From positions 6,359 through 70,358 of the forward strand of contig CAWBTX010000008.1 in NCBI GenBank assembly GCA_963791905.1: a DNA stretch of 64,000 nt. The letters are read 5' to 3'. Source of the stretch: an uncultured Gaiellaceae bacterium. GTDB taxonomy: Bacteria > Actinomycetota > Thermoleophilia > Gaiellales > Gaiellaceae. Positions 1-64,000 of this stretch are shown here, in pieces. A model generated the notes under the pieces. It searched no databases. It was not told where the DNA came from and was given only the letters and a program-made list of their open reading frames with translations. The position numbers were made by a program, and so were the translations under genes. The first letter of the stretch is position 1; each line of letters begins with the position of its first letter.

Positions 1-541
1 CGGCATATGTTGCGTCGCGCATCTGGACGTGGTTGTAGGGGGCGAGGACCGAGTCGAACGCGAAGCGCTCGAGGCTCCGAAGGTGCATCCTCGCAACAGT
101 GAGCCCGTGCCCGGTGACGCCGATGAAGCGCACCAGCCCTTCGTCCCTGGCCTCGATCGCTGCCTCGAGCGCACCGCCGTCTCGCAGCGCGAACTCCCAG
201 TCGATCACGTCGACCAGGTTGTGCAGCTGAAGCAGATCGACGTGGTCGACGCCGAGGCGGTCGAGCGAGCGGCGGATCTCCTCGCGCGCGCCCGCGTAGT
301 CGCGCCTGCCCGTCTTGGTCGCGAGGAAGAACCGGCCGGGGTTGCGTGCCAGCCACGGCGCAAGCCGCAGCTCCGCGTCACCGTACGAGGCCGCGGTGTC
401 GATGTGGTTGACCCCGAACTCCAGGAGTGCCTCCAGCGTCGGATCCGCCTCGGACTGTGAGAGCGAGCCGAGCGCGGCCGCGCCGAAGATCGTGCGCGTG
501 CTCTCGTGACCCGTGTTCCCAAACGGCCCCTTCGCGATCAC
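1..541 (-). CDS. aldo/keto reductase (partial; C-terminal end lies beyond the window start)
   Basis: The minus-strand frame is open from the window edge to a GTG at 541..539, which is preceded by an in-frame TAG. Translation [63 protein letters not shown] fits the AKR family. It is absent from the ORF track because no stop codon lies inside the window. Confidence 0.8.
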
Positions 542-648
542 GACCCGAGACTATCCACTCATGCCGCGTGACCTGGTCACTGTCGGCGACGTGATGCTCG
601 ACGGGACGATCGAGGCGCGGCGCTCGCGGAAGGCGCTATCGTCTCGGC

Positions 649-909
649 ATGGCCCAAGAAGCGGAGGCGAGCAGCGGTCACGCGATTGCCCGGCTGGCGG
701 ACTCGGGCGAGGACGCGATGCGCAATCTCGTCGCCCTCCCGCTGCGGATGTTCGCCGGGGCGCTTGGCATCTTCGAGGAGCTACTCCGTACGGCCGCCGA
801 TGCGGTCAGCGAAGGCGATCCACGGGTCGTGGACTTGGAGAGGCGCGTGGACTCGCTCGAGGAGCAGGTGCAGACATCGCAGCGGAGAAGCGCGGGGCCT
901 AAGACGTAA
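649..909 (+). CDS. hypothetical small protein (86 aa, coiled-coil-like)
   Basis: ATG ORF with good GC3 bias. I recognise no family. Confidence 0.3.
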   Translation: MAQEAEASSGHAIARLADSGEDAMRNLVALPLRMFAGALGIFEELLRTAADAVSEGDPRVVDLERRVDSLEEQVQTSQRRSAGPKT

Positions 910-1176
910 GCAGTTGGCCGCCGGGCCTTCTAGCTCGCCAGGCCCTTCCGCCCGCGCCGGCAGTGGACAGCGCGTCGTGCATGACCCAAACGGGTCTTGG
1001 CCGCATCCGCGATCTCGTCAAGTATCGCCCGCAACTAGGTCCGGACGCCGAGGGGAGAAGCTGCTGGCAGAGCTGCGGGAAGGCAATGTCGCGCTCAACC
1101 GTGACGACCCGCACCCTTGACACAGGTCCCGCCGCTCCCGGAGGATCGGACCCCGACCAAACGGAGGTATGAGAAC

Positions 1177-2214
1177 GTGACCCTTCCCGGAAGCACGCGC
1201 CTGAAGGCGCTCGTGGCACTAGGGATCGTGGGCATCGCCGCCGCCGCCGCGGTGAGTACCGCGGCGGCACGTCCCGACGCGGGGCAAGGAGCGAAGCTCC
1301 GCATCGGGTACGTCCTGCCCGACCTCGCGAACCCGTTCATCGCCGGCCTCCGCGACGGCGCAGTCGTCGAGGCGAAGAAGCAGGGGATCAACTTGCTCGT
1401 GAAGGGAACGAACGACTCGAAGGGCCAGACGGACGCGATGCTCGCGTACGTCGGCGCCAAGGTCGACGCGATCGGTGTCGACGCGATCGACGGCGCAGCC
1501 ATCTCGCCCGCGGTCAAGGCGGCGAACAAGGCCGGCATTCCGGTGATAGCGATCCAGGCGCAGCCGTCGAGCGGCAAGGTCGCGACGTTCATCGCCGCCG
1601 ACAACAAGCAGGGCGGCGTGCTGATCGGAAGGTCGATCGTCGCGTACTGCAAGGGCAAGGACCCGTGCAAGCTCGGCGTCGTCGAGGGGAACCTCGCCGA
1701 CCAGTCGGGCCGGGACGAGAACGCGGGGATGCGTTCGGTCGTCTCCAAGGCGCCGAACATCGAGATCGTGGGCAATCAGCCGACCGACTACGACCCCGTG
1801 AGGGCGTTGAATGTGGCGACGAACCTGCTCACGGCGAACCCCGACCTGAACTACATCTATTCCTGGTGGGATCAGGGTGCGCTGGCTGCACTGCAGGCGG
1901 CGAAGTCAAAGGGCCTCGCCGGCAAGATCGGCATCGCCGGCTTCGGCGGCAACTGCCTCAACCTCGCGGAGGTGATCAAGGGCAACATCCACCACGAGAC
2001 CACCTTCTTCCCGCAGTCGATGGGCGCGCAGATGGTGCAGGCGGCGCAGAAGGCCATCAAGGGCCAGAAGCTGCCGGCGATCACGCCGGCGCCGATCCTC
2101 GCCGTGACGACGAACTACGCGAACGCCCTCCTCTCCGGCAAGGCGAAGCCGCCGGCCGGGCTGGGGATCATCGCGAAGCTGAAGCAGGCGAAGTCCGGCA
2201 AGTGCCCGAAGTAG
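1177..2214 (+). CDS. sugar ABC transporter substrate-binding protein (RbsB/FrcB-like periplasmic binding protein)
   Basis: GTG at 1177 follows a GGAGG at 1163..1167. There is a signal/anchor segment LKALVALGIVGIAAAAAVSTAAA. The sequence RIGYVLPDLANPFIAGLRDGA..AIGVDAIDG..KAGIPVIAI is typical of the Peripla_BP_4 family. Confidence 0.85.
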   Translation: MTLPGSTRLKALVALGIVGIAAAAAVSTAAARPDAGQGAKLRIGYVLPDLANPFIAGLRDGAVVEAKKQGINLLVKGTNDSKGQTDAMLAYVGAKVDAIGVDAIDGAAISPAVKAANKAGIPVIAIQAQPSSGKVATFIAADNKQGGVLIGRSIVAYCKGKDPCKLGVVEGNLADQSGRDENAGMRSVVSKAPNIEIVGNQPTDYDPVRALNVATNLLTANPDLNYIYSWWDQGALAALQAAKSKGLAGKIGIAGFGGNCLNLAEVIKGNIHHETTFFPQSMGAQMVQAAQKAIKGQKLPAITPAPILAVTTNYANALLSGKAKPPAGLGIIAKLKQAKSGKCPK

Positions 2215-2285
2215 AACCGCGTGAGGCGGCGGCCGGGAACCCGGCCGCCGCCCCTGCGACGGGCTGGCGGCGCGCGGCCGGCGCT

Positions 2286-3249
2286 GTGCGCACGAGCGAT
2301 CAGCTCGCCGGGTCGCTGCGCGTCGTCGGGATCCTCGTCGCGCTCGCGGGCATCTGGCTCTACTTCTCGCTCAAGTCCGAGTTCTTCCTGACGCAGCCGA
2401 ACATCTTCAACATCCTGCTGCAGGCGTCGAACGTCGGCATCATCGCGGCGGGATTGACGGTGGTGATGATCACGGGCGAGATCGATCTCTCGATCGGCTC
2501 GCTCGAGGCGCTCGCAGGTTCGGTGGCGGCGGTCGTGATCATCCGGCACGGCGAGCCGGTGTGGGTCGGCATCGCTGGCAGGCCTCGGGGCGACCGTCCT
2601 CTGCGGCCTTGTCAGCGGCTTCCTGACGTCGAGGCTCAAGGTCGTCTCGTTCATCTCGACGCTCGCCATGCTCGGGATCGCGCAGGGGATCGCGTTCCTG
2701 CTCACGAATGGCCAGGCGGTCGCCGGCTTCCCGAGCCCGTACGACAAGATCGGAACCTCCGACATCCGCGGTTTCCCGGGCGCTGTGGTCATTGCGATCG
2801 TCGTCTTTGTCGTGCTCCACCTGATGCTGACGCGGACGAAGCTCGGGGTCCAGATCTACGCGGTCGGCGGCAACGCGCAATCGGCCGCCTACGCGGGGAT
2901 CCGCGTCGGGCGCGTCAAGATGATCGCGCTCGCGATCAGCGGCCTCACGGCCGGCATCGGCGGCCTGATCGTCAGCTCGCGGCTCGACGCGGGCAACGGG
3001 CTCTTCGGCGCGGGCGACCTGCTCGGCGCGGTCGCCGCGGTCGTGATCGGCGGCACCTCGCTCTTCGGCGGGGTCGGCAGCGTCGTCGGCACCGCGATCG
3101 GCGTCGTCATGATCGCGACCATCAACAACGGGCTCGTGCTCCTGAACATCCCCGATTTCTGGCAGCAGATCGTCATCGGCTGCATCATCATCGGTGCCAT
3201 GGTGCTCGACCAGCTGGCGAAGACGGCGCGGTCGGTGATCCGCGCATGA
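2286..3249 (+). CDS. sugar ABC transporter permease (RbsC/FrcC-like), reading frame broken near 2580
   Basis: The N-terminal part (GILVALAGIWLYFSLKSEFFLTQPNIFNILLQASNVGIIAAGLTVVMITGEIDLSIGS..VWVGIAG) is in frame 0. It continues in frame 1 (GLGATVLCGLVSGFLTSRLKVVSFISTLAMLGIAQGIAFLL..). One extra base at about 2580 separates the two parts. Confidence 0.8.
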
Positions 3250-4019
3250 CGACGCCGGCGGTAGAGGTGCGCGGCCTCGAGAAGTCGTACGGCGCCGTGC
3301 AGGCGCTGCGCGGCGTGAGCCTCGAGCTGCATGCCGGCGAGGTGCTTGGCCTCGTCGGCGACAACGGTGCCGGAAAGACGACGCTCGTCAAGTGCATCGC
3401 GGGCGTGCACCGCGCCGATGGGGGCGAGATCCGCGTCGACGGCGAGCTACGCCGCAACCTCGACGCCGACTCCGCGCGCTCGCTCGGGATCGAGACGGTG
3501 CACCAGAACCTCTCGCTCGTCGACACGCTCGACGTGGCGCAGAACTTCTTCCTCAATCGCGAGCTCGTCCACGGTAACTGGGCGCGGGCGCTCTCCTGGA
3601 CGAACCGGCGCGCGATGTACCGCGACACGCGCAAGATCCTCTCGGGCTTCGGCCTCGACGTGAGCCCACGCCGCCCGGTCTCGGCGCTCTCGGGAGGGCA
3701 GCGGCAGATGATCGCCGTCGCGCGCGCGATTCACTGGGGGCGGCACATCGTCATCCTCGACGAGCCCGCCGCCGCGCTCGGCGTGCGCCAGTCGATGCAG
3801 GTGCTGCAGTTCGTGCGCAGCCTCGCCGACCGCGGCGTCGCGGTCCTCTTCATCAGCCACAACATGCAGCACGTCTTGCGCACGACGACGCGCATCCTCG
3901 TCCTCCGGCACGGCGAGAAGGTCGGCGACGTGCCGACTGCAGAGACGGACGCGCGCGAGATCGTCACGCTCATCACCGGCTCCGACCTCGTCGTCGAAGG
4001 GCAGGATCTCGCGGTATGA
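3246..4019 (+). CDS. ABC transporter ATP-binding protein (single NBD, FrcA-like)
   Basis: ATG at 3246. Walker A is GDNGAGKTT, the signature is LSGGQRQ and Walker B is ILDEPAAALG. Its start overlaps the permease stop. Confidence 0.9.
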   Translation: MTTPAVEVRGLEKSYGAVQALRGVSLELHAGEVLGLVGDNGAGKTTLVKCIAGVHRADGGEIRVDGELRRNLDADSARSLGIETVHQNLSLVDTLDVAQNFFLNRELVHGNWARALSWTNRRAMYRDTRKILSGFGLDVSPRRPVSALSGGQRQMIAVARAIHWGRHIVILDEPAAALGVRQSMQVLQFVRSLADRGVAVLFISHNMQHVLRTTTRILVLRHGEKVGDVPTAETDAREIVTLITGSDLVVEGQDLAV

Positions 4020-4829
4020 GCTACGAACGCGACGGTTACGTCAGCCCGATCCGCGTGCTAGATGAGAGCGAGGTCGCGCGCTTCCGCGAGGCGTACGAGG
4101 ACTACGAGCGCTCGCTGGGCGACCGGCTTGCCGCAGTGCCGCCGCGCGATCGCTACGTGTTCTTCGCCGAGACGCACGCGTACCTGCCGTGGGTGTTCGA
4201 ACTGGCCACGCGACCGCGTGTGCTCGACGCGGTTGCCGCGATCCTCGGCCCGGATCTCTTGATCTGGGACTCGCGCTGGTTCACCAAGAAGCCGCACGAT
4301 CCCACCTACGTCACGTGGCACCAGGACGGCACGTACTGGGCGCTCGCACCCGCCGAAGGTCTGCACGGCGTGGATCGCGCTCTCGCGCTCGAACGAGGCG
4401 AACGGGGCAATGAAGGTGATCCCGGGCAGCCACCTCGGCGCCGATCTGCCTCACCGCGACACGTTCGCCGACGACAACGCGCTCGCGCGCGGCCAGGAGA
4501 TCGCGGTCGAGGTGGACGAGGAGCAGGCGGTGCCGCTCGTGCTCGAGCCGGGCGAGATGTCGATCCACCACATCGGCGTCGTCCACGGCTCGGAGCCGAA
4601 CCGCTCGGACGAGTGGCGGATCGGGGTCGCAGTCCGCTTCGTCGCGCCGGAGGTGCGCCAGGACGTCGAGAAGGCGATGGCGGTCCTCGCCCACGGCGAG
4701 GACCGCTTCGGCCACTTCGACCTGCTCGAGGTGCCGACCGACTCCTCGCCGGCGGTCGTCGAGCGGCTGCGCGCCGAGATCGTCGAGCGGATGTACGGCA
4801 ACCTGATGCCGCCGAGCCCTTCGGCGTGA
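4016..4829 (+). CDS. phytanoyl-CoA dioxygenase (PhyH) family Fe(II)/2-oxoglutarate oxygenase, frame broken near 4358
   Basis: An ATGA overlap joins it to the upstream stop. The N-terminal part reads ..YVTWHQDGTYWALAPAE in frame 2. It continues VCTAWIALSRSNEANGAMKVIPGSH..HHIGVVHGSEPNRS in frame 0. Confidence 0.8.
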
Positions 4830-6368
4830 CGCCGGAGGAGCTGCGCGGGCCGTCGCCGAACGACATCGAGCGGCTCGCCGCGCTCGACGACGTCGAGCTC
4901 GCGGACGCGGAGGTGGAGGAGCTGCAGCCCGTCATCGCCGCGCTCGTCGCGGCAGCGGCGGCGGCGCTCGCCGTCGAGGAGCCGCGACCGCCCGCGCCGG
5001 CGCGCGAGTGGTGGCCACCGCCGGCGGAGGAGAATCCGTACAACGCCTTCATCACGTGCTGCCGCGTCGAGGGCGCCGCGGGCGGCCTGCTCGCAGGTCG
5101 CTCCGTCGGCGTGAAGGACAACATCTCGGTTGCGGGGGTGCCGACCTCGAACGGCTCGCGGTTGCCGTCGTTCACGCCCGCGGTCGACGCCGTCGTCGTC
5201 GAGCGCATCCTCGCCGCCGGCGGGACGATCGTCGGCAAGCTGAACATGGACGATTTCGGTGCGGCGGGGACGGGGGAGACGAGCGCGTTCGGGCCCTCCC
5301 TGAACCCGGTCAACACCGCCTACTCCGCCGGCGGCTCCTCCGGCGGCTCGGGCGCCGCCGTCCGCTCGGGCGAGTGCGATCTCGCGCTCGCGGTCGACCA
5401 GGGCGGGAGCGGCCGGATTCCCGCCGCTTTCTGCGGCCTCGTGGCGGCGAAGGGGACGCACGGCCTCGTCCCGTCGCAGGGCGTCACTCACATCGACCAC
5501 ACGATCGACTGCGTGACCCCGATCGCGCGCACGGTTCGCGAGGCGGCGCTCCTCCTCGAGGCGGTCGCAGGCGCGGACGAGCGCGACCCGCAGTGGGTCC
5601 GTGGGCCGGTCGCGACCGAGGGCTACGCGGAGGCCGAGCGCCGCGGGCGTCGAAGGCCTGCGGATCGGCATCGTCGACGAGAGCTGCAGCGCCCGCTACT
5701 GCGTCCCGGCCGTCCTCGACGGCGTCGAGCGGTCCGCAGCTGTGCTGCGCGCCGAGGGCGCCTCGGTCGAGCGCTTCTCGTTGCCGATCTGGGAGCACGC
5801 GCTCGTGATCTTCCAGCCCTACATCGGCTGCCTCGTCGCGAACATGTTTCGCTCGGAGAACGAGGGCTACGGCCATCTCGGCGAGATCGACGCGGAGCGG
5901 ATTGCGTGGTTCGGCCGCGTCCGCCGCGAGCACTCCGTCGACCTCGCGAAGCAGGTGAAGAGCTGGCTCGTTGCCGACCGCTACCTGCACGAGCTCTCCG
6001 CGAACGCCGTCTATGCGCGGCTGCACAACCTCCGCCTGCGCGTGCGGCGCGAGCTCTCCGCGGCGCTCGAGCGCTACGACCTGCTGCTGACGCCGACGCT
6101 GCCGATCACCGCCCCGCGCCTCTTGGAGGGGCCGGCGAGCTTCGCCGAGATCGCCGCGCGCACGTCGGCGGCGCTCTGCTTCAACACCGCGCCGCTGAAC
6201 CTCAGTGGCCACCCCGCGCTCTCCGTCCCGAGCGGCGCCGACGCGGACGGCCTGCCGACGGCGGTGCAGCTCGTAGGCCCGCACTGGGGCGAGCGGCAGG
6301 CGTTCCGCGCCGCGTTTGCCCTCGAGCGCGCGCTCGGGCCGTTCGCGGAGCCCGCCGGCCGTGAGTGA
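4826..6368 (+). CDS. amidase (amidase-signature family), frame broken near 5640
   Basis: A GTGA overlap joins it to the PhyH stop. It carries the GGSSGGSGAAV signature. The C-terminal half (GVEGLRIGIVDE..LLLTPTLPITAP..GHPALSVP..LPTAVQLVGP) lies in the +1 frame. Confidence 0.8.
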
Positions 6369-6370
6369 AG

Positions 6371-6400
6371 AACCGGGGCCCCGCTCTGGGGGCCCCGGTT
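6371..6400. terminator. GC-rich hairpin between convergent genes
   Basis: AACCGGGGCCCC-gctctg-GGGGCCCCGGTT forms a 12-bp perfect stem. It lies between the amidase stop (6368) and the RTX-like gene stop (6424). Confidence 0.55.
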
Positions 6401-6423
6401 GAGAGCGCGTGGTTCCGGTGCGG

Positions 6424-8291
6424 TCAGTCCTGCACGATGACGTTGAGGCCGGGCCCGCCGTCGAGGACGTCGGTTCCGGGACCGCCGACCAGCACGTCGT
6501 TGCCGTCGCGGCCGAACAGCGTGTCGTTCCCGCCGCCGCCGACGAGGAGGTCGTCGCCGGCGCCGCCGTCCAGCGTGAGCAGGGTCGAGTTGGCGGACAC
6601 CCGGGCTGCGTCGACGATGTCGTTGCCTGCGAGCGCGTTGATCGTGAGCACGTCGGTCGCCGGGTCGGCGTTCGTGACGCTCACCGTCGCAGCCAGGCCG
6701 GTGACGCTGGCCGTCCCGCTCCTGCTCCGGATCCCGCCGGCAACCTCGATCGCGTCGTTGCCGATGGTGCCGTTGACGATGACGCTGTCGGTCGCGGCGT
6801 CGCCGGTGCTGCCGCCGAGGGTGGCGGCCAGGTTGGCGTTGACGGTCTGCACGTCCGTGCCGGTCAGGTCGTTGACCGTCACCGTGTCCGGGCCGCCGAG
6901 GGCGTTGAAGTCGACCTTCTCGACGTCGTTGGTGTCCATGGTGATGGTGGCCTGGGTGCGGAAGAAGCGCAGGCGCTCGCCGTTGGCCGACAGGTCGACC
7001 TGCTCGGCGACGTTGGCGCCGTTGAACAGCATCGTGTCGGTGCCGGCCTGGCCCTCGACGGTGTCGCTGCCGTCGCCTGGATCCCAGACGAAGGTGTCGT
7101 CGCCGGCGCCCATGAAGGCGGCATCGTTGGCCCCGTTCCCGTCGATCGAGTCGTTTCCGTCGCCGCCGAACGCGACCTCGATCCCCCTGGCGCCGGCGAT
7201 CGTGTCGTCTCCGGCGCCGCCGTCGAGCCGCAGGGCGATCGCCTGAGCTGCGAGCGCGGCTGCGGAGATCCGGTCGTTGCCGCCGAGCCCGTTGACGGCG
7301 AGCGCGTCGTTCGGCTCCTGGTGCTGAATCGCCACGAGCGCCGCCAGGCCGGACACGGCCACACCGGAGGCATCTCCGCCGACGTTGATCGTGTCGGCGC
7401 CGTTGCTGCCGTTGACGATGACGCTGTCGGTCGCGGCGTCGCCGGTGCTGCCGCCGAGGGTGGCGGCCAGGTTGGCGTTGACGGTCTCGACGTCTGTGCC
7501 GGTCAGGTCGTTGACCGTCACCGTGTCCGGGCCGCCGAGGGCGTTGAAGTCGACCTTCTCGACGTCGTTCGTGTCCATGGTGATGGTGGCCTGGGTGCGG
7601 AAGAAGCGCAGGCGCTCGCCGTTGGCCGACAGGTCGACCTGCTCGGCGACGTTGGCGCCGTTGAAGAGCATCGTGTCGGTGCCGGCCTGGCCTTCGACGG
7701 TGTCGCTGCCGTCGCCTGGATCCCAGACGAAGGTGTCGTCGCCGGCGCCCAGGAGCGCGAGGTCGTTCCCCCGGTTCCCGTCGATCGAGTCGTCGCCGTA
7801 GCCGCCGAGCAGCAGCTCGGCTCCGGAGCCGCCGTCGAGCTCGTCGTTTCCATCATCACCGTCGAGCGTCGTCGAGATGACGTCGGTGAAGACGCCGTTG
7901 GCCTCGTCGACGCGCACGCGGTCGTCGCCGGCCCTCGCATCGACGGCGATTCTCGCGATTCTGTCGCGCTCGAACTGGAAGTCGGCCAGGCCGTCGTCGC
8001 CGATGTCGACTTGGAGGATGCCGGGCTGGCCGGCCTTCAGGCGAAGCGCGATCGTCTCGCTCGCTTTGGTACCTACGACGGTCAGCATGCCGCGCCTCAG
8101 GTTGGGACGCTTGAACTCGGACTTCCTGTCGTGGTACGACGCCTTGGCGACGTGGGGGAAGGCGCGGCCTTCGCCGTCTCCGTCACGATCCCGGCCGCGA
8201 CGGCGCCGACGATGATCAGTGCTACAGCCGAGGCAGTAACTGTGACGGACCGCACGGCACGCGACTCCTTGGTGCGATTGAGCTTCGACAT
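6424..8291 (-). CDS. secreted calcium-binding repeat protein (hemolysin/RTX-type GGxGxD repeats), frame broken near 8150-8160
   Basis: The 554-aa ORF has many GGxGxD / GxDxL nonapeptide-like repeats and ends GGPGLNVIVQD. The signal peptide MSKLNRTKESRAVRSVTVTASAVALIIVGAVAAGIVTETAKA is encoded at 8291..8160 in a different frame. Shifting frame by one missing base at the G5 run (8154..8158) gives a continuous ..FPHVAKASYHDRKSEFKRPNLRRGMLTVVGTKASETIALRL... Confidence 0.8.
6751..7814 (-). repeat. internal tandem module duplication inside the RTX-like gene (period 639 bp = 213 codons)
   Basis: 6751..7175 and 7390..7814 align at an offset of exactly 639 bp. The core (6771..7112 versus 7410..7751) has only a handful of mismatches. 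The protein segment DDTFVWDPGDGSDTVEGQAGTDTMLFNGANVAEQVDLSANGERLRFFRTQATITMDTNDVEKVDFNALGGPDTVTVNDLTGTDV occurs twice. Confidence 0.9.
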
Positions 8292-8338
8292 CTGAGTGCG
8301 TCTCCTCTCGAGTGAACAGATGAGCTTGTCGCCGTCAA

Positions 8339-8365
8339 GGACGCCGTTCGCGGCCGTCTATTCCC
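8339..8365 (-). promoter_or_regulatory. candidate ECF-sigma-type promoter upstream of the RTX-like gene
   Basis: The minus strand reads GGGAAT-N16-CGTCC about 48 nt upstream of the ATG at 8291. It resembles the generic GGAAC-N16/17-CGTT ECF promoter pattern. The match was found by eye only. Confidence 0.25.
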
Positions 8366-8414
8366 GGCTCTATGCTCACGCCGACGCACCGGCCGCCCTC
8401 ATGTCACCTCGCCG

Positions 8415-8903
8415 ATGAAGCGCCCGCTCGACCCCGCCCGGCTCGGAGACCACCTGGACCGGCTCTACCGGGCCGCCTGGGCGCTCTGCGGCTCCCGCGA
8501 GGACGCGGAGGATCTCGTCCAGGACACCTACGCGCGCGTGCTCGCCCGTCCACGCCTGCTCCGCAACGAGGACGACCTCGGCTATCTGCTGCGCGCGCTT
8601 CGCAACACCTTCCTGAGCAAGAAGCGGACCGAGGGCCGCCGGCTGCGCCCCGGCCCGCTACCCGACCAGCTCGACGTCCTGCCCGATCCGCACGCGCGCG
8701 AGCCGCACGCGGCGCTCGAGGTGGGCGAGCTCTATGCGGCGGTCGCTGCGCTTCCCGGCGACTTCCGCGACGTTCTCGTTGCCGTCGACATCACCGGGCT
8801 CTCATACAAGGAGGCGGCCCGAGCACTGCGGATCCGCGAAGGCACCGTGATGAGCCGTCTCTACCGCGCCCGCCAACAGGTGGTGCGCCGCATCGAAGGT
8901 TAG
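8415..8903 (+). CDS. ECF-family RNA polymerase sigma factor
   Basis: Region 2 reads EDAEDLVQDTYARVL. Region 4 reads LPGDFRDVLVAVDITGLSYKEAARALRIREGTVMSRLYRAR. Confidence 0.9.
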   Translation: MKRPLDPARLGDHLDRLYRAAWALCGSREDAEDLVQDTYARVLARPRLLRNEDDLGYLLRALRNTFLSKKRTEGRRLRPGPLPDQLDVLPDPHAREPHAALEVGELYAAVAALPGDFRDVLVAVDITGLSYKEAARALRIREGTVMSRLYRARQQVVRRIEG

Positions 8904-9581
8904 TCGCCGGTGTCGACCGTTCCGACGAGCACCTTCTCGCCCGACGAGGCCTGCTCGCCGTCGGCCTGCTCACGCGTGACGGTCAGGGTCGTGAAGTCCT
9001 TCGGCGACACGCCCGCCCACATGGTGACGTCCCGACCCTCGTTGAACGTCCCGATCGGCACGAGCACGCCGGCGGCGTTACGGAGCCACGCCTCGTAGAA
9101 TCGCCCGTCCTCGAGGCGGGGAAGGCCCGTGGCGTCGAGCTCGATCTGCCAGCCCGATGACGTCTGGGTGAGTGTGGCCTCGCCGCTGGCGCCGGGCAGC
9201 AGCGCGGTCGGCGCGAGCGCAGCATGGAGACGCTCGCCGGAGGTGTCCGAACCGAAGACGCTCAGCCCGACTGCGACGGCCAGCACAGCCGCCGCGGCGG
9301 CGCCGATCAGGCTGAGTCGGTACGGCGTCGTGCCGTCGGGCTGCTCGCCGTGGCGCCTCGATGCGCGCGCGCAGCGTCGCCGGCGCCTCGACCTCGGCCA
9401 CGGCGGACCGGGTCAGCTCGACCGCCCGTTGTTGCTCGGCAAGCCGGTCGGCGAGCTCCGACGACGCTGCTACTCGTTCCTCGAGCGCGGCACGACGCTC
9501 CGGCGAGAGCGAGCCGTCCGCGAGCGCCGCCAGTTCGACGATCTCCTGACCGGCGGCCCGATCCTGTCGTCGGCGTCTCAT
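8900..9581 (-). CDS. anti-sigma factor (RskA-like C-terminal domain), frame broken near 9348
   Basis: The N-terminal part MRRRRQDRAAGQEIVELAALADGSLSPERRAALEERVAAS..RARIEA runs from the ATG at 9581. It continues in another frame as EQPDGTTPYRLSLIGAAAAAVLAVAVGLSVF (a TM helix). The following domain GRFYEAWLRNAAGVLVPIGTF..LTVTREQADG is RskA-like. Confidence 0.6.
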
Positions 9582-9865
9582 CGACACGGCACTGCACACG
9601 GTAACGGCGAGCGTGTCACGGCGCCGCGTGCGCACGGGGAAGGCGCTGCGAACGAGCGGCGAATTCACGGGAACGGCCCAGAAAACGTGTCACACCCGGG
9701 AGGACCCCGTTCGGCCGACGCTATTCCCACGGACGACCGCCGCTGCGGGTTTCAAGGCGTTTGGGTCAGGAATAGTCGCGTTGCACAGGTAACGACTCTG
9801 TGCATGGCAAGGTCAGGCCCGAGGCCGATCGACGGCACGACCACGCACACAAAAAAGGAGGAGCG

Positions 9866-10798
9866 ATGAACACTCGACTCGTGCTTTGCGGCATGCTCGC
9901 GGCTGTCGCGGTAGCCGTCGCGACAGCGAGCGCGGCGCCGCGTCCTGACGCCTACGTCCTTCCCGGCTCGGCCGTCTTCCCGGAAGGTGTCGCGTTCCAG
10001 CCCGAAACGGGCCACTTCTTCGTCAGCAGCACGGATGACGGTTCGATCCTGCGCGGCCACGTCTCGGAGTCGGCGGCAGGTCCCTTCATCCCCGGCACGA
10101 CCGGACAGTTCTCGGCGATCGGCCTCGAGATCGACCCTGCGGGTCGGCTGTACGTGGCCGGCGGCTTCACTGGCACGGCCCGCGTCTACAACGCCGCGAG
10201 CGGCGCGCTTCTCGGCACCTTCACCTCCGGCCCGGGCGGCTTCATGAACGACGTCGTCGTCGCAAAGAACGGCGACGCCTTCGTCACCGACTCCTTCCGT
10301 TCGATCCTGTGGCGAATCCCAGCCGCGAGCGTGGGATCGTCCGGCGCGCTCGAGCCGTGGCTGAGCTACGCCGGCACGCCGATCGAGTACACGCCGGCGC
10401 CGGACGACTTCGAAGTCAACGGAATCGTGGCGAGCGACAACGGAAGGTATCTCGTCGTCGTCCAGACCAACACCGGGAAGCTGTTCCGGATCGAGATCGC
10501 GACCAAGGAGGTGGTGGAGATCGACGTCGGCGGCGCGTCGGTGAACGGCGACGGGCTCCAGCTTCTGGGGCGCAAGCTCTACGCAGTGGCCGACGGCGGC
10601 ATCGTCAAGGTCCTCCTGTCCGGCGACCTCTCGCGCGGCGAGGTGGTCTCGCGCACCACCGATCCGTCGTTCTCCTCGCCCACGACGAACGCGATCGCGC
10701 GGGGCCGCATGCTTGTCGTGAACTCGCAGTTCGACCGCCTCTTCAGCAACCAGCCGCCAGTGCTGCCGTTCACGGTCTCGAGTATCCCGCTTCCGTAG
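9866..10798 (+). CDS. secreted beta-propeller protein (SMP-30/gluconolactonase/LRE-like)
   Basis: AAGGAGG precedes the ATG at 9866. The signal peptide is MNTRLVLCGMLAAVAVAVATASA. Repeated propeller-like strands are present (FPEGVAFQPETGHFFVSS, GLEIDPAGRLYVAG, NDVVVAKNGDAFVTD). Confidence 0.7.
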   Translation: MNTRLVLCGMLAAVAVAVATASAAPRPDAYVLPGSAVFPEGVAFQPETGHFFVSSTDDGSILRGHVSESAAGPFIPGTTGQFSAIGLEIDPAGRLYVAGGFTGTARVYNAASGALLGTFTSGPGGFMNDVVVAKNGDAFVTDSFRSILWRIPAASVGSSGALEPWLSYAGTPIEYTPAPDDFEVNGIVASDNGRYLVVVQTNTGKLFRIEIATKEVVEIDVGGASVNGDGLQLLGRKLYAVADGGIVKVLLSGDLSRGEVVSRTTDPSFSSPTTNAIARGRMLVVNSQFDRLFSNQPPVLPFTVSSIPLP

Positions 10799-10811
10799 CG
10801 CGAGGGCAGTT

Positions 10812-10835
10812 GGCCGGGCCGGCAGCGGCCCGGCC
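10812..10835. terminator. GC hairpin after the propeller gene
   Basis: GGCCGGGCC-ggcagc-GGCCCGGCC forms a perfect 9-bp stem 14 nt after the stop at 10798. Confidence 0.45.
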
Positions 10836-10984
10836 GACTGCCTTAGCGGCGGCGCGAGCGCCCTGCGCGCGTGCCTCAAGGTCTGCTGTTGCAAACCCTC
10901 GAGGCCAGCGAGGAACGCGTCCCATGACACGTGGGTCAGCGTCAGCAGCGCTCATGTCCACGATATCAGGTCCGACTCCTAGCC

Positions 10985-11752
10985 TCACCCCGACCTCTTT
11001 CCTTTTGCGCGTGAGCCGGCGCTGGTCGCGTCCTCGTACAGCACCGACACGAGCGCGGACATGTCGTAGCGGTCGAAGGCGTCGACATAGCGATTGACGA
11101 GTTCCGCGCCCGCGCCGTCAGTGCGACGTGCGTCTGAGGCGCTCAGCTCTCTCGTCCGGAGCGTTGCCCGGGCCCGCTGGAGGGCGCCGTCGACGGAGGC
11201 GACGCTCGTGTCGAGGAGCTCTGCGACCTCCGAGGCCTGCCAGCGCAGCGCCTCGCGCAGGATGAGGACGGCACGTTGCCTCGGCGGCAGGTGCCTGATC
11301 ATGGCCACGAGAGCAAGGCGAATGGACTCGCGGGCGAGTACCGCGTCCTCGGGGCTTTCTTCGACCGCCGCCCGACCGTCGAGCACCGGCCTGAGTGGCG
11401 TCGGCCGGACAGGCCTGTCGGCTCCGTGCGCGCTCAATTCGCCGACGAAGGCGAAGTCCATAGGCCGGGCTCGGCGCTTCCTGCCCTCGAGCACGTTGAG
11501 GCAGACGTTTGTGGCGATCCGGTAGAGCCACGCTCGGAGCGGCGCGCGCCCTTCGTAGCGTTCGAAGCCGCGCCAGGCGCGGATGAAGGTCTCCTGCACG
11601 GAGTCCTCGGCCTCGCTCGGTCCGAGCATCCGCCGGCAGAATTTGGTCAACTCGGCGCGGTGCTCCTCGAGGCGCTCGAAGAGGCCGATCGCTTCGAGAT
11701 TCTCTCGCCGCTCCACAGTCCCAGCAGTCGTCGACGCCCCGCTCGCGCACAT
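10985..11752 (-). CDS. ECF sigma factor of the SigG/SigJ type (C-terminal SnoaL/NTF2-like extension appears truncated)
   Basis: Region 2 reads [15 protein letters not shown]. Region 4 reads [41 protein letters not shown]. The start of the extension is [26 protein letters not shown], and a stop follows soon after. Confidence 0.8.
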
Positions 11753-11955
11753 GTCACGCCTCGGTCAGGGTCTCCGGTTGGCGAGGGTGGTGATCCCTGC
11801 CGGACCGCTCGGCAAGCCGGGGCACTCGTCCGCCCGGTTTCCGACCAGTCGCAGGCATGACACGACTCTGCCCCCCAACGAGCTGATTCGCGTCGGAGGT
11901 GACCCCAACCTCGCCCCTAAGGTTCTTCCGCGGCCGACGTCGTGGCGACGAGCGG

Positions 11956-14850
11956 CTAGGCGGAAGCAGGCGCCGGACTCGATGCGGGAGTCCGGAGGGC
12001 CTTGTCGAGCTGCGCGCGGGAGCTGATCTCGAGCTTGCGATAGGCGTGGCTCAGGTGCACCTCGACCGTCTTGATCGTGACGAACAGCGTCTGTGCGATC
12101 TCCTTGTTGCTCATCCCTTCGGCCGCGAGCTGGGCCACGCGCCGCTCGCTCGCGGTGAGTGCGTCGAGCCCCGTCTGGAGGATCTTTCGCGGTCTCGCAC
12201 CCGTAGCGGCTATCTCTTCGTTTGCCCGCTCGGCGAGCCCGAATGCCCCGGCCCTTCGCGCGAGGTCGACGCCTTCCCGGAGGCGGTCGCGTGCCTCCGT
12301 CCGCTGGTTCGCACGCCGGAGCGCTGCGCCGAGGTCGACATAGGCGCGCACGTGCTCGAGCCGAGCCTCTGAGCCTTCGAGCACCTCAACCGCCTGCCGG
12401 TGCGAGTCGATTCCTGCGGCGCCGCCCTCGACCAGACCGAGCACGCGCAGTGAGGCGCCGATGGCATGCGGGTCACCCCAGCGTCGAGCGAGCGCGAGTT
12501 CCTCGCCCGCGAGTGCATGAGCTTCGTCGTTTCGGTCGAGAAGTCGAAGGCCTTCGGCGGCCCAGCTCCGCCACGGCACGTCGCTTGGATTGTCGCAGGG
12601 GATCAGCCGAACCGTCTCGCCGACATGGAGCAGCTCCTCGACTCCCCGCTCGGGGCTTCCGGTCTTGATGCGCAGCCGGCCGCGGTAGAGCCGAAACCAG
12701 ACGAGGTGGAGCTGGTCGAGCGGTAGCTGCTCCGGGAAGCCACCCTCGTCGATCACCCGCGCCGCCTCGTCAGCCTCCCCCTGCTCGAGCAGCGCATACG
12801 CCAGGAAGCCGATGTTGTACGGCCAGGCGACCAGCATGCCGTGCGCGACGCAGAGATCGAGCGCCTCCCTCAGATCCGCAACCGCCGCTCGAAGATCGCC
12901 GCGATCCGTTTGACACTTGCCGCGCCACAGCAACAAGAACGCGACGTTGAAGATGTCGCCGCGCCGTCGAGCCTGAGCGACCGCCTGGTCGAAGATGGAA
13001 ACCGCTTCGTCGAGCAACCCCGCCCGGGGCAGCACGTTCACTGCGTAGTAGAACGCGACCGAGCCGCTCGCCAAGAGGTTCCCCTGCGTGAGCGCGCGCC
13101 GGGCGAGCTCGACTGCTCGCTCGCGGTCCAGCCCCCGCCGGTACTCGTAATGCGCCATCGTGGCGAGCAGGATCTCGCTGCCGAGGCCTCCGTGGAGCGT
13201 ATCCAGGTCGAGCTCGCCGATCCTTGCCTCGGCGATGGGAAAGGTCTGCGAGTCCCACCACGCCGAGCTGATGAGCTCCGCCACGAGCAGCTCGGAGAGG
13301 TCCGGATCTCGCATCCGACCGAGCTCGTCGAGCGCCTGCTGGAAAACTGCAAGGGCATCCGCGGTCTGGTCCGTGAACCAGAGCGCGCGGCCCAGCTCGA
13401 GTGCAACCGCGCAGCGTCGCGACCGGTCTGCGACGAGCTCGAGCCCGGCGCGCAGGTGGTCGGCCGCTGCCGGGCCGTTCGTCCGCCGCTCCGCAAGACC
13501 GAGCTCGACGAGCACCTCCCCCCGGGCAGCCGGATCGATCTGCTCGTCGAGCGCGCGGGTGAGATATCCGACGGCGACCTCGGCTGCGCCCTGGGCAAGT
13601 GAGCGCTCGGCCGCCTGACGGAGCGTCGAGACCACGAATGGGTCGGCCTGTGGCGCGATGCGGACGAGTTGCCCCGCCGCACTCTCCGGCCGCGCGCCGG
13701 CTTCGAGTAGCAGCTCGGCGGCCGAGCGGTGGGCGGCGTCGCGTTCGACGACGTCGAGCGTCTCGTAGACGGCGCTGCGGACGACCGGGTGGAAGAACTC
13801 CAGTGGATCCTGGCGACGAAGGAGGTCGAGCCGAACAAGGACCGCGGCGGCCTGACCAAGCCCGCTTGCTTCCACGCCGGCGAGCGCGGCCGCGTGGCGC
13901 AATTCGGCCCCGTCGCCGAGGATCGAAGCCGCGCGGAGAAGGGCAAGCGCGTCTGCCTGCAGGCGGGCGAGGCGGAGCCCGACGACGCGGGAAACGCCCT
14001 GCGCTCCGATCTCCAGCAGACGGGGGATGTGCTCGGCGGTCGGGCGCGTTCCCTCCCGCGCAACCGCGTCGAGCACCGCGCCGATGAAGAGCGGATTTCC
14101 ACCGGTCGCAGTTTCGAGGGCGGCGCAGAAGGCTTCGTCCGGCGTCAGGCCATGGAGCTCTCGCGCGAGCACGGCGATCGAGGCACGGCCAAGCGGTTCG
14201 GGGCGAATCGCGGCGGCCTCCGGATCCGTGATGAGCTCTGCGACGAGTGTGGGATCGCGGCTCTCGCCTTCGGGTGGCCGGGTTCCGGCGGCGACGAGGA
14301 GAGGCACTCCCTCGAGCCTTCGCGTCAGGTAGAGGAGCCAGCGCAGCGAGGGGCTGTCGGCCCAGTGCAGGTCGTCGATGGTGAGGAGCGTCGGCTGCTG
14401 AAGGGCCACATTGGCGGCGAGCCAGTAAAGCCCGTGGAGGACGGCGAAAGAGCCTTCTGCGGGCGCGTCCTGTGGAGCGGGGGGTTGCGAGGCTCCGAAG
14501 AGCGGTTCAACGAGCGCGGCCGGTCCTGAGAGCAGCTCCGCGCGGAGATCGGGAGGGGCGGACGCGAGCAGCGGCTCGAACAGCTGGCGGACGATCCCGT
14601 ACGCAAACTCGCCCTCGAACTCGCCGCCGCGGGCGGCAAGCACCCGCACCCCGGCCGAGCCGGCGATCGCGCGCGCCTCGGCGAGCAGACGGGTCTTGCC
14701 GATACCGGCGCTTCCCTCGACCACGGCCAAACGCCCGCCGCCGCTGTATGCGGCCTCCGCCAGTGCCTGCAGCGCCGCGCACTGGGCTTCGCGCTCCAGG
14801 AGCAAGGAGGTAGTTCCGCCCGAAGGAAGGACACTCGCCGGTGCCATCAC
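11956..14850 (-). CDS. LAL-type transcriptional regulator (N-terminal AAA/NTPase, TPR-like middle, C-terminal LuxR HTH)
   Basis: 964 aa. The Walker A-like motif is GSAGIGKTRLL. The C-terminus ASERRVAQLAAEGMSNKEIAQTLFVTIKTVEVHLSHAYRKLEI is a LuxR-type HTH. Confidence 0.9.
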   Translation of the reverse strand: MMAPASVLPSGGTTSLLLEREAQCAALQALAEAAYSGGGRLAVVEGSAGIGKTRLLAEARAIAGSAGVRVLAARGGEFEGEFAYGIVRQLFEPLLASAPPDLRAELLSGPAALVEPLFGASQPPAPQDAPAEGSFAVLHGLYWLAANVALQQPTLLTIDDLHWADSPSLRWLLYLTRRLEGVPLLVAAGTRPPEGESRDPTLVAELITDPEAAAIRPEPLGRASIAVLARELHGLTPDEAFCAALETATGGNPLFIGAVLDAVAREGTRPTAEHIPRLLEIGAQGVSRVVGLRLARLQADALALLRAASILGDGAELRHAAALAGVEASGLGQAAAVLVRLDLLRRQDPLEFFHPVVRSAVYETLDVVERDAAHRSAAELLLEAGARPESAAGQLVRIAPQADPFVVSTLRQAAERSLAQGAAEVAVGYLTRALDEQIDPAARGEVLVELGLAERRTNGPAAADHLRAGLELVADRSRRCAVALELGRALWFTDQTADALAVFQQALDELGRMRDPDLSELLVAELISSAWWDSQTFPIAEARIGELDLDTLHGGLGSEILLATMAHYEYRRGLDRERAVELARRALTQGNLLASGSVAFYYAVNVLPRAGLLDEAVSIFDQAVAQARRRGDIFNVAFLLLWRGKCQTDRGDLRAAVADLREALDLCVAHGMLVAWPYNIGFLAYALLEQGEADEAARVIDEGGFPEQLPLDQLHLVWFRLYRGRLRIKTGSPERGVEELLHVGETVRLIPCDNPSDVPWRSWAAEGLRLLDRNDEAHALAGEELALARRWGDPHAIGASLRVLGLVEGGAAGIDSHRQAVEVLEGSEARLEHVRAYVDLGAALRRANQRTEARDRLREGVDLARRAGAFGLAERANEEIAATGARPRKILQTGLDALTASERRVAQLAAEGMSNKEIAQTLFVTIKTVEVHLSHAYRKLEISSRAQLDKALRTPASSPAPASA

Positions 14851-14886
14851 GACCTATCCGTAGAACCCGCACAGTTTAGGGGCCGG

Positions 14887-15840
14887 TTGGGGTCGGCCCC
14901 GACGCGAGGCGCGCCGTCGGCCCCCACTCTCTACGACGAGATGATCGCGTCGTCGCACGGCTCACGAAGCGCCGACAAGGCAGCGCGCGAGTACACGGAA
15001 TCGTGGTGCAAGGACGGGGAGCTCGGCCACGTCGTGCTCGGGGGCGGCGCGCGCGCCCGGTACCTGCGCGTCGGCAGCGGCCCACCTTTGCTCCTGATGC
15101 ACACGGTGCGCACGCAGCTCGACCACTTCCAGCTCGTCATCCCGCAGATCACGGATGCATTCACCGTCTACGCGGTCGACTTCCCGGGGATGGGCTGGTC
15201 GGACATCGTCCCCGGCGCCAGCTACAAGGAGCCGGCGCTGCGCTCCGCGGTCGTTCGGATGGTCGAGGACCTCGACCTCTCCGGCCTCACGCTTGCCGGG
15301 GAGTCCATGGGCGCAACCCTGGCGCTGACGGCATCCGTGGACCTCGGCGACCGCGTGCGTCGCGTCGTCGCCTTCAATACCTACGACTTCGCCGACGGCC
15401 TTAAACGAGCCAGTCTCTTCGCGCGGGTGGTTGTGGGCAGCATCCAGGCTCGGGTTGCGGGTCCGATTGTCGCCCGCCTCGAGAACAGGCACATCCTCAG
15501 AGGCGTGCTACGAGGCGGACTGCTCGACCCTCGATGCTTCCCCGACCACTACCTCCACGAGCTTCGCCGCGTCGGCCGTCGCCCCGGCTACCCGGCGGTG
15601 GCGAGAGCGATCTACCTCAATCTGGGAGGCCTGATTGCGGCCCGCGAACGCTATGCCCGCATCAAGACACCAGTCACGCTGGTCTATAGCGACCACGATT
15701 GGTCGCGGCCCTCGGATCGGCAGGCGAACGTCGAGTCGGTCCCCGGCGCGAGCAACATCCTGCTGCGCGACACCGGTCACTTCGCCGCACTTGAGGCACC
15801 CGACGAAGTGGCGCGGATCTTGCGCGACGAGGCCCGGTGA
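14887..15840 (+). CDS. alpha/beta hydrolase
   Basis: PPLLLMHTV is the oxyanion region. GESMG is the nucleophile elbow and DTGHFAALE is the His region. The start is uncertain, with an alternative ATG at 14941. Confidence 0.85.
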   Translation: MGSAPTRGAPSAPTLYDEMIASSHGSRSADKAAREYTESWCKDGELGHVVLGGGARARYLRVGSGPPLLLMHTVRTQLDHFQLVIPQITDAFTVYAVDFPGMGWSDIVPGASYKEPALRSAVVRMVEDLDLSGLTLAGESMGATLALTASVDLGDRVRRVVAFNTYDFADGLKRASLFARVVVGSIQARVAGPIVARLENRHILRGVLRGGLLDPRCFPDHYLHELRRVGRRPGYPAVARAIYLNLGGLIAARERYARIKTPVTLVYSDHDWSRPSDRQANVESVPGASNILLRDTGHFAALEAPDEVARILRDEAR

Positions 15841-15901
15841 GCGGACGGCGCGGGCGAATTGTGCTCGGTCTGACGCTCATCGCCGCAGGTACCGTGGACC
15901 G

Positions 15902-17222
15902 ATGAGCGTCGTCCTCCATGCTCGCCGCGACCACTGCCTCGCGCCGGAGCGGGTCGACGCGCCGAGCGGCGAGGGCGGCCGCTACGGGCTCATGTTCGAC
16001 CTGCCGCCTCTCGTCGCCGACGAGGGCCTGCTGCACGAGCTTGGTGCGGCCGGCGGCTTCTGCGACGGCGGCGACTGCAAAGACGACGCGCGCGTCGAGG
16101 CGGGCTGGCCGTTCTTCGGGCAGTACCGTCGCGCACGATCTCACCGCCGACCGCTCGCCCCTGCGTGCGCGGACGGACCGCGACGCGCTGCGCAACATGC
16201 GCTCGCCCCGAGCGAACCTCGAGCCGCTCTACGCCGGCGGCCCCACCGGCGCGCCGTATCTGTACAGCCGTGCCGACCCCTCGAAGCTGCTCGAGAACGA
16301 GGGCGACCTGCCGCGCAATCAGGAAGGCGTCGCGCTGATCGGCGACCCCCGCAACGACGTCCACGTGTTCATGAGTCAGCTGCAGGTCGGGTTCATCCGC
16401 GCACACAATCTCCTCGTCGACCGGTTGCGCGAGGACGGCTTCGCCGATGCCGATCTCTTCGACGAGGCGCGCCGCGCGCTCACGTGGCACTACCAATGGC
16501 TCATCGTCAATGAGTTCCTGCCGGTTCTCGTCGGCTCGGACCTGGTCGACGAGATCGTCGAAACGGGCGCACGCTTCTACCACCCCGACGGCACGCCGTT
16601 CATCCCGCTCGAGTTCGCCGACGCCGCCTACCGCTACGGCCACTCGCAGATCCGCCAGCTCTACCAACTCCAGCCACACGGGCCGCTCCACCCGGTCTTT
16701 CCCGACCTGATCGGCTTCGGCCCGGTCGGCGACCACCGCGTCGACTGGTCGCTGCTGTTCGACGTCGAGGGCCGACCCCGCGCGCAGCGCGCCAAACCGA
16801 TCGACGGACGCCTTCCGCGCTCTCTGATCGACCTGCCGCAGGCGGTCACCGGCCAGGTCGACGACGAGGCCTACCGGTCGCTCGCAGCGCGCGACCTCGT
16901 GCGAGGGCAGGCGACGGGGCTCCCATCAGGCGAAGCGGTCGCCCGGCTGATCGGCGCCGACGCGCTGAACGAGGAAGATCTCGGCCTCCGACGTCACGGC
17001 TGGAAGGGCGACACGCCGCTCTGGCTCTACATCCTCCTCGAGTCGTCCTCCCGCCACGACGGCGACCGGCTCGGCGAGGTGGGCGGCCGCATCGTCGCGG
17101 AAGTTCTGATCGGAGTCATCGCCGCCGATCCAGAGTCGTACCTGGCCAACGAGCCCGGCTGGGTGCCGACGCTGGCCGCCCGCGGCGAGCGGTTCCGGCT
17201 CACGGATCTCCTCATCCCCTGA
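15902..17222 (+). CDS. animal-type haem peroxidase family protein, frame broken at about 16127
   Basis: The N-terminal part runs from the ATG at 15902 (..GLMFDLPPL..AGWPFFGQY). It continues in the +1 frame as VAHDLTADRS..NQEGVALIGDPRNDVHVFMSQLQVGFIRAHN..EFADAAYRYGHSQI. The FFGQ-x-x-HD(L/I)T and RxGHS motifs are typical of the An_peroxidase family. Confidence 0.8.
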
Positions 17223-17274
17223 ACGCGCACTGTCGGGGTCGCATCAACCACTCGCCAAGGGAGGTCGCCCAGCC

Positions 17275-17670
17275 ATGACGCTCGAGCTCATCAACCCAGA
17301 GACGCTGCCCACGCCGAAGTCCTACACCCACGTCGTCGCCGCGACCGGCAGCCGGCTGGTATTCGTCGCCGGACAGGTCGCCGACGACGCTCACGGCAAC
17401 GTTGTCGGCCCCGGCGACCTGGCCGCGCAGGCTCGCGTGGCGTTTGCCAACGTCGGCCGCTGCCTCGCCGCGGCCGGGGCGCGACCGGAGCAGGTGGCCA
17501 AGCTCACGATCTACGTCGTTCACCACCGGCCTGAATACCTGCCCGACATCTTGGAGGCCCTGATCGCGGTCTTCGGTGACCACAGGCCCGCCGACACGCT
17601 GCTCGGAGTTGAGGCGCTCGCTCGGCCCGAGTACCTGATCGAGGTTGACGCGATCGCAGTTGTCGATTGA
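17275..17670 (+). CDS. RidA/YjgF family reactive-intermediate deaminase
   Basis: 131 aa, with YTHVVAATGSRLVFVAGQVA and a C-terminal LIEVDAIAV. Confidence 0.9.
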   Translation: MTLELINPETLPTPKSYTHVVAATGSRLVFVAGQVADDAHGNVVGPGDLAAQARVAFANVGRCLAAAGARPEQVAKLTIYVVHHRPEYLPDILEALIAVFGDHRPADTLLGVEALARPEYLIEVDAIAVVD

Positions 17671-17685
17671 TGGGGGAGGCGTACG

Positions 17686-19329
17686 ATGGCAACGGAGATC
17701 GCACAAACTCGCTCCTATCGACGTTGGCACCCGGCTCCGTACGACGAGATGCGGAGGACATTCCGCTGGGAGGTGCCACGCAACTACAACATCGCTGCCG
17801 ACGTCCTCGACAAGCACGAGCCGTCCCGGCCGGCGATGTACTGGGAGGACTGGGAGGGAAACGAGCGCACGCTCACCTTCGGCGACATGCAGTCGCTCAC
17901 GAACCGAACGGCGAACGCGCTCCGCGCCTACGGCGTCGGCGAGGGCGACCGCGTCGCGGTCATGCTGCCGCCTCTCCCCGAGGCCGCCGCCGCCTTTCTC
18001 GCGACGTACAAGCTGGGCGGCGTCCTGCTGTCGCTCTCCATCCTCTACGGCGACGACTCGATCGTGCATCGGCTGCGGGACTGCTCCGCGAAGGTGATCG
18101 TCACCGATGCAGCCAACCGCGAACGGATCGACCGCGTCCGCGACGCCCTACCGGAGCTGGAGCACGTACTCCTCGTCGACGAGGAGTTCGGCCGCGCCGT
18201 CGCGCAGGCCTCCGACCGCTGCGAGACGCTCGACACGCCGGCCGACCAGGCGGCTCAGATCTACTACACGTCCGGCACGACCGGGCTCGCGAAGGGAATC
18301 GTGCACGCCCACCGATACCTCCTCGCGCACAACGAATTCGAGCTCGTGCACGACGTTCGCGACGACGAGGTCTTCCACTCGACGGGCGAGTGGGCTTGGA
18401 TCGCAGGCATCATCCCCGGCATCCTCGGGCCGTGGCGCTTCGGGGCGCCGATCGCGGTCTTCGCGCGCAAGGGCGGCTACGACCCCCAGCAGACGCTTTA
18501 CGTGCTCGAGAAGCACAAGGTCAAGAACCTCTTCGCGACGCCGACCGCGCTGCGGGCGATGGCCGCGCTCGGAGAGATCTCGGATCGCTATCCCGGCATC
18601 TCGCTCAGGCTGGCCTGCGCAGCCGGGGAGCCGCTCAACCCGGAGGTGATCACCTGGTTCACACGCCAATTCGACATCCCGGTGATGGACTTCTACGGCC
18701 TCTCCGAGAGCTATCCGCTGTGCGCCAACTTCCGGACAATGGAGATCCGCCCCGGCTCGATGGGCAAGCCGACGCCCGGCTGGGAGGTCGATTTGCTCGA
18801 CGACGACGAGCAGCCCGTACCGGTCGGCGAGACCGGGGAGATCTGCCTTCGCGCGCGTACCAACCCCCACTACCCGCTCGGCTACTGGGACCGTGCCGAG
18901 GACTCACGGCGGGACTTCGGCGGCGACTGGTTCCACACACGCGACGTTGCCCGGCAGGACGACGACGGGTACATCTGGTACGAGGGACGCAACGACGACG
19001 TGATCATCTCCGCCGGCTACCGAATCGGCCCGTTCGAGGTCGAATCGGCGCTCGTCGCCCACCCAAAGGTCGTCGAGGCAGCCGCCGTCGCCTCCCCCGA
19101 CCACGTTCGCGGCCACATCGTGAAGGCATTCGTACGCGTCCTACCCGACACCGAACCGACCGACGAGCTCGCCCGCGAGATCCAGTCTTTCGTCCGCGAG
19201 CGCCTCTCTGCCTACGCCTACCCGCGCGCAATCGAGTTCATCGACGACCTGCCAAAGACGCTCACGGGAAAGATCCGCCGTATCGAGCTCCGCGAACGCG
19301 AGAACAAGCGAGCGCCGACGGTCTCCTGA
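17686..19329 (+). CDS. AMP-dependent acyl-CoA synthetase/ligase
   Basis: YYTSGTTGLAKGI is the AMP-binding motif. Also present are GEICLR, DWFHTRDVA and LPKTLTGKIRR. Confidence 0.9.
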   Translation: MATEIAQTRSYRRWHPAPYDEMRRTFRWEVPRNYNIAADVLDKHEPSRPAMYWEDWEGNERTLTFGDMQSLTNRTANALRAYGVGEGDRVAVMLPPLPEAAAAFLATYKLGGVLLSLSILYGDDSIVHRLRDCSAKVIVTDAANRERIDRVRDALPELEHVLLVDEEFGRAVAQASDRCETLDTPADQAAQIYYTSGTTGLAKGIVHAHRYLLAHNEFELVHDVRDDEVFHSTGEWAWIAGIIPGILGPWRFGAPIAVFARKGGYDPQQTLYVLEKHKVKNLFATPTALRAMAALGEISDRYPGISLRLACAAGEPLNPEVITWFTRQFDIPVMDFYGLSESYPLCANFRTMEIRPGSMGKPTPGWEVDLLDDDEQPVPVGETGEICLRARTNPHYPLGYWDRAEDSRRDFGGDWFHTRDVARQDDDGYIWYEGRNDDVIISAGYRIGPFEVESALVAHPKVVEAAAVASPDHVRGHIVKAFVRVLPDTEPTDELAREIQSFVRERLSAYAYPRAIEFIDDLPKTLTGKIRRIELRERENKRAPTVS

Positions 19330-19356
19330 CCGACGCGCACCCTGGGACGACTCCGA

Positions 19357-19854
19357 GTGCTCTATCTCCTCCGGCACGCCAAGTCGAGCTGGGACGATCC
19401 GGCACTCACGGACCATGAGCGGCCGCTGGCGCCGCGCGGTTGCCGGGATGCGAAGCGGATCGCCTCTCACCTGCGCGAGCGCGCAATCGAGCCGGAGCTC
19501 GTCCTCTGCTCGACCGCCGCGCGCACGCGCGAGACGCTCGAGCTCGTGCGCCCGTCGCTCGGCGCGCCGACGGTGCTGCTCGAGGAAGAGTTGTACGGCG
19601 CCTCAGCCGACGAGTTGCTCGCGCGCCTTCGGCGCGTGCCGGACGAGGTTGAGTCGGTGCTGCTGGTCGGACACAACCCGGGCTTGCAGGAGCTCGCGCT
19701 CGTCCTGGCCGCCGGCGGCGACGAGCTCGAGCGGCTCGAGGCGAAGTTCCCGACCGCGGCGCTCGCCACGCTCGCACTTGCGACGACCTGGAGCCGATTG
19801 GGACCGGACGGCGCGACGCTCGGGGAGTACGTCGTGCCGAAGCAACTTCGCTGA
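19357..19854 (+). CDS. histidine phosphatase family protein (SixA-like)
   Basis: The catalytic RHA motif is in LYLLRHAKS. ERPLAPRG and LLVGHNPG are also present. Confidence 0.85.
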   Translation: MLYLLRHAKSSWDDPALTDHERPLAPRGCRDAKRIASHLRERAIEPELVLCSTAARTRETLELVRPSLGAPTVLLEEELYGASADELLARLRRVPDEVESVLLVGHNPGLQELALVLAAGGDELERLEAKFPTAALATLALATTWSRLGPDGATLGEYVVPKQLR

Positions 19855-19932
19855 GCGCAGCTGCTCAGGCGCGCGCTAACTTCAATTTGTATAGTGGAGC
19901 GGCTTCTCTCGCTCCTCGGACAAGGAGGCACG

Positions 19933-20424
19933 ATGACCGTCACGGACGAGCTGCTTCGGAATGCCGAGCAGTACGCCACCAACTTCGATCGCGGCGACCT
20001 GCCGCTGCCGCCGGCGAAGCGGGTCGCGGTGCTCGCCTGCATGGATGCCCGCCTGAACCCGTACGGGCTGCTCGGGCTGAGCGAAGGCGACGCCCACGTG
20101 ATCCGGAACGCCGGCGGTGTCGTCACCGATGACGAGATCCGGTCGCTCTCGATCTCGCAGCGACTGCTCGGCACACAGGAGATCATCCTCATCCATCACA
20201 CCGATTGCGGCATGCTGACCTTCGGCGACGACGAGTTCCGCCGCCAGGTCCAGCAGGACACCGGGATCAAGCCGGCCTGGGCGGCGGAGGCCTTCGACGA
20301 TCTCGAGGCCGACGTCCGGCAGTCGATCGCGCGGATCAAGAGCAGCCCCTTCATCCCAATCAAGGACAGCGTGCGCGGCTTCGTCTACGACGTGAAGACA
20401 GGTGGCCTCCAGGAAGTGAACTGA
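19933..20424 (+). CDS. beta-class carbonic anhydrase
   Basis: AAGGAGG precedes the ATG at 19933. The Zn ligands follow the beta-CA pattern (CMDARL and HHTDCG). Confidence 0.85.
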   Translation: MTVTDELLRNAEQYATNFDRGDLPLPPAKRVAVLACMDARLNPYGLLGLSEGDAHVIRNAGGVVTDDEIRSLSISQRLLGTQEIILIHHTDCGMLTFGDDEFRRQVQQDTGIKPAWAAEAFDDLEADVRQSIARIKSSPFIPIKDSVRGFVYDVKTGGLQEVN

Positions 20425-20430
20425 GCGTCG

Positions 20431-21282
20431 TCACGCTGCCCGCAGGGTCTCGTCCAGCTTGTCGGCGAACTCCTGCGGATCCGATCCCCAGCCGCCGTGG
20501 CTGCCGGGCAGATACGTGACGGGAAGGTTCAGACGCTCGGCGAGCGCGACCGCCGCCCGGCAGGCTCCCTGCTCGCCTGAGGTCTCGCCTGCGGCGCTGA
20601 CGACCCGCGTCGAGGCGCTCCGGAGTGCGTCGATGTCGGGGGTGTAGCCGCCGATCTGCCGGATCTCGTGGGCGATGAACAGGTCGAAGTTCGCCGCCAT
20701 CCGGCCCATCATCTCCTCGCTCTCGGGCGTCGGCGGGGTCTGCTGCATCTCCTCGCTGTACTTCGGTCCGCCTTCCTCGACCAGGGCGCCGAACTTCCCC
20801 ATCGCCGGGAAGACGCCGTCCGTGCGATAGGTCGCGTAGATGTCGGCGAACGCGTCGCGCCAGCGGGCTGCATCGGGAAGGAGCTCCATCACGGGGGCCT
20901 CGTGGGCGACCAGCGTGCGCACGAGCTCTGGGCGTCGCGTCACGAGCTCCAGGCCGATCGTGCCGCCGCCGCTCGAGCCGTACACGTATGCCGGCTGGTC
21001 TCCGACGGCGGCGAGGATCGCCGCCGCATCGTCGGCGTGGAGCGACACCGGGATGTCTTGCGGCTCACCGTCGAGCGGGCTGCGCGAGTGCCCTCGCTGG
21101 TCGTAGCTGACCGTCGTGTAGCGGTCGGCCAGCCGGCCGGCGAGATCGGTGAACACGCCCGCGTCGGTCGGGCCGCCCGAGATGCAGAGGAGGACCGGGC
21201 CCGAGCCCCGGACCTCGTAGTACAGGTTCGCACCGGGCACCTGCAGGGTCCTTGCCTCGGGCGTCGTTCCCGTCGTGCTCAT
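20431..21282 (-). CDS. alpha/beta hydrolase
   Basis: VLLCISGGP, the nucleophile elbow GSSGGG and the overall length fit the family. It is convergent with the carbonic anhydrase gene. Confidence 0.85.
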   Translation of the reverse strand: MSTTGTTPEARTLQVPGANLYYEVRGSGPVLLCISGGPTDAGVFTDLAGRLADRYTTVSYDQRGHSRSPLDGEPQDIPVSLHADDAAAILAAVGDQPAYVYGSSGGGTIGLELVTRRPELVRTLVAHEAPVMELLPDAARWRDAFADIYATYRTDGVFPAMGKFGALVEEGGPKYSEEMQQTPPTPESEEMMGRMAANFDLFIAHEIRQIGGYTPDIDALRSASTRVVSAAGETSGEQGACRAAVALAERLNLPVTYLPGSHGGWGSDPQEFADKLDETLRAA

Positions 21283-21350
21283 CGTCCAGCTCCTTTCGTG
21301 GTGTCACGTGTCTGACAGGCTGCCGTGCCGAAACTCATCGGTCGGTCGTG

Positions 21351-22820
21351 CTACGCGGCCTCGGCGACCGGCTCGGACTCGGTGTCTGCGTCCTCCGACA
21401 GCTCCGCTGCCGCCACGGCGGCCGGTCGGAGCAGCACGGCGCTCAGCACCGCCGCGACAGCGGCGAAGACGGCTCCGGCCAGGAACGCGGCGTGGTAGCC
21501 GCCGGTGAGGGCCGCGAGCCGGCCGTCTCCCGAAGCGACCAGCGAGTCGCTTCGCGAGGCCGCAAGGCTGGCCAGGATCGCCAGTCCGAGCGCGCCGCCC
21601 ATCATGAACGACGTGTTGACGACGCCCGAGGCAAGGCCCGCGTCGTTCGGCTCGACGTCGCTCATCGCCGCCAGCAGCAGGGGATTCAGCGCCATGCCCG
21701 CGCCCAGGCCCAGCAGGATCATGCTCGGCAGCACGTCGACGACGAAGACGCCGTCGACCGGCGCCCGCGCGAAGAGCGCGAGCCCGGCCGCGGCCAGCAG
21801 CAGCCCCGTCGCGAGAGGCGGCCTGATCCCGAAGCGCAGGACCAGCTTCGCGGAGAGGCCCAGCGAGAGCGCCGCCATGATCACGTTGGCCGGCAGGAAT
21901 GCCAGGCCGACCTGGAGCGGGCTGTAGCCGAGCACGAGTTGGAGGTAGAGGGCCGAGAGGAAGAACCAGGCGAACATCGCCGCCGCCCAGAGCACGCCGA
22001 CGACGTTTGCAGTCGAGACGTTCCGCAGCCGGAAGAGGCCGAGGGGCACGAGCGGCGCCGACGTCCTGGTCTCGATCGCGAGGAAGGAGAGCAGCAGCGC
22101 ACCGGCGGTGGCCAGCAGACCGAGCGTCTGCGCGGACGTCCAGCCGGCCTCGTTGCCGTTCGCGATCGCGTAGACGGCCAGCATCAGCGAGGCGGTCACG
22201 GTCAGTGATCCGGCGACGTCCAGCCGTCGGGACGCGGGCGCGATGTACGTGCCGGGGAGGATGACCCTCGCCAGCGCGAGGACGGCGATTCCGATCGGGA
22301 CGTTCACCAGGAAGATCCAGTGCCAGTTGAGCGCGTCCGTCAGGATCCCGCCGAGGAGGACGCCGATCGATCCGCCGCCGGCGGCGACGAATCCGAAGAC
22401 GCCCATCGCCTTCGCGCGGTCCGTCGGCTCGGTGAAGAGGGTGATGATGAGCGACAGCGCGACTGCCGACACGATCGCGCCGCCGAGACCCTGCACCGCA
22501 CGAGCGCTGATCAGCAGCGCCTGCGAGGTTGCCAGCCCGCAGGCGAGGGACGCCAGGGTGAAGAGCGAGAGTCCGATCAGGAACAGACGCCGATGCCCGA
22601 ACAGGTCGCCAAGCCGGCCGGCGAGCAGCAGGAACCCGCCGAAGGTGAGCAGGTAGGCGTTCGCGACCCACGCGAGCGAGCTCTCCGAGAAGCCCAGATC
22701 CTCCTGGATCGAGGGCAGAGCGACACCCACGATCGTCACGTCGAGAACGATCATCAGGTAGCCGAGGCAGACGATGACGAGTGCGAGCCAGCGGCTTCGA
22801 TTGGTCATGTGCGTGGTCAT
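21351..22820 (-). CDS. MFS transporter, DHA2 (14-TMS EmrB/QacA-like) drug:H+ antiporter
   Basis: GAGGAG precedes the ATG at 22820. RWLALVIVCLGYLMIVLDVTIVGVALPSI is a typical DHA2 N-terminus. GRLGDLFGHRR is motif A. Confidence 0.9.
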   Translation of the reverse strand: MTTHMTNRSRWLALVIVCLGYLMIVLDVTIVGVALPSIQEDLGFSESSLAWVANAYLLTFGGFLLLAGRLGDLFGHRRLFLIGLSLFTLASLACGLATSQALLISARAVQGLGGAIVSAVALSLIITLFTEPTDRAKAMGVFGFVAAGGGSIGVLLGGILTDALNWHWIFLVNVPIGIAVLALARVILPGTYIAPASRRLDVAGSLTVTASLMLAVYAIANGNEAGWTSAQTLGLLATAGALLLSFLAIETRTSAPLVPLGLFRLRNVSTANVVGVLWAAAMFAWFFLSALYLQLVLGYSPLQVGLAFLPANVIMAALSLGLSAKLVLRFGIRPPLATGLLLAAAGLALFARAPVDGVFVVDVLPSMILLGLGAGMALNPLLLAAMSDVEPNDAGLASGVVNTSFMMGGALGLAILASLAASRSDSLVASGDGRLAALTGGYHAAFLAGAVFAAVAAVLSAVLLRPAAVAAAELSEDADTESEPVAEAA

Positions 22821-22968
22821 CGGGATTTCTCCTCTGTCGTTGCCATCTACAGAGGAGTCGGAGCCGGCAGCGGGTTCTCGACATCGGCGACCATCCGCCT
22901 GCGATGTCGAGAGATCGTCGCCTGCTCCGACTCCCGATGAAACACCCTCTCCAAGAAAGGAGCACGCA

Positions 22969-23334
22969 ATGAAGTACGTCGCGCTGATCTTCATGAACCC
23001 CGGCGCGTTCGAAGCGCTCTCGCAGAGCGACCGCGACGCGATGATGAGCGAGGCCGACGCCTACCTCAAGGAGTACACCGACTCCGGAGAGCTTCTCGGT
23101 GCCGGCCACGCGCTCGGCGACCCCTCCACGGGCAAGACCGTGCGGGTTCGCGACGGCCTGCCGGCCGTCACGGACGGACCGTTCGCGGAGGCGAAGGAGC
23201 ACCTGGCCGGGTACTACGTGCTCGACTGCGAGAGCATCGAGCGCGCGACCGAGATCGTCTCGCACGATCCGGCCGCCAGGTTCTGGGCGGTCGAGGTGCG
23301 GCCGATCATGGACGAGGCCGGCGCGGAGATGTGA
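22969..23334 (+). CDS. YCII-related (DGPF) domain protein
   Basis: AAAGGAG precedes the ATG at 22969. The sequence MKYVALIF..VTDGPFAEAKEHLAGYYVLDCES fits the family. Confidence 0.85.
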   Translation: MKYVALIFMNPGAFEALSQSDRDAMMSEADAYLKEYTDSGELLGAGHALGDPSTGKTVRVRDGLPAVTDGPFAEAKEHLAGYYVLDCESIERATEIVSHDPAARFWAVEVRPIMDEAGAEM

Positions 23335-24584
23335 CCGCGCAGGCCGGAGTCGGAGTCGAGGACCTGCTGCGCCGGCTGGCGCCGCAGGTCCTCGGCGTGC
23401 TCGTCCGCCGCTACGGCCACTTCGATCTGTGCGAGGACGCGGTCCAGGAGGCGCTGCTCGCCGCCGCCGTCCAGTGGCCGGAGCAAGGCCTGCCGGAGAA
23501 TCCGCGGGGTTGGCTGATCACGGTCGCCTCCCGCCGCCTCATGGACGAGCTGCGCAGCGACCAGGCACGCCGGCGCCGCGAGGAGACGGCGGCGACGCAG
23601 GCACCGCCGGATGAGCTGCTCGCGCCGGCCCCGGCCGACGAGCTGCCGCCCGAGGAGGACGACACGCTGACGCTGTTGTTTCTCTCCTCGCACCCGGCGC
23701 TCTCGCCTGCCTCCCAGCTCGCACTCACCCTGAGGGCCGTCGGCGGCCTGACGACGGCCGAGATCGCGCGCGCCTTCCTCGTACCCGAGGCGACAATCGC
23801 TCAGCGCATCAGCCGCGCGAAGCAGAGCATCAAGGCGAGCGGCATCCCGTTCGAGCTCCCGCCGGAGCCCGAGCGGGCCGAGCGGCTGCGCGTGGTGCTG
23901 CACGTGCTGTACCTGATCTTCAACGAGGGCTACACGGCGACGTCCGGTGCCGACCTGCAGCGCGGCGATCTGACGGCCGAGGCGATCCGGCTCACGCGCG
24001 AGGTCCTGCGGCTGCTGCCCGACGACGGCGAGGTGGCCGGGCTCCTGGCGCTCATGCTGCTCACCGACGCGCGGCGCTCGGCGCGCTCCAGGGGTGACGG
24101 CAGCCTCGTCCCGCTGGCGGAACAGGACCGGAGCTGCTGGGACGCGCAGCTCATCCTGGAAGGCCTCGAGCTCGTGCGAGGTGCCCTGGCGCAGGCGCCG
24201 CTCGGCCCGTACCAGCTCCAGGCGGCAATCGCAGCGGTCCACACCGAGGCGACCCGGGCGGAGGACACCGACTGGCCGCAGATCCTCGTCCTGTACGAGC
24301 TGCTCGACCGCATCTCGCCCAACCCGATGGTGACGCTCAACCACGCCGTCGCCGTCGCGATGGTGCAAGGCCCGGAGGCCGGTCTCGACCTCCTGACGAC
24401 GCTGGACGAGGACGACCGGGTCGCGACCCACCACCGCCTCGACGCGGTCCGTGGGCACCTACTCGAGCTCGCGGGTGACACGTCCGCGGCCCGTGCCGCC
24501 TACCGGACGGCAGCTCGCCGCACCACGAGCCTCCCCGAGCGCCGCTACCTCGAGGCCCGCGCTGCTCAGCTCGGTGACGCCTGA
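23331..24584 (+). CDS. ECF-like sigma-70 family factor with long C-terminal extension (the type usually paired with YCII proteins)
   Basis: A GTGA overlap joins it to the YCII stop. Region 2 reads EDAVQEALLAAAVQWP. Region 4 reads LTLRAVGGLTTAEIARAFLVPEATIAQRISRAK. About 200 aa of helical extension follow. Confidence 0.85.
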   Translation: MTAQAGVGVEDLLRRLAPQVLGVLVRRYGHFDLCEDAVQEALLAAAVQWPEQGLPENPRGWLITVASRRLMDELRSDQARRRREETAATQAPPDELLAPAPADELPPEEDDTLTLLFLSSHPALSPASQLALTLRAVGGLTTAEIARAFLVPEATIAQRISRAKQSIKASGIPFELPPEPERAERLRVVLHVLYLIFNEGYTATSGADLQRGDLTAEAIRLTREVLRLLPDDGEVAGLLALMLLTDARRSARSRGDGSLVPLAEQDRSCWDAQLILEGLELVRGALAQAPLGPYQLQAAIAAVHTEATRAEDTDWPQILVLYELLDRISPNPMVTLNHAVAVAMVQGPEAGLDLLTTLDEDDRVATHHRLDAVRGHLLELAGDTSAARAAYRTAARRTTSLPERRYLEARAAQLGDA

Positions 24585-25084
24585 TCCGCCTGCCACGGGG
24601 TGGCGCGAGGCCACCACCCCGGGACGGCACGCCGGTACGCGTTGTACTGCTCGCCGAACCGGCGGAGCAACGTCGGCTCCTCGTACCAGCGCACGAACGC
24701 GACGACCGCTGCGACGAAGGCCGCGAGGTAGGGGAGGAGGATCGGCTGGCCCAGCGCCAGCGCCTGTCCAAGGATGATCGCCCCCACCGCGAGGTACATC
24801 GGATTCCGGACGTAGCGGTAGAGCCCGCCGACGACGAGGCGCTCGGTCGGGGCGACCGGTGCCGGCGTGCCGAGACCTTCGACGACGAAGCGGGCGAAGG
24901 ACTGCAGCAGGACGACAACGCCAGCCGCGACGAGGATCGCACCCGCCACCCAGAGCGGGAGCCAGTACGGCATCGGCCCCTGCGCGTCCCAGCCGGTCAG
25001 AAGCCACGGCAGGAGGCCGGCCACGACACCGGGCGCGACGAGGAGGAACACGACGGTGCCGACTGCTGCTCTCACCCTGCGCAC
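24566..25084 (-). CDS. isoprenylcysteine carboxyl methyltransferase (ICMT/PEMT) family membrane protein
   Basis: LVVGGLYRYVRNPMYLA and EEPTLLRRFGEQYNAYRRAVP are typical of the family. The protein has several TM helices. Confidence 0.75.
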   Translation of the reverse strand: MRRVRAAVGTVVFLLVAPGVVAGLLPWLLTGWDAQGPMPYWLPLWVAGAILVAAGVVVLLQSFARFVVEGLGTPAPVAPTERLVVGGLYRYVRNPMYLAVGAIILGQALALGQPILLPYLAAFVAAVVAFVRWYEEPTLLRRFGEQYNAYRRAVPGWWPRATPWQADQASPS

Positions 25085-25105
25085 GAACTCGGCCCGCCGA
25101 CGGGA

Positions 25106-25984
25106 TTACGCGCCGTCGGGCACGAGCAACCGCCGGAGGCGCGCCCGTTTGGGCTCGGACCCTCGCTCGACCATCCGGCGGACGGTCGCCTCGAGAGTGG
25201 TGTGCGAGCACTCGGCCAGGTGCTCGCGGTGCTGGTCATGCGTGCAGAGGAAGAGATCGCCCTCGGTCGCGAGCGGCGCCAGACCCTCGCGCCGGAAGAT
25301 CTCCTGCGCCGGCGTGTAGACGTGCTCGAACCAATCGGCTGCGATCTCGCGCGGAGCAAGGACCTCGTCGCGCGCACGCATCAACCTGTAGCCGTGGCGG
25401 TGTACGTGCTCGAGCAGTTCGCTGTAGCCCCACGGTTGCGTGAAGCGAATGGAGGCGGACGGGATCACCTCGCCGAGCCCGCTCTCCGCCATGAAGATCC
25501 GGAACTGCTCAGCGTGCATCAGCTCCCGGGGGTCCGAGTCGGGCCGGAGCTGCCAGATCGCGCTCAGCTCGGTGACCTCGGCGTCGATCGTCTCCATGCC
25601 GAGCTGGCGGGCGATCGCGACGCGATGATGGCCGTCGATGACGAAGTACGCCTCGCCGAGCTTGTTGACGACGATCGGAGGGAAGGCACCGTCGGGAAAG
25701 GCGGTCTCGACGCCCCGCCAGCGCGACTCGAGCTCGCGTCGCTGCGGCAGGAAGTCCCGATCGAAGTCGCGGGCGCGTCCCTCGGTGCCGACGATGTGCC
25801 GGACCGGAATGCTGCGCACGCCGACGTAGCGGCGGCTGAACGGACGCAGGCGGTGCTCCGCGTCGTCGAGCGCGAGCAGCTCGGGCACCGTTACGCGTCC
25901 GGTGACCGCCTGCCGCAGCCGCCGGTAGGTCTTCCGCCGCCGTGCCCGGCCGAAGGTCGCCGCCGTCGAGCCGAAATTCCGCAT
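25106..25984 (-). CDS. ParB/Srx-fold (ParB-like nuclease domain) protein, function unknown
   Basis: PPIVVNKLGEAYFVIDGHHRVAIARQLG carries the ParB/sulfiredoxin DGHHR motif. The C-terminal roughly 150 aa are unassigned. Confidence 0.7.
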   Translation of the reverse strand: MRNFGSTAATFGRARRRKTYRRLRQAVTGRVTVPELLALDDAEHRLRPFSRRYVGVRSIPVRHIVGTEGRARDFDRDFLPQRRELESRWRGVETAFPDGAFPPIVVNKLGEAYFVIDGHHRVAIARQLGMETIDAEVTELSAIWQLRPDSDPRELMHAEQFRIFMAESGLGEVIPSASIRFTQPWGYSELLEHVHRHGYRLMRARDEVLAPREIAADWFEHVYTPAQEIFRREGLAPLATEGDLFLCTHDQHREHLAECSHTTLEATVRRMVERGSEPKRARLRRLLVPDGA

Positions 25985-26081
25985 ACCTGTTTCAACGCCC
26001 GGGCGCCCTCGATCATTCCGGATCGGCGGACCCGGACAAGCGGAAAAACCCCTGCTAATTACCCGTTTCTTGTCGAGCCGC

Positions 26082-26273
26082 TCAGTGCGCCGCGCGACGT
26101 GCCGGCGACACCCACCGGAGCATCACGTCGACAGGCTTGTCCGACGCGACGCAGCGTCGACAGCGAGGCAGCGCTCCCGCGAAAAACGCCGACTCATAGT
26201 GCTCTCCGCACGCCAGGCAACGCGTCCGCTGCCGCGCGGGCGTCCGCACGTGCACCACTCCCCAACCAGCCAT
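26082..26273 (-). CDS. small zinc-ribbon protein (63 aa), hypothetical
   Basis: The ATG at 26273 is preceded by a purine-rich stretch (GGGAGAAGGGAAAAGGGGGAA). The sequence has CxxC-N17-CxxC (CLACGEHYESAFFAGALPRCRRC). GC3 is about 80%. Confidence 0.35.
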   Translation of the reverse strand: MAGWGVVHVRTPARQRTRCLACGEHYESAFFAGALPRCRRCVASDKPVDVMLRWVSPARRAAH

Positions 26274-26342
26274 GCCGCAATTCCCCCTTTTCCCTTCTCC
26301 CTCACGCACTGTAAGCGCGGCCGAAGTGATGTCAACGGCGGG

Positions 26343-27152
26343 CTAGCGGGCCGCGGCGGCAGGCACGTCCGCCACCTCGCCGTAGACGATCTTCCGCGCG
26401 TAGAGCCGGTCGCTCGCGGCTCCGTACAGGCTGAGCCCGTCGCGCGCGTCGTCCGGGAAGGTGGCCCAGCCGGTGCTGATGCGGGACTCGCCCGAGTGCG
26501 CGTCGTGGATCCGCTGGACCGTGTCGCGGGTGTCGTTCGAGTCGAGGTCGATGAGGACGCCGAACTGCTCCTGGCTGATGCGGGCGACGTCTGCGCCCGG
26601 GTCGACCGACCTCGTCAGCCGGTCGCTGAAGTCGAGCAGGCGCTCGGTCGGGAGCGGATGGTCGTCCGGTGCGTGGATCTCGCAGAGAATGAGCGAGAAC
26701 GGACGGTCCGCCTCCAGGCGGCGGTTGAGCGCGATCTCGAGGGCCCGCTGGTTCGGAAGGCCCGTCAGGAAGTCGCGTCGCGCGAGCAACCGCAGCTCCG
26801 CGGCGAGGTCGTGAGCCTGCTCGAGCAGTCGCCGGCCGCGCAGTGCGTAGTAGCCGGCCAGCACCCCGACGAGGACGAACGCGCACAGGCGGATGAGCGT
26901 GGCGGCGGTCGCGACCTCCGACGACGGCGTCGCCGGGTTCCACCAGATCCCGGTCGCGTACAGCCCTGCCGCGAGCAGTCCCGCGCCGGCGCCGCCGATC
27001 GGGCCGGTCGCCCGGGCGACGAGGAGGATGGCGACGTAGTAGCCGTGGCCGATGCCGAGCCCCGGTTCCTCGAACAGCCGGAAGAGGACAAAGACGGCGG
27101 CGTAGGTCGCTGCCGCCAGGACGAGGAGCGCGCGCTGGTGTGACTTGAGCAC
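26343..27152 (-). CDS. membrane-anchored GGDEF-domain protein with degenerate active site
   Basis: Four or five N-terminal TM helices are followed by RRDFLTGLPNQRAL. The GG(D/E)EF position reads SQEQF. The metal-binding DxDxFKxxND region reads CEIHAPDD. Confidence 0.75.
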   Translation of the reverse strand: MLKSHQRALLVLAAATYAAVFVLFRLFEEPGLGIGHGYYVAILLVARATGPIGGAGAGLLAAGLYATGIWWNPATPSSEVATAATLIRLCAFVLVGVLAGYYALRGRRLLEQAHDLAAELRLLARRDFLTGLPNQRALEIALNRRLEADRPFSLILCEIHAPDDHPLPTERLLDFSDRLTRSVDPGADVARISQEQFGVLIDLDSNDTRDTVQRIHDAHSGESRISTGWATFPDDARDGLSLYGAASDRLYARKIVYGEVADVPAAAAR

Positions 27153-27167
27153 TTGAATCGGAGGGCC

Positions 27168-28838
27168 CTAGCTCAGCCGGAGCCCGGTGACGCGCCGGAT
27201 TTCCTCCGCCGAGGTGACTCCGGCGAGGGCGAGGCGCATGCCGTCGTCGCGCATCGTCGTCATGCCCTGCCGCACCGCAGCGGCGAAGATCTCTTCCGCG
27301 GAGCGCTCGACGAGCGCGCGGATCTCGCCCTGGACGGGCAGCACCTCGCGGAGCGCCACGCGTCCGCGGTAGCCCGTGCCGTGACAGGCGGCGCAGCCGA
27401 CGGCTCGGTAGAGCTCTCCCTCGCCGACCGCCTCGCTCGGGGTGCGGCAGTCGACGCAGAGCCGGCGGGCGAGGCGCTGCGCAACGACGCAGTTGAGCGA
27501 ACCCGCGACGAGAGACGGATCGACGCCGAGGTCGCGCAGTCGCGCGATCGCGCCCGCCGCGTTGTGGGCGTGCAACGACGTCAGGACGAGATGCCCGGTC
27601 ATCGCGGCGGTGATCGCCATCGACGCCGCCTCCTCGTCGCGCAGCTCACCGACGAGCACGACGTCGGGGTCGCTGCGAAGGATCGTCCGCAGTCCGGTCG
27701 CGAAGGTGATCCCGGCGGCGATGTCCACCTGCATCTGGTTGACGCCTTCGAGCCTGTGCTCGATCGGGTCCTCGATCGTCAGCACCGCACGGTTCGGCCG
27801 GTTGAGGTGATCGAGCGCGCCGTACAGCGTCGCCGACTTGCCCGAGGCGCTCGGCCCGCACACGATCACGGCGCCGTAGGGCTGCTCGAGAGCGGTCGTG
27901 AATGCCTCCTCGGCCGACGGGCTCATGCCGAGGTCGGCGATCCGCGGCGCCCGGTCGCGCCGCGTGAGGATCCGCAGCGCGACGTGCTCGCCGTGCGCGG
28001 TCGGCATCGACACGATGCGGAGGTCGACCGGGTCTCCGCCGAAATGCGTCGACGCGCGGCCTTCCTGGGGCGACTCCCGGTTGGCGAGGTCGAGCCGGCC
28101 GAGCGCCTTGAGCCTGCTCGCGACCGCCGGCTGTGCATGGCCGGGCACGGTCGCGAGCTCGCGGACGACGCCGTCGACACGCACGCGGACGGACAGCTCG
28201 TTCGCCCCCGGCTCGAAGTGGATGTCCGAGGCGCCCTCCTCGAGCGCTCTCGTCAGCAGCGTGTTGACGAGATTGATCGTCGGCTCGCTGGAGGAGAGAT
28301 CGCGGTCGTCCCTGGCGTGCGGCCCGCCTGCGGCATCCGCGCCGTCGCCCTCGAGGAGGAGCTGCAGCGCCGGGCGGTGGATGCGTGCCAGCGCCTGTTC
28401 GATCTGGGCGCGGACGGCGACGGCGAGCCGGAAGCTCGTGCCGAGCGCGAGCCGAAGGTCGTCGGCTGCGGCGATGTTCGTCGGATCGCTGACAGCGAGC
28501 AGGAGAACGCCGTCGGAGAGGAAGCGAACCGGGATCGCCTCGTACCGCCGGGCGAGCGCCTCCGGCAGCTGCGCCACGGCATCGAGGTCGGGGGTGACGG
28601 CGTCGAGGTCGACGAAGTCGAGCTCGTACTGTTGCGCGAGCGCGCCCGCGATCACCTGCTCGGTGGTAAAGCCGAGCTCGACGAGGATCTCGCCCAGGCG
28701 CTTGCCGGTCGACTGCTTGACCGCGAGCGCCTGCTCGAGCTGCTCGCTCCTGAGCACGCCCGCCTCGAGGAGAAGGCGGCCGAGTGGGACCCAGTTGAGG
28801 TCGGACGCAGCACCCAGCACGATCGTCTCTATCGGCAC
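27168..28838 (-). CDS. PilB/GspE-family secretion ATPase with MshEN-type N-terminal domain
   Basis: Walker A is GPSASGKS, the Asp box is TIEDPIE, Walker B is DPDVVLVGELRD and the His box is TGHLVLTSLH. The tetracysteine motif is CVDC..GCAACHGTGY. The start is uncertain: the ORF is open to a TTG at 28913, and I favour the GTG at 28838, downstream of a hairpin. Confidence 0.88.
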   Translation of the reverse strand: MPIETIVLGAASDLNWVPLGRLLLEAGVLRSEQLEQALAVKQSTGKRLGEILVELGFTTEQVIAGALAQQYELDFVDLDAVTPDLDAVAQLPEALARRYEAIPVRFLSDGVLLLAVSDPTNIAAADDLRLALGTSFRLAVAVRAQIEQALARIHRPALQLLLEGDGADAAGGPHARDDRDLSSSEPTINLVNTLLTRALEEGASDIHFEPGANELSVRVRVDGVVRELATVPGHAQPAVASRLKALGRLDLANRESPQEGRASTHFGGDPVDLRIVSMPTAHGEHVALRILTRRDRAPRIADLGMSPSAEEAFTTALEQPYGAVIVCGPSASGKSATLYGALDHLNRPNRAVLTIEDPIEHRLEGVNQMQVDIAAGITFATGLRTILRSDPDVVLVGELRDEEAASMAITAAMTGHLVLTSLHAHNAAGAIARLRDLGVDPSLVAGSLNCVVAQRLARRLCVDCRTPSEAVGEGELYRAVGCAACHGTGYRGRVALREVLPVQGEIRALVERSAEEIFAAAVRQGMTTMRDDGMRLALAGVTSAEEIRRVTGLRLS

Positions 28839-28884
28839 ACACGAGCGGCGTTCTAGAGAGCGGGGAGAGGCTCCCAAACGCGCA

Positions 28885-28910
28885 ACGGGCGCCTCGAGTG
28901 AGGCGCCCGT
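28885..28910 (-). other. perfect 11-bp stem hairpin between the small ORF and the ATPase gene (attenuator or terminator candidate)
   Basis: ACGGGCGCCTC-gagt-GAGGCGCCCGT. No clear T-tract follows it. Confidence 0.35.
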
Positions 28911-28928
28911 CAACCGGTCCTTCGGCGT

Positions 28929-29003
28929 CAGTGGGTTAGAAGAGCAAGATCAGCAAGATGATGACGAGAATGAGCACTGAGCAGTCCGCCACCGATGTAC
29001 ATG
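28929..29003 (-). CDS. very small ORF with strong SD; probable tiny hydrophobic peptide
   Basis: AAGGAGG-aatcc-ATG at 29003. Read in frame it gives MYIGGGLLSAHSRHHLADLALLTH. Dropping one base near 28975 gives MYIGGGLL-VLILVIILLILLF-stop, a single TM-like peptide. Confidence 0.3.
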
Positions 29004-29082
29004 GATTCCTCCTTGTGGCTTGCGTGGAGAAAACGGCGCGCGCCGGGAATCGGTTACGGCTGCCGCTAGCATGGGCGCTCGC

Positions 29083-29153
29083 GGCGCCGTGGCCGAGTGG
29101 TTAGGCAGAGGCCTGCAAAGCCTCGTACAGCGGTTCGAGTCCGCTCGGCGCCT
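29083..29153 (+). tRNA. tRNA-Cys (anticodon GCA)
   Basis: I folded the cloverleaf by hand. The acceptor stem is GGCGCCG/CGGCGCC, the anticodon stem is GAGGC/GCCTC with loop CTGCAAA, and the T arm is AGCGG-TTCGAGT-CCGCT. The discriminator is U, as expected for tRNA-Cys. CCA is not encoded. Confidence 0.9.
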
Positions 29154-29179
29154 TGGACCGCTAGAGACCAAGCCGTCGG

Positions 29180-30019
29180 CTATGCGGGCGCGACGGCGGG
29201 TGTCCAGATCCCGGTGACGGCGGCGTTTCGCGCGTAGTCGGCGAAGTCCCGCGGCTCTCGGCCGAGGGCCCGCTGCACGCCGTCCGCCAGGTGGGCGTTG
29301 CGCCCGTCGAGCACCTCCTCGAAGAGGTAGACGAGGAGCTCGATCCATTCGTTCGGCACCGCCTGCTCCTCCAGCCCGGCGGCGAACTCCTGGATCGACA
29401 CCGGCTCGTAGCGGACCTCCCTGCCCGTCTCCTGCGCGATCTCACCGACGGCGTCGGCGAAGGTCAACAGGCGGGGGCCGGTCAGCTCGTAGACCTCGCC
29501 CACATGGCCGTCCTCGGTCAGCGCGGCGACCGCGACATCGGCGATGTCATCGGCGTCGACGAACGGCTCGGGCGTGTTCCCCGCCGGGAGCGCGAGCTCA
29601 CCCGCGAGCAGACCATCCAGGAAGTAGCTCTCGCTGAAGTTCTGGCTGAACCAGGTCGAGGCCAGAGTCGTCACCTCGGCGCCCGAACCCCGAACCGCCT
29701 GCGCCGCCTGCTCGGCTTCGGGCTCGCCGCGTCCGGAGAGGTGGACAAGCCGCGGAATGCCGTTCGCGACGGCGAGGTCCGCGAAGGAGCCGAGGATCTC
29801 CGCGGCGCCCGGGAGGGCGTCGAGGTAATGCTGCACGTAGACGGACCCGACGCCCTGAAGCGCCGGCGCCCACGTGTCCCGGTCGTCCCAGTCGAACGGC
29901 GGTTCCCCCGAGCGCACGCCCGCGCGCGTCGGGATCCCACGTGCCACGAGCCGCTCGACCACTCGACGGCCGGTCTTGCCCGTGCTGCCCAGGACGAGGA
30001 TTGGCTTCTCGGGTGACAT
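29180..30019 (-). CDS. NmrA-family NAD(P)-binding protein (atypical SDR)
   Basis: ILVLGSTGKTGRRVVERL is a Rossmann GxxGxxG motif. The length and C-terminal part are NmrA-like. Confidence 0.85.
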   Translation of the reverse strand: MSPEKPILVLGSTGKTGRRVVERLVARGIPTRAGVRSGEPPFDWDDRDTWAPALQGVGSVYVQHYLDALPGAAEILGSFADLAVANGIPRLVHLSGRGEPEAEQAAQAVRGSGAEVTTLASTWFSQNFSESYFLDGLLAGELALPAGNTPEPFVDADDIADVAVAALTEDGHVGEVYELTGPRLLTFADAVGEIAQETGREVRYEPVSIQEFAAGLEEQAVPNEWIELLVYLFEEVLDGRNAHLADGVQRALGREPRDFADYARNAAVTGIWTPAVAPA

Positions 30020-30154
30020 GTGTCCTCCTTCTCGATTTGCCTTTCGTCCAGTATTGCGTCCTCATGCGGGACTGTCTATGATTAGAAGGCGCCAATTCAT
30101 GCTCAAACGTCCACAACACTGGACGATCGAGAAGCGAGCACGCATACTGGAGCG

Positions 30155-31105
30155 ATGAGCTCGCCGGACACATGGGCGCACACTGATCCGCTCGGCCAGG
30201 CGCTCCACCTCCTCCGCATGAACGGCGCCTTCTACGCCCGCTCGGAACTGACCGCGGAGTGGGGCCTGACGCTGCCGCCGCTCGAGGACCATCTCTGGTT
30301 CCACGTCGTGACGGCGGGCGGAGGGTGGCTCGAGACGGACGGAGCAGAGGCAACGTTTCTGCGGCTCGGGGATCTCGCGGTCGTGCCCCACGGACGGGGC
30401 CACACTCTCCGGAGTGCACCGGGCGTTCCCGCGCCCGGGATTCTCGACCTCGAGCGGGAGCAAGTGAGCGACCGATACGAGATCCTCGTGCACGGTGAGG
30501 GCGGAGCGCGGACGACGCTGGTTTGCGGCGCGGTCCGCTTCGACCATCCGGCGGCCCGCAACCTCGTCGCCTCGCTCCCGGCGACGATCCATGTGGAGGC
30601 GTCGAGCTCGCCGCAGGCCGAGTGGCTGCAGAGCACCCTGCGGCTGATGGCGGCGGAGGCAAGGGAGCTGCTACCGGGCGGCGGGGAGGTGGTCACGCGG
30701 CTCGCCGACATCCTCGTCATCCAGGCGATCCGCTCGTGGATCGAGACCGATCCGGCTGCGCGTTTGGGCTGGCTCGGCGCGCTCCAGGACCGGCAGATCG
30801 GCCGTGCGATCTCCCTGATCCACCGCGAGCCGGCGCGGGAGTGGACCGTTGCCTCGCTCGCGCGGGAGATCGCGATGTCGCGCTCGGCGCTTGCGGCGCG
30901 CTTCACGGAGCTGGTGGGCGAGCCAGTCATGCAGTACGTGACCCGCTGGCGCATGCACCTCGCGCTCACCGCCCTCCGCGAGGAGGGAGTCACGGTCGGG
31001 GAGCTCGCAAACCGCCTCGGCTACCGGTCGGAAGCGGCGTTCAGCCGGGCGTTCAAGCGCGTCATCGGCGTCCCGCCCGGGGCTGTGCGACGGTCAGTGG
31101 CCTGA
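30155..31105 (+). CDS. AraC-family transcriptional regulator (cupin_6 N-terminal domain + HTH_18)
   Basis: The C-terminus reads WTVASLAREIAMSRSALAARFTELVGEPVMQYVTRWRMHLA..GYRSEAAFSRAFKR. It is divergent from the NmrA-like gene. Confidence 0.9.
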   Translation: MSSPDTWAHTDPLGQALHLLRMNGAFYARSELTAEWGLTLPPLEDHLWFHVVTAGGGWLETDGAEATFLRLGDLAVVPHGRGHTLRSAPGVPAPGILDLEREQVSDRYEILVHGEGGARTTLVCGAVRFDHPAARNLVASLPATIHVEASSSPQAEWLQSTLRLMAAEARELLPGGGEVVTRLADILVIQAIRSWIETDPAARLGWLGALQDRQIGRAISLIHREPAREWTVASLAREIAMSRSALAARFTELVGEPVMQYVTRWRMHLALTALREEGVTVGELANRLGYRSEAAFSRAFKRVIGVPPGAVRRSVA

Positions 31106-31131
31106 CGGGCCTGCTCGGCGCCTTCCTTGCG

Positions 31132-31278
31132 CTAGCTCTCCGGATACCGGACGCGATAGCGGAGGTGCGTGACCTCCAGGCCCTGCTCGGCTGACAGCCG
31201 CCCTTCGAAGCCCGTCTCGCCCGGTCCGGAGATGTATCCGTCCAGCGACATGCTCGGCCCGGTGAAGACCTTGCTCAT
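31132..31278 (-). pseudogene. remnant of a RibD_C/DHFR-like family gene (N- and C-terminal ends only)
   Basis: GGAGGA precedes the ATG at 31278. The 48-aa product MSKVFTGPSMSLDGYISGPGETGFE...LEVTHLRYRVRYPES matches the first roughly 25 and last roughly 15 residues of 180-aa RibD_C-type proteins. The middle of the protein is missing. Confidence 0.4.
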
Positions 31279-31366
31279 GTCGTCCTCCGTCGGTGTCGGT
31301 GTCGGTCCCTTCGTCTGCTCAGACGCCCCGCCGGAGCACAACTCATCGGTGCTTCCGGCCGTCGGC

Positions 31367-32182
31367 CTACCGGTCTTCTCGAGGTGTGTCGAGCGGGTGG
31401 CCCTGGTCGAGCCGGACGCCGGCGGCAGCCGCCGTGCGATTCGCCGCGCCGAGCTTGGCGTAGATGTTGTCGAGGTGCTTCTTGACGGTGCCGCGAGCGA
31501 TCACGAGCTCGGCCGCGATCTCGGCGTTCGAGGCGCCCGCCGCCGCCAGGGTCAGGACCTCGCGCTCGCGCTTGGTCAGGCCGTTCGACTCACGTTGCCG
31601 TTCGTCGTGGAGGGCCACGACGCGATCGAGGAACGACCGCACGACCTCGAGTGCGTAGCGGTCCTGCACGGAGAAGTCGCCCGAGCCTCGCGTGCAGCCG
31701 AAGTCGACGGCTCGCTCGCGCGCCACGCGGATGCGAATGCTGAGCGACGACTCGATGTCGAATGGCTTGAAGAACTCGCTGTAGATCTGCAGCCGGCGCA
31801 GCGAGCGCCGCGGGAGGAAGTCCGACAGCCGCAGCGCGCTGCCGTCGCCGGTCGCGTCCCGATACGCGAGCAGTGGGTGCTGCTCGTAGAGCTGCCACCA
31901 CCGTTCCTGCCCGCTGGCGTACGCGGCATCGACGCGGTGATCCGTCGACAGCATTGCGTTGCGACGGTCGGCGTAGTCGCAGTCCGCGCGCCAGACCGAG
32001 TCGCAGCCGATCACATCGGGCAGACCCGCGAGAAGGGTCGACGTCAGTCCGCCGCCGCCTCCACGAGCGACCGACGCGAGAGCGGCCAGCAACTCGCCGA
32101 GTGCGCGACCTGTCGAGGGGCGCAGACGGATCGAGCGGTCTTCCGCCCCGTGTGCATGGACGGCTCCCTGCGTGTGGTGCAC
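31367..32182 (-). CDS. LuxR-family transcriptional regulator
   Basis: The C-terminus [44 protein letters not shown] is a LuxR HTH. The N-terminal sensor-like domain is unassigned. Confidence 0.8.
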
Positions 32183-32276
32183 CTCACTTCAAAGATACGC
32201 CGGTCGGCGTATTGCGGCGAGTCACCGACGTTGCTGCCATGGAGCCGTGGAAGGCACTGACCAGGGGAGGTCGACG

Positions 32277-32903
32277 ATGTTCGCACTACATACTCGACGA
32301 CTCGCGCGCTCCGTTGCCGCGATCGTCGCCTCGATCGGGATGGGCGTGGCCGCCGCGTCCGCAGGCGCCGGCTCGGCGTCGGGGGACCACGTTGCCGCAG
32401 TCGTGACGGGAGCCGCCGGGGGTGTCTTGACCGATCCCGACGGGAACGAGTTCTCGTTCAGGTCGTTCTTCGTACGCGCCGTCCTCGGCGGCAACGGCGA
32501 AGCGACGGGCAGGGTCCGCTTCGTGTGGCGAGGCTCGTTCCCCGCGGTCTGGGGAGACCCGGTCTGCGAGGGCACGTGCGACGCGATCATCCTCGACGGT
32601 GCCGTTCAGTCAGGCTCGATTGCCGCCGACGGGACGGTGACGCTGTCGGGGACCGCACGAGAGGTCGATACGAGGCAGGGCAAGGTCGTGTTCGACTCGG
32701 GTTTCGACGAGCCGTTCTCCATCACCGTCGGCGGGTCGCTGGGCCCGGACAACTTCATCCTGCAGTGGTGCCTCTTGCCGGAGTTCGCGATCGCCGCCTC
32801 GATCAGGGTCACGGCGCTCGGTGCCGGCCAGGATCAGAGCAGCGTCATTCGTACTGAAGAGCCCGCAGCGGATCGAGCTTCGCCGCGCGGCGCGCAGGGG
32901 TGA
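32277..32903 (+). CDS. secreted hypothetical protein
   Basis: The ATG at 32277 follows GGGGAGG. The signal peptide is ARSVAAIVASIGMGVAAASAGA. The 3' end overlaps the convergent permease gene by 59 nt. Confidence 0.55.
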   Translation: MFALHTRRLARSVAAIVASIGMGVAAASAGAGSASGDHVAAVVTGAAGGVLTDPDGNEFSFRSFFVRAVLGGNGEATGRVRFVWRGSFPAVWGDPVCEGTCDAIILDGAVQSGSIAADGTVTLSGTAREVDTRQGKVVFDSGFDEPFSITVGGSLGPDNFILQWCLLPEFAIAASIRVTALGAGQDQSSVIRTEEPAADRASPRGAQG

Positions 32904-35415
32904 TCGCCGCCAGGAGCCCGGCGATCACGGCCACGATCGTGAGCACGATCAGCTGGCCGACGGGTAGCTCGAAACGGAGGTCGTACTGGCCGAGCGCGCG
33001 TGTCACGAGTGCGGCCAGGAAGATCCCGAGCGGGAGGCCGAGCGCAGCGCCGATCAGCGCCGTGATCACGCTCTCGTGGCGGATCATGCGCCGCGTCTGC
33101 CGCCGCGTCATGCCGACCGCGCGCAGCATCCCCAGCTCCCGCGTGCGCTCGAAGACGGAGAGCGCGAGCGTGTTCACCATGCCGAAGAGGCTGATGATCA
33201 CGGACAGGGCGAGCAGGACGTAGAGCAGCAGCAGGAACTGCTGGATCTCCTGATCCTCCTTCTCGATCCACTCCGGCCGCGTGAAGACGCGCGTGTCCGG
33301 AAAGTCCTCGAGCGCGCTCTCCACGCTCGGCTTCGAGGCCGCGGCCCCACTCTCGAAGTTGAGGAGGGTGAAGCGGTTGCGCGGGCGCTGGTACAGCTCG
33401 TCGAAGGCCTCCTGCGAGACGCTCGCCGTGCCGAGCAGCGGGTAGAAGGGGCTGCCCTCGTAGATGCCCCGCACGACGAACTCCTTCGTCTCGTTGTCGG
33501 TCGAGCGGACGGCCAAGGTGTCGCCGATGCCGAGGTCTCGGTCTTCGGCGACGTTGTTGGGCAGCACCGCGCCGTCGTCGCCGAGCTCCGTGAGCACCTC
33601 GTCCGAGCCCTCCTCCCAGCGGAAGCCGTACACCTGGTCGATCTCGTCGTCCAGCCCGGTCAGGTTCGCGCCGTCGCCGTCGATCTGGGCGATGTCCTGG
33701 CGGACGTTGCTCACGGTCTCGACGCCCTCGACATCGGCGACGGCGTCACCGACGGCGGCCGGGAACTCGGAATAGCCGTCCTGGGACGTGACGATCAGGT
33801 CGGACTGGATCTGGCGCTCGATCGCGTCGCTGTTCGACACGCGGAGGCCCTCCGCGAGGACGGAGATGAACGTCACGAGGGCGATGCCGATCATCAGCGC
33901 GGCGGCGGTCGCAGCCGTTCGGCCCGGGTTGCGCTGCGCGTTCCTCTCGGCGATCTGACCCGCAGCGCCGCCGAGGCGCCGCGCCGGGATGCCGACGACG
34001 CGAGCGAGCGGACGGACGAGCCGCGACGAGAGCATCGCGACGCCGATGAAAAGCGCGAGGACGCCGATCCCGAGCAGTCCGAACCGGTCGCCGATCGCGA
34101 GGTCGTCGTCGAGCGTCCCGTAGCCGAGCGCGAGGACCGCGAGCACCACGATCGCGGCGGCGATGTACGGCGTGAAGCGGGCGAAGCGCCCGCGCGGCAT
34201 CGTCGCCCCTTCTCGTACCGCGGCGATGGGCGGGACCCGCGTCGCGCGGATCGCCGGGAAGAGGCCGGCGACGAGCGTCACGAGCGTCCCCACCAGCAGC
34301 GAGACCACGATCGTGCGAGTCGCGAAGACGGTCTCCGTCTGCGGCAGCTCGAGATTCAGTGCCTTGAAAAGCTCGCTCAGGCCGACGGCGAGGCCGAGGC
34401 CGCAAAAGAGGCCGACGATCGAGGCGCTGAGGCCGATCACGAGCGCCTCGAGGATCACGGAGCGCAGCACCTGGCGCCGCGAGGCACCGAGCGTGCGCAG
34501 GGTGGCGAACTCCCGCATCCGCTGCGCCACCGTGATCGAGAGCGTGTTGAAGATGACGAACGCCCCGACGAAGAGCGCGATGCCGGCGAACGAGAGCAGG
34601 AAGTAGCGGATGATCGTGGTGAAGGTGGCGATCTCGCTGGACTGCTCGTCCGCCTCCTCGACGCCCGTGCGGACGGTGACGTCGTCGCCGAGCTCCGACT
34701 GGATCCGTTGCGTCAGCTGCTCGGGCGACGTCCCCGTCTCCGCGGCCGCCTGGATCGCGTCGAGCTGGCCTTCCTTCTCCAGCAGCTGCTGCGCCGTCGG
34801 CAGGTCGAAGATCGCGAAGGTCGCGCTGCCGATCGAGCTCAGGTCGCCGTACTTGGCGATGCCGACGATCTCGAACTCCTCCGCCGGCCCGAGCGCGGCG
34901 ACGCCGATCCGGTCTCCGAGCTTCAGGTCCTCGTCGTCGGCGACGCCCTCGTCGACCGCGACCTCGTCGTCGCCGCGGGGCCAGCGGCCCTCGACGAGGT
35001 TGAGCGGGTTGAAGCGGTCGTACTCGGGCGCCGTCTCGACGCCGAACGCGAACGACGGCGAGCCGCCGGTGTCGATCTCCTCGCCGTCGGGTCGCAGGAG
35101 CTTCGTCCGAAAGTCCGTGACCGAGCCGGCCGCGACGTCGACGCCGTCGACCTCGCGGACGCGGTCGAGCGTGTCCTCCGGGATCGGCGGCGCCTGGGCA
35201 GACTCGCCCTCGAAGCTGAAGCCCGGGTCCTTGCCGGTCACGACGGCGTCCGTGCCGGCGTACGAGTCGACGAAGATCGCGTCGAACGCCTTGTCGATGG
35301 TGTCCGTGAGGACGTAGGCGCCGCTCATCATCGCGACGCCGAGCACGATCGCGAGCGCGGTGAGCGTCGTGCGCAGCTTGCGGCCGGACAGGCTCTTGAG
35401 CGCGAACTTGATCAT
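32845..35415 (-). CDS. ABC-transporter permease with two FtsX domains (YbbP/MacB-like, 856 aa)
   Basis: MIKFALKSLSGRKLRTTLTALAIVLGVAMMSG is a typical FtsX-family N-terminus. A second FtsX repeat (RNPGRTAATAAALMIGIALVT..) is present. REFATLRTLGASRRQV and RELGMLRAVGMTRRQT are amphipathic-helix motifs. Confidence 0.9.
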   Translation of the reverse strand: MIKFALKSLSGRKLRTTLTALAIVLGVAMMSGAYVLTDTIDKAFDAIFVDSYAGTDAVVTGKDPGFSFEGESAQAPPIPEDTLDRVREVDGVDVAAGSVTDFRTKLLRPDGEEIDTGGSPSFAFGVETAPEYDRFNPLNLVEGRWPRGDDEVAVDEGVADDEDLKLGDRIGVAALGPAEEFEIVGIAKYGDLSSIGSATFAIFDLPTAQQLLEKEGQLDAIQAAAETGTSPEQLTQRIQSELGDDVTVRTGVEEADEQSSEIATFTTIIRYFLLSFAGIALFVGAFVIFNTLSITVAQRMREFATLRTLGASRRQVLRSVILEALVIGLSASIVGLFCGLGLAVGLSELFKALNLELPQTETVFATRTIVVSLLVGTLVTLVAGLFPAIRATRVPPIAAVREGATMPRGRFARFTPYIAAAIVVLAVLALGYGTLDDDLAIGDRFGLLGIGVLALFIGVAMLSSRLVRPLARVVGIPARRLGGAAGQIAERNAQRNPGRTAATAAALMIGIALVTFISVLAEGLRVSNSDAIERQIQSDLIVTSQDGYSEFPAAVGDAVADVEGVETVSNVRQDIAQIDGDGANLTGLDDEIDQVYGFRWEEGSDEVLTELGDDGAVLPNNVAEDRDLGIGDTLAVRSTDNETKEFVVRGIYEGSPFYPLLGTASVSQEAFDELYQRPRNRFTLLNFESGAAASKPSVESALEDFPDTRVFTRPEWIEKEDQEIQQFLLLLYVLLALSVIISLFGMVNTLALSVFERTRELGMLRAVGMTRRQTRRMIRHESVITALIGAALGLPLGIFLAALVTRALGQYDLRFELPVGQLIVLTIVAVIAGLLAAITPARRAAKLDPLRALQYE

Positions 35416-35435
35416 CAGGCGCCAGCGTACGTCGT

Positions 35436-35996
35436 CTACGAGCCGTAGCGCGGCGGCTCGCCGTGGATCGCCGCGAGGCACGCGTCGAAGGCGACCTCCC
35501 GGTAGGCGCGCGCGTACGTCTTCCGCACGACCGCGCGCACCGCCTCCTCGACCGTCAACCCGCGCGGGTCGAGGCCGTACTCCTGGACGAGCTGTGCGAC
35601 GGTCAGGCCGAGGCAGGTCGAGTACTCCAGGACGTAGATCTCGATCTCGTCGGCGCTCAGCGGCGGCTCTTGCTCGTGCTGGTGGCTGGTCCTCCAGAGC
35701 CCGTCGCGGCAGCCCTGAAAGGAGGTTTCGCGCAGCCGGACGTCGGGCTGGTTCCGGCGCGCCCAGCTTCGCGCCGCCGCCTCTGGAGTAGACCCGGTCG
35801 TGCCGAACTCGTAGGCGAGGCTCGTCAGCGAGTGGCCGCCGCACGCCGCCCGGGCGTTGTCGTACGCGAGCGGACGCACCGCCGCCACGTAGTCGTACGT
35901 CGTCTGCGGCCCGGCGTCCGGCGCTTCTCCGCCACCGCAACCGACCAGCGTCAGCACGGCGAGCAGGACGAGCCCGATCCGGCGATCGAGGCACAT
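35436..35996 (-). CDS. lipoprotein, hypothetical
   Basis: The ATG at 35996 gives MCLDRRIGLVLLAVLTLVGCGGG, with an LVGC lipobox. It lies immediately upstream of the FtsX permease gene. Confidence 0.65.
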   Translation of the reverse strand: MCLDRRIGLVLLAVLTLVGCGGGEAPDAGPQTTYDYVAAVRPLAYDNARAACGGHSLTSLAYEFGTTGSTPEAAARSWARRNQPDVRLRETSFQGCRDGLWRTSHQHEQEPPLSADEIEIYVLEYSTCLGLTVAQLVQEYGLDPRGLTVEEAVRAVVRKTYARAYREVAFDACLAAIHGEPPRYGS

Positions 35997-36001
35997 GCCA
36001 C

Positions 36002-37021
36002 GTGCATTATCCACCCGGGAGCGCGGTTCCATCGACCGAGTTTCCGGGCGATACTTCGTCCGTGATCGTCGACTGCGCGGTGTACGAGCAGGGCCAGCGG
36101 CGGGAGGGCGAGCTGGCGCTGGAGGACGCCTACGAGGCCCTCGGCCCGGACGCGTTCGTCTGGATCGGCCTCTACGAGCCGAGCGAGCGCGAGTTCGACT
36201 CGGTCCGGCGCGAGTTCGACCTGCACGAGCTGGCCGTCGAGGACGCGATCAACGCCCACCAGCGGCCCAAGCTCGAGATCTACGGCGACACGCTCTTCCT
36301 CGTGCTGAAGACGGCGCGCTGGGAGCACAACGACGTCCAGCTCGGCGAGATCCTTCTGTTCGTCGGCGAGGGGTTCATCGTCTCCGTGCGCCACGGCGAG
36401 ACCGCGTTGCACGACGTCCGCCTCCGGCTCGAGGAGCGTCCGGATCTGCTCCGGTGCGGCCCGGGCGCAGCGCTCCACGCGATCGTCGACAGGGTCGTCG
36501 ACGACTACGAGCCCGTCGTCGAGCAGCTCGAGGCGGCGATCAAGGAAGTCGAGACGGAGGTCTTCTCGAGCGCACGGATCAACCCGGCGGAGCGGATCTA
36601 CACGCTGAAGCGGGAGGTCCTCGAGGTGCACAGCGCCGTCGTCCCGCTGCTCGGGCCCGTCCAGGAGCTCGCGAGCGTGCCGCGCCGCCACGTCAACGAG
36701 GAGATCAGGCCCTACTTCCGCGACGTGCACGACCACATCCTGCGTGTGGTCGGGCAGGTGCAGGAGTTCCGCGAGCTCCTGATGAGCGTCCTCACCGCGA
36801 ACCTGACCCAGACGACGGTGCGCCAGAACGAGGACGTGCGGAAGATCTCGGCGTGGGCCGCGATCGTGGCCGTGCCGACGATGATCGCCGGCATCTACGG
36901 GATGAACTTCGAGCACATGCCCGAGCTCGAATGGCGAATCGGCTACCCGCTCGTGCTCGCCGTGATCGGCGTCGCCTGCCTCGTGCTCTACCGGGCGTTC
37001 CGGCGCGCCGGCTGGCTCTAA
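36002..37021 (+). CDS. corA: CorA-family magnesium/cobalt transporter
   Basis: YGMNFEHMPE contains the GMN motif, and two C-terminal TM helices are present. An alternative start is the GTG at 36062 (MIVDCAVYEQG). Confidence 0.9.
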   Translation: MHYPPGSAVPSTEFPGDTSSVIVDCAVYEQGQRREGELALEDAYEALGPDAFVWIGLYEPSEREFDSVRREFDLHELAVEDAINAHQRPKLEIYGDTLFLVLKTARWEHNDVQLGEILLFVGEGFIVSVRHGETALHDVRLRLEERPDLLRCGPGAALHAIVDRVVDDYEPVVEQLEAAIKEVETEVFSSARINPAERIYTLKREVLEVHSAVVPLLGPVQELASVPRRHVNEEIRPYFRDVHDHILRVVGQVQEFRELLMSVLTANLTQTTVRQNEDVRKISAWAAIVAVPTMIAGIYGMNFEHMPELEWRIGYPLVLAVIGVACLVLYRAFRRAGWL

Positions 37022-37186
37022 GAGCTCGATTCAAAGTGAACGCCATCACCGCTCTGGCACGCTCGGCGGCCCGTGGCGGCGTCCTCGGTCGCGCCCGTAT
37101 CTCATTCGATACGGCCGCTCCCTGCGTCCTTGCCACGCACCACCGATCGCACCAGATCGGCGGGGCGTCACTCTGAACCGAGCTCT
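37021..37186. repeat. 19-nt imperfect inverted repeats bracketing a 128-bp hairpin-rich intergenic segment
   Basis: AGAGCTCGATTCAAAGTGA (37021..37039) pairs with TCACTCTGAACCGAGCTCT (37168..37186) at 17 of 19 positions. Inner hairpins are CCGTATC/GATACGG and CCGATC/GATCGG. Confidence 0.5.
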
Positions 37187-37223
37187 AGGAGCTGCACGCG
37201 GCCGGACCGCGTTACGATGCCGT

Positions 37224-37655
37224 ATGGCCCAGATCGCAGAGATCCTCGACGCGAAGGGCCGCGATGTGATCCGCATCGCGAGCGAGGCAACCGTGTTCGA
37301 CGCGGTGAAGCTCATGGTCGAGCGCAACGTCGGCGCGCTCCTCGTCACGGACGGCGAGGAGATCACCGGCATCTTCACGGAGCGTGACTACCTGCGCCGC
37401 ATCGCGGTCGAGGGTCGCCGGTCGCGCGACACGCTCGTCCGCGAGGTGATGTCGTCGCCCGTGATCGTGATCACGCCGGACGTGTCCGTCGAGGAGGGCA
37501 TGGCGATGATGAGCGAGCGGCGGATCCGGCATCTCCCCGTCGTCGACGAGGGCTCGGTCGCCGGCATGATCTCGATCGGCGACCTCGTCAGGCACCAGTC
37601 GCGGCTCCAGACCTTCCAGATCCAGTACCTGACCGACTACATCACGGCGCGCTGA
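37224..37655 (+). CDS. CBS-domain pair protein
   Basis: 143 aa with two CBS repeats (VFDAVKLMVERNVGALLVTD and VEEGMAMMSERRIRHLPVVD). Confidence 0.9.
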   Translation: MAQIAEILDAKGRDVIRIASEATVFDAVKLMVERNVGALLVTDGEEITGIFTERDYLRRIAVEGRRSRDTLVREVMSSPVIVITPDVSVEEGMAMMSERRIRHLPVVDEGSVAGMISIGDLVRHQSRLQTFQIQYLTDYITAR

Positions 37656-38105
37656 CCGACACGCCGAACATCTGGCGTGACGAGTGGGAGTTCGAGAGCG
37701 CGGAGGAGTGGGCCGCGGACCGCTCGACCCGTCTCCCCCGCGGCGACCGGATCGGTGCCACGGTCTACGAGCTCGACCCGGGCGGAACGAGCGGCCTCTA
37801 TCACTTCCACCACGGCGCCGAGGAGCTGCTCGTCGTGCTCCGCGGCCGTCCCACGCTGCGAGCGCCCGCTGGCGAGCGGGAGCTGGACGAGGGCGAGACG
37901 GTGCTCTTTCCGATCGGCTCCGGACGGCGCTCATCAGCTCCTCAACCACACCGACGCGCCCGTCCGCTACCTGATGGCGAGCAACCGGCCCTCGCCGGAC
38001 GCGGTCGAGTATCCGGACACCCGGCAGCTGTCCGTCATGGCCTTCACCGAGTCGCAGCTCGGCCGGCCGTTGTGGGACATCCGGACGCTTGACGAGCAGA
38101 CTTAG
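37652..38105 (+). CDS. cupin-domain protein, frame broken near 37913-37920; start codon unclear (possibly CTG at 37652)
   Basis: PNIWRDEWEFE..GATVYELDPGGTSGLYHFHHGAEELLVVLRGRPTLRAPAGERELDEGETVLFPIG continues in the +1 frame as PDGAHQLLNHTDAPVRYLMAS... No ATG, GTG or TTG lies in frame near the conserved N-terminus. Confidence 0.6.
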
Positions 38106-38127
38106 TGTTGTTTCAACACTAAGTCTG
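38097..38127. terminator. AT-rich perfect hairpin between convergent genes
   Basis: CAGACTTAGTGTT-gtttc-AACACTAAGTCTG forms a 13-bp stem. The TAG stop of the cupin gene (38103..38105) lies inside the left arm. Confidence 0.6.
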
Positions 38128-38142
38128 CTCTTGCTTAGCCGC

Positions 38143-38646
38143 TCAGAACGGGAGCACGTTGATCGTGAAGTCCCCGCTGACGAGCGTGTCGAACGGCCCG
38201 GCGATGCGCGACGGCGCGATGCCGCAAGGAACCGTCGGGGGCAGGCTGGGATTCGCGATGCCGAGGATGATCCTGTCGAGCGGCGGCTCGCCGTCCGTGC
38301 TCCGGTCGTCGAGCACGAAGCTCGCCGACAGCCCGAGCGACGACGGCACCCTCGACTGGGTGACCACACCGCTCGCCAGAGCCCTGGTGCCTTCGATCCG
38401 GAGGCAGCTCACGGAGACTTCGAATCCGGCGGACGGGACACGGTAGAACCCTTCCGCCCTGCCGTTGATCGAGCCGAAGACGGCGATCTCCACCGTGGTC
38501 GACGCAAAACCGGACGCGATCGTCCCCGTCCCGGCGACAACCGCGTGGTTCGGGGTCGGCGTACGGCCCGCAGTTGCCGCGGGCGGTGCGAGTAGCGCTG
38601 TCGCCGCGAGTGCGACGAATCCCATTCGTGTGAGTGAGCGAGTCAT
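38143..38646 (-). CDS. secreted hypothetical protein
   Basis: The signal peptide is MTRSLTRMGFVALAATALLAPPAATA. The mature part is beta-rich, and I recognise no family. Confidence 0.6.
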   Translation of the reverse strand: MTRSLTRMGFVALAATALLAPPAATAGRTPTPNHAVVAGTGTIASGFASTTVEIAVFGSINGRAEGFYRVPSAGFEVSVSCLRIEGTRALASGVVTQSRVPSSLGLSASFVLDDRSTDGEPPLDRIILGIANPSLPPTVPCGIAPSRIAGPFDTLVSGDFTINVLPF

Positions 38647-38725
38647 CGAGTTCCTTTCGTCGAGTGCGGCGACTGTCGCGTGCAGGCCTCACCGGGCTCT
38701 CACGCGCTGGTCATCCGATAGCCGA

Positions 38726-40588
<1,863 letters not shown>

Positions 40589-40617
40589 CGCCGGAGGGTA
40601 GCGAGCAGGAGCCGCGA

Positions 40618-41133
40618 CTACGAGAACGCGAGCACGAGCAGCGAGATCAGGCCGACGCCGATCAGGACGCCGCAGGCGACGACCGCCGCGAGGGTCAGCC
40701 AGAGGAACCCCGGGGCGAAGATCTTCAGGGGGAGGGCGATGCGAACGAGATCCCGCGTCGTCGAGACGAGGCTGCCCGTGCGCCAGAGCAGGAACGGCGT
40801 GTGCCGCAAGCGAGCGCGCCGCGCGTCGCCGGTCAGCCGCGCGAGCTCGTCGACCTGGTCGACGCCGCGCTGTGGGATGCGCAGCACGCGTTCCGGTAGC
40901 TCGAGCAGCGAGCGGATGCCGGCGGCGAAGACGAGGACGACCAACGGCGCGGCCAGGAGTGCCACGACGAGGAGGAGCTCGGGAGCCTCGAGGCCGTCGC
41001 GCGCGAACAGCAGTCCGAGCAGTCCCACCCCGACACCTGCGGCGAGCGCGAGGAGCAGGAACGCCCGCACCACCGCTCGGACAATCCGCCGAAACGCACC
41101 GAGCTGCACCTTGGCCGCGTCGAAGCTCGCCAT
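40618..41133 (-). CDS. hypothetical membrane protein
   Basis: The ATG at 41133 gives [18 protein letters not shown]. Three or four TM helices are present. It lies directly upstream of typA. Confidence 0.55.
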
Positions 41134-41324
41134 CGCGCGAGCGTAGCGGCCGGTCTCTACCGCGAGGTGCTCTCGTCGCTCGCACGGCCGGCGACGAGCT
41201 TCTCCGGGCAGTACCAGTACGTGACGGCGTCGCGCGTCGCGCCCTAGGCCCGACGCGATGAAGATCGCGAGGACGAGAATCCGCAGCACCCATCAGTTAT
41301 CGACGCGGGCGGCCGAATCCTGGA

Positions 41325-41918
41325 TCACCGTTTCGCCAAGAGCGACCGCGCGGCCTCGCGCTCCCGGTCGGTGACATTGGGGTCTGCAAGCCGGTAGGCC
41401 ACGGCGTCCGGCAGCGCCTGCTCGATCTCCCGCCGGTCGAACTCGGCGAGGAAGGGTCGCACGAACGCTCGACCCCCGGCACCTCCGCTCGAGACCGCGA
41501 TCACCCAGGTCAGGGCCACGTCGAGGGCGGGATCGCCCGCACGCGCGTTCGTCCAGTCGATGACGACAGGCCCGGTCGGCGACAGCAGCACGTTGAGCGG
41601 GTGCAGGTCGAGGTGGAGGAGAGCCGCGTCCTCGTACGGGATCTCGTGCAGGTTCCGGTGCAGCGCGGCCAGCAGCCGTGCGTGCCGGCCGAGACGCCAG
41701 GGGCGCCGCCGCAGGTCCTGCATCATCGTCGGCCCTTCGACCCGCTCGAGCACGAGTGCGTCGTCACGCACCTCGTGCACGGCGGGCACCGGATACCCCG
41801 CATTGCGCGCGCGCTCCATGATCGCCGCCTCGCGGGCGGGAGCGCCGCCGCGGCGGAGGACGCGACCGTCTCCGAGATCGACGATCGTGGAGGCGCGGCC
41901 GGCTCCGAGCGGCCTCAC
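41325..41918 (-). CDS. APH/ChoK-fold phosphotransferase (small kinase)
   Basis: A GTGA overlap joins it to the thioesterase stop. The catalytic loop is HLDLHPLNVLL (HxDxxxxN), followed by VVIDWTNA (the DxG-equivalent). Confidence 0.7.
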   Translation of the reverse strand: MRPLGAGRASTIVDLGDGRVLRRGGAPAREAAIMERARNAGYPVPAVHEVRDDALVLERVEGPTMMQDLRRRPWRLGRHARLLAALHRNLHEIPYEDAALLHLDLHPLNVLLSPTGPVVIDWTNARAGDPALDVALTWVIAVSSGGAGGRAFVRPFLAEFDRREIEQALPDAVAYRLADPNVTDREREAARSLLAKR

Positions 41919-42382
41919 GGCGCGAGGCGCTGCCGCCACGCTTCTCCGGCGGCCCGGCCCTCGGGGGTCGCGAGGAAGTGCTCGAGCGGGACGTGCAAGA
42001 ACGTGCCGTCGGCCTCCGCCAGCACCTCCGAGCCGTCCCGCAACTCCGCGCTCACCTCGATCCTGCGTCCGCGCGAGGCACGCACGGAGGCGACGGCCTG
42101 GAGCTCGCGGTTGATCGGGACCGGCTTGCGGAAGCGAACGGAGATCCGCGCCGTCACTGTCGGGAACCGGTGCCAGGTGGCGAGCAGCCCGCACGCCTCG
42201 TCGAGCGCGGCGCCGACGACGCCGCCGTGGACGATGCCGGGGGCGCCCTGGTGCTCCTCGCGGAAGGTCACCGCCGACGCGTACTCCTCGATGCCGTCGC
42301 GTTCGGGCGTGACCATTCGGAGCCCGACCGGGTTGTCGCCGCAGCCGAAGCACGACGGATCGTGATGCGGCGGGATCTGCAG
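41915..42382 (-). CDS. PaaI/4HBT-type hotdog-fold thioesterase
   Basis: GIVHGGVVGAALDEACG is the hotdog core. The frame is open upstream of the ATG at 42316 and encodes the family-typical HHDPSCFGCGDNPVGL. The real start is therefore probably a non-canonical codon, for example the CTG at 42382. Confidence 0.7.
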   Translation of the reverse strand: MQIPPHHDPSCFGCGDNPVGLRMVTPERDGIEEYASAVTFREEHQGAPGIVHGGVVGAALDEACGLLATWHRFPTVTARISVRFRKPVPINRELQAVASVRASRGRRIEVSAELRDGSEVLAEADGTFLHVPLEHFLATPEGRAAGEAWRQRLAP

Positions 42383-42383
42383 C

Positions 42384-42417
42384 GCTCTAGGCCGCGAACG
42401 GCTCTAGGCCGCGAACG
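42384..42417. repeat. exact 17-bp tandem duplication (x2)
   Basis: GCTCTAGGCCGCGAACG occurs at 42384..42400 and again at 42401..42417. The second copy contains the TAG stop of the di-iron gene (42406..42404, minus strand). Confidence 0.9.
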
Positions 42418-43285
42418 GCATCTCGATGTCTGAGACGTCGAGGCCCATGCTCCTCGCCATGCGGATCCCGTCCCGGATGTCGTCCTGCAGGCGCCTGATG
42501 TCCGTCTCACGCATGACCGTTCCGATCCAGGCTCGCTCCTGCGGCCGCCAGAGCGCGTGCTGGACGAAGATCGGCAGCAGGCGGCTCGCCGCCTTCACGA
42601 GCCGGTCCTTCGTCTGCTTCGACGCGCCCTCGAGCAGGACGCGCTCGTAGGCGACACCGGCGCTGTGGTGGATGCCGTCGTCGATCGTGAGGCGGTTGCA
42701 GAGGTCCTCGAGCAGCGTGCCGCGCGACGAGCGCGCGATCAGCCGGAAGCGCGGGATGATCAGGCGCTCGAAGAACACCTGCATCTGGAACACCTTCTCC
42801 TCGAGCGTCTCGGCCTCGAGCGTCATCCTCGCCATCTCGTCGAGGTACGGGTCGCGCTCTGCGACGCCGCCGGCCTGCTCCGCGAGCTTGAGCCACGCCT
42901 CGACGTGCCGTGCCTCGTCCTGGACCATCGTCGAGTAGTAGAGCTTCGCCTCGTGGTGCGGCGCGAGGTTGAGCAGTTGGCCGGCCATCGACACGGCGAG
43001 CTCGTCTGCCTGGAGCTGCTGCGTGATCACCGAGCGCCACACGGCGCGGCGTCGCTCCTTTCGCTCCTTGGAAGCGCCCTCGCGCGTCTCCGGGATCGGC
43101 GGGATCTCGCCCCAGGGCATGTCGCGGACCTGCCACTCCTGCTTCTTGGCGAGCTCGTAGAACCGGAGCACGCCGCGGGGCTTGTCGTCCGTGGCTGCAT
43201 CCTCGGCCGCCTGCCGCTCCGCCTCGAGCAGCGGCTCGTAGGTCGCGTCGGCGTTGATCGGCTCCTCGGCCGGCTCCACGGACAT
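42404..43285 (-). CDS. ferritin-like di-iron protein (oxygenase-like, AurF/R2-like helical bundle)
   Basis: The ATG at 43285 gives MSVEPAEEP. There are two ExxH-type ligand motifs (MVQDEARHVEAW and LTIDDGIHHSAG) plus further conserved acidic residues. The precise family is not assignable by eye. Confidence 0.65.
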   Translation of the reverse strand: MSVEPAEEPINADATYEPLLEAERQAAEDAATDDKPRGVLRFYELAKKQEWQVRDMPWGEIPPIPETREGASKERKERRRAVWRSVITQQLQADELAVSMAGQLLNLAPHHEAKLYYSTMVQDEARHVEAWLKLAEQAGGVAERDPYLDEMARMTLEAETLEEKVFQMQVFFERLIIPRFRLIARSSRGTLLEDLCNRLTIDDGIHHSAGVAYERVLLEGASKQTKDRLVKAASRLLPIFVQHALWRPQERAWIGTVMRETDIRRLQDDIRDGIRMARSMGLDVSDIEMPFAA

Positions 43286-43305
43286 CGGCGCAAGCTTATA
43301 GCGCC

Positions 43306-44525
43306 CTACCGCATCCCTCCGCGTTCGTGATGGGCGCGGAAGAAGTTCTCGGAGCCCGCGGTCGCCATCGCCGACGAGGCGGAGATCTCGAGCGCGAGCG
43401 CGGCCGCGGCCACGATCTGGGCGAAGCGGTAGACCTTGCCGGAGCCGGCGCAGTCGAGCAGGGCCAGCCACGAGCGGGCGTAGGGGAGGGTGGTGCCGCC
43501 GCCGACGGTGCCGACCTCGAGGCCGGGGAAGCGGATGGTCGCGTGCAGTCCGCCTTCCTCGGTTCGGTGGGCAGTACCGTGCGCCATCGAGCTCGTTCCG
43601 ACCATGCCCAGGTCCTGCCCGGTGGCGGCGAAGAGCGCGGCGATCGCAGACGCCGGCGTGAAGGCGACGGATTGCATGCCGGAGGCCACGGCGCCGTGCG
43701 TCCCGGCCCACGAGAGCTCGAGCAGGTCGTCGACGGTCGTGCGGAGGACGCGGCGAACGGTTTCCTCGGACAGCGTCGCTTCCGCGATCACGGTCTTCCC
43801 GTGGCCCGACTGGAAGAACTCGAAGGAGGGCTTCTTGTCACCGCCCATGTTGGCCTCGAGGATCGCCCGCTCCGGCCGCACCGGCGCCTGCTGCATCACG
43901 TAGCCCATGTTCAGCGCGTACGAGTTGCGGGTCATCATGTTCGGCCCGCAGGCGTCGCCGGTCGTCCAGGCCCAGAGCACGTGGCACATCGGGCCGACGA
44001 CGTGCGTCTTGGCCTCGCGCAGCTTCGCCCGCTTCGAGAGCGAGGGGTCGTCGAGCCCAGCCAGGAACGCGCGCAGCTCGTCGAGCGAGCTCTCCAGCCA
44101 TCTTGCAAGCTGCGACGGCTTCCTCAGTGTTCTTGCAGACAAAGCATGATGCTCTGGTCATTCTGTCCTTGAGCACATATGTTCTGAACCCACCCGACGC
44201 AGCCGCAGCCTTCATCCCGCGCGACATCGACGCGGACAGGCCGCCCTCCGTGTGCGCGAGCGGTACGAGGATCTCCTCGCGCCGCGCGACTCGTCTCGCG
44301 CAGGCTCCCGGCCGGCTCCTCGAGCTCGTAGACGCCGAGCTCGAGGTCGAGCGGGCCTACGACCGAGACCGGGATGACGGCGGCGCCGGTGTGTGCCTCC
44401 TGCGCGCGCGTCCAGGCCTCGTCGTCGTGGGCCAGCGGGTCGTCGCCGACGACCGGCCGGATCGCGTCGCGCCGCGCGCGGATCGAGTCGGCGTCGTTCC
44501 TTCGAGGCCATCGGCGCAGGTTCAT
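43306..44525 (-). CDS. class-I-type HMG-CoA reductase homologue, frame broken twice (about 44278-44292 and 44105-44118)
   Basis: Three frame segments join into one protein. The segments read: (a) ..QEAHTGAAVIPVSVVGPLDLELG.., (b) ..EEILVPLAHTEGGLSASMSRGMKAAAASGGFRTYVLKDRMTRASCF.., and (c) ..TTGDACGPNMMT..GLEVGTVGGGTTLPYA..ENFFRAHHER. These correspond to ENVIG-PIPVGVAGPL, PMATTEG-L-AS-NRG, DAMGxNM, VGTVGGGT and the C-terminal catalytic His region of class I enzymes. Confidence 0.75.
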
Positions 44526-44536
44526 GGGGCGTGAGC

Positions 44537-45229
44537 TTACGGTTCGGCCCCGGCGCGGCGCCGCCGTTTCGCGGCGCGCAGATGATGCGGGAGCCGGTTG
44601 AACTCCTCCGGGCCGGCGAGTCCGACGACGGTGTGCCGGAGTGGAAAGTCGTCGGGCTCGACCGGCACGCGAAAGAGCGGCCGGACCGGGCTCGGGTTGA
44701 CCCACTCGTTTCCCCACTCGCGCCGGAAGCCGGACCGCGGGAGGACGTAGATCGCGCCGTCGGTCCAGGTCTCTTCCAGATCGGGGTCGCCGTGCACTGC
44801 GAAGTAGTAGAAGCGGCGCTGGCGCGGCGGGCGACCCAGGTGCGTGCACCCGCTCGCGACGCCCTCGGCCCGGTCGCGATCGACGGTGGCGTAGAAGAGC
44901 GGCCAGATGCCGTCGTCGCACGCGACGACGGCCGTCAGCTGCGTGTCGAGATCGCGTGCCACCTGCGGCTCGAGGGTCTCGAGAGCGCGATGGTTCGATC
45001 CGTGCAGCAGCAGGCGACGCTCGGCGACGAGATACGTGAGCAGCTCGTGAATCGGATACGGGCAGGTGCCGCGCTCGAGCGTCCCGCTCTCCTCGGCCGA
45101 GCCGGCGAGACGCTCGAAGGCCTCGCGACGGGCCGCATCGAGCTGGAGCGGCGGTTCCTCGACCGCACCCATGACGTCGACCCCGAGTCGCTCGCCGAGC
45201 CGCCAAACGGCGACTCCGACGGTACGCAT
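44537..45229 (-). CDS. hypothetical protein, first gene of the HMGR operon
   Basis: 230-aa ORF (alternative ATG at 45172) with good coding bias. It ends 11 nt before the HMGR start. I recognise no family. Confidence 0.6.
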   Translation of the reverse strand: MRTVGVAVWRLGERLGVDVMGAVEEPPLQLDAARREAFERLAGSAEESGTLERGTCPYPIHELLTYLVAERRLLLHGSNHRALETLEPQVARDLDTQLTAVVACDDGIWPLFYATVDRDRAEGVASGCTHLGRPPRQRRFYYFAVHGDPDLEETWTDGAIYVLPRSGFRREWGNEWVNPSPVRPLFRVPVEPDDFPLRHTVVGLAGPEEFNRLPHHLRAAKRRRRAGAEP

Positions 45230-45316
45230 GAGACCCAGCTTGATGCGGTCGCGGCGAGAACCCGTGCGCTCGATCGCCGCACGCTACCAGCCAGATCGCA
45301 GACTATCCTCGCGCGC

Positions 45317-46171
45317 ATGACGGCCACGATCATGGATGGGAAGGCGCTTGCCGCGCGGATCCGCGGGGAGGTGGCCGCCGAGGTCGCCGAGCTCGGCGGC
45401 GTCGGCCTCGCCACGGTGCTCGTCGGCGACGATCCCGCCTCCGACGTCTACATCCGCGCGAAGCACAGGGCGTCGCAGGAGGTCGGGATCGATGCGCGCG
45501 ACGTCCGCCTGCCTGAGAGCGCGAGTGAGGCCGAGGTGCTCGCGGCGGTCGCACAGCTGAACACGGACGACGCCGTCGACGGCCTTCTTGTCCAGCTGCC
45601 GCTGCCGAACGGCATCGACGAGGCCAGGGTCATCCGCGCCGTCGACCCGGTCAAGGACGTCGACGGCTTCCACCCGGTGAACGCCGGCCAGCTCTACCTC
45701 GGCGAGCCCGCGCACGTGGGCGGGACGCCGCTCGGGATCATCGCGCTGCTCGAGGAGTACGACGTGCCGCTGCAGGGGGCCGAGGCGGTCGTCCTCGGGC
45801 GGAGCGCGATCGTCGGCAAGCCGGTGGCGCACCTGCTGTTGCAGCGCCACGCCACCGTCACGATCTGCCACTCGCGCACGCGCGACCTCGCGGCCGAGTC
45901 CGCCCGGGCGGATGTGCTCGTCGCCGCTGTCGGGGTTCCCGGCATCGTTCAGCCCGAGTACGTGAAGGAAGGAGCGTGCGTGATCGACGTCGGCATCACC
46001 CGCACGGAGGAGGGTCTCCTCGGCGACGTGGCTCCGGAGGTCGCCGAGCGCGCGGGGCTGCTCACGCCCGTGCCGGGCGGTGTCGGACCGATGACGGTCG
46101 CGATGCTCCTTCGCAGCGCCGTCCGCGCCGCACGGTACCGCCGAGGGGAGCTTGCATTCCCGGGCACGTGA
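45317..46171 (+). CDS. folD: bifunctional methylenetetrahydrofolate dehydrogenase/cyclohydrolase
   Basis: IMDGKALAARIR..LATVLVGDDPASDVYIRAK..GLLVQLPLP..DVDGFHP..VVLGRSAIVGKP..PVPGGVGPMT. Confidence 0.92.
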   Translation: MTATIMDGKALAARIRGEVAAEVAELGGVGLATVLVGDDPASDVYIRAKHRASQEVGIDARDVRLPESASEAEVLAAVAQLNTDDAVDGLLVQLPLPNGIDEARVIRAVDPVKDVDGFHPVNAGQLYLGEPAHVGGTPLGIIALLEEYDVPLQGAEAVVLGRSAIVGKPVAHLLLQRHATVTICHSRTRDLAAESARADVLVAAVGVPGIVQPEYVKEGACVIDVGITRTEEGLLGDVAPEVAERAGLLTPVPGGVGPMTVAMLLRSAVRAARYRRGELAFPGT

Positions 46172-46249
46172 GGCTATGGTTCGCGCGCTCATTGGTCAGC
46201 GGCACCGGTGCTTTGCACCCTTGTCGCGTCATGCAAGGAGGAACATCAG

Positions 46250-46450
46250 TTGGCGCAGGGCACCGTGAAGTGGTTCTCGAACGAAAAGGGTTATGGCTTC
46301 ATCGAGCGTGAGGGTGGCGAGGACGTCTTCGTGCACTTCTCCGCGATCACGATGGAGGGCTACAAGTCGCTGACCGAGGGCCAGCGCGTGGAGTTCGAAG
46401 TCGTCCAGGGGCCCAAGGGCGCCCAGGCGGCGAACGTCTCCGCGGTCTAG
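46250..46450 (+). CDS. cspA: cold-shock protein (CspA family)
   Basis: AAGGAGG lies 8 nt before the TTG at 46250. [32 protein letters not shown] carries the RNP1 and RNP2 motifs. Confidence 0.9.
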
Positions 46451-46476
46451 CACCTTTCAAGTTTCGAGGTAGCGAT

Positions 46477-46507
46477 GGAGCCCCGGAGACGGGGCTCCTT
46501 CCTTTTG
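46477..46507 (+). terminator. rho-independent terminator of cspA
   Basis: GGAGCCCCG-gaga-CGGGGCTCC is followed by TTCCTTTTG. Confidence 0.75.
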
Positions 46508-46521
46508 CGAGGATGAACTGA

Positions 46522-46806
46522 ATGGCGATCACGCGCGAAGAGGTCTTACATGTGGCCAAGCTGGCACGGCTCGAGCTCTCCGAGGCCGAGGTCGATCGGC
46601 TGACCGAGGAGCTCGGCGCGATCCTCGAGGCGGTCGGCAAGGTCTCCGAGCTCGACCTCGAAGACGTGCCGCCGACCTCGCACCCGCTCGAGCTCGTGAA
46701 CGCGTGGCGCGACGACGAGCCGCGGCCGTCACTGACGCTCGACGAGGTCTTCGCCAACGCGCCTGATCGGGAGGGGAACCTCTTCCGCGTCCCGCCCGCG
46801 ACATGA
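46522..46806 (+). CDS. gatC: Asp/Glu-tRNA amidotransferase subunit C
   Basis: [23 protein letters not shown].. is a typical GatC. An ATGA overlap joins it to gatA. Confidence 0.9.
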
Positions 46807-48215
46807 CGATCGACACGCTCCGACTCACGGCCGAGGAGGCCGGCGCCATGCTCGAGCGGAAGGACGTCTCCGCCGCCGAGCTCCACGCCGCCTACCTCGC
46901 GGCCGTCGCCGAGCGCGACGACGAGCTCCACTGCTACCTCCGCACGGTCGACGAGCCGGTCGGCGGCGGCGTGCCGATCGCGCTCAAGGACGTCATCTCG
47001 ACGAAGGGGATCGAGACGACTGCGGCCTCGAAGATCCTCGAGGGCTACGTCCCCGTCTTCGACTCGACGGTTGCGGCGCGCTGCAAGGAGGCCGGCCTGC
47101 CGCTCATCGGCAAGACGAACACGGACGAGTTCGCGATGGGCTCGTCGACGGAGAACTCCGCGTACGGGCCGTCGCGCAACCCCTGGGATCCCGAGCGCGT
47201 GCCGGGTGGCTCCGGCGGGGGGTCCGCAGCGGCCGTGTCCGGGGGTCTGGCCCCGTGGGCGCTCGGCTCGGACACGGGCGGGTCGATCAAGCAGCCGTCG
47301 GCGCTGTGCGGCAACGTCGGACTCCGTCCGACCTACGGCACGGTCAGCCGCTACGGCATCGTCGCGTTCGCCTCCAGCCTCGATCAGGTCGGGCCGGTCG
47401 CGAAGAACGTGCGCGACTGCGCGCTCCTCTACTCGATCATCGCCGGCAAGGACCCGTGTGACTCGACCACCGTCGAGCTGCCGGAGGAGGTGCAGCTGCC
47501 GGACGCCGAGGACCTGAAGGGCGTCCGCATCGGCGTGCCCAAGGAGATGAACGAGGCGGAGGGGATCGAGCCCGGCGTCGCGGAGGCAGTACGCGCTGCG
47601 ATCGACCTCGCCGCCGACCTCGGCGCCGAGGTGGCGGAGTGCGAGCTGCCGCGCTCGGTCGAGTACGGGCTCGCCTGCTACTACCTGATCGCACCGGCGG
47701 AGGCGTCCGCGAACCTTGCGCGCTACGACGGCGTCCGCTACGGGCCCCGCGTCGACGCCGACGGCTATTACGCGATGGTCGAGCGCACGCGCGACGCCGG
47801 CTTCGGCGACGAGCCGAAGCGTCGCATCATGCTCGGCACGTACGCGCTCTCCGCCGGCTACTACGACGCGTACTACGGCCAGGCCCAGAGGGTGCGGACG
47901 GTGATCGCGCGCGAGCACGCCGCCGCATTCGAGCGCTTCGACGTCCTGGTCTCGCCGACCTCGCCGACGGTCGCGTTCAGACTGGGGGAGAAGGCGGCCA
48001 ACCCGCTCGCCATGTACCTCTCCGACCTGCTCACGATCCCGTCGTGCATGGCTGGTCTGCCGGGGCTGAGCATCCCGTGCGGGCTTTCGGACGGTCTGCC
48101 GGTCGGCCTGCAGCTGATCGGGCCACAGTTCTCCGAGAACACGCTCTTTCGCACCGGCCACGCACTCGAGCGCGCGCTCGCCTTCGATCCCGTTCCGGAG
48201 CGGCTCCGTGGCTAG
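46803..48215 (+). CDS. gatA: Asp/Glu-tRNA amidotransferase subunit A
   Basis: [11 protein letters not shown] and [11 protein letters not shown] are amidase-signature motifs. 470 aa. Confidence 0.95.
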
Positions 48216-49616
48216 CTGGCAGCCCGTCGTCGGGCTGGAGATCCACGTCCAGCTGAAAACGCGGTCGAAGATGTTCTGCGGCTGCGCGAACGGCTTCGGC
48301 GGCGGCGAGAACACGCAGACCTGCCCGGTCTGCCTCGGCTTCCCCGGCGCGCTCCCCGTCGCGAACCGGACGGCGATCGAGTGGACGATCAAGCTCGGCC
48401 TCGCCCTCGACTGCGAGATCGCCGATCGCGCCGTGTTCTCGCGCAAGAGCTACGTCTACCCGGACTTGCCGAAGGGCTATCAGATCTCACAATATGATCT
48501 ACCGTCTTGCATCAACGGCAAGGTGGTAGTGCCAAGCGGCGACGGCGACATCGAGGTGGGCATCGTGCGGGCGCACCTCGAGGAGGACGCGGCGAAGACG
48601 ACGCACGTCGGCGGACGCACCGGCCGGATCGGCGGCGCCGCCTACTCCCTCGTCGACTTCAACCGTGGCGGCACGCCGCTCGTCGAGATCGTCACCGGCC
48701 CCGACATCCATTCCTCCGAGGACGCTCGCCGCTTCCTGCAGCTGCTCCGGCAGGCGATCGTCGAGCTCGGCATCTCGGACGCGGAGATGGAGAAGGGAAC
48801 GCTCCGTGTCGACGCGAACGTCTCGGTGCGGCCGAGCGGCTCGGACGAGCTGCGCACCCGCTGCGAGCTGAAGAACATGAACTCGTTCCGCTTCGTCGCC
48901 CAGGGAATCGACGCCGAGGTCAAACGGCAGATCGCGATCTACGAGGCCGGCGGGGAGGTCGAGCAGGAGACCTACGACTTCGACGCGTCCACCGGGACGC
49001 TCACGGCGAGCCGCTCGAAGGAGGAGGCCGACGACTACCGCTACTTCCCCGAGCCGGATCTCGTCCCGATCGAGCCGCCGGCGGAACTCGTGGAGCGCGT
49101 GCGCGCGGAGCTGCCGGAGGCTCCCGGAGCGCGCATCCGGCGCCTCGAGCGAGAGCTCGATCTCGACCGCGCCACCGTCCTCGTCACGGGCGGCCTCGAC
49201 ACGCTCTGGGAGGCGACCGTGGCGGCCGGCGCCGATCGCCTCGGCGCGGCGAACCTGATCGCCAACCGGCTCGCCGGCATCGACGGCGCCAGCCGTCGAC
49301 GCCGCCGAGCTCGCCAAGCTCGTCGAGGCCCGCGACCGCATCCCGCGGGCAGCGCTCGACGAGGCGATCGCCCAGGTGAGCCGAGCCGGGCTTCTCCGCC
49401 GCGCCGTACCTCGCGCAGGAGGCGGTCTCCGACACGGGCGAGCTCGAGCCCGTCGTCGAGCGCATCCTCGAGGCGAACGCCGGCCAGGTCGCCGCGTACC
49501 GCTCGGGCAAGGAAGGTCTGCTCGGCTTCTTCGTCGGTCAGGTCATGAAGGAGACCGGCGGCAAGGCCAACCCGCGGGTCGTGAGCGAGCTCGTGAGGGA
49601 GAAGCTGAAGGCGTGA
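48208..49616 (+). CDS. gatB: Asp/Glu-tRNA amidotransferase subunit B, frame broken twice (about 49291 and 49391)
   Basis: [39 protein letters not shown] are GatB motifs. The tail is recovered only by two successive +1 shifts. It reads ..[83 protein letters not shown], ending at the TGA at 49614..49616. Confidence 0.9.
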
Positions 49617-50104
49617 ATCCCGAGTACCGCCGCATCGCGCTCATCGCGGCCGGCCTCGGGCTGATCCTGAGCCTCTTCTTCGCGCTCCGCGACGACGGCG
49701 ACGACGAGGCGGCTACGACGACGCCCACGGTCGCAACCACGACCCAGGCGACCACGACCCAGGCGACCACGACGGCCCCGGCGACGACGACGGAGCCGCC
49801 CGCGACGACGACCGAGCCGACGCCGCCCCCGCCGCCGTACCGCGTCACGATCAGGCTCCGCGTCGTCGGTGGCCAGCCGGTGCCCGGGATCCGCCGGGCG
49901 AAGGTGAAGCAGGGCCGTCAGGTCGAGATCGTCACCACGGCCGACGTCACCGACCACATCCACCTCCACGGCTACGACCTGATGGCCGACGTCGCGCCCG
50001 GCATGCCCGCCCGCATCCGCTTCCGGGCCACGATTCCCGGTCGCTTCGAGGTCGAGCTCGAGGACCGCGGCGTCCCGATCGCCGATCTCTCAGTCACGCC
50101 TTGA
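49613..50104 (+). CDS. membrane-anchored Thr/Pro-rich protein with cupredoxin-like C-terminal domain
   Basis: A GTGA overlap joins it to the gatB stop. The TM helix is [18 protein letters not shown] and the linker is [35 protein letters not shown]. The beta domain ..[29 protein letters not shown] follows. Confidence 0.6.
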
Positions 50105-51456
50105 TCCTGGCCCACGGCATCGGCGGCATCCGCGACCTGCCGGTTCCGGCGTGGCTCTTCCTCTGGGGCGGCGCGATCGTGCTCGTCGCCTCGTTCCTCG
50201 CGCTCGGCACGCTCTGGAAGCGGCCGCAGCTCGACCGACTCTCGGTCGGGAGGCCGCTGCCGGCCGGGCTGGAGGGCTTCCTGCGGTCGACGGCGCTCAG
50301 AGTCGTCGTCGGCGCCGCGTCGGTCGGGCTGCTCGCACTCACCTTCCTGACCGCACTTCTCGGGGAGCCGTCGTCGGCGGTCAACTTCTCGCCCACGTTC
50401 GTCTACGTGGTCTTCTGGCTGGGCGTCCCGGCCCTGCAGATCCTGCTCGGGAACGTCTGGTCGGTGCTGAATCCGTGGCGTGCCGCCGCCGACGGCGTCG
50501 CCTGGGTGTGGGAGAGGCTCGGCCGCACGTGGGAGCCGCTCGCGGCCTATCCTGAGCGCCTTGGCGTCTATCCCGCAGCGGTCCTCCTGTTTGCCTTCAC
50601 GGCGCTCGAGCTCGCCTTCTGGGATCCGGCCAACCCGCGCTCGCTCGCACTCGCAATCGCCCTCTACAGCTACATCAACTGGTTCGGGATGGCGACCTTC
50701 GGACGGGAGGTCTGGACAAAGCACGGGGACGGGTTCGCCGTCTACTTCGAGCTGCTCTCACGCGCGGCGGCGTTCGGAGAGCGCGACGGCCGGCTCGTCG
50801 TGCGCACGCCCTTCAGCGGGCTCGCCGGCGCCGATCCGCGGCCGGGGCTGTTGGCGGTCGTCGCGGTCATGCTCGGCTCGGTCGCCTTCGACGGCTTCAG
50901 CCGGACGACCATCTGGCAGGACCTGCGAATCGAGGTCGAGGGTCCGTACGTGCTCGAGTCGCCCGGCCTCGCCGACCTCCTCGGGATGCTGCTGGCGCTC
51001 GCAGGTCTGGTCGGGGCGATCCTCTTCGTGGCCGGCGCCTACCTCCTCGCGGTGCGGATCGCGCGCGCGGCAACCGAGCGCGGCCGGACGCTCGTGCCCG
51101 ACTTCCTCCCGAGCCTCGTCCCGATCGCGCTCGTCTACGCGATCGCGCACTACTTCACCTCGCTGATCGTGCAGGGCCAGTACGCGATCCCGCTCCTGTC
51201 CGACCCGTTCGGCTTCGGCTGGGACGTGCTCGGCACGATCGACTTCCAGCCGAACCTGTCGCCTTTCGCGCCGAACACCGTGTGGTACCTCCAGGTCGGC
51301 GCACTCGTCGCGGGACATGTCGCCGGGCTGATGATCGCCCACGACCGCGCCGTCACCATCTTTCAGCCCCGGGCGGCTCTTCGCTCCCAATACCCACTGC
51401 TCGCGTTGATGGTGCTGTACACCATCACGGGGATGTGGCTGCTATCCCAGAACTAG
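50101..51456 (+). CDS. polytopic membrane protein (about 12 TM), unknown function
   Basis: A TTGA overlap joins it to the preceding stop. 451 aa and highly hydrophobic. Confidence 0.7.
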   Translation: MILAHGIGGIRDLPVPAWLFLWGGAIVLVASFLALGTLWKRPQLDRLSVGRPLPAGLEGFLRSTALRVVVGAASVGLLALTFLTALLGEPSSAVNFSPTFVYVVFWLGVPALQILLGNVWSVLNPWRAAADGVAWVWERLGRTWEPLAAYPERLGVYPAAVLLFAFTALELAFWDPANPRSLALAIALYSYINWFGMATFGREVWTKHGDGFAVYFELLSRAAAFGERDGRLVVRTPFSGLAGADPRPGLLAVVAVMLGSVAFDGFSRTTIWQDLRIEVEGPYVLESPGLADLLGMLLALAGLVGAILFVAGAYLLAVRIARAATERGRTLVPDFLPSLVPIALVYAIAHYFTSLIVQGQYAIPLLSDPFGFGWDVLGTIDFQPNLSPFAPNTVWYLQVGALVAGHVAGLMIAHDRAVTIFQPRAALRSQYPLLALMVLYTITGMWLLSQN

Positions 51457-51577
51457 ATTTACTGGCGCACGGCGGCGTCGGCGGCGCGATCGTCGAGTCG
51501 CTGGTCGTGCTCGGAATCGCCCTCGTGTTCGCGTCCCTGTGGCTCCGCGAGCGGCGGGCCCGCCGGGACGAAGAGGA

Positions 51578-52180
51578 TCAGATCAAGCCGCAGTAGCGGG
51601 CGCTGTTCGGCCAGGGGTAGAAACCGCGGCCGTTGCGATACGCCCGCTCGGCGACCCACATCTGCTCGAGCGCGGACCAGCGGTTCGCCGTGCCCTTCGT
51701 CCTGAGCAGGTGGTGACCGTAGGCGCGCTGGAACGAGATGTCCATCTGCAGCCCGCCGTAGTAGCCGTTGCCGGTGTACGTCGCCCAGCCCTGGGCCGGG
51801 TGGCGCTCCAGACGGTGGATGCACATCCACGCTGAGCGATGCGGCGGCGTGGCCGCTCGCTGCTCCGCCACGTGTGCGCGCTTCCGCCAGAGGTCTCGCA
51901 TCCAGCGGCGGTACGTCGCGCTCGACGACTCGCGCTCGGTATACGCCGCCGGCGTCAGCCGCGCGCCCATCAGCCGCTGCCAGCGCCATGTGTCGCTGCG
52001 GTAGGCGTCGATCTGCGCGAGGACGTCGATGCGCTCCGATGCCGCGCTCGCCGCACGCGGCTGCACGAGTGCCGCTGCCGCCAGCACCAATGCGCCAACG
52101 AATACGAGCAGTCGCAGGGACGGGTTCGTCACAAACTCTCCTTCGCAGGGGACGTGAATGGCCCGCGAGACCCCGAACAT
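51578..52180 (-). CDS. secreted transglycosylase-like (Rpf/PF06737-type) domain protein
   Basis: The signal/TM segment is LRLLVFVGALVLAAAALV. The C-terminal W-CIHRLE..TGNGYYGGLQMD..WPNSARYCGL resembles the resuscitation-promoting-factor lysozyme-like domain. The start may be the GTG at 52132. Confidence 0.7.
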   Translation of the reverse strand: MFGVSRAIHVPCEGEFVTNPSLRLLVFVGALVLAAAALVQPRAASAASERIDVLAQIDAYRSDTWRWQRLMGARLTPAAYTERESSSATYRRWMRDLWRKRAHVAEQRAATPPHRSAWMCIHRLERHPAQGWATYTGNGYYGGLQMDISFQRAYGHHLLRTKGTANRWSALEQMWVAERAYRNGRGFYPWPNSARYCGLI

Positions 52181-52258
52181 GGCCGCAATGGGTCTCAGTG
52201 GAGCCGTCTAGCCGCGGCAGGCTAGCAAACGGACTGTTTGCAAACGGTAAATTTCCTC

Positions 52259-52921
52259 TCACCGGCGTGCAACCGTGCCCGCATAGAGCAGGACGGCTGC
52301 AACGGCGACGAAGCCGGCCGAGCCGATGACGCCGAGTCCCGAGACGGCGCTGCCGACGGCTGCGAGGGCGAACCCGGCCAGCAGCAGGCTGTTGCCGAGC
52401 GGGCGCCGCCTCAGCGTCGCGAGGGTGACGCCGACGAGCGCGACGGTGCCGGCGACGTTGCCGACGAGGGCGAGAAGCCGCGCGGGCAGGAAGTCGAGAT
52501 GCTGCTGCGCCTCGGGCAGCTCCGTCCCCGAGAGCGGCATCGTGAGCGGTTCGGCGAGCGCGACGCCGGTCGCGAGACCGGCGTACACGAGCACGACCGG
52601 GCCTGCGATCCTCACGCCGACGCCCAGGAGCGAGCCGGCGCCGAGCAGCGGAGCGGTCAGCAGGCCGCCGAAGAGGTAGTAGGCGCGGAAGACGCCGTCG
52701 TTCCAGCCCGCCGCCGCCCCCCACGCGATCGCGGCCGTGCCGAGCGCGTAGGCGGCGAGGCCCGCGCTCCAGGCGAGCAGGTGCGCGGAGCGGCGCTCGC
52801 GCCAGCGCGCCGCGAGCAACCCCGAGAGCCGCAGCGTGAGCAGGGCCGCCCCGAACGCGATCAGCGCCTCCACGGCGGAGAGCGTAGTGCGCTCCGCGAG
52901 GGACGCTAGGCTCAGTCGCAT
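52259..52921 (-). CDS. hypothetical membrane protein (6-7 TM)
   Basis: Hydrophobic 220-aa ORF. The ATG at 52921 shares bases with the divergent ATG at 52920, so a downstream start (GTG at 52873) is possible. Confidence 0.55.
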   Translation of the reverse strand: MRLSLASLAERTTLSAVEALIAFGAALLTLRLSGLLAARWRERRSAHLLAWSAGLAAYALGTAAIAWGAAAGWNDGVFRAYYLFGGLLTAPLLGAGSLLGVGVRIAGPVVLVYAGLATGVALAEPLTMPLSGTELPEAQQHLDFLPARLLALVGNVAGTVALVGVTLATLRRRPLGNSLLLAGFALAAVGSAVSGLGVIGSAGFVAVAAVLLYAGTVARR

Positions 52922-54089
52922 GTCGCGGGAGCCGAAGCCGCAGAAGCGCTACCTGTTCACGCCCGGGCCGACGCCCGTGCCGCCGGAGGTGCTCGCAGCC
53001 CTCGGTGAGCCGGTGCTCCATCACCGGGCGCCGGACTTCCGCGTCGTGTACGAGCGCGTGCTGCGGCGCCTGCAGGAGGTGCATCGCACAAGCTCGGACG
53101 TTCTTCTCTTCACGAGCTCGGGCACGGGGGCGTTCGAGTCTGCCGTCGTGAACCTCTGCTCGCCGGGCGACCGCGTCCTCGTCGTCACCTCAGGCAACTT
53201 CGGTGAGCGGTGGATCGCCATGTGCCGCCGCTTCGGCTGCGAGGTCGAGGAGCTCCGGTATGCCTGGGGCGAGACGCCGTCGCCCGATGACCTCGCCCGC
53301 CGGCTGGACGAGATCGAGCCGGTCTCGGTCGTCGTGCTCGTGCACTCGGAGACATCGACGGGCGTCGTGGCCGACGTGCAGGCGCTTGCCGCCCCGGCGA
53401 AGGAGGCCGGCGCGCTCGTCCTCGTCGATGCGGTCTCGAGCCTCGGCGCGGTCCCGCTCGAGACGGACGAGTGGGGCCTCGACGTCGTCGTCGCGGGCTC
53501 GCAGAAGGCGCTGATGACGCCGCCGGGCCTCGGCACGGTGGCCGTGTCTCCGGCCGCGTTCGAGCACGCCGCCCGCGCGACGTTGCCCCGCTACTACTTC
53601 GACTGGGAGCGCACGCGCAAGGCGCAGCAGAAGGTCGACAGCGCGTTCACACCCGCCGTCTCGCTCGTCGTGGCGCTCGACGTCGCGCTCGAGCGGCTGC
53701 TCGGCGAGGGCCTCGAGACGACGTTTGCGCGGCACGTCCGCCTCGGCCGGGCCTGCCGCGCGGGCATCAAGGCGATGGGCCTCGAGCTCTTCTCGCCGGA
53801 CGAGGACCGCTCCGCCGTCGTCACGGCCGCCCGCATGCCCGACGGCATCGACGCCTCGGCGCTCACGCTCGCGCTGCGGGACCGGCACGGCATCACCATT
53901 GCCGCCGGCCAGGGCGAGCTCAAGGAACAGATCTTCCGAATCGGGCACATCGGCTGGTTCGACGAGTTCGACATCGCGACCGCGCTCTCGGCGGTCGAGC
54001 TCGTCCTGTCGGAGCTCGGGGCGCCCATCGAGCGCGGCGCCGCTGCGTCGCGTGCGCTCGAGGTCTACGCGGAGGGGATGCCCGTCTGA
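52920..54089 (+). CDS. class-V PLP aminotransferase (serine-glyoxylate / phosphoserine aminotransferase-like)
   Basis: RYLFTPGPTPVPPEVL is a typical N-terminus, and SGSQKALMTPPGLG contains the PLP lysine. Its position directly upstream of serA suggests a serine-pathway role. Confidence 0.85.
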   Translation: MSREPKPQKRYLFTPGPTPVPPEVLAALGEPVLHHRAPDFRVVYERVLRRLQEVHRTSSDVLLFTSSGTGAFESAVVNLCSPGDRVLVVTSGNFGERWIAMCRRFGCEVEELRYAWGETPSPDDLARRLDEIEPVSVVVLVHSETSTGVVADVQALAAPAKEAGALVLVDAVSSLGAVPLETDEWGLDVVVAGSQKALMTPPGLGTVAVSPAAFEHAARATLPRYYFDWERTRKAQQKVDSAFTPAVSLVVALDVALERLLGEGLETTFARHVRLGRACRAGIKAMGLELFSPDEDRSAVVTAARMPDGIDASALTLALRDRHGITIAAGQGELKEQIFRIGHIGWFDEFDIATALSAVELVLSELGAPIERGAAASRALEVYAEGMPV

Positions 54090-55648
54090 AGGTTCTCGTC
54101 CGCGAGGAGATCGCTGAGGCCGGCATCGAGCTGCTGCGGAGTCGCTTCGACGTCGAGGTCGACGGCGAGTCGCCGCTCGAGGAGGCGATCGCCGACTGCG
54201 ACGCGATCGTGATCCGCTCGGCGACGCAGCTGACCGCGGACGTCCTCGAGCGCGCGCAGCGCCTGAAGGTGATCGGCCGCGCCGGGGTCGGCGTCGACAA
54301 CGTCGACGTTGCCGCCGCGACGCGTCGGGGGATCGTCGTCGCGAACGCGCCCGACTCGACCGTCGTCTCGGCCGCCGAGCACACAGTCGGTCTCCTCGTC
54401 GCCCTCGCGCGCAACATCCCGCAGGCCCACGCGGCGCTCAAGCAAGGACATTGGGAACGGTCGCGGTGGGCCGGGATCGAGCTCGCCGACAAGACGCTGG
54501 GCGTGCTCGGCTTCGGCAGGATCGGCCGCCAGGTCGCACGCCGGGCCCTCGGCCTCGGGCTCCGCGTCACCGCCTACGACCCCTTCGTCGCGCCGGAGCG
54601 GTTCCGGGAGCTCGGCGCCGAGTACGCCGAGACGCCCGAGGAGGTCCTCGGGTCGGTCGACTTCCTCACGCTCCATCTGCCGCTGACGGAGGAGACGAAG
54701 GGCTTCCTCGACGAGGAGGCCTTCGCCCGCATGCGAACCGGTGTCCGGATCGTGAACGCCGCGCGCGGCGAGCTCGTCGACGAGGAGGCGCTCGCGGCCG
54801 CGATCCGCTCCGGCAAGGTCGCCGGGGCGGCGCTCGACGTCTTCTCGGCCGAGCCGTACTCGGGCGTCCTGCTCGAGCTCGACGAGGTCGTCGTCACGCC
54901 GCATCTCGCCGCGTCCACGGAGGAGGCCCAGGACCGCGCCGGTCTGATCATCGCGGAGCAGGTCGTCGCTGCGCTCGAGGGCGGCCTCGTCACGAACGCG
55001 ATCAACATCCCGGTCGTCGGCGCTGACGACCTCGAGGTGCTCGGCCCGCTGATCCCGCTGGCCGCCCGCCTCGGGCGGCTCGCCGTCGAGCTCGCCGGCG
55101 GGCACCCGAGGCGAATCGCGCTCTCCTACCACGGCGCGCTGGCCGAGCAGGACACGAGGCTCCTCACGGTCGCCGCCCTGAACGGCGCCTTCCAGGGCCG
55201 CGTCGAGCAGGCGGTGAACTACGTCAACGCTCCCGTGATCGCCGCGGAGAGTGGCATCGAGGTGACCGAGGAGAAGAGCACGAAGTCGCGCGACTACATG
55301 AATCTCGTCACCGTCGCCGTGGACGACGTCGAGGTCTCGGGGACGACGATCGGTCCCGAGCACAGGCACTTCCTCGCGGGCGCGCTCGGGTTCGCGATCG
55401 ACCTCCAGCTCTCGCCGCGAATGGTGTTCTTCAGCTACGACGACATCCCCGGTGTGATCGGCCGCATCGGCACGATGTTCGGGGCTGCGGGGATCAACAT
55501 CGCCAACATGGCGGTCTCGCGGACGAAGGAGGGCGGAAAGGCGCTGATGGCCCTGTCGGTCGACTCCGATCCGCCGGCGGAGCTCGTCGCTCGGTTCCGC
55601 GGCGAGGGGTTCGACGACGTCCGCGTGATCTCGCTCGGCGGCGCCTAG
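54086..55648 (+). CDS. serA: D-3-phosphoglycerate dehydrogenase (long form with ASB and ACT domains)
   Basis: KVLVREEIAEAGIELL.., GVLGFGRIGRQVA (the NAD-binding site), NAARGELVDE and TPHLAAST, plus a C-terminal ACT domain. The only start-like codon at the conserved N-terminus is the CTG at 54086. It is preceded by GGAGGGG at 54071..54077 and overlaps the upstream TGA (CTGA). Confidence 0.9.
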   Translation: MKVLVREEIAEAGIELLRSRFDVEVDGESPLEEAIADCDAIVIRSATQLTADVLERAQRLKVIGRAGVGVDNVDVAAATRRGIVVANAPDSTVVSAAEHTVGLLVALARNIPQAHAALKQGHWERSRWAGIELADKTLGVLGFGRIGRQVARRALGLGLRVTAYDPFVAPERFRELGAEYAETPEEVLGSVDFLTLHLPLTEETKGFLDEEAFARMRTGVRIVNAARGELVDEEALAAAIRSGKVAGAALDVFSAEPYSGVLLELDEVVVTPHLAASTEEAQDRAGLIIAEQVVAALEGGLVTNAINIPVVGADDLEVLGPLIPLAARLGRLAVELAGGHPRRIALSYHGALAEQDTRLLTVAALNGAFQGRVEQAVNYVNAPVIAAESGIEVTEEKSTKSRDYMNLVTVAVDDVEVSGTTIGPEHRHFLAGALGFAIDLQLSPRMVFFSYDDIPGVIGRIGTMFGAAGINIANMAVSRTKEGGKALMALSVDSDPPAELVARFRGEGFDDVRVISLGGA

Positions 55649-55661
55649 TAGTCTTTGTCCA

Positions 55662-56174
55662 GTGGAGACGAGCTGGCCGGAGCCGGTCGAGCGAGTCGCC
55701 GCCTTCCTGAGAGAGGCCGGCGCCGAGGCGAGGCTCGAAGAGTTCAAGTCGGGTACGCCGACCGCAGAGGATGCGGCCCGCGCCGCCGGCTGCAGCGTCG
55801 ACCAGATCGTGAAGTCGATCGTCGTCGTCTGCGACGACAGCCCCGTGCTGGCTCTCGTCCCCGGCGACAGGCGTGTGGACACGGAGAAGGTCGCCCGCGA
55901 AGTGGGAAGCTCGGCAGCGCGCGTCGCGCGGGCCGACGAGGTCGAGCGGGCGACGGGCGTTCGCCCCGGTGCGGTTGCGCCGTTCGCGCTCCCGGGCATC
56001 GACCGGGTCTACGTCGACCGGACCCTGCTCGCGCACGAGCTCGTCTGGGTGGGCGCGGGCTCGCCGTCCCACATCGCTGCCTTGCACCCGGCCGAGCTCG
56101 TTCGCCTGACGCGGGCGCGGCCGATGGACGCCGTCCAGGAGCCCGAATACCATTCGAATAGAGGAGACGCTTGA
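55662..56174 (+). CDS. YbaK/EbsC-type aminoacyl-tRNA editing (deacylase) domain protein
   Basis: IVKSIVVVCDDSPVLALVPGDRRVDTEKV..VAPFAL..VWVGAGS. Confidence 0.8.
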   Translation: METSWPEPVERVAAFLREAGAEARLEEFKSGTPTAEDAARAAGCSVDQIVKSIVVVCDDSPVLALVPGDRRVDTEKVAREVGSSAARVARADEVERATGVRPGAVAPFALPGIDRVYVDRTLLAHELVWVGAGSPSHIAALHPAELVRLTRARPMDAVQEPEYHSNRGDA

Positions 56175-57115
56175 TGCGAGAGACCGAGACGATCTGGATG
56201 AACGGCGAGTTCATCGACTGGGCGGACGCCAAAGTGCACGTCGGCGCACACGGCCTGCACTACGGCACCGGCGTCTTCGAGGGGATCCGCTGCTACGAGA
56301 CCCCGCAGGGCCCAGCGATCTTCCGGCTCAAGGAGCACCTCCAGCGTCTCGAGAACTCCGCGCGGCTGCTGTACATGGAGCTGCCGTACTCGGTCGACGA
56401 GATTCGCACGGCGACCCACGAGCTCGTGGGCCGGAACGGCCTGCCGGAGTGCTACGTGCGGCCGTTCGCGTTCTACGGCTACGGCGAGCTGGGCGTGTCC
56501 ACCGCGGGCAACCCGGTCGACGTCGTGATCATGAGCTGGCCGTGGGGCAACTACCTCGGGGACGAGAACCTCGCGACGGGGATCCGCGCCAAGATCTCCT
56601 CGTGGAAGCGCGTGGGCGCGAACACGATCCCGCACGTCGCCAAGGCCACCGGCATCTACCTCAACTCGATGCTTGCCGTGCAGGAGGCCCAGCGGGCCGG
56701 CTACGACGAGGCGATTCTCCTCACCGACGAGGGGTTCGTGGCGGACGGGTCCGGCGAGAACGTCTTCGTCGTCAAGGACGGCCGCATCTGGACGCCGCCG
56801 CTCTCGACCTCGATCCTGCCCGGGATCACACGCGACACGGTGATCCAGATCGCACAGGACCTCGGCTACGTGGTGGAGGAGTCGAACCTCATTCGCTCCG
56901 ACCTCTACATCGCCGACGAGGTGTTCATGACCGGCACTGCGGCCGAGGTGACGCCCGTTCGCTCGGTCGACGATCACGAGATCGGCGCAGGCCCGGTCAC
57001 GCTCGAGCTGCAGCGCGAGTATCTCGACACGGTTCGCGGCGCCAAGGACCGCTGGGGCCACTGGCTCGATCACGTGAACGTCACGCAGGGTGCACCCGCG
57101 CCCGCCGAGGCCTGA
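56174..57115 (+). CDS. ilvE: branched-chain amino acid aminotransferase
   Basis: IWMNGEFIDWADAKVHV..GLHYGTGVFEGIRCY..AKATGIYLNSMLA..GSGENVFVV..LPGITR..FMTGTAAEV. Confidence 0.92.
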   Translation: MRETETIWMNGEFIDWADAKVHVGAHGLHYGTGVFEGIRCYETPQGPAIFRLKEHLQRLENSARLLYMELPYSVDEIRTATHELVGRNGLPECYVRPFAFYGYGELGVSTAGNPVDVVIMSWPWGNYLGDENLATGIRAKISSWKRVGANTIPHVAKATGIYLNSMLAVQEAQRAGYDEAILLTDEGFVADGSGENVFVVKDGRIWTPPLSTSILPGITRDTVIQIAQDLGYVVEESNLIRSDLYIADEVFMTGTAAEVTPVRSVDDHEIGAGPVTLELQREYLDTVRGAKDRWGHWLDHVNVTQGAPAPAEA

Positions 57116-57125
57116 CCGGCCGTCG

Positions 57126-58245
57126 GTGACGGCAGCGCTGAAACAAATACCGCTCTCTTCGCCGTACGTCGACGAGCGGGACGAGGAGCTCGTGCTCGAG
57201 GTGCTCCGCTCGGGGCGGCTCTCGCTCGGGCCGACGATCGACCGCTTCGAGGAGCTCTTCGCCGAGCGCGTGGGAGCTCCGTACGCCGCCGCCGTCTCGT
57301 CCGGGACCGCCGGGCTCCACCTGCTCTGCCGGCTGGCCGGGCTGGGGGAGGGGGACGAAGCGATCACGTCGCCGTACTCGTTCGTCGCCTCGGCGAACTG
57401 CGCCGTCTACGAAGGCGCCGTTCCTGTCTTCGCCGACGTCGACGAGCGCACGATGAACCTCGACCCGGCGGCGGTCGAGGCGGCCGTGACGGAGCGGACG
57501 AAGGTCGTCATCGCGGTGGACATCTACGGGTACCCGTGCGAGCTCGGACCTCTTCCGCGAGATCTGCGCGCGCCACGGACTGACGTTGATCCAGGACGCG
57601 TGCGAGGCGCTCGGGGCGACGTACCGCGGACGGCCGGTCGGATCGCACGGCCCGTCGGCGTCGTTCGCGTTCTATCCGAACAAGCAGATCACGACGGGCG
57701 AGGGCGGCATGGTCACAACGCACTCCGAGGACGAATGGCGCCTGCTCAAGAGCCTGCGGAACCAGGGCCGCGCCGACGGCGGCGGCTGGCTCGACCACGC
57801 GCGGCTGGGCTACAACTACCGCATCGACGACATCCGGGCTGCGCTCGGGATCGGCCAGCTGGAGAAGCTCGAGACGATCCTCACGCTCCGTTCGGCTGCG
57901 GCGGCGCGGTACGCGGAGCTCCTTGCCGACGTCGACGTCGAGGTGCCGTGCGCAGACGACGCCGACCACACGCGCTCCTGGTTCGTCTACGTCGTGAAGC
58001 TGCGGCGCGACGTCGACCGCGAGCGGGTGATCGCGGCGCTCGACCGGGAGGGCATCGCCACGGCGCGGTACCTCCCGTCGATCCACCTGCAGGCGTACAT
58101 GCGTGAGCGGTACGGCTTCCGCGAGGGCATGTGCCCGGTGTCGGAGGACCTCTCCCGGCGGACGCTGGCGCTCCCCTTCCACACGCGCATCGAGCGCGAG
58201 GATCAGGAGCGCGTGGCGGAAGCGCTCGCCGCCGCGCTCGCGTAG
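57126..58245 (+). CDS. DegT/DnrJ/EryC1/StrS-family PLP aminotransferase, frame broken at about 57546
   Basis: The N-terminal part (IPLSSPYVDERDEELVLEVLRSGRLSLGP..AITSPYSFVASAN..VDIYGYPCEL) continues in the +1 frame. That part reads DLFREICARHGLTLIQDACEALGATY..SFAFYPNKQITTGEGGMV..GYNYRIDDIRAALG. Confidence 0.8.
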
Positions 58246-58292
58246 CGCGGCCCGTCCGCACGGCGGCGAGCACAGAGGGCCGCGCAGGAAGC

Positions 58293-58311
58293 TTGTGTTC
58301 CAGGAACACAA
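58293..58311. promoter_or_regulatory. perfect 9-1-9 palindrome TTGTGTTCC-A-GGAACACAA (operator candidate)
   Basis: An AT-rich palindrome in a GC-rich intergenic region upstream of the RemA-like gene. Confidence 0.4.
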
Positions 58312-58364
58312 ACTCTTTCGCGCGCTCGGGCCCGTAGCCAAGCCGTTCGGGCCGAGCAGAGAGG

Positions 58365-58384
58365 CTTGTATCCAGGAACACAAG
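58365..58384. promoter_or_regulatory. second, imperfect copy of the palindrome (CTTGTATCC-A-GGAACACAAG)
   Basis: Its centre is 72 bp from the first copy. Both copies are preceded by a GAGCA(C)AGAGG motif. Confidence 0.4.
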
Positions 58385-58429
58385 CGGCGCTCGGCGCACG
58401 GCTGGCGGAGGGTGGATACTGTCAGGGCG

Positions 58430-58783
58430 ATGGAGCGTGCACGGATGGTCTTCCTCGGGTTCGGCAAGTACGCGCGGGCCGATCGGATCTACGCGCTCCA
58501 GCCGATCACGGGCGACAACCGCGGCGGCGGGCAGCGAACGCTCGTCTGGGTCGAGGGCGTCCCGGACCCGATCGTCGCGTCGCGCACGGAACGCACGATC
58601 CTCCACGACATGGGGCAGGACGCAGCGAGCTCGTCGCCCCTGCTCGACGAGGCGCTCGCGCTGGCCGAGCGACTCGCCGATGACGCCGCCAGCGGCCGGG
58701 TCGACCTCGCCGATCTCGGCCGTCGTGCGCGCAGGCTGCTCGAGGCATCGAACCAGCCGTCCGAGGCCTCGCAGCTCTTCTAG
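58430..58783 (+). CDS. RemA-like (DUF370-like) putative regulatory protein
   Basis: [46 protein letters not shown] loosely resembles the RemA/DUF370 pattern (INIGFGN-V-A-RI-AIVSP...ILSAI-PET). An alternative start is the ATG at 58445. Confidence 0.5.
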
Positions 58784-58797
58784 CCTCGCGCAGCCGC

Positions 58798-59361
58798 ATG
58801 CGGATCGACCGGAGCTTCTTCGAGCGCAGCGTGCACGCCGTCGCCCCTGACCTCGTCGGCGCGACGCTGCTCGTGGACGGCGCCGGCGGGGTCGTCGTCG
58901 AGGTGGAGGCCTACGACCCGCAGGATCCCGCCGCGCACGGATTTCGCGGCCGCACCGAGCGGAACGCCTCGATGTTCGGGCCCCCCGGCCACGCGTACGT
59001 GTACCGCTCGTACGGCGTCCACTGGTGCCTGAACTTCGTCTGCGAGGAGGCGGGGACGCCCGCCGCGGTCCTGGTTCGCGCCCTCGAGCCGACGGCGGGC
59101 GTCGAACGGATGCGCGAGCGGCGCGGCCTGGAGGAGCCGCGCCTCCTCTGCGCAGGGCCGGGCCGGCTCTGCCAGGCGCTCGGGGTCACGCGCGCACATG
59201 ACGGGCTGCCGCTGGACGAGCCGCCCTTCGAGCTCCTCGCCTCACCAGGCCCGGTCGACGTCGCGGCCGGGCGGCGCGTCGGCATCAGCGTCGCGACCGA
59301 CCTGCCGTGGCGCTACGTGCTCGCGGGCTCCCGTTACCTCAGCCGGCCGCTCAAGCCTTAG
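58798..59361 (+). CDS. DNA-3-methyladenine glycosylase (Mpg/AAG family)
   Basis: [65 protein letters not shown]. Confidence 0.9.
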
Positions 59362-59366
59362 GTGGC

Positions 59367-61808
59367 TCAGCGGGCGACGACGAGGCTGATCTTCATCCCG
59401 GGGGCTGCTGCAAGCCCGGGTTTCGGCCGCTGCTGCAGCACCTTCTCGCGCTTGCCCTCGACCCAGCGGATCTCAGGCTGGAGCTTCAGTCGCGCCAGCC
59501 GTGCCTCCGCGTCGTCGAGGCTCCGGCCCACGAGCTCCGGGATCACGCCGTGCAGCGGCTTCGTCACGATCAGGATGACGCGGTCGAACGGATCCGCGTA
59601 CCCGCGCAGCGGCCGCTGGCCGACGACGACCCCCGCCGGCTCGAGCGGCTCCGCGGGCCGGAACACGAGCTCCGGCGAGAGCGGCTGAGCGTCCATCCTG
59701 GCCTCGGCCTTCGCCAGCGACTGGCCCCGGACGTCCGGGATCTGCACCTCGTCGTCACGGCAGTTGGCGATCGTCGCCGGGCCGAGGCCGGCGAAGTAGA
59801 CGACCTCGCGCCGGCTCGGGCAACGACCGTTGTCCAGCATCAGGCGGTCGCCTCTCGGCGTCATGCGGTGCGACACGAGCTTCGCCTCGGTGTAGAGCGC
59901 GGGCGGGTACGAGAACGACTGCGGCGCCTCCTTCATGTACTTGAGCGCACGTTCCGCGAACGCCTTCCAGATGAGAGCCGGGTAGCTGCCACCCGTGACC
60001 GAGTCGCCGTTGAACTCCGTCAGCATCGGCTTGAGCTCTGTCGGGTACCCCACCCACACGGCCACGACGAGCTGCGGGGTGTAGCCCACGAACCAAGCGT
60101 CGCCGTAGTTCTCCGTCGTGCCCGTCTTGCCCGCGACCGGCCGGTCGTCGAGCTGCGCCCTGACACCGGTTCCCTGGTCGACCACGCGCTGCAGGATCGA
60201 GGTCACGAACGCCGCCTGGCCCGGTGTCAGGACCCGCTTGCCGCGCGGGCGGTTGGCGAGGACGAGGTCGTCCTCCTCGTCGCGGATCTCCTCGATCACA
60301 CGCGGTTGGTTCGCCTGCTTCAGCGAGGTGTCGATCCGGCGGCCGCCGGTCGCGAAGCTCGCATACGCCCGCGCGAGCTCGAGCGGATTGACCTCCTCCG
60401 AGCCCAGCCCGATCGAGTAGACGCCCTCGAGCGGGCTCTGGATGCCGAGGCGTCGGGCCATGTGCGCGACGCGCCCCGAGCCGACGAGCTGCGTCAGCTG
60501 CGCGTAGACGGAGTTGTCGGACTCGATCGTCGCCCGCTCGATGTTCACCGACCCGAAGTAACCGCCCTCGTAGTTGTTGACGACCCAGTAGCGGTCGCCG
60601 AGGTCGATCTCCTGGCGCTCGGAGTCGAACCTCGTCGCCGGAGAGATGCCCTGTCGCAGCGCCTCCGCGAGCACGAACGGCTTGAACGAGGAGCCCGGCT
60701 GCCGCTCGCTCTGGACGGCGAGGTTGAACTGGCTCTTGCGGTAGTTGTTGCCGCCGACCATCGCGCGCACGGCCCCGTCGCGCGGGTCGATCGCCACGAG
60801 CGCCGCGGATGGGCCGTCCGGGTTCGTCAGCCACTTCGAGATCGCCGCCCGCGCCATCGTCTGCAGCTCGAGGTCGATGGTCGTCTTCACCCGGAGGCCG
60901 CCGCCGAAGACCTTCGAGGAGCCGTACTGGTCGATCAGCTGCTGCTTGACGTAGTTGACGAAGTGCTGCGCAGGGCCCTCCGTCCCGGGCAGCCGCACCT
61001 CGTCCGGATCCGGGAGCGGAGCCGAGTCCGCCTCGACGAGCTGCGCGAGCGTGATCTTCTCCTCCGCATACATGGTCTCGAGCACGAGCAGACGCCGGGC
61101 GCGGGCCTGCCGCGGGTTCGTGACCGGGTCGTAGCGCGTCGGGTTCGCGGGGATCCCGGCGAGCAGCGCCGCCTCGGCGATCGTCATCCGCGAGACGCCG
61201 TGGCCGAAGTACGTCCGAGCCGCCTGCTGGACGCCGTAGGCGCCGTTCCCGAAGTAGATCGTGTTCAGGTAGGCCTCGAGGATCCGCTGCTTCGACCAGC
61301 GCTGGTTGAGCTGCCAGGCGAGCGCCGCCTCGCGCACCTTTCGCCCGATCGTGCGCTCGTCGTGGAGGAGGGCGTTCTTGACGAACTGCTGCGTGATCGT
61401 CGAGCCGCCCTCGACGACCTTCTGCTGCCGGATGTCCGACCAGAGCGCGCGCAGGATGCCCCTGACGTCGACGCCGCGGTGCTCCCAGTAGCGCCGGTCC
61501 TCGATCGCGACGATGGCGTGCCGCATCATCGGGTGGATGTCGTCGTAGTCGACGAGCGTCCGCGCCTCGGAACCGCGCAGGACGGCCAGCTCGCGCTTTC
61601 CGGTCGAGTCGTAGATGTAGCCGTTGACCTCCTGCTCGAGCTGCCGGCGCGGGTCGAGCTTCGGGATCTCGCCCGCGATCGCGGTCACCAGACCGAAGCC
61701 GAAGGAAACCGACCCCAGAAGTCCGAGGACGGTCAGCAGTGCAAGGAGGCGAAGCTTGCGAATCCGGCGCGGTCGGCGGCCGGCGCCAGGCTTTCGAAAC
61801 GTCCGCAA
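59367..61808 (-). CDS. class A penicillin-binding protein (glycosyltransferase + transpeptidase) with two C-terminal PASTA domains
   Basis: GT51 motifs are AIEDRRYWEHRGVD and GGSTITQQ. The transpeptidase motifs are SSFKP (SxxK) and KTGTT. The PASTA-like repeats are IPDVRGQSL.. and IPELVGRSLDDAEARL... Confidence 0.9.
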   Translation of the reverse strand: MRTFRKPGAGRRPRRIRKLRLLALLTVLGLLGSVSFGFGLVTAIAGEIPKLDPRRQLEQEVNGYIYDSTGKRELAVLRGSEARTLVDYDDIHPMMRHAIVAIEDRRYWEHRGVDVRGILRALWSDIRQQKVVEGGSTITQQFVKNALLHDERTIGRKVREAALAWQLNQRWSKQRILEAYLNTIYFGNGAYGVQQAARTYFGHGVSRMTIAEAALLAGIPANPTRYDPVTNPRQARARRLLVLETMYAEEKITLAQLVEADSAPLPDPDEVRLPGTEGPAQHFVNYVKQQLIDQYGSSKVFGGGLRVKTTIDLELQTMARAAISKWLTNPDGPSAALVAIDPRDGAVRAMVGGNNYRKSQFNLAVQSERQPGSSFKPFVLAEALRQGISPATRFDSERQEIDLGDRYWVVNNYEGGYFGSVNIERATIESDNSVYAQLTQLVGSGRVAHMARRLGIQSPLEGVYSIGLGSEEVNPLELARAYASFATGGRRIDTSLKQANQPRVIEEIRDEEDDLVLANRPRGKRVLTPGQAAFVTSILQRVVDQGTGVRAQLDDRPVAGKTGTTENYGDAWFVGYTPQLVVAVWVGYPTELKPMLTEFNGDSVTGGSYPALIWKAFAERALKYMKEAPQSFSYPPALYTEAKLVSHRMTPRGDRLMLDNGRCPSRREVVYFAGLGPATIANCRDDEVQIPDVRGQSLAKAEARMDAQPLSPELVFRPAEPLEPAGVVVGQRPLRGYADPFDRVILIVTKPLHGVIPELVGRSLDDAEARLARLKLQPEIRWVEGKREKVLQQRPKPGLAAAPGMKISLVVAR

Positions 61809-61818
61809 GCGGCCAAGT

Positions 61819-63826
61819 TTAGCCCCCGGAAGCCGAGATCACCGCCAGGACGTCGGCGGCGTAGCGCTCCAGCTTCGCCGGCCCGAAGCCCTTCACGCCG
61901 GCGAGATCCCCGTGCGAGCTCGGCTTCACGGCCGCGAGCTCGCGCAGCGTCGCGTCGTGCAGGACGACGTAGGCCGGCACCTCGTCCGACCGCGCACGCT
62001 CGAGGCGCCACGCCCGCAGCCGCTCGAAGAGGCCCTCGTCCGGGCTGGCCGCCGCAGCGGCGCCGATCCGGGGCAGCTCCACGCCCGGAACGCCCCGCAG
62101 TAGCCGGAAACCGTCCTCGCTCTCGAACGACTCGAGCGCGCCGGCGAGCTCCAGCAGCTGGATCCAGCGCTTCACGTCGCTCGGTCCCGCGGCTGCGAGC
62201 ACCCCGAAGTGGCGCGAGCGCTGCGCGGAGCGGGGTGCGCTCAGCGAGCCCCGCAGCATCGCCGCAAGCCCGGTTCGGCCGAGCGGCCAGCGCAGCTCCA
62301 GCACGGCCGTGTGGATCGCGCCCGCGATGTCGTCCGGAAGCGGCGCCGCCTCGATCTCCTCGTCGGCGCCGGCGGCGAGCGGCGCGCAGACGTCGCACAT
62401 CCCGCAGTCGCCGTCGAAGGCCTCGCCGAAGTGCTCGGCCACCTGACGGTGGCGGCAGTCCCGTGTCTCGGCGAACCGCACCAGGCGGTCGGCCCGCCCG
62501 AGCGCCTCGGACTCGTACCGCGCCAGGAGCGCGTCGATGCGGGCGGCTGCGTCCGCCGGTGGCTCGGGCACCTCGACCTGCATCGCGCGGCCGGCGTCGA
62601 AGCCCCGCCGCGCCAGCCCGGCCTGCTCCAGCATCCCGACCAGCACGCGTGGATCGGGTTCCTCGCCGAGCTCCTCCGGGAGCACCTCGCTGCGCCCGCG
62701 CAGCCGCGCGTACACCGCGCGCAGCTCGTCGACCGTGGGGATGTCGGAGCGCGCGAACCGGCGCAGCTGCTGTGCGTCGGCGCGGCTCGCGAGCAGGAGC
62801 GTGTCCGAGGCACGGCCGTCGCGGCCCGCCCTGCCGATCATCTGGACGTAGCTCTCGAGCGACTCGGGATAGTTGTAGAGCGCGACGAGGCGGATGTCCG
62901 GCTTGTCGATCCCCATGCCGAAGGCCGTCGTCGCGACGACCGTCTGGACGCGCCCGTCGATGAACGCCTCCTGCGCAGCCGTGCGCTCCTCCGGCTCGAG
63001 ACCGGCGTGGTAGTGGACGGCGGCGAGATCGTGGACGCGGAGTGTCCGCGCCAGCGACTCGCAGCTCCGCCGTGACCTCGCGTAGACGATCGCCGACGCT
63101 CCGCTGGAGCTCCCGCAACCGCCGCACCAGGACGCGCAGCCGGGCCTCCTCGCCGTCGACGAGCTCGACGTCGTAGCGCAGGTTGGGCCGGACCACGCTC
63201 GTCCGGACCACCTCGGGCTCGCGGCCGAGCGCCGCCGCGATCTCGCGCTCGGTGGCGGGCGTGGCGGTGGCCGTCATGCCGAGGATGGCCGGGCTCGTTC
63301 CACCTCTCTGGGCGAGTGCGTCGAGCGCCCGCCGGATGAAGAGGTAGTCCGGCCGGAAGTCGTGCCCCCACATGCTGACGCAGTGCACCTCGTCGATCAC
63401 GACGAGCCCGATGTCGATCCCGATGATCGACTCGAGGAACGAGCGCTGACGAAGGCGCTCGGGTGCGACGTAGAGCAGCTTGTATCGGCCCTGCGACGCC
63501 TCACGCAGCCGCCGCGCCGCCTCGTCCGGCTCCAGCGAGGAGTTGATCAGCGTCGACTGCTCGGCCACGGCCGGCGGCAGCTTGTCGAGCTGGTCTTTCA
63601 TCAGCGCGATCAGCGGCGAGAGCACGAGCGTCGGCGTCGGCCGCAGCATGGCCGCGAGCTGGTAGGTCAGCGACTTGCCGGAGCCGGTCGGCATCAGGGC
63701 GAGCGTGTCGCGGCCCTCGACGGCTGCGCGGACGACCCGCTCCTGCCCGGGCCTGAACTCAGGGAAGCCGAACAGGCGCTGCAGCGCGGGGACGAGCTCG
63801 CTCACGCGAACGAGTGTACGGAGCAC
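61819..63826 (-). CDS. recQ: ATP-dependent DNA helicase RecQ, frame broken at about 63097
   Basis: FGFPEFRPGQERVV, MPTGSGKSL, DEVHCVSMWGHDFRPDY and MTATAT are helicase motifs. After a +1 shift the protein continues SAIVYARSRRSCESLA..VVATTAFGMGIDKPDIRLV..QMIGRAGRDG. A Zn/RQC region (CRHRQV..CGMCDVC) and a C-terminal HRDC domain follow. Confidence 0.88.
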
Positions 63827-63879
63827 ATCGGCGCACCTTCGTCACGCGCCAGTAACGAATCAGCGCAGTGACGAACGAG

Positions 63880-64000
63880 CTACGTGGACGTGCTGAAGAG
63901 TGGGGCGGTGCTGGGCGCGTCGAGGCCGCCGTCGGGCTCGAGCGTGACCGCGACCTGCTGCCCCGGCTCGACGGGCCGTGTGAGCACCGCGACGCCCGGC
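63880..64000 (-). CDS. 3' end of a gene entering from beyond the window (possibly RskA-like anti-sigma C-terminus)
   Basis: The minus frame reads ..PGVAVLTRPVEPGQQVAVTLEPDGGLDAPSTAPLFSTST-stop. The VAVTLEP-GG pattern recalls RskA C-terminal domains. Only 40 codons are visible. Confidence 0.3.
   Translation of the reverse strand, partial: PGVAVLTRPVEPGQQVAVTLEPDGGLDAPSTAPLFSTST

Follow-up and report, generated by a model that had tools for sequence, protein, structure and literature searches.

Within a 64-kb stretch of DNA (the window) from a Gaiellaceae (Thermoleophilia) genome, described as that of a soil actinobacterium, a diverged homologue of HMG-CoA reductase (HMGR) is encoded next to a di-iron oxygenase-like protein. 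The divergence of the reductase and its fixed di-iron partner point away from ordinary mevalonate synthesis and towards an acyl-CoA pathway not yet described. The locus may well be the form taken in Gaiellales by an acyl-CoA-processing module that is conserved and inherited vertically, and not a step of the mevalonate pathway; opposing readings together carry about the same weight.

The initial annotation described five closely packed minus-strand genes, a layout borne out by the open reading frame coordinates and by the start and stop codons. These genes specify a 230-aa conserved hypothetical protein (44537..45229; TAA stop at 44539–44537), the class-I-like HMGR homologue of ∼405 aa (43306..44525; ATG at 44525, TAG at 43308–43306), the di-iron oxygenase-like protein of 293 aa (42404..43285; ATG at 43285, TAG at 42406–42404), a hotdog-fold (4HBT/PaaI-like) thioesterase (41915..42382; TGA at 41917–41915) and an APH/ChoK/RIO-like kinase of 197 aa (41325..41918; GTG start at 41918). 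Pfam and structure comparisons upheld the families proposed for the last four. The codon positions agree with gaps of 11 nt between the stop of the 230-aa gene and the ATG of the HMGR gene, and of 20 nt between the HMGR stop and the di-iron ATG, as well as with a GTGA overlap in which the thioesterase TGA shares bases with the kinase GTG. The gap of ∼21 nt claimed between the di-iron and thioesterase genes holds only if the latter starts at the CTG at 42382; it has no canonical start codon, its frame being open from 42403, with the first ATG at 42316 and a conserved N-terminus from 42379. This CTG is the likely start. A perfect 17-nt tandem duplication (GCTCTAGGCCGCGAACG twice, 42384..42417) spans the stop codon of the di-iron gene and the leader of the thioesterase gene, and was not found at the corresponding junction of relatives L001 and L004.

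Conservation of the neighbourhood was surveyed in 82 Gaiellales genomes, at loci centred on the HMGR gene. The HMGR and di-iron genes were immediate neighbours in 61, the di-iron gene lying downstream on the same strand in 37 of these, upstream and divergent in 20, and upstream on the same strand in four. This linkage exceeds chance, and the existence of three arrangements means that it has survived rearrangement. In seven more genomes the di-iron gene was present elsewhere in the fetched flank (up to ∼8.5 kb from the HMGR gene), while about nine of the 82 loci had no adjacent di-iron gene despite ample flanking sequence. The adjacency of the two genes denotes linkage and is not proof of a common substrate. 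The thioesterase gene was found downstream of the HMGR gene in at least 54 of the 82 loci. The kinase and 230-aa genes are accessory and sporadic, since they were present in only 7/82 and 8/82 loci, respectively; the former always directly followed the thioesterase gene, in close and distant clades alike, and the latter was confined to the closer relatives of the window. The five genes had been taken for a single tight operon; what relatives keep of it is the HMGR/di-iron pair, usually with the thioesterase gene, but not the other two. The genes folD-cspA-gatCAB always lay beside the locus.

The HMGR homologue matched PF00368 with an E-value of 1.8e-78, and its best match among solved structures was the archaeal class I enzyme 6HR7 (7e-49). 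It scored only 185 bits against TIGR00533, the NCBI equivalog model for HMGR, the cut-off of which is 442. Class I catalytic landmarks had been claimed for it, and the motifs TEGGLSAS, GDACGPNM and VGTVGGGT are indeed all present; however, Asn755 is replaced, and the two C-terminal His residues (H397, H398) are out of register with the catalytic His866. In a profile alignment with human, plant and archaeal class I structures, E559, D690-K691-K692, D767 and R590 were retained, while Lys735, Ser684, Asn755 and His752, kept in all of those enzymes, were all replaced (S684 by E222, K735 by G273/A272, N755 by S291 and H752 by T288), with no Lys or Arg anywhere in the segment aligned to Lys735. These states are family-wide, being fixed across a 13-sequence alignment (S684 as E, K735 as G/A, N755 as S/T and H752 as T). 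The human equivalents of the replaced residues make polar contacts with HMG, form the salt bridge to its carboxylate and provide part of the catalytic network (PMC9500038). The alignment thus suggests that the residues binding the HMG carboxylate have been lost and the hydride-transfer machinery (Glu/Lys/Asp, the DKK cis-loop and the Arg590 equivalent) kept. Normal HMGR chemistry could nevertheless be maintained by the Ser/Thr at the Asn755 position together with the nearby His-His, and a different basic residue could bind the carboxylate in three dimensions.

The HMGR reading frame is interrupted twice in the assembly, as noted in the initial annotation. Alignment with the intact genes of L001, L002 and L004 (90–92% protein identity) placed one surplus base near 44284 and another near 44113, the gene being 1220 nt long in the window and 1218 nt in these relatives. 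Uncorrected, the frame meets a premature stop at about codon 135, and neither insertion falls in a homopolymer, as might be expected of a true pseudogene killed by two frameshifts. We nonetheless regard this as very improbable. The corrected gene contains no stops and is under purifying selection (dN/dS ∼0.08 over the gene and ∼0.07 between the frameshifts), and other genes of the same 64 kb are similarly split: two +1 insertions interrupt gatB (at 49289 and 49381), and at least the recQ, amidase, PhyH and DegT genes are likewise broken by frameshifts. Because essential genes of the window share the defect, the interruptions are most likely an assembly artefact. The closest relatives are Nanopore-only metagenome-assembled genomes (PMC12313526) with similar single-base insertions, for example in the di-iron gene of L003. 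It is thus probable that the HMGR gene is undamaged and that the indels arose as errors in the assembly of long reads.

The di-iron protein gave only sub-threshold matches to MiaE, PaaA_PaaC (17.5 bits, cut-off 28.5) and R2lox in Pfam and NCBIfam. Structure prediction with AF2 returned a helical bundle (pLDDT 78, pTM 0.75), for which Foldseek retrieved RNR R2 and R2lox at a TM of about 0.6. The candidate metal ligands are D94, E124-x-x-H127, E173 and D203-x-x-H206, so that of the two ExxH-type motifs originally proposed the first stands while the second is in fact DxxH; the aligned ligand positions show no variation down to 26–39% identity. Relatives at 29–32% identity exceed the threshold of AurF (PF11583), and distant ones reach 25.5 bits against Ald_deCOase (PF11266), just under the cut-off of 28; the window protein itself was unmatched by the latter. 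The model and these matches are consistent with an R2-like fold and with membership of a small, previously unclassified clade that lacks a Pfam family and lies near AurF and aldehyde-deformylating oxygenase, with 404 representatives among the 1.84 billion searched. A more distant homologue, with 42% identity (L089), does not adjoin any HMGR gene, and none of the nearby genes encodes a reductase or ferredoxin that could partner the di-iron protein.

As for the remaining genes, the thioesterase matched PF03061 (4HBT) at 43.4 bits and the PaaI equivalog at 25 bits (cut-off 119). Its N-terminus bears the conserved motif IPPHHDPxC[FW]GCG, and among solved structures the protein is closest to 2OV9 and to the acyl-CoA thioesterases THEM4/THEM5. 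That the kinase is of the APH/ChoK type is supported by its match to PF01636 (APH) at 54 bits; it also matched RIO1 (41 bits) and contains the motifs HLDLHPLN (HxDxxxxN) and IDW, while the thiamine kinase and Bud32 models matched only partially and far under cut-off. The 230-aa protein had no match in Pfam, NCBIfam or PHROGs, nor to any solved structure by profile search, and its single-sequence AF2 model was unusable (pLDDT 35); the ART-like fold tentatively suggested for it in the initial annotation thus found no support. Its homologues upstream of the HMGR gene (47–64% identity) share conserved motifs.

The best reading of these results is a Gaiellales-specific module for acyl-CoA oxygenation and reduction, the substrate class, step order and product of which we infer. 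Its core pair would be a thioester reductase with the HMGR fold, dependent on NAD(P)H, and a new-clade R2/AurF-like di-iron oxygenase. The di-iron enzyme would use O2 to oxygenate an acyl-CoA other than HMG-CoA (by hydroxylation, desaturation or N-oxygenation), and the reductase would convert the thioester to an aldehyde and then to a primary alcohol; the alternative order, with the oxygenase acting on the reduction product instead of the acyl-CoA, is equally possible. The hotdog thioesterase may hydrolyse CoA esters that stall or leave the pathway. The ChoK/APH-like kinase, which only a minority of lineages have, that of the window among them, might phosphorylate the alcohol much as mevalonate kinase acts after HMGR.

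An ordinary class I HMGR making mevalonate, with the other pathway genes elsewhere and functionally unrelated neighbours, would agree with the strong PF00368 match, the retained catalytic residues, the public annotations (which name the protein HMG-CoA reductase), the housekeeping neighbourhood and the strong purifying selection. We consider it unlikely, given the replacement of four residues that the human, plant and archaeal enzymes share, the failure to reach the equivalog cut-off and a di-iron linkage that holds through three arrangements. The initial annotation had reported no mevalonate genes nearby, and indeed none of the mevalonate-pathway and MEP families appeared among the matches listed for the window's called genes; mevalonate genes were also absent from the flanks (±10 kb, annotated with Pfam) of six related loci and from the recurrent neighbour-gene clusters across the 82 loci (±6 kb). 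Cultured relatives, namely the class-mate Conexibacter and the genus Rubrobacter, were scored as MEP-only (PMC13001223 supplement). The earlier view that mevalonate synthesis of the ordinary kind is not at work here is consistent with these observations.

Two further readings keep the di-iron partner. In a catabolic module, the HMGR-fold enzyme would work oxidatively (alcohol, CoA and two NAD(P)+ giving acyl-CoA), and the oxygenase and thioesterase would then process the CoA ester in a Paa/Box-like manner. Oxidative HMGRs are known, as in the mevalonate catabolism of Pseudomonas mevalonii; the di-iron protein has a weak PaaA_PaaC match and is automatically named PaaA-like by JGI, and a PaaI-like thioesterase is encoded alongside. 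Yet the PaaA and PaaI models fell far under their cut-offs, the flanks of six related loci held no PaaB, PaaC, PaaD, PaaE or BoxA-like partners, ring-opening enzyme or beta-oxidation genes, and the conserved housekeeping site speaks against a niche catabolic island; we find this reading rather doubtful. It is improbable that the pair works in the manner of cyanobacterial acyl-ACP reductase and aldehyde-deformylating oxygenase, the HMGR-fold enzyme freeing an aldehyde after one reduction, to be deformylated or oxidised by the di-iron enzyme to a hydrocarbon or acid. The two-gene architecture, the near-threshold PF11266 scores of distant relatives, and the loss of Asn755 and of an aligned His866, which could change the second half-reaction, would suit such a scheme. 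Against it, PF11266 does not match the window protein, the best Pfam relation of its relatives is AurF and not aldehyde-deformylating oxygenase, HMGR enzymes do not normally release the aldehyde, and the Glu, Lys and Asp for the second reduction are still there.

Compared with known systems, the HMGR homologue resembles class I enzymes (6HR7, 7ULI, 1DQ8) in its Pfam family, its full-length alignment to the catalytic domain, the TEG Glu, DKK cis-loop, GQD Asp and Arg590 equivalent, and the DAxGxN and GTVGGGT motifs. It differs in its low similarity (125–170 bits), its substitutions at Ser684, Lys735, Asn755 and His752, the unaligned His866, AHTEGG in place of ATTEG, its sub-cut-off equivalog score and its context, which lacks mevalonate-pathway neighbours. 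The di-iron protein would share with AurF, aldehyde-deformylating oxygenase and RNR R2/R2lox a four-helix di-metal carboxylate core with six ligands, and with RNR R2/R2lox the overall fold; AurF is further approached through relatives at ∼30% identity. Unlike AurF and aldehyde-deformylating oxygenase, it falls short of every Pfam and NCBIfam threshold and has Asp in place of Glu at two ligand positions (D...ExxH...E...DxxH); its N-terminal part contains a distinctive YELAKKQEWQVRDLPWGEIPPIPE segment, and its clade is small. In cyanobacterial alkane synthesis, the genes for acyl-ACP reductase and aldehyde-deformylating oxygenase similarly place a thioester reductase beside a ferritin-like di-iron oxygenase, but the reductase of the window has the unrelated HMGR fold and its di-iron protein lies below the family threshold. 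Phenylacetyl-CoA epoxidase (PaaABCDE) is a di-iron oxygenase with a CoA-thioester substrate and comes with a hotdog thioesterase, PaaI, for the clearance of CoA esters, a division of labour like the one proposed here; the present locus, in contrast, scores poorly against the Paa models, has no PaaB, PaaC, PaaD or PaaE partners, and has an HMGR-fold reductase partner foreign to that pathway. Stand-alone bacterial HMGRs from organisms without a mevalonate pathway, such as that of Burkholderia cenocepacia, share with the window homologue a context free of mevalonate-pathway neighbours; they belong to class II and their HMG-binding sites are intact, whereas the window homologue is class-I-like, with an altered substrate site and a fixed di-iron partner.

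Five co-directional ORFs occupy 41325–45229 of the minus strand, as described in the initial annotation: a 230-aa ORF without family assignment (44537–45229), a homologue of HMG-CoA reductase (HMGR; 43306–44525; Pfam HMG-CoA_red), a 293-aa helical di-iron protein (42404–43285), which matches Pfam MiaE and PaaA below threshold only, a hotdog thioesterase (41915–42382; Pfam 4HBT) and a 197-aa kinase (41325–41918; Pfam APH/RIO1). The gaps of 11 and 20 nt and the GTGA overlap of the thioesterase and kinase genes were found as reported, while the third gap amounts to 21 nt only if the thioesterase starts at a CTG codon. Scans for promoters and terminators yielded nothing, such scans being uninformative at the 70% GC of this window.

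The reading frame of the HMGR gene is interrupted in the window, and it had been cautioned that the gene might be dead. Alignment of the DNA to that of intact relatives (proteins 90–92% identical) located exactly two extra bases, at ~44284 and ~44113, the gene measuring 1220 nt in the window and 1218 nt in those relatives. With both bases removed the frame contained no stop, and dN/dS was ~0.08 overall and ~0.07 between the frameshifts. Other genes of the window are broken likewise. The essential gatB gene (48144–49620) carries two +1 single-C insertions, at 49289 and 49381, and four further genes, for PhyH, an amidase, a DegT aminotransferase and RecQ, fall into two frames each (at ~4345, ~5638, ~57545 and ~63089), both halves matching the same or complementary Pfam domains; at least eight frameshifts occur within 64 kb. 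The nearest relatives belong mostly to the Microflora Danica MAG set, which is Nanopore-only (PMC12313526), and comparable insertions of one base are seen in MAGs of this set, such as that in the di-iron gene of the related locus L003. The pattern in the window is likely one of long-read assembly indels. Since the corrected frame is free of stops and has a low dN/dS, other window genes are broken in the same way and Nanopore MAGs carry such insertions, the organism very probably has an intact HMGR gene; that the interruptions mark a real pseudogene is highly improbable. HMGR and gatB each carry their two insertions as a pair 90–170 nt apart, all four outside homopolymers.

A peculiarity of the HMGR coding sequence is a 34-codon patch at codons ~109–142 (window ~44110–44200), GGFRTYVL.DRMTRASCF.CK.TEEAV, which was also present in 64 related loci. 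Its GC3 is 0.44–0.65 in the clade of the window (median 0.73 over all loci) and ~0.94 in the rest of the gene, and its rare AGA codons are kept at the DNA level. The patch may reflect constraint on synonymous sites, imposed for instance by a translational pause or by a signal embedded in the RNA or DNA. The extra base at 44113 sits on the 3′ border of the patch; that at 44284 lies ~85 nt upstream of it.

Membership of the HMGR homologue in its family is clear, with 264.6 bits for PF00368 (HMG-CoA_red) against a cut-off of 27 (E = 1.8e-78). The equivalog model TIGR00533, queried with the intact relative P0002 (90% identity), was not reached (185.2 bits against 441.8). The protein is class-I-like, with the archaeal 6HR7 as its best solved relative (7e-49), ahead of the plant and human enzymes. 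In human numbering, the catalytic Glu559, Lys691 and Asp767 correspond to E91 (AHTEGG), K229 (GGDKKP) and D303 (TGQD), all invariant in 13 family members, as are Arg590, Asp690-Lys691-Lys692 (GGDKKP), DAxGxN and GTVGGGT. In contrast, four residues that are identical in the human, Arabidopsis and Methanothermococcus enzymes are replaced by other fixed residues in the family of the window. Ser684 has become an invariant Glu222 (LEANMGGDKK); Lys735 falls on Gly273 or Ala272, within a segment (residues 265–280) devoid of Lys and Arg; and His752 and Asn755 have become Thr288 and Ser/Thr291, turning NAHxxN into AFTPA[ST]. The positions of Ser684 and Asn755 were assigned by ungapped distances from the DKK and GQD motifs. 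The position of His866 aligns to Phe or to a three-residue insertion, and an invariant H397-H398 lies 4–5 residues downstream. The statement of the initial annotation that the class-I catalytic landmarks are kept is only partly true: the Glu/Lys/Asp set and GTVGGGT are retained, but Asn755 and His752 are not. Ser684 and Asn755 of the human and plant enzymes contact the HMG moiety through conserved polar interactions, Lys735 forms a salt bridge to its terminal carboxylate, and Asn755 is part of the Glu/Lys/Asn/Asp catalytic network (PMC9500038). The window protein is therefore a member of the HMGR fold family that fails several defining features of HMG-CoA reductase proper. Because both carboxylate binders are lost and an acidic residue appears in the pocket, we infer that the replacements suggest an acyl-CoA substrate without a terminal carboxylate.

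The di-iron protein reached no Pfam or NCBIfam threshold, that of AurF (PF11583) included. Relatives at 29–32% identity do pass the AurF model (32–48 bits against a cut-off of 29.6) and approach the aldehyde-decarbonylase family. A model built with AF2 from 26 homologues (pLDDT 78, pTM 0.75) was confident in its core, and Foldseek matched it to RNR R2 and R2lox with probability 1.0 and a TM of ~0.6. Down to 26–39% identity the ligand positions D94, E124xxH127, E173 and D203xxH206 do not vary; one of the two ExxH-type motifs previously proposed is thus confirmed, while the other is a DxxH. The predicted bundle of helices, which carries two (D/E)xxH motifs plus two additional carboxylates, is that expected of an R2-like di-metal carboxylate protein. 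The protein does not qualify as the phenylacetyl-CoA epoxidase PaaA, the score for PaaA_PaaC being 17.5 bits against a cut-off of 28.5 and the neighbourhoods holding no PaaB/C/D/E partners.

This clade is small: a full scan of 1.84 billion representatives returned only 404 relatives, many of them fragments, and when proteins were searched with a profile built on distant members, Gaiellaceae again made up most of the hits. Two distant hits lay on contigs of 1.4–2.5 kb with no informative neighbours, and a metagenome scan for the context of distant members gave one locus, L089 (42% identity), with no HMGR nearby on its contig. As far as this one locus shows, the HMGR pairing may be a trait of the Gaiellales clade and not of the wider di-iron family. 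In L089, a contig of lower GC, the di-iron homologue (356–1150) is convergent to a Rieske-type oxygenase alpha subunit (1276–2433, minus strand; CxH...CxxH), with an HDOD protein, aroE and a threonine-synthase-like gene close by.

The thioesterase scored 43.4 bits with PF03061 (4HBT; cut-off 20.6) and 25.4 bits with the PaaI equivalog TIGR02286 (cut-off 118.9); it is a generic hotdog enzyme of the 4HBT/PaaI superfamily and not a PaaI equivalog. Among solved structures it comes closest to 2OV9 and to the acyl-CoA thioesterases THEM4 and THEM5. The gene lacks a canonical start codon in many genomes (window 42316–42403; loci L002, L011, L012, L047, L054, L057, L058, L062 and L077). The conserved N-terminus IPPHHDPxC[FW]GCG, a possible His2Cys2 metal site, begins 1–3 codons past the upstream stop, and the candidate start is a CTG overlapping TGA (CTGA) in some loci and an ATA overlapping TAG (ATAG) in others. 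These overlaps, together with the position of the N-terminus directly after the stop, suggest coupling by termination-reinitiation from near-cognate starts. Just upstream, at 42384–42417, the window carries a perfect 17-nt tandem duplication (GCTCTAGGCCGCGAACG twice) that copies the end of the di-iron gene, its final codons and stop included; the closest relatives, L001 and L004, lack it, and it may be real or an assembly artefact. The kinase scored 54 bits with PF01636 (APH; cut-off 23.2) and contains HLDLHPLN (the HxDxxxxN loop) and IDW motifs, its catalytic loop being of the ChoK/APH type. No equivalog was reached, the thiamine-kinase and Bud32 models matching in fragments only. It had been stated that this is not a GHMP kinase, and indeed APH and RIO1 were its only Pfam matches; the GHMP_kinases_N/C families were not found among the families listed for the called genes of the window. 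The 230-aa gene is a real, conserved ORF that had no match in Pfam, NCBIfam, PHROGs or a profile search of solved structures, and its single-sequence AF2 model (pLDDT 35) was unusable. The ART-like fold suggested in the initial annotation thus gained no support and stays conjectural.

To what extent these genes travel together was counted with tblastn, all five proteins being queried against the 82 Gaiellales loci with flanks of up to 10 kb. Single-linkage clustering of the neighbourhood ORFs was set aside in favour of these counts, since non-coding frames, open at this GC content, had merged HMGR, the di-iron gene and the thioesterase. All the closest relatives of the window were Gaiellaceae or Gaiellales MAGs. 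The di-iron gene lies directly beside HMGR in 61/82 loci: in 37 of these it is downstream and co-directional with HMGR, in 20 it is upstream and divergent, and in 4 it is upstream and co-directional. In seven more loci it lies elsewhere in the fetched flank, up to ~8.5 kb from HMGR; in the remaining 14, ~9 of which offered ample flanking sequence to either side, the fetched flank lacked it. At least 54 of the 82 loci have the thioesterase gene after HMGR or the di-iron gene. The kinase occurred in seven loci, of close and distant clades, each time directly after the thioesterase, and the 230-aa gene in eight, all close relatives. The five-gene operon originally proposed is thus conserved as regards HMGR, the di-iron protein and the thioesterase, but not as regards the other two genes. 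In the annotated neighbourhoods of related loci, the locus always adjoins folD-cspA-gatCAB; it therefore belongs to the vertically inherited chromosome of the Gaiellales and is no island. Assignments to the phenylacetate (Paa) pathway, the benzoyl-CoA (Box) pathway and a secondary-metabolite gene cluster were all rejected, given the lack of partner genes and the conserved housekeeping position.

Small ABM and SRPBCC (Polyketide_cyc) proteins are other occasional neighbours. In the distant Gaiellales loci L083 (9288–9990 and 11278–11727) and L085 (11200–11496), genes for such antibiotic-biosynthesis-monooxygenase-like and SRPBCC/Polyketide_cyc proteins lie between or after the di-iron and HMGR genes, at times in the place of the thioesterase, which hints at a small hydrophobic ligand. 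Elsewhere, the window encodes an animal-haem-peroxidase-family (An_peroxidase) protein at 16127–17216, possibly frameshifted at ~16126, and, in its first 20 kb, an RTX-repeat (HemolysinCabind) protein.

Among the families listed for the called genes of the 64-kb window there were no mevalonate-pathway genes, as noted initially, and no MEP genes. HMG-CoA synthase and the downstream mevalonate enzymes were not found in the flanks (±10 kb, annotated with Pfam) of six related loci, which yielded no MEP genes either, nor among the neighbour clusters recurring within ±6 kb in the 82 loci. A canonical mevalonate HMGR, with the remaining pathway encoded elsewhere in the genome, is unlikely, though the likeliest of the rival readings. 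The cultured relatives Conexibacter and Rubrobacter are listed as MEP users in a genus-level table (PMC13001223 supplement). Beyond that table, literature searches on Gaiella or Thermoleophilia and mevalonate gave nothing relevant; nor did searches on orphan HMGR with ferritin-like partners or on HMGR-like gene clusters, and no paper describing the pairing of HMGR with a di-iron protein was found. An oxidative, catabolic role of the HMGR homologue is improbable, and an aldehyde route resembling AAR/ADO still more so.

The best-supported reading, which we hold with about even confidence, is a Gaiellales-specific acyl-CoA module. Its core would be an O2-dependent di-iron oxygenase and an HMGR-fold reductase carrying out the four-electron reduction of a non-HMG acyl-CoA thioester; the thioesterase would clear CoA esters and, in some lineages, the kinase would phosphorylate the resulting alcohol. 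In this scheme the substrate, the product and the sequence of reactions are inferred. A more specific proposal, put forward tentatively, is an undescribed two-enzyme route of the Gaiellales in which an HMGR-fold reductase re-tooled off HMG-CoA acts with a new AurF/ADO-like di-iron clade to give a primary alcohol, diol or hydrocarbon of a new class, phosphorylated in some lineages by the ChoK-like kinase. The substrate might be a neutral or cationic acyl-CoA, e.g. a hydroxy-fatty or amino/ammonio-acyl-CoA.

New here are a divergent HMGR subfamily and a di-iron oxygenase clade, which form a conserved pair in a widespread, almost uncultured soil order. The pair is small, soluble and easily tested in vitro. 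Automatic annotation names the HMGR homologue ‘HMG-CoA reductase (NADPH)’ and the di-iron protein ‘PaaA’, so that mevalonate or phenylacetate metabolism may be wrongly attributed to Gaiellales in metabolic reconstructions; the present analysis would flag a systematic mis-annotation. An HMGR clade in which the hydride chemistry is kept and the HMG-binding residues are replaced would extend the enzymology of the family. To our knowledge, the HMGR family has one substrate pair, HMG-CoA and mevalonate, and the two-enzyme route, if true, would provide its first non-HMG substrate specificity.
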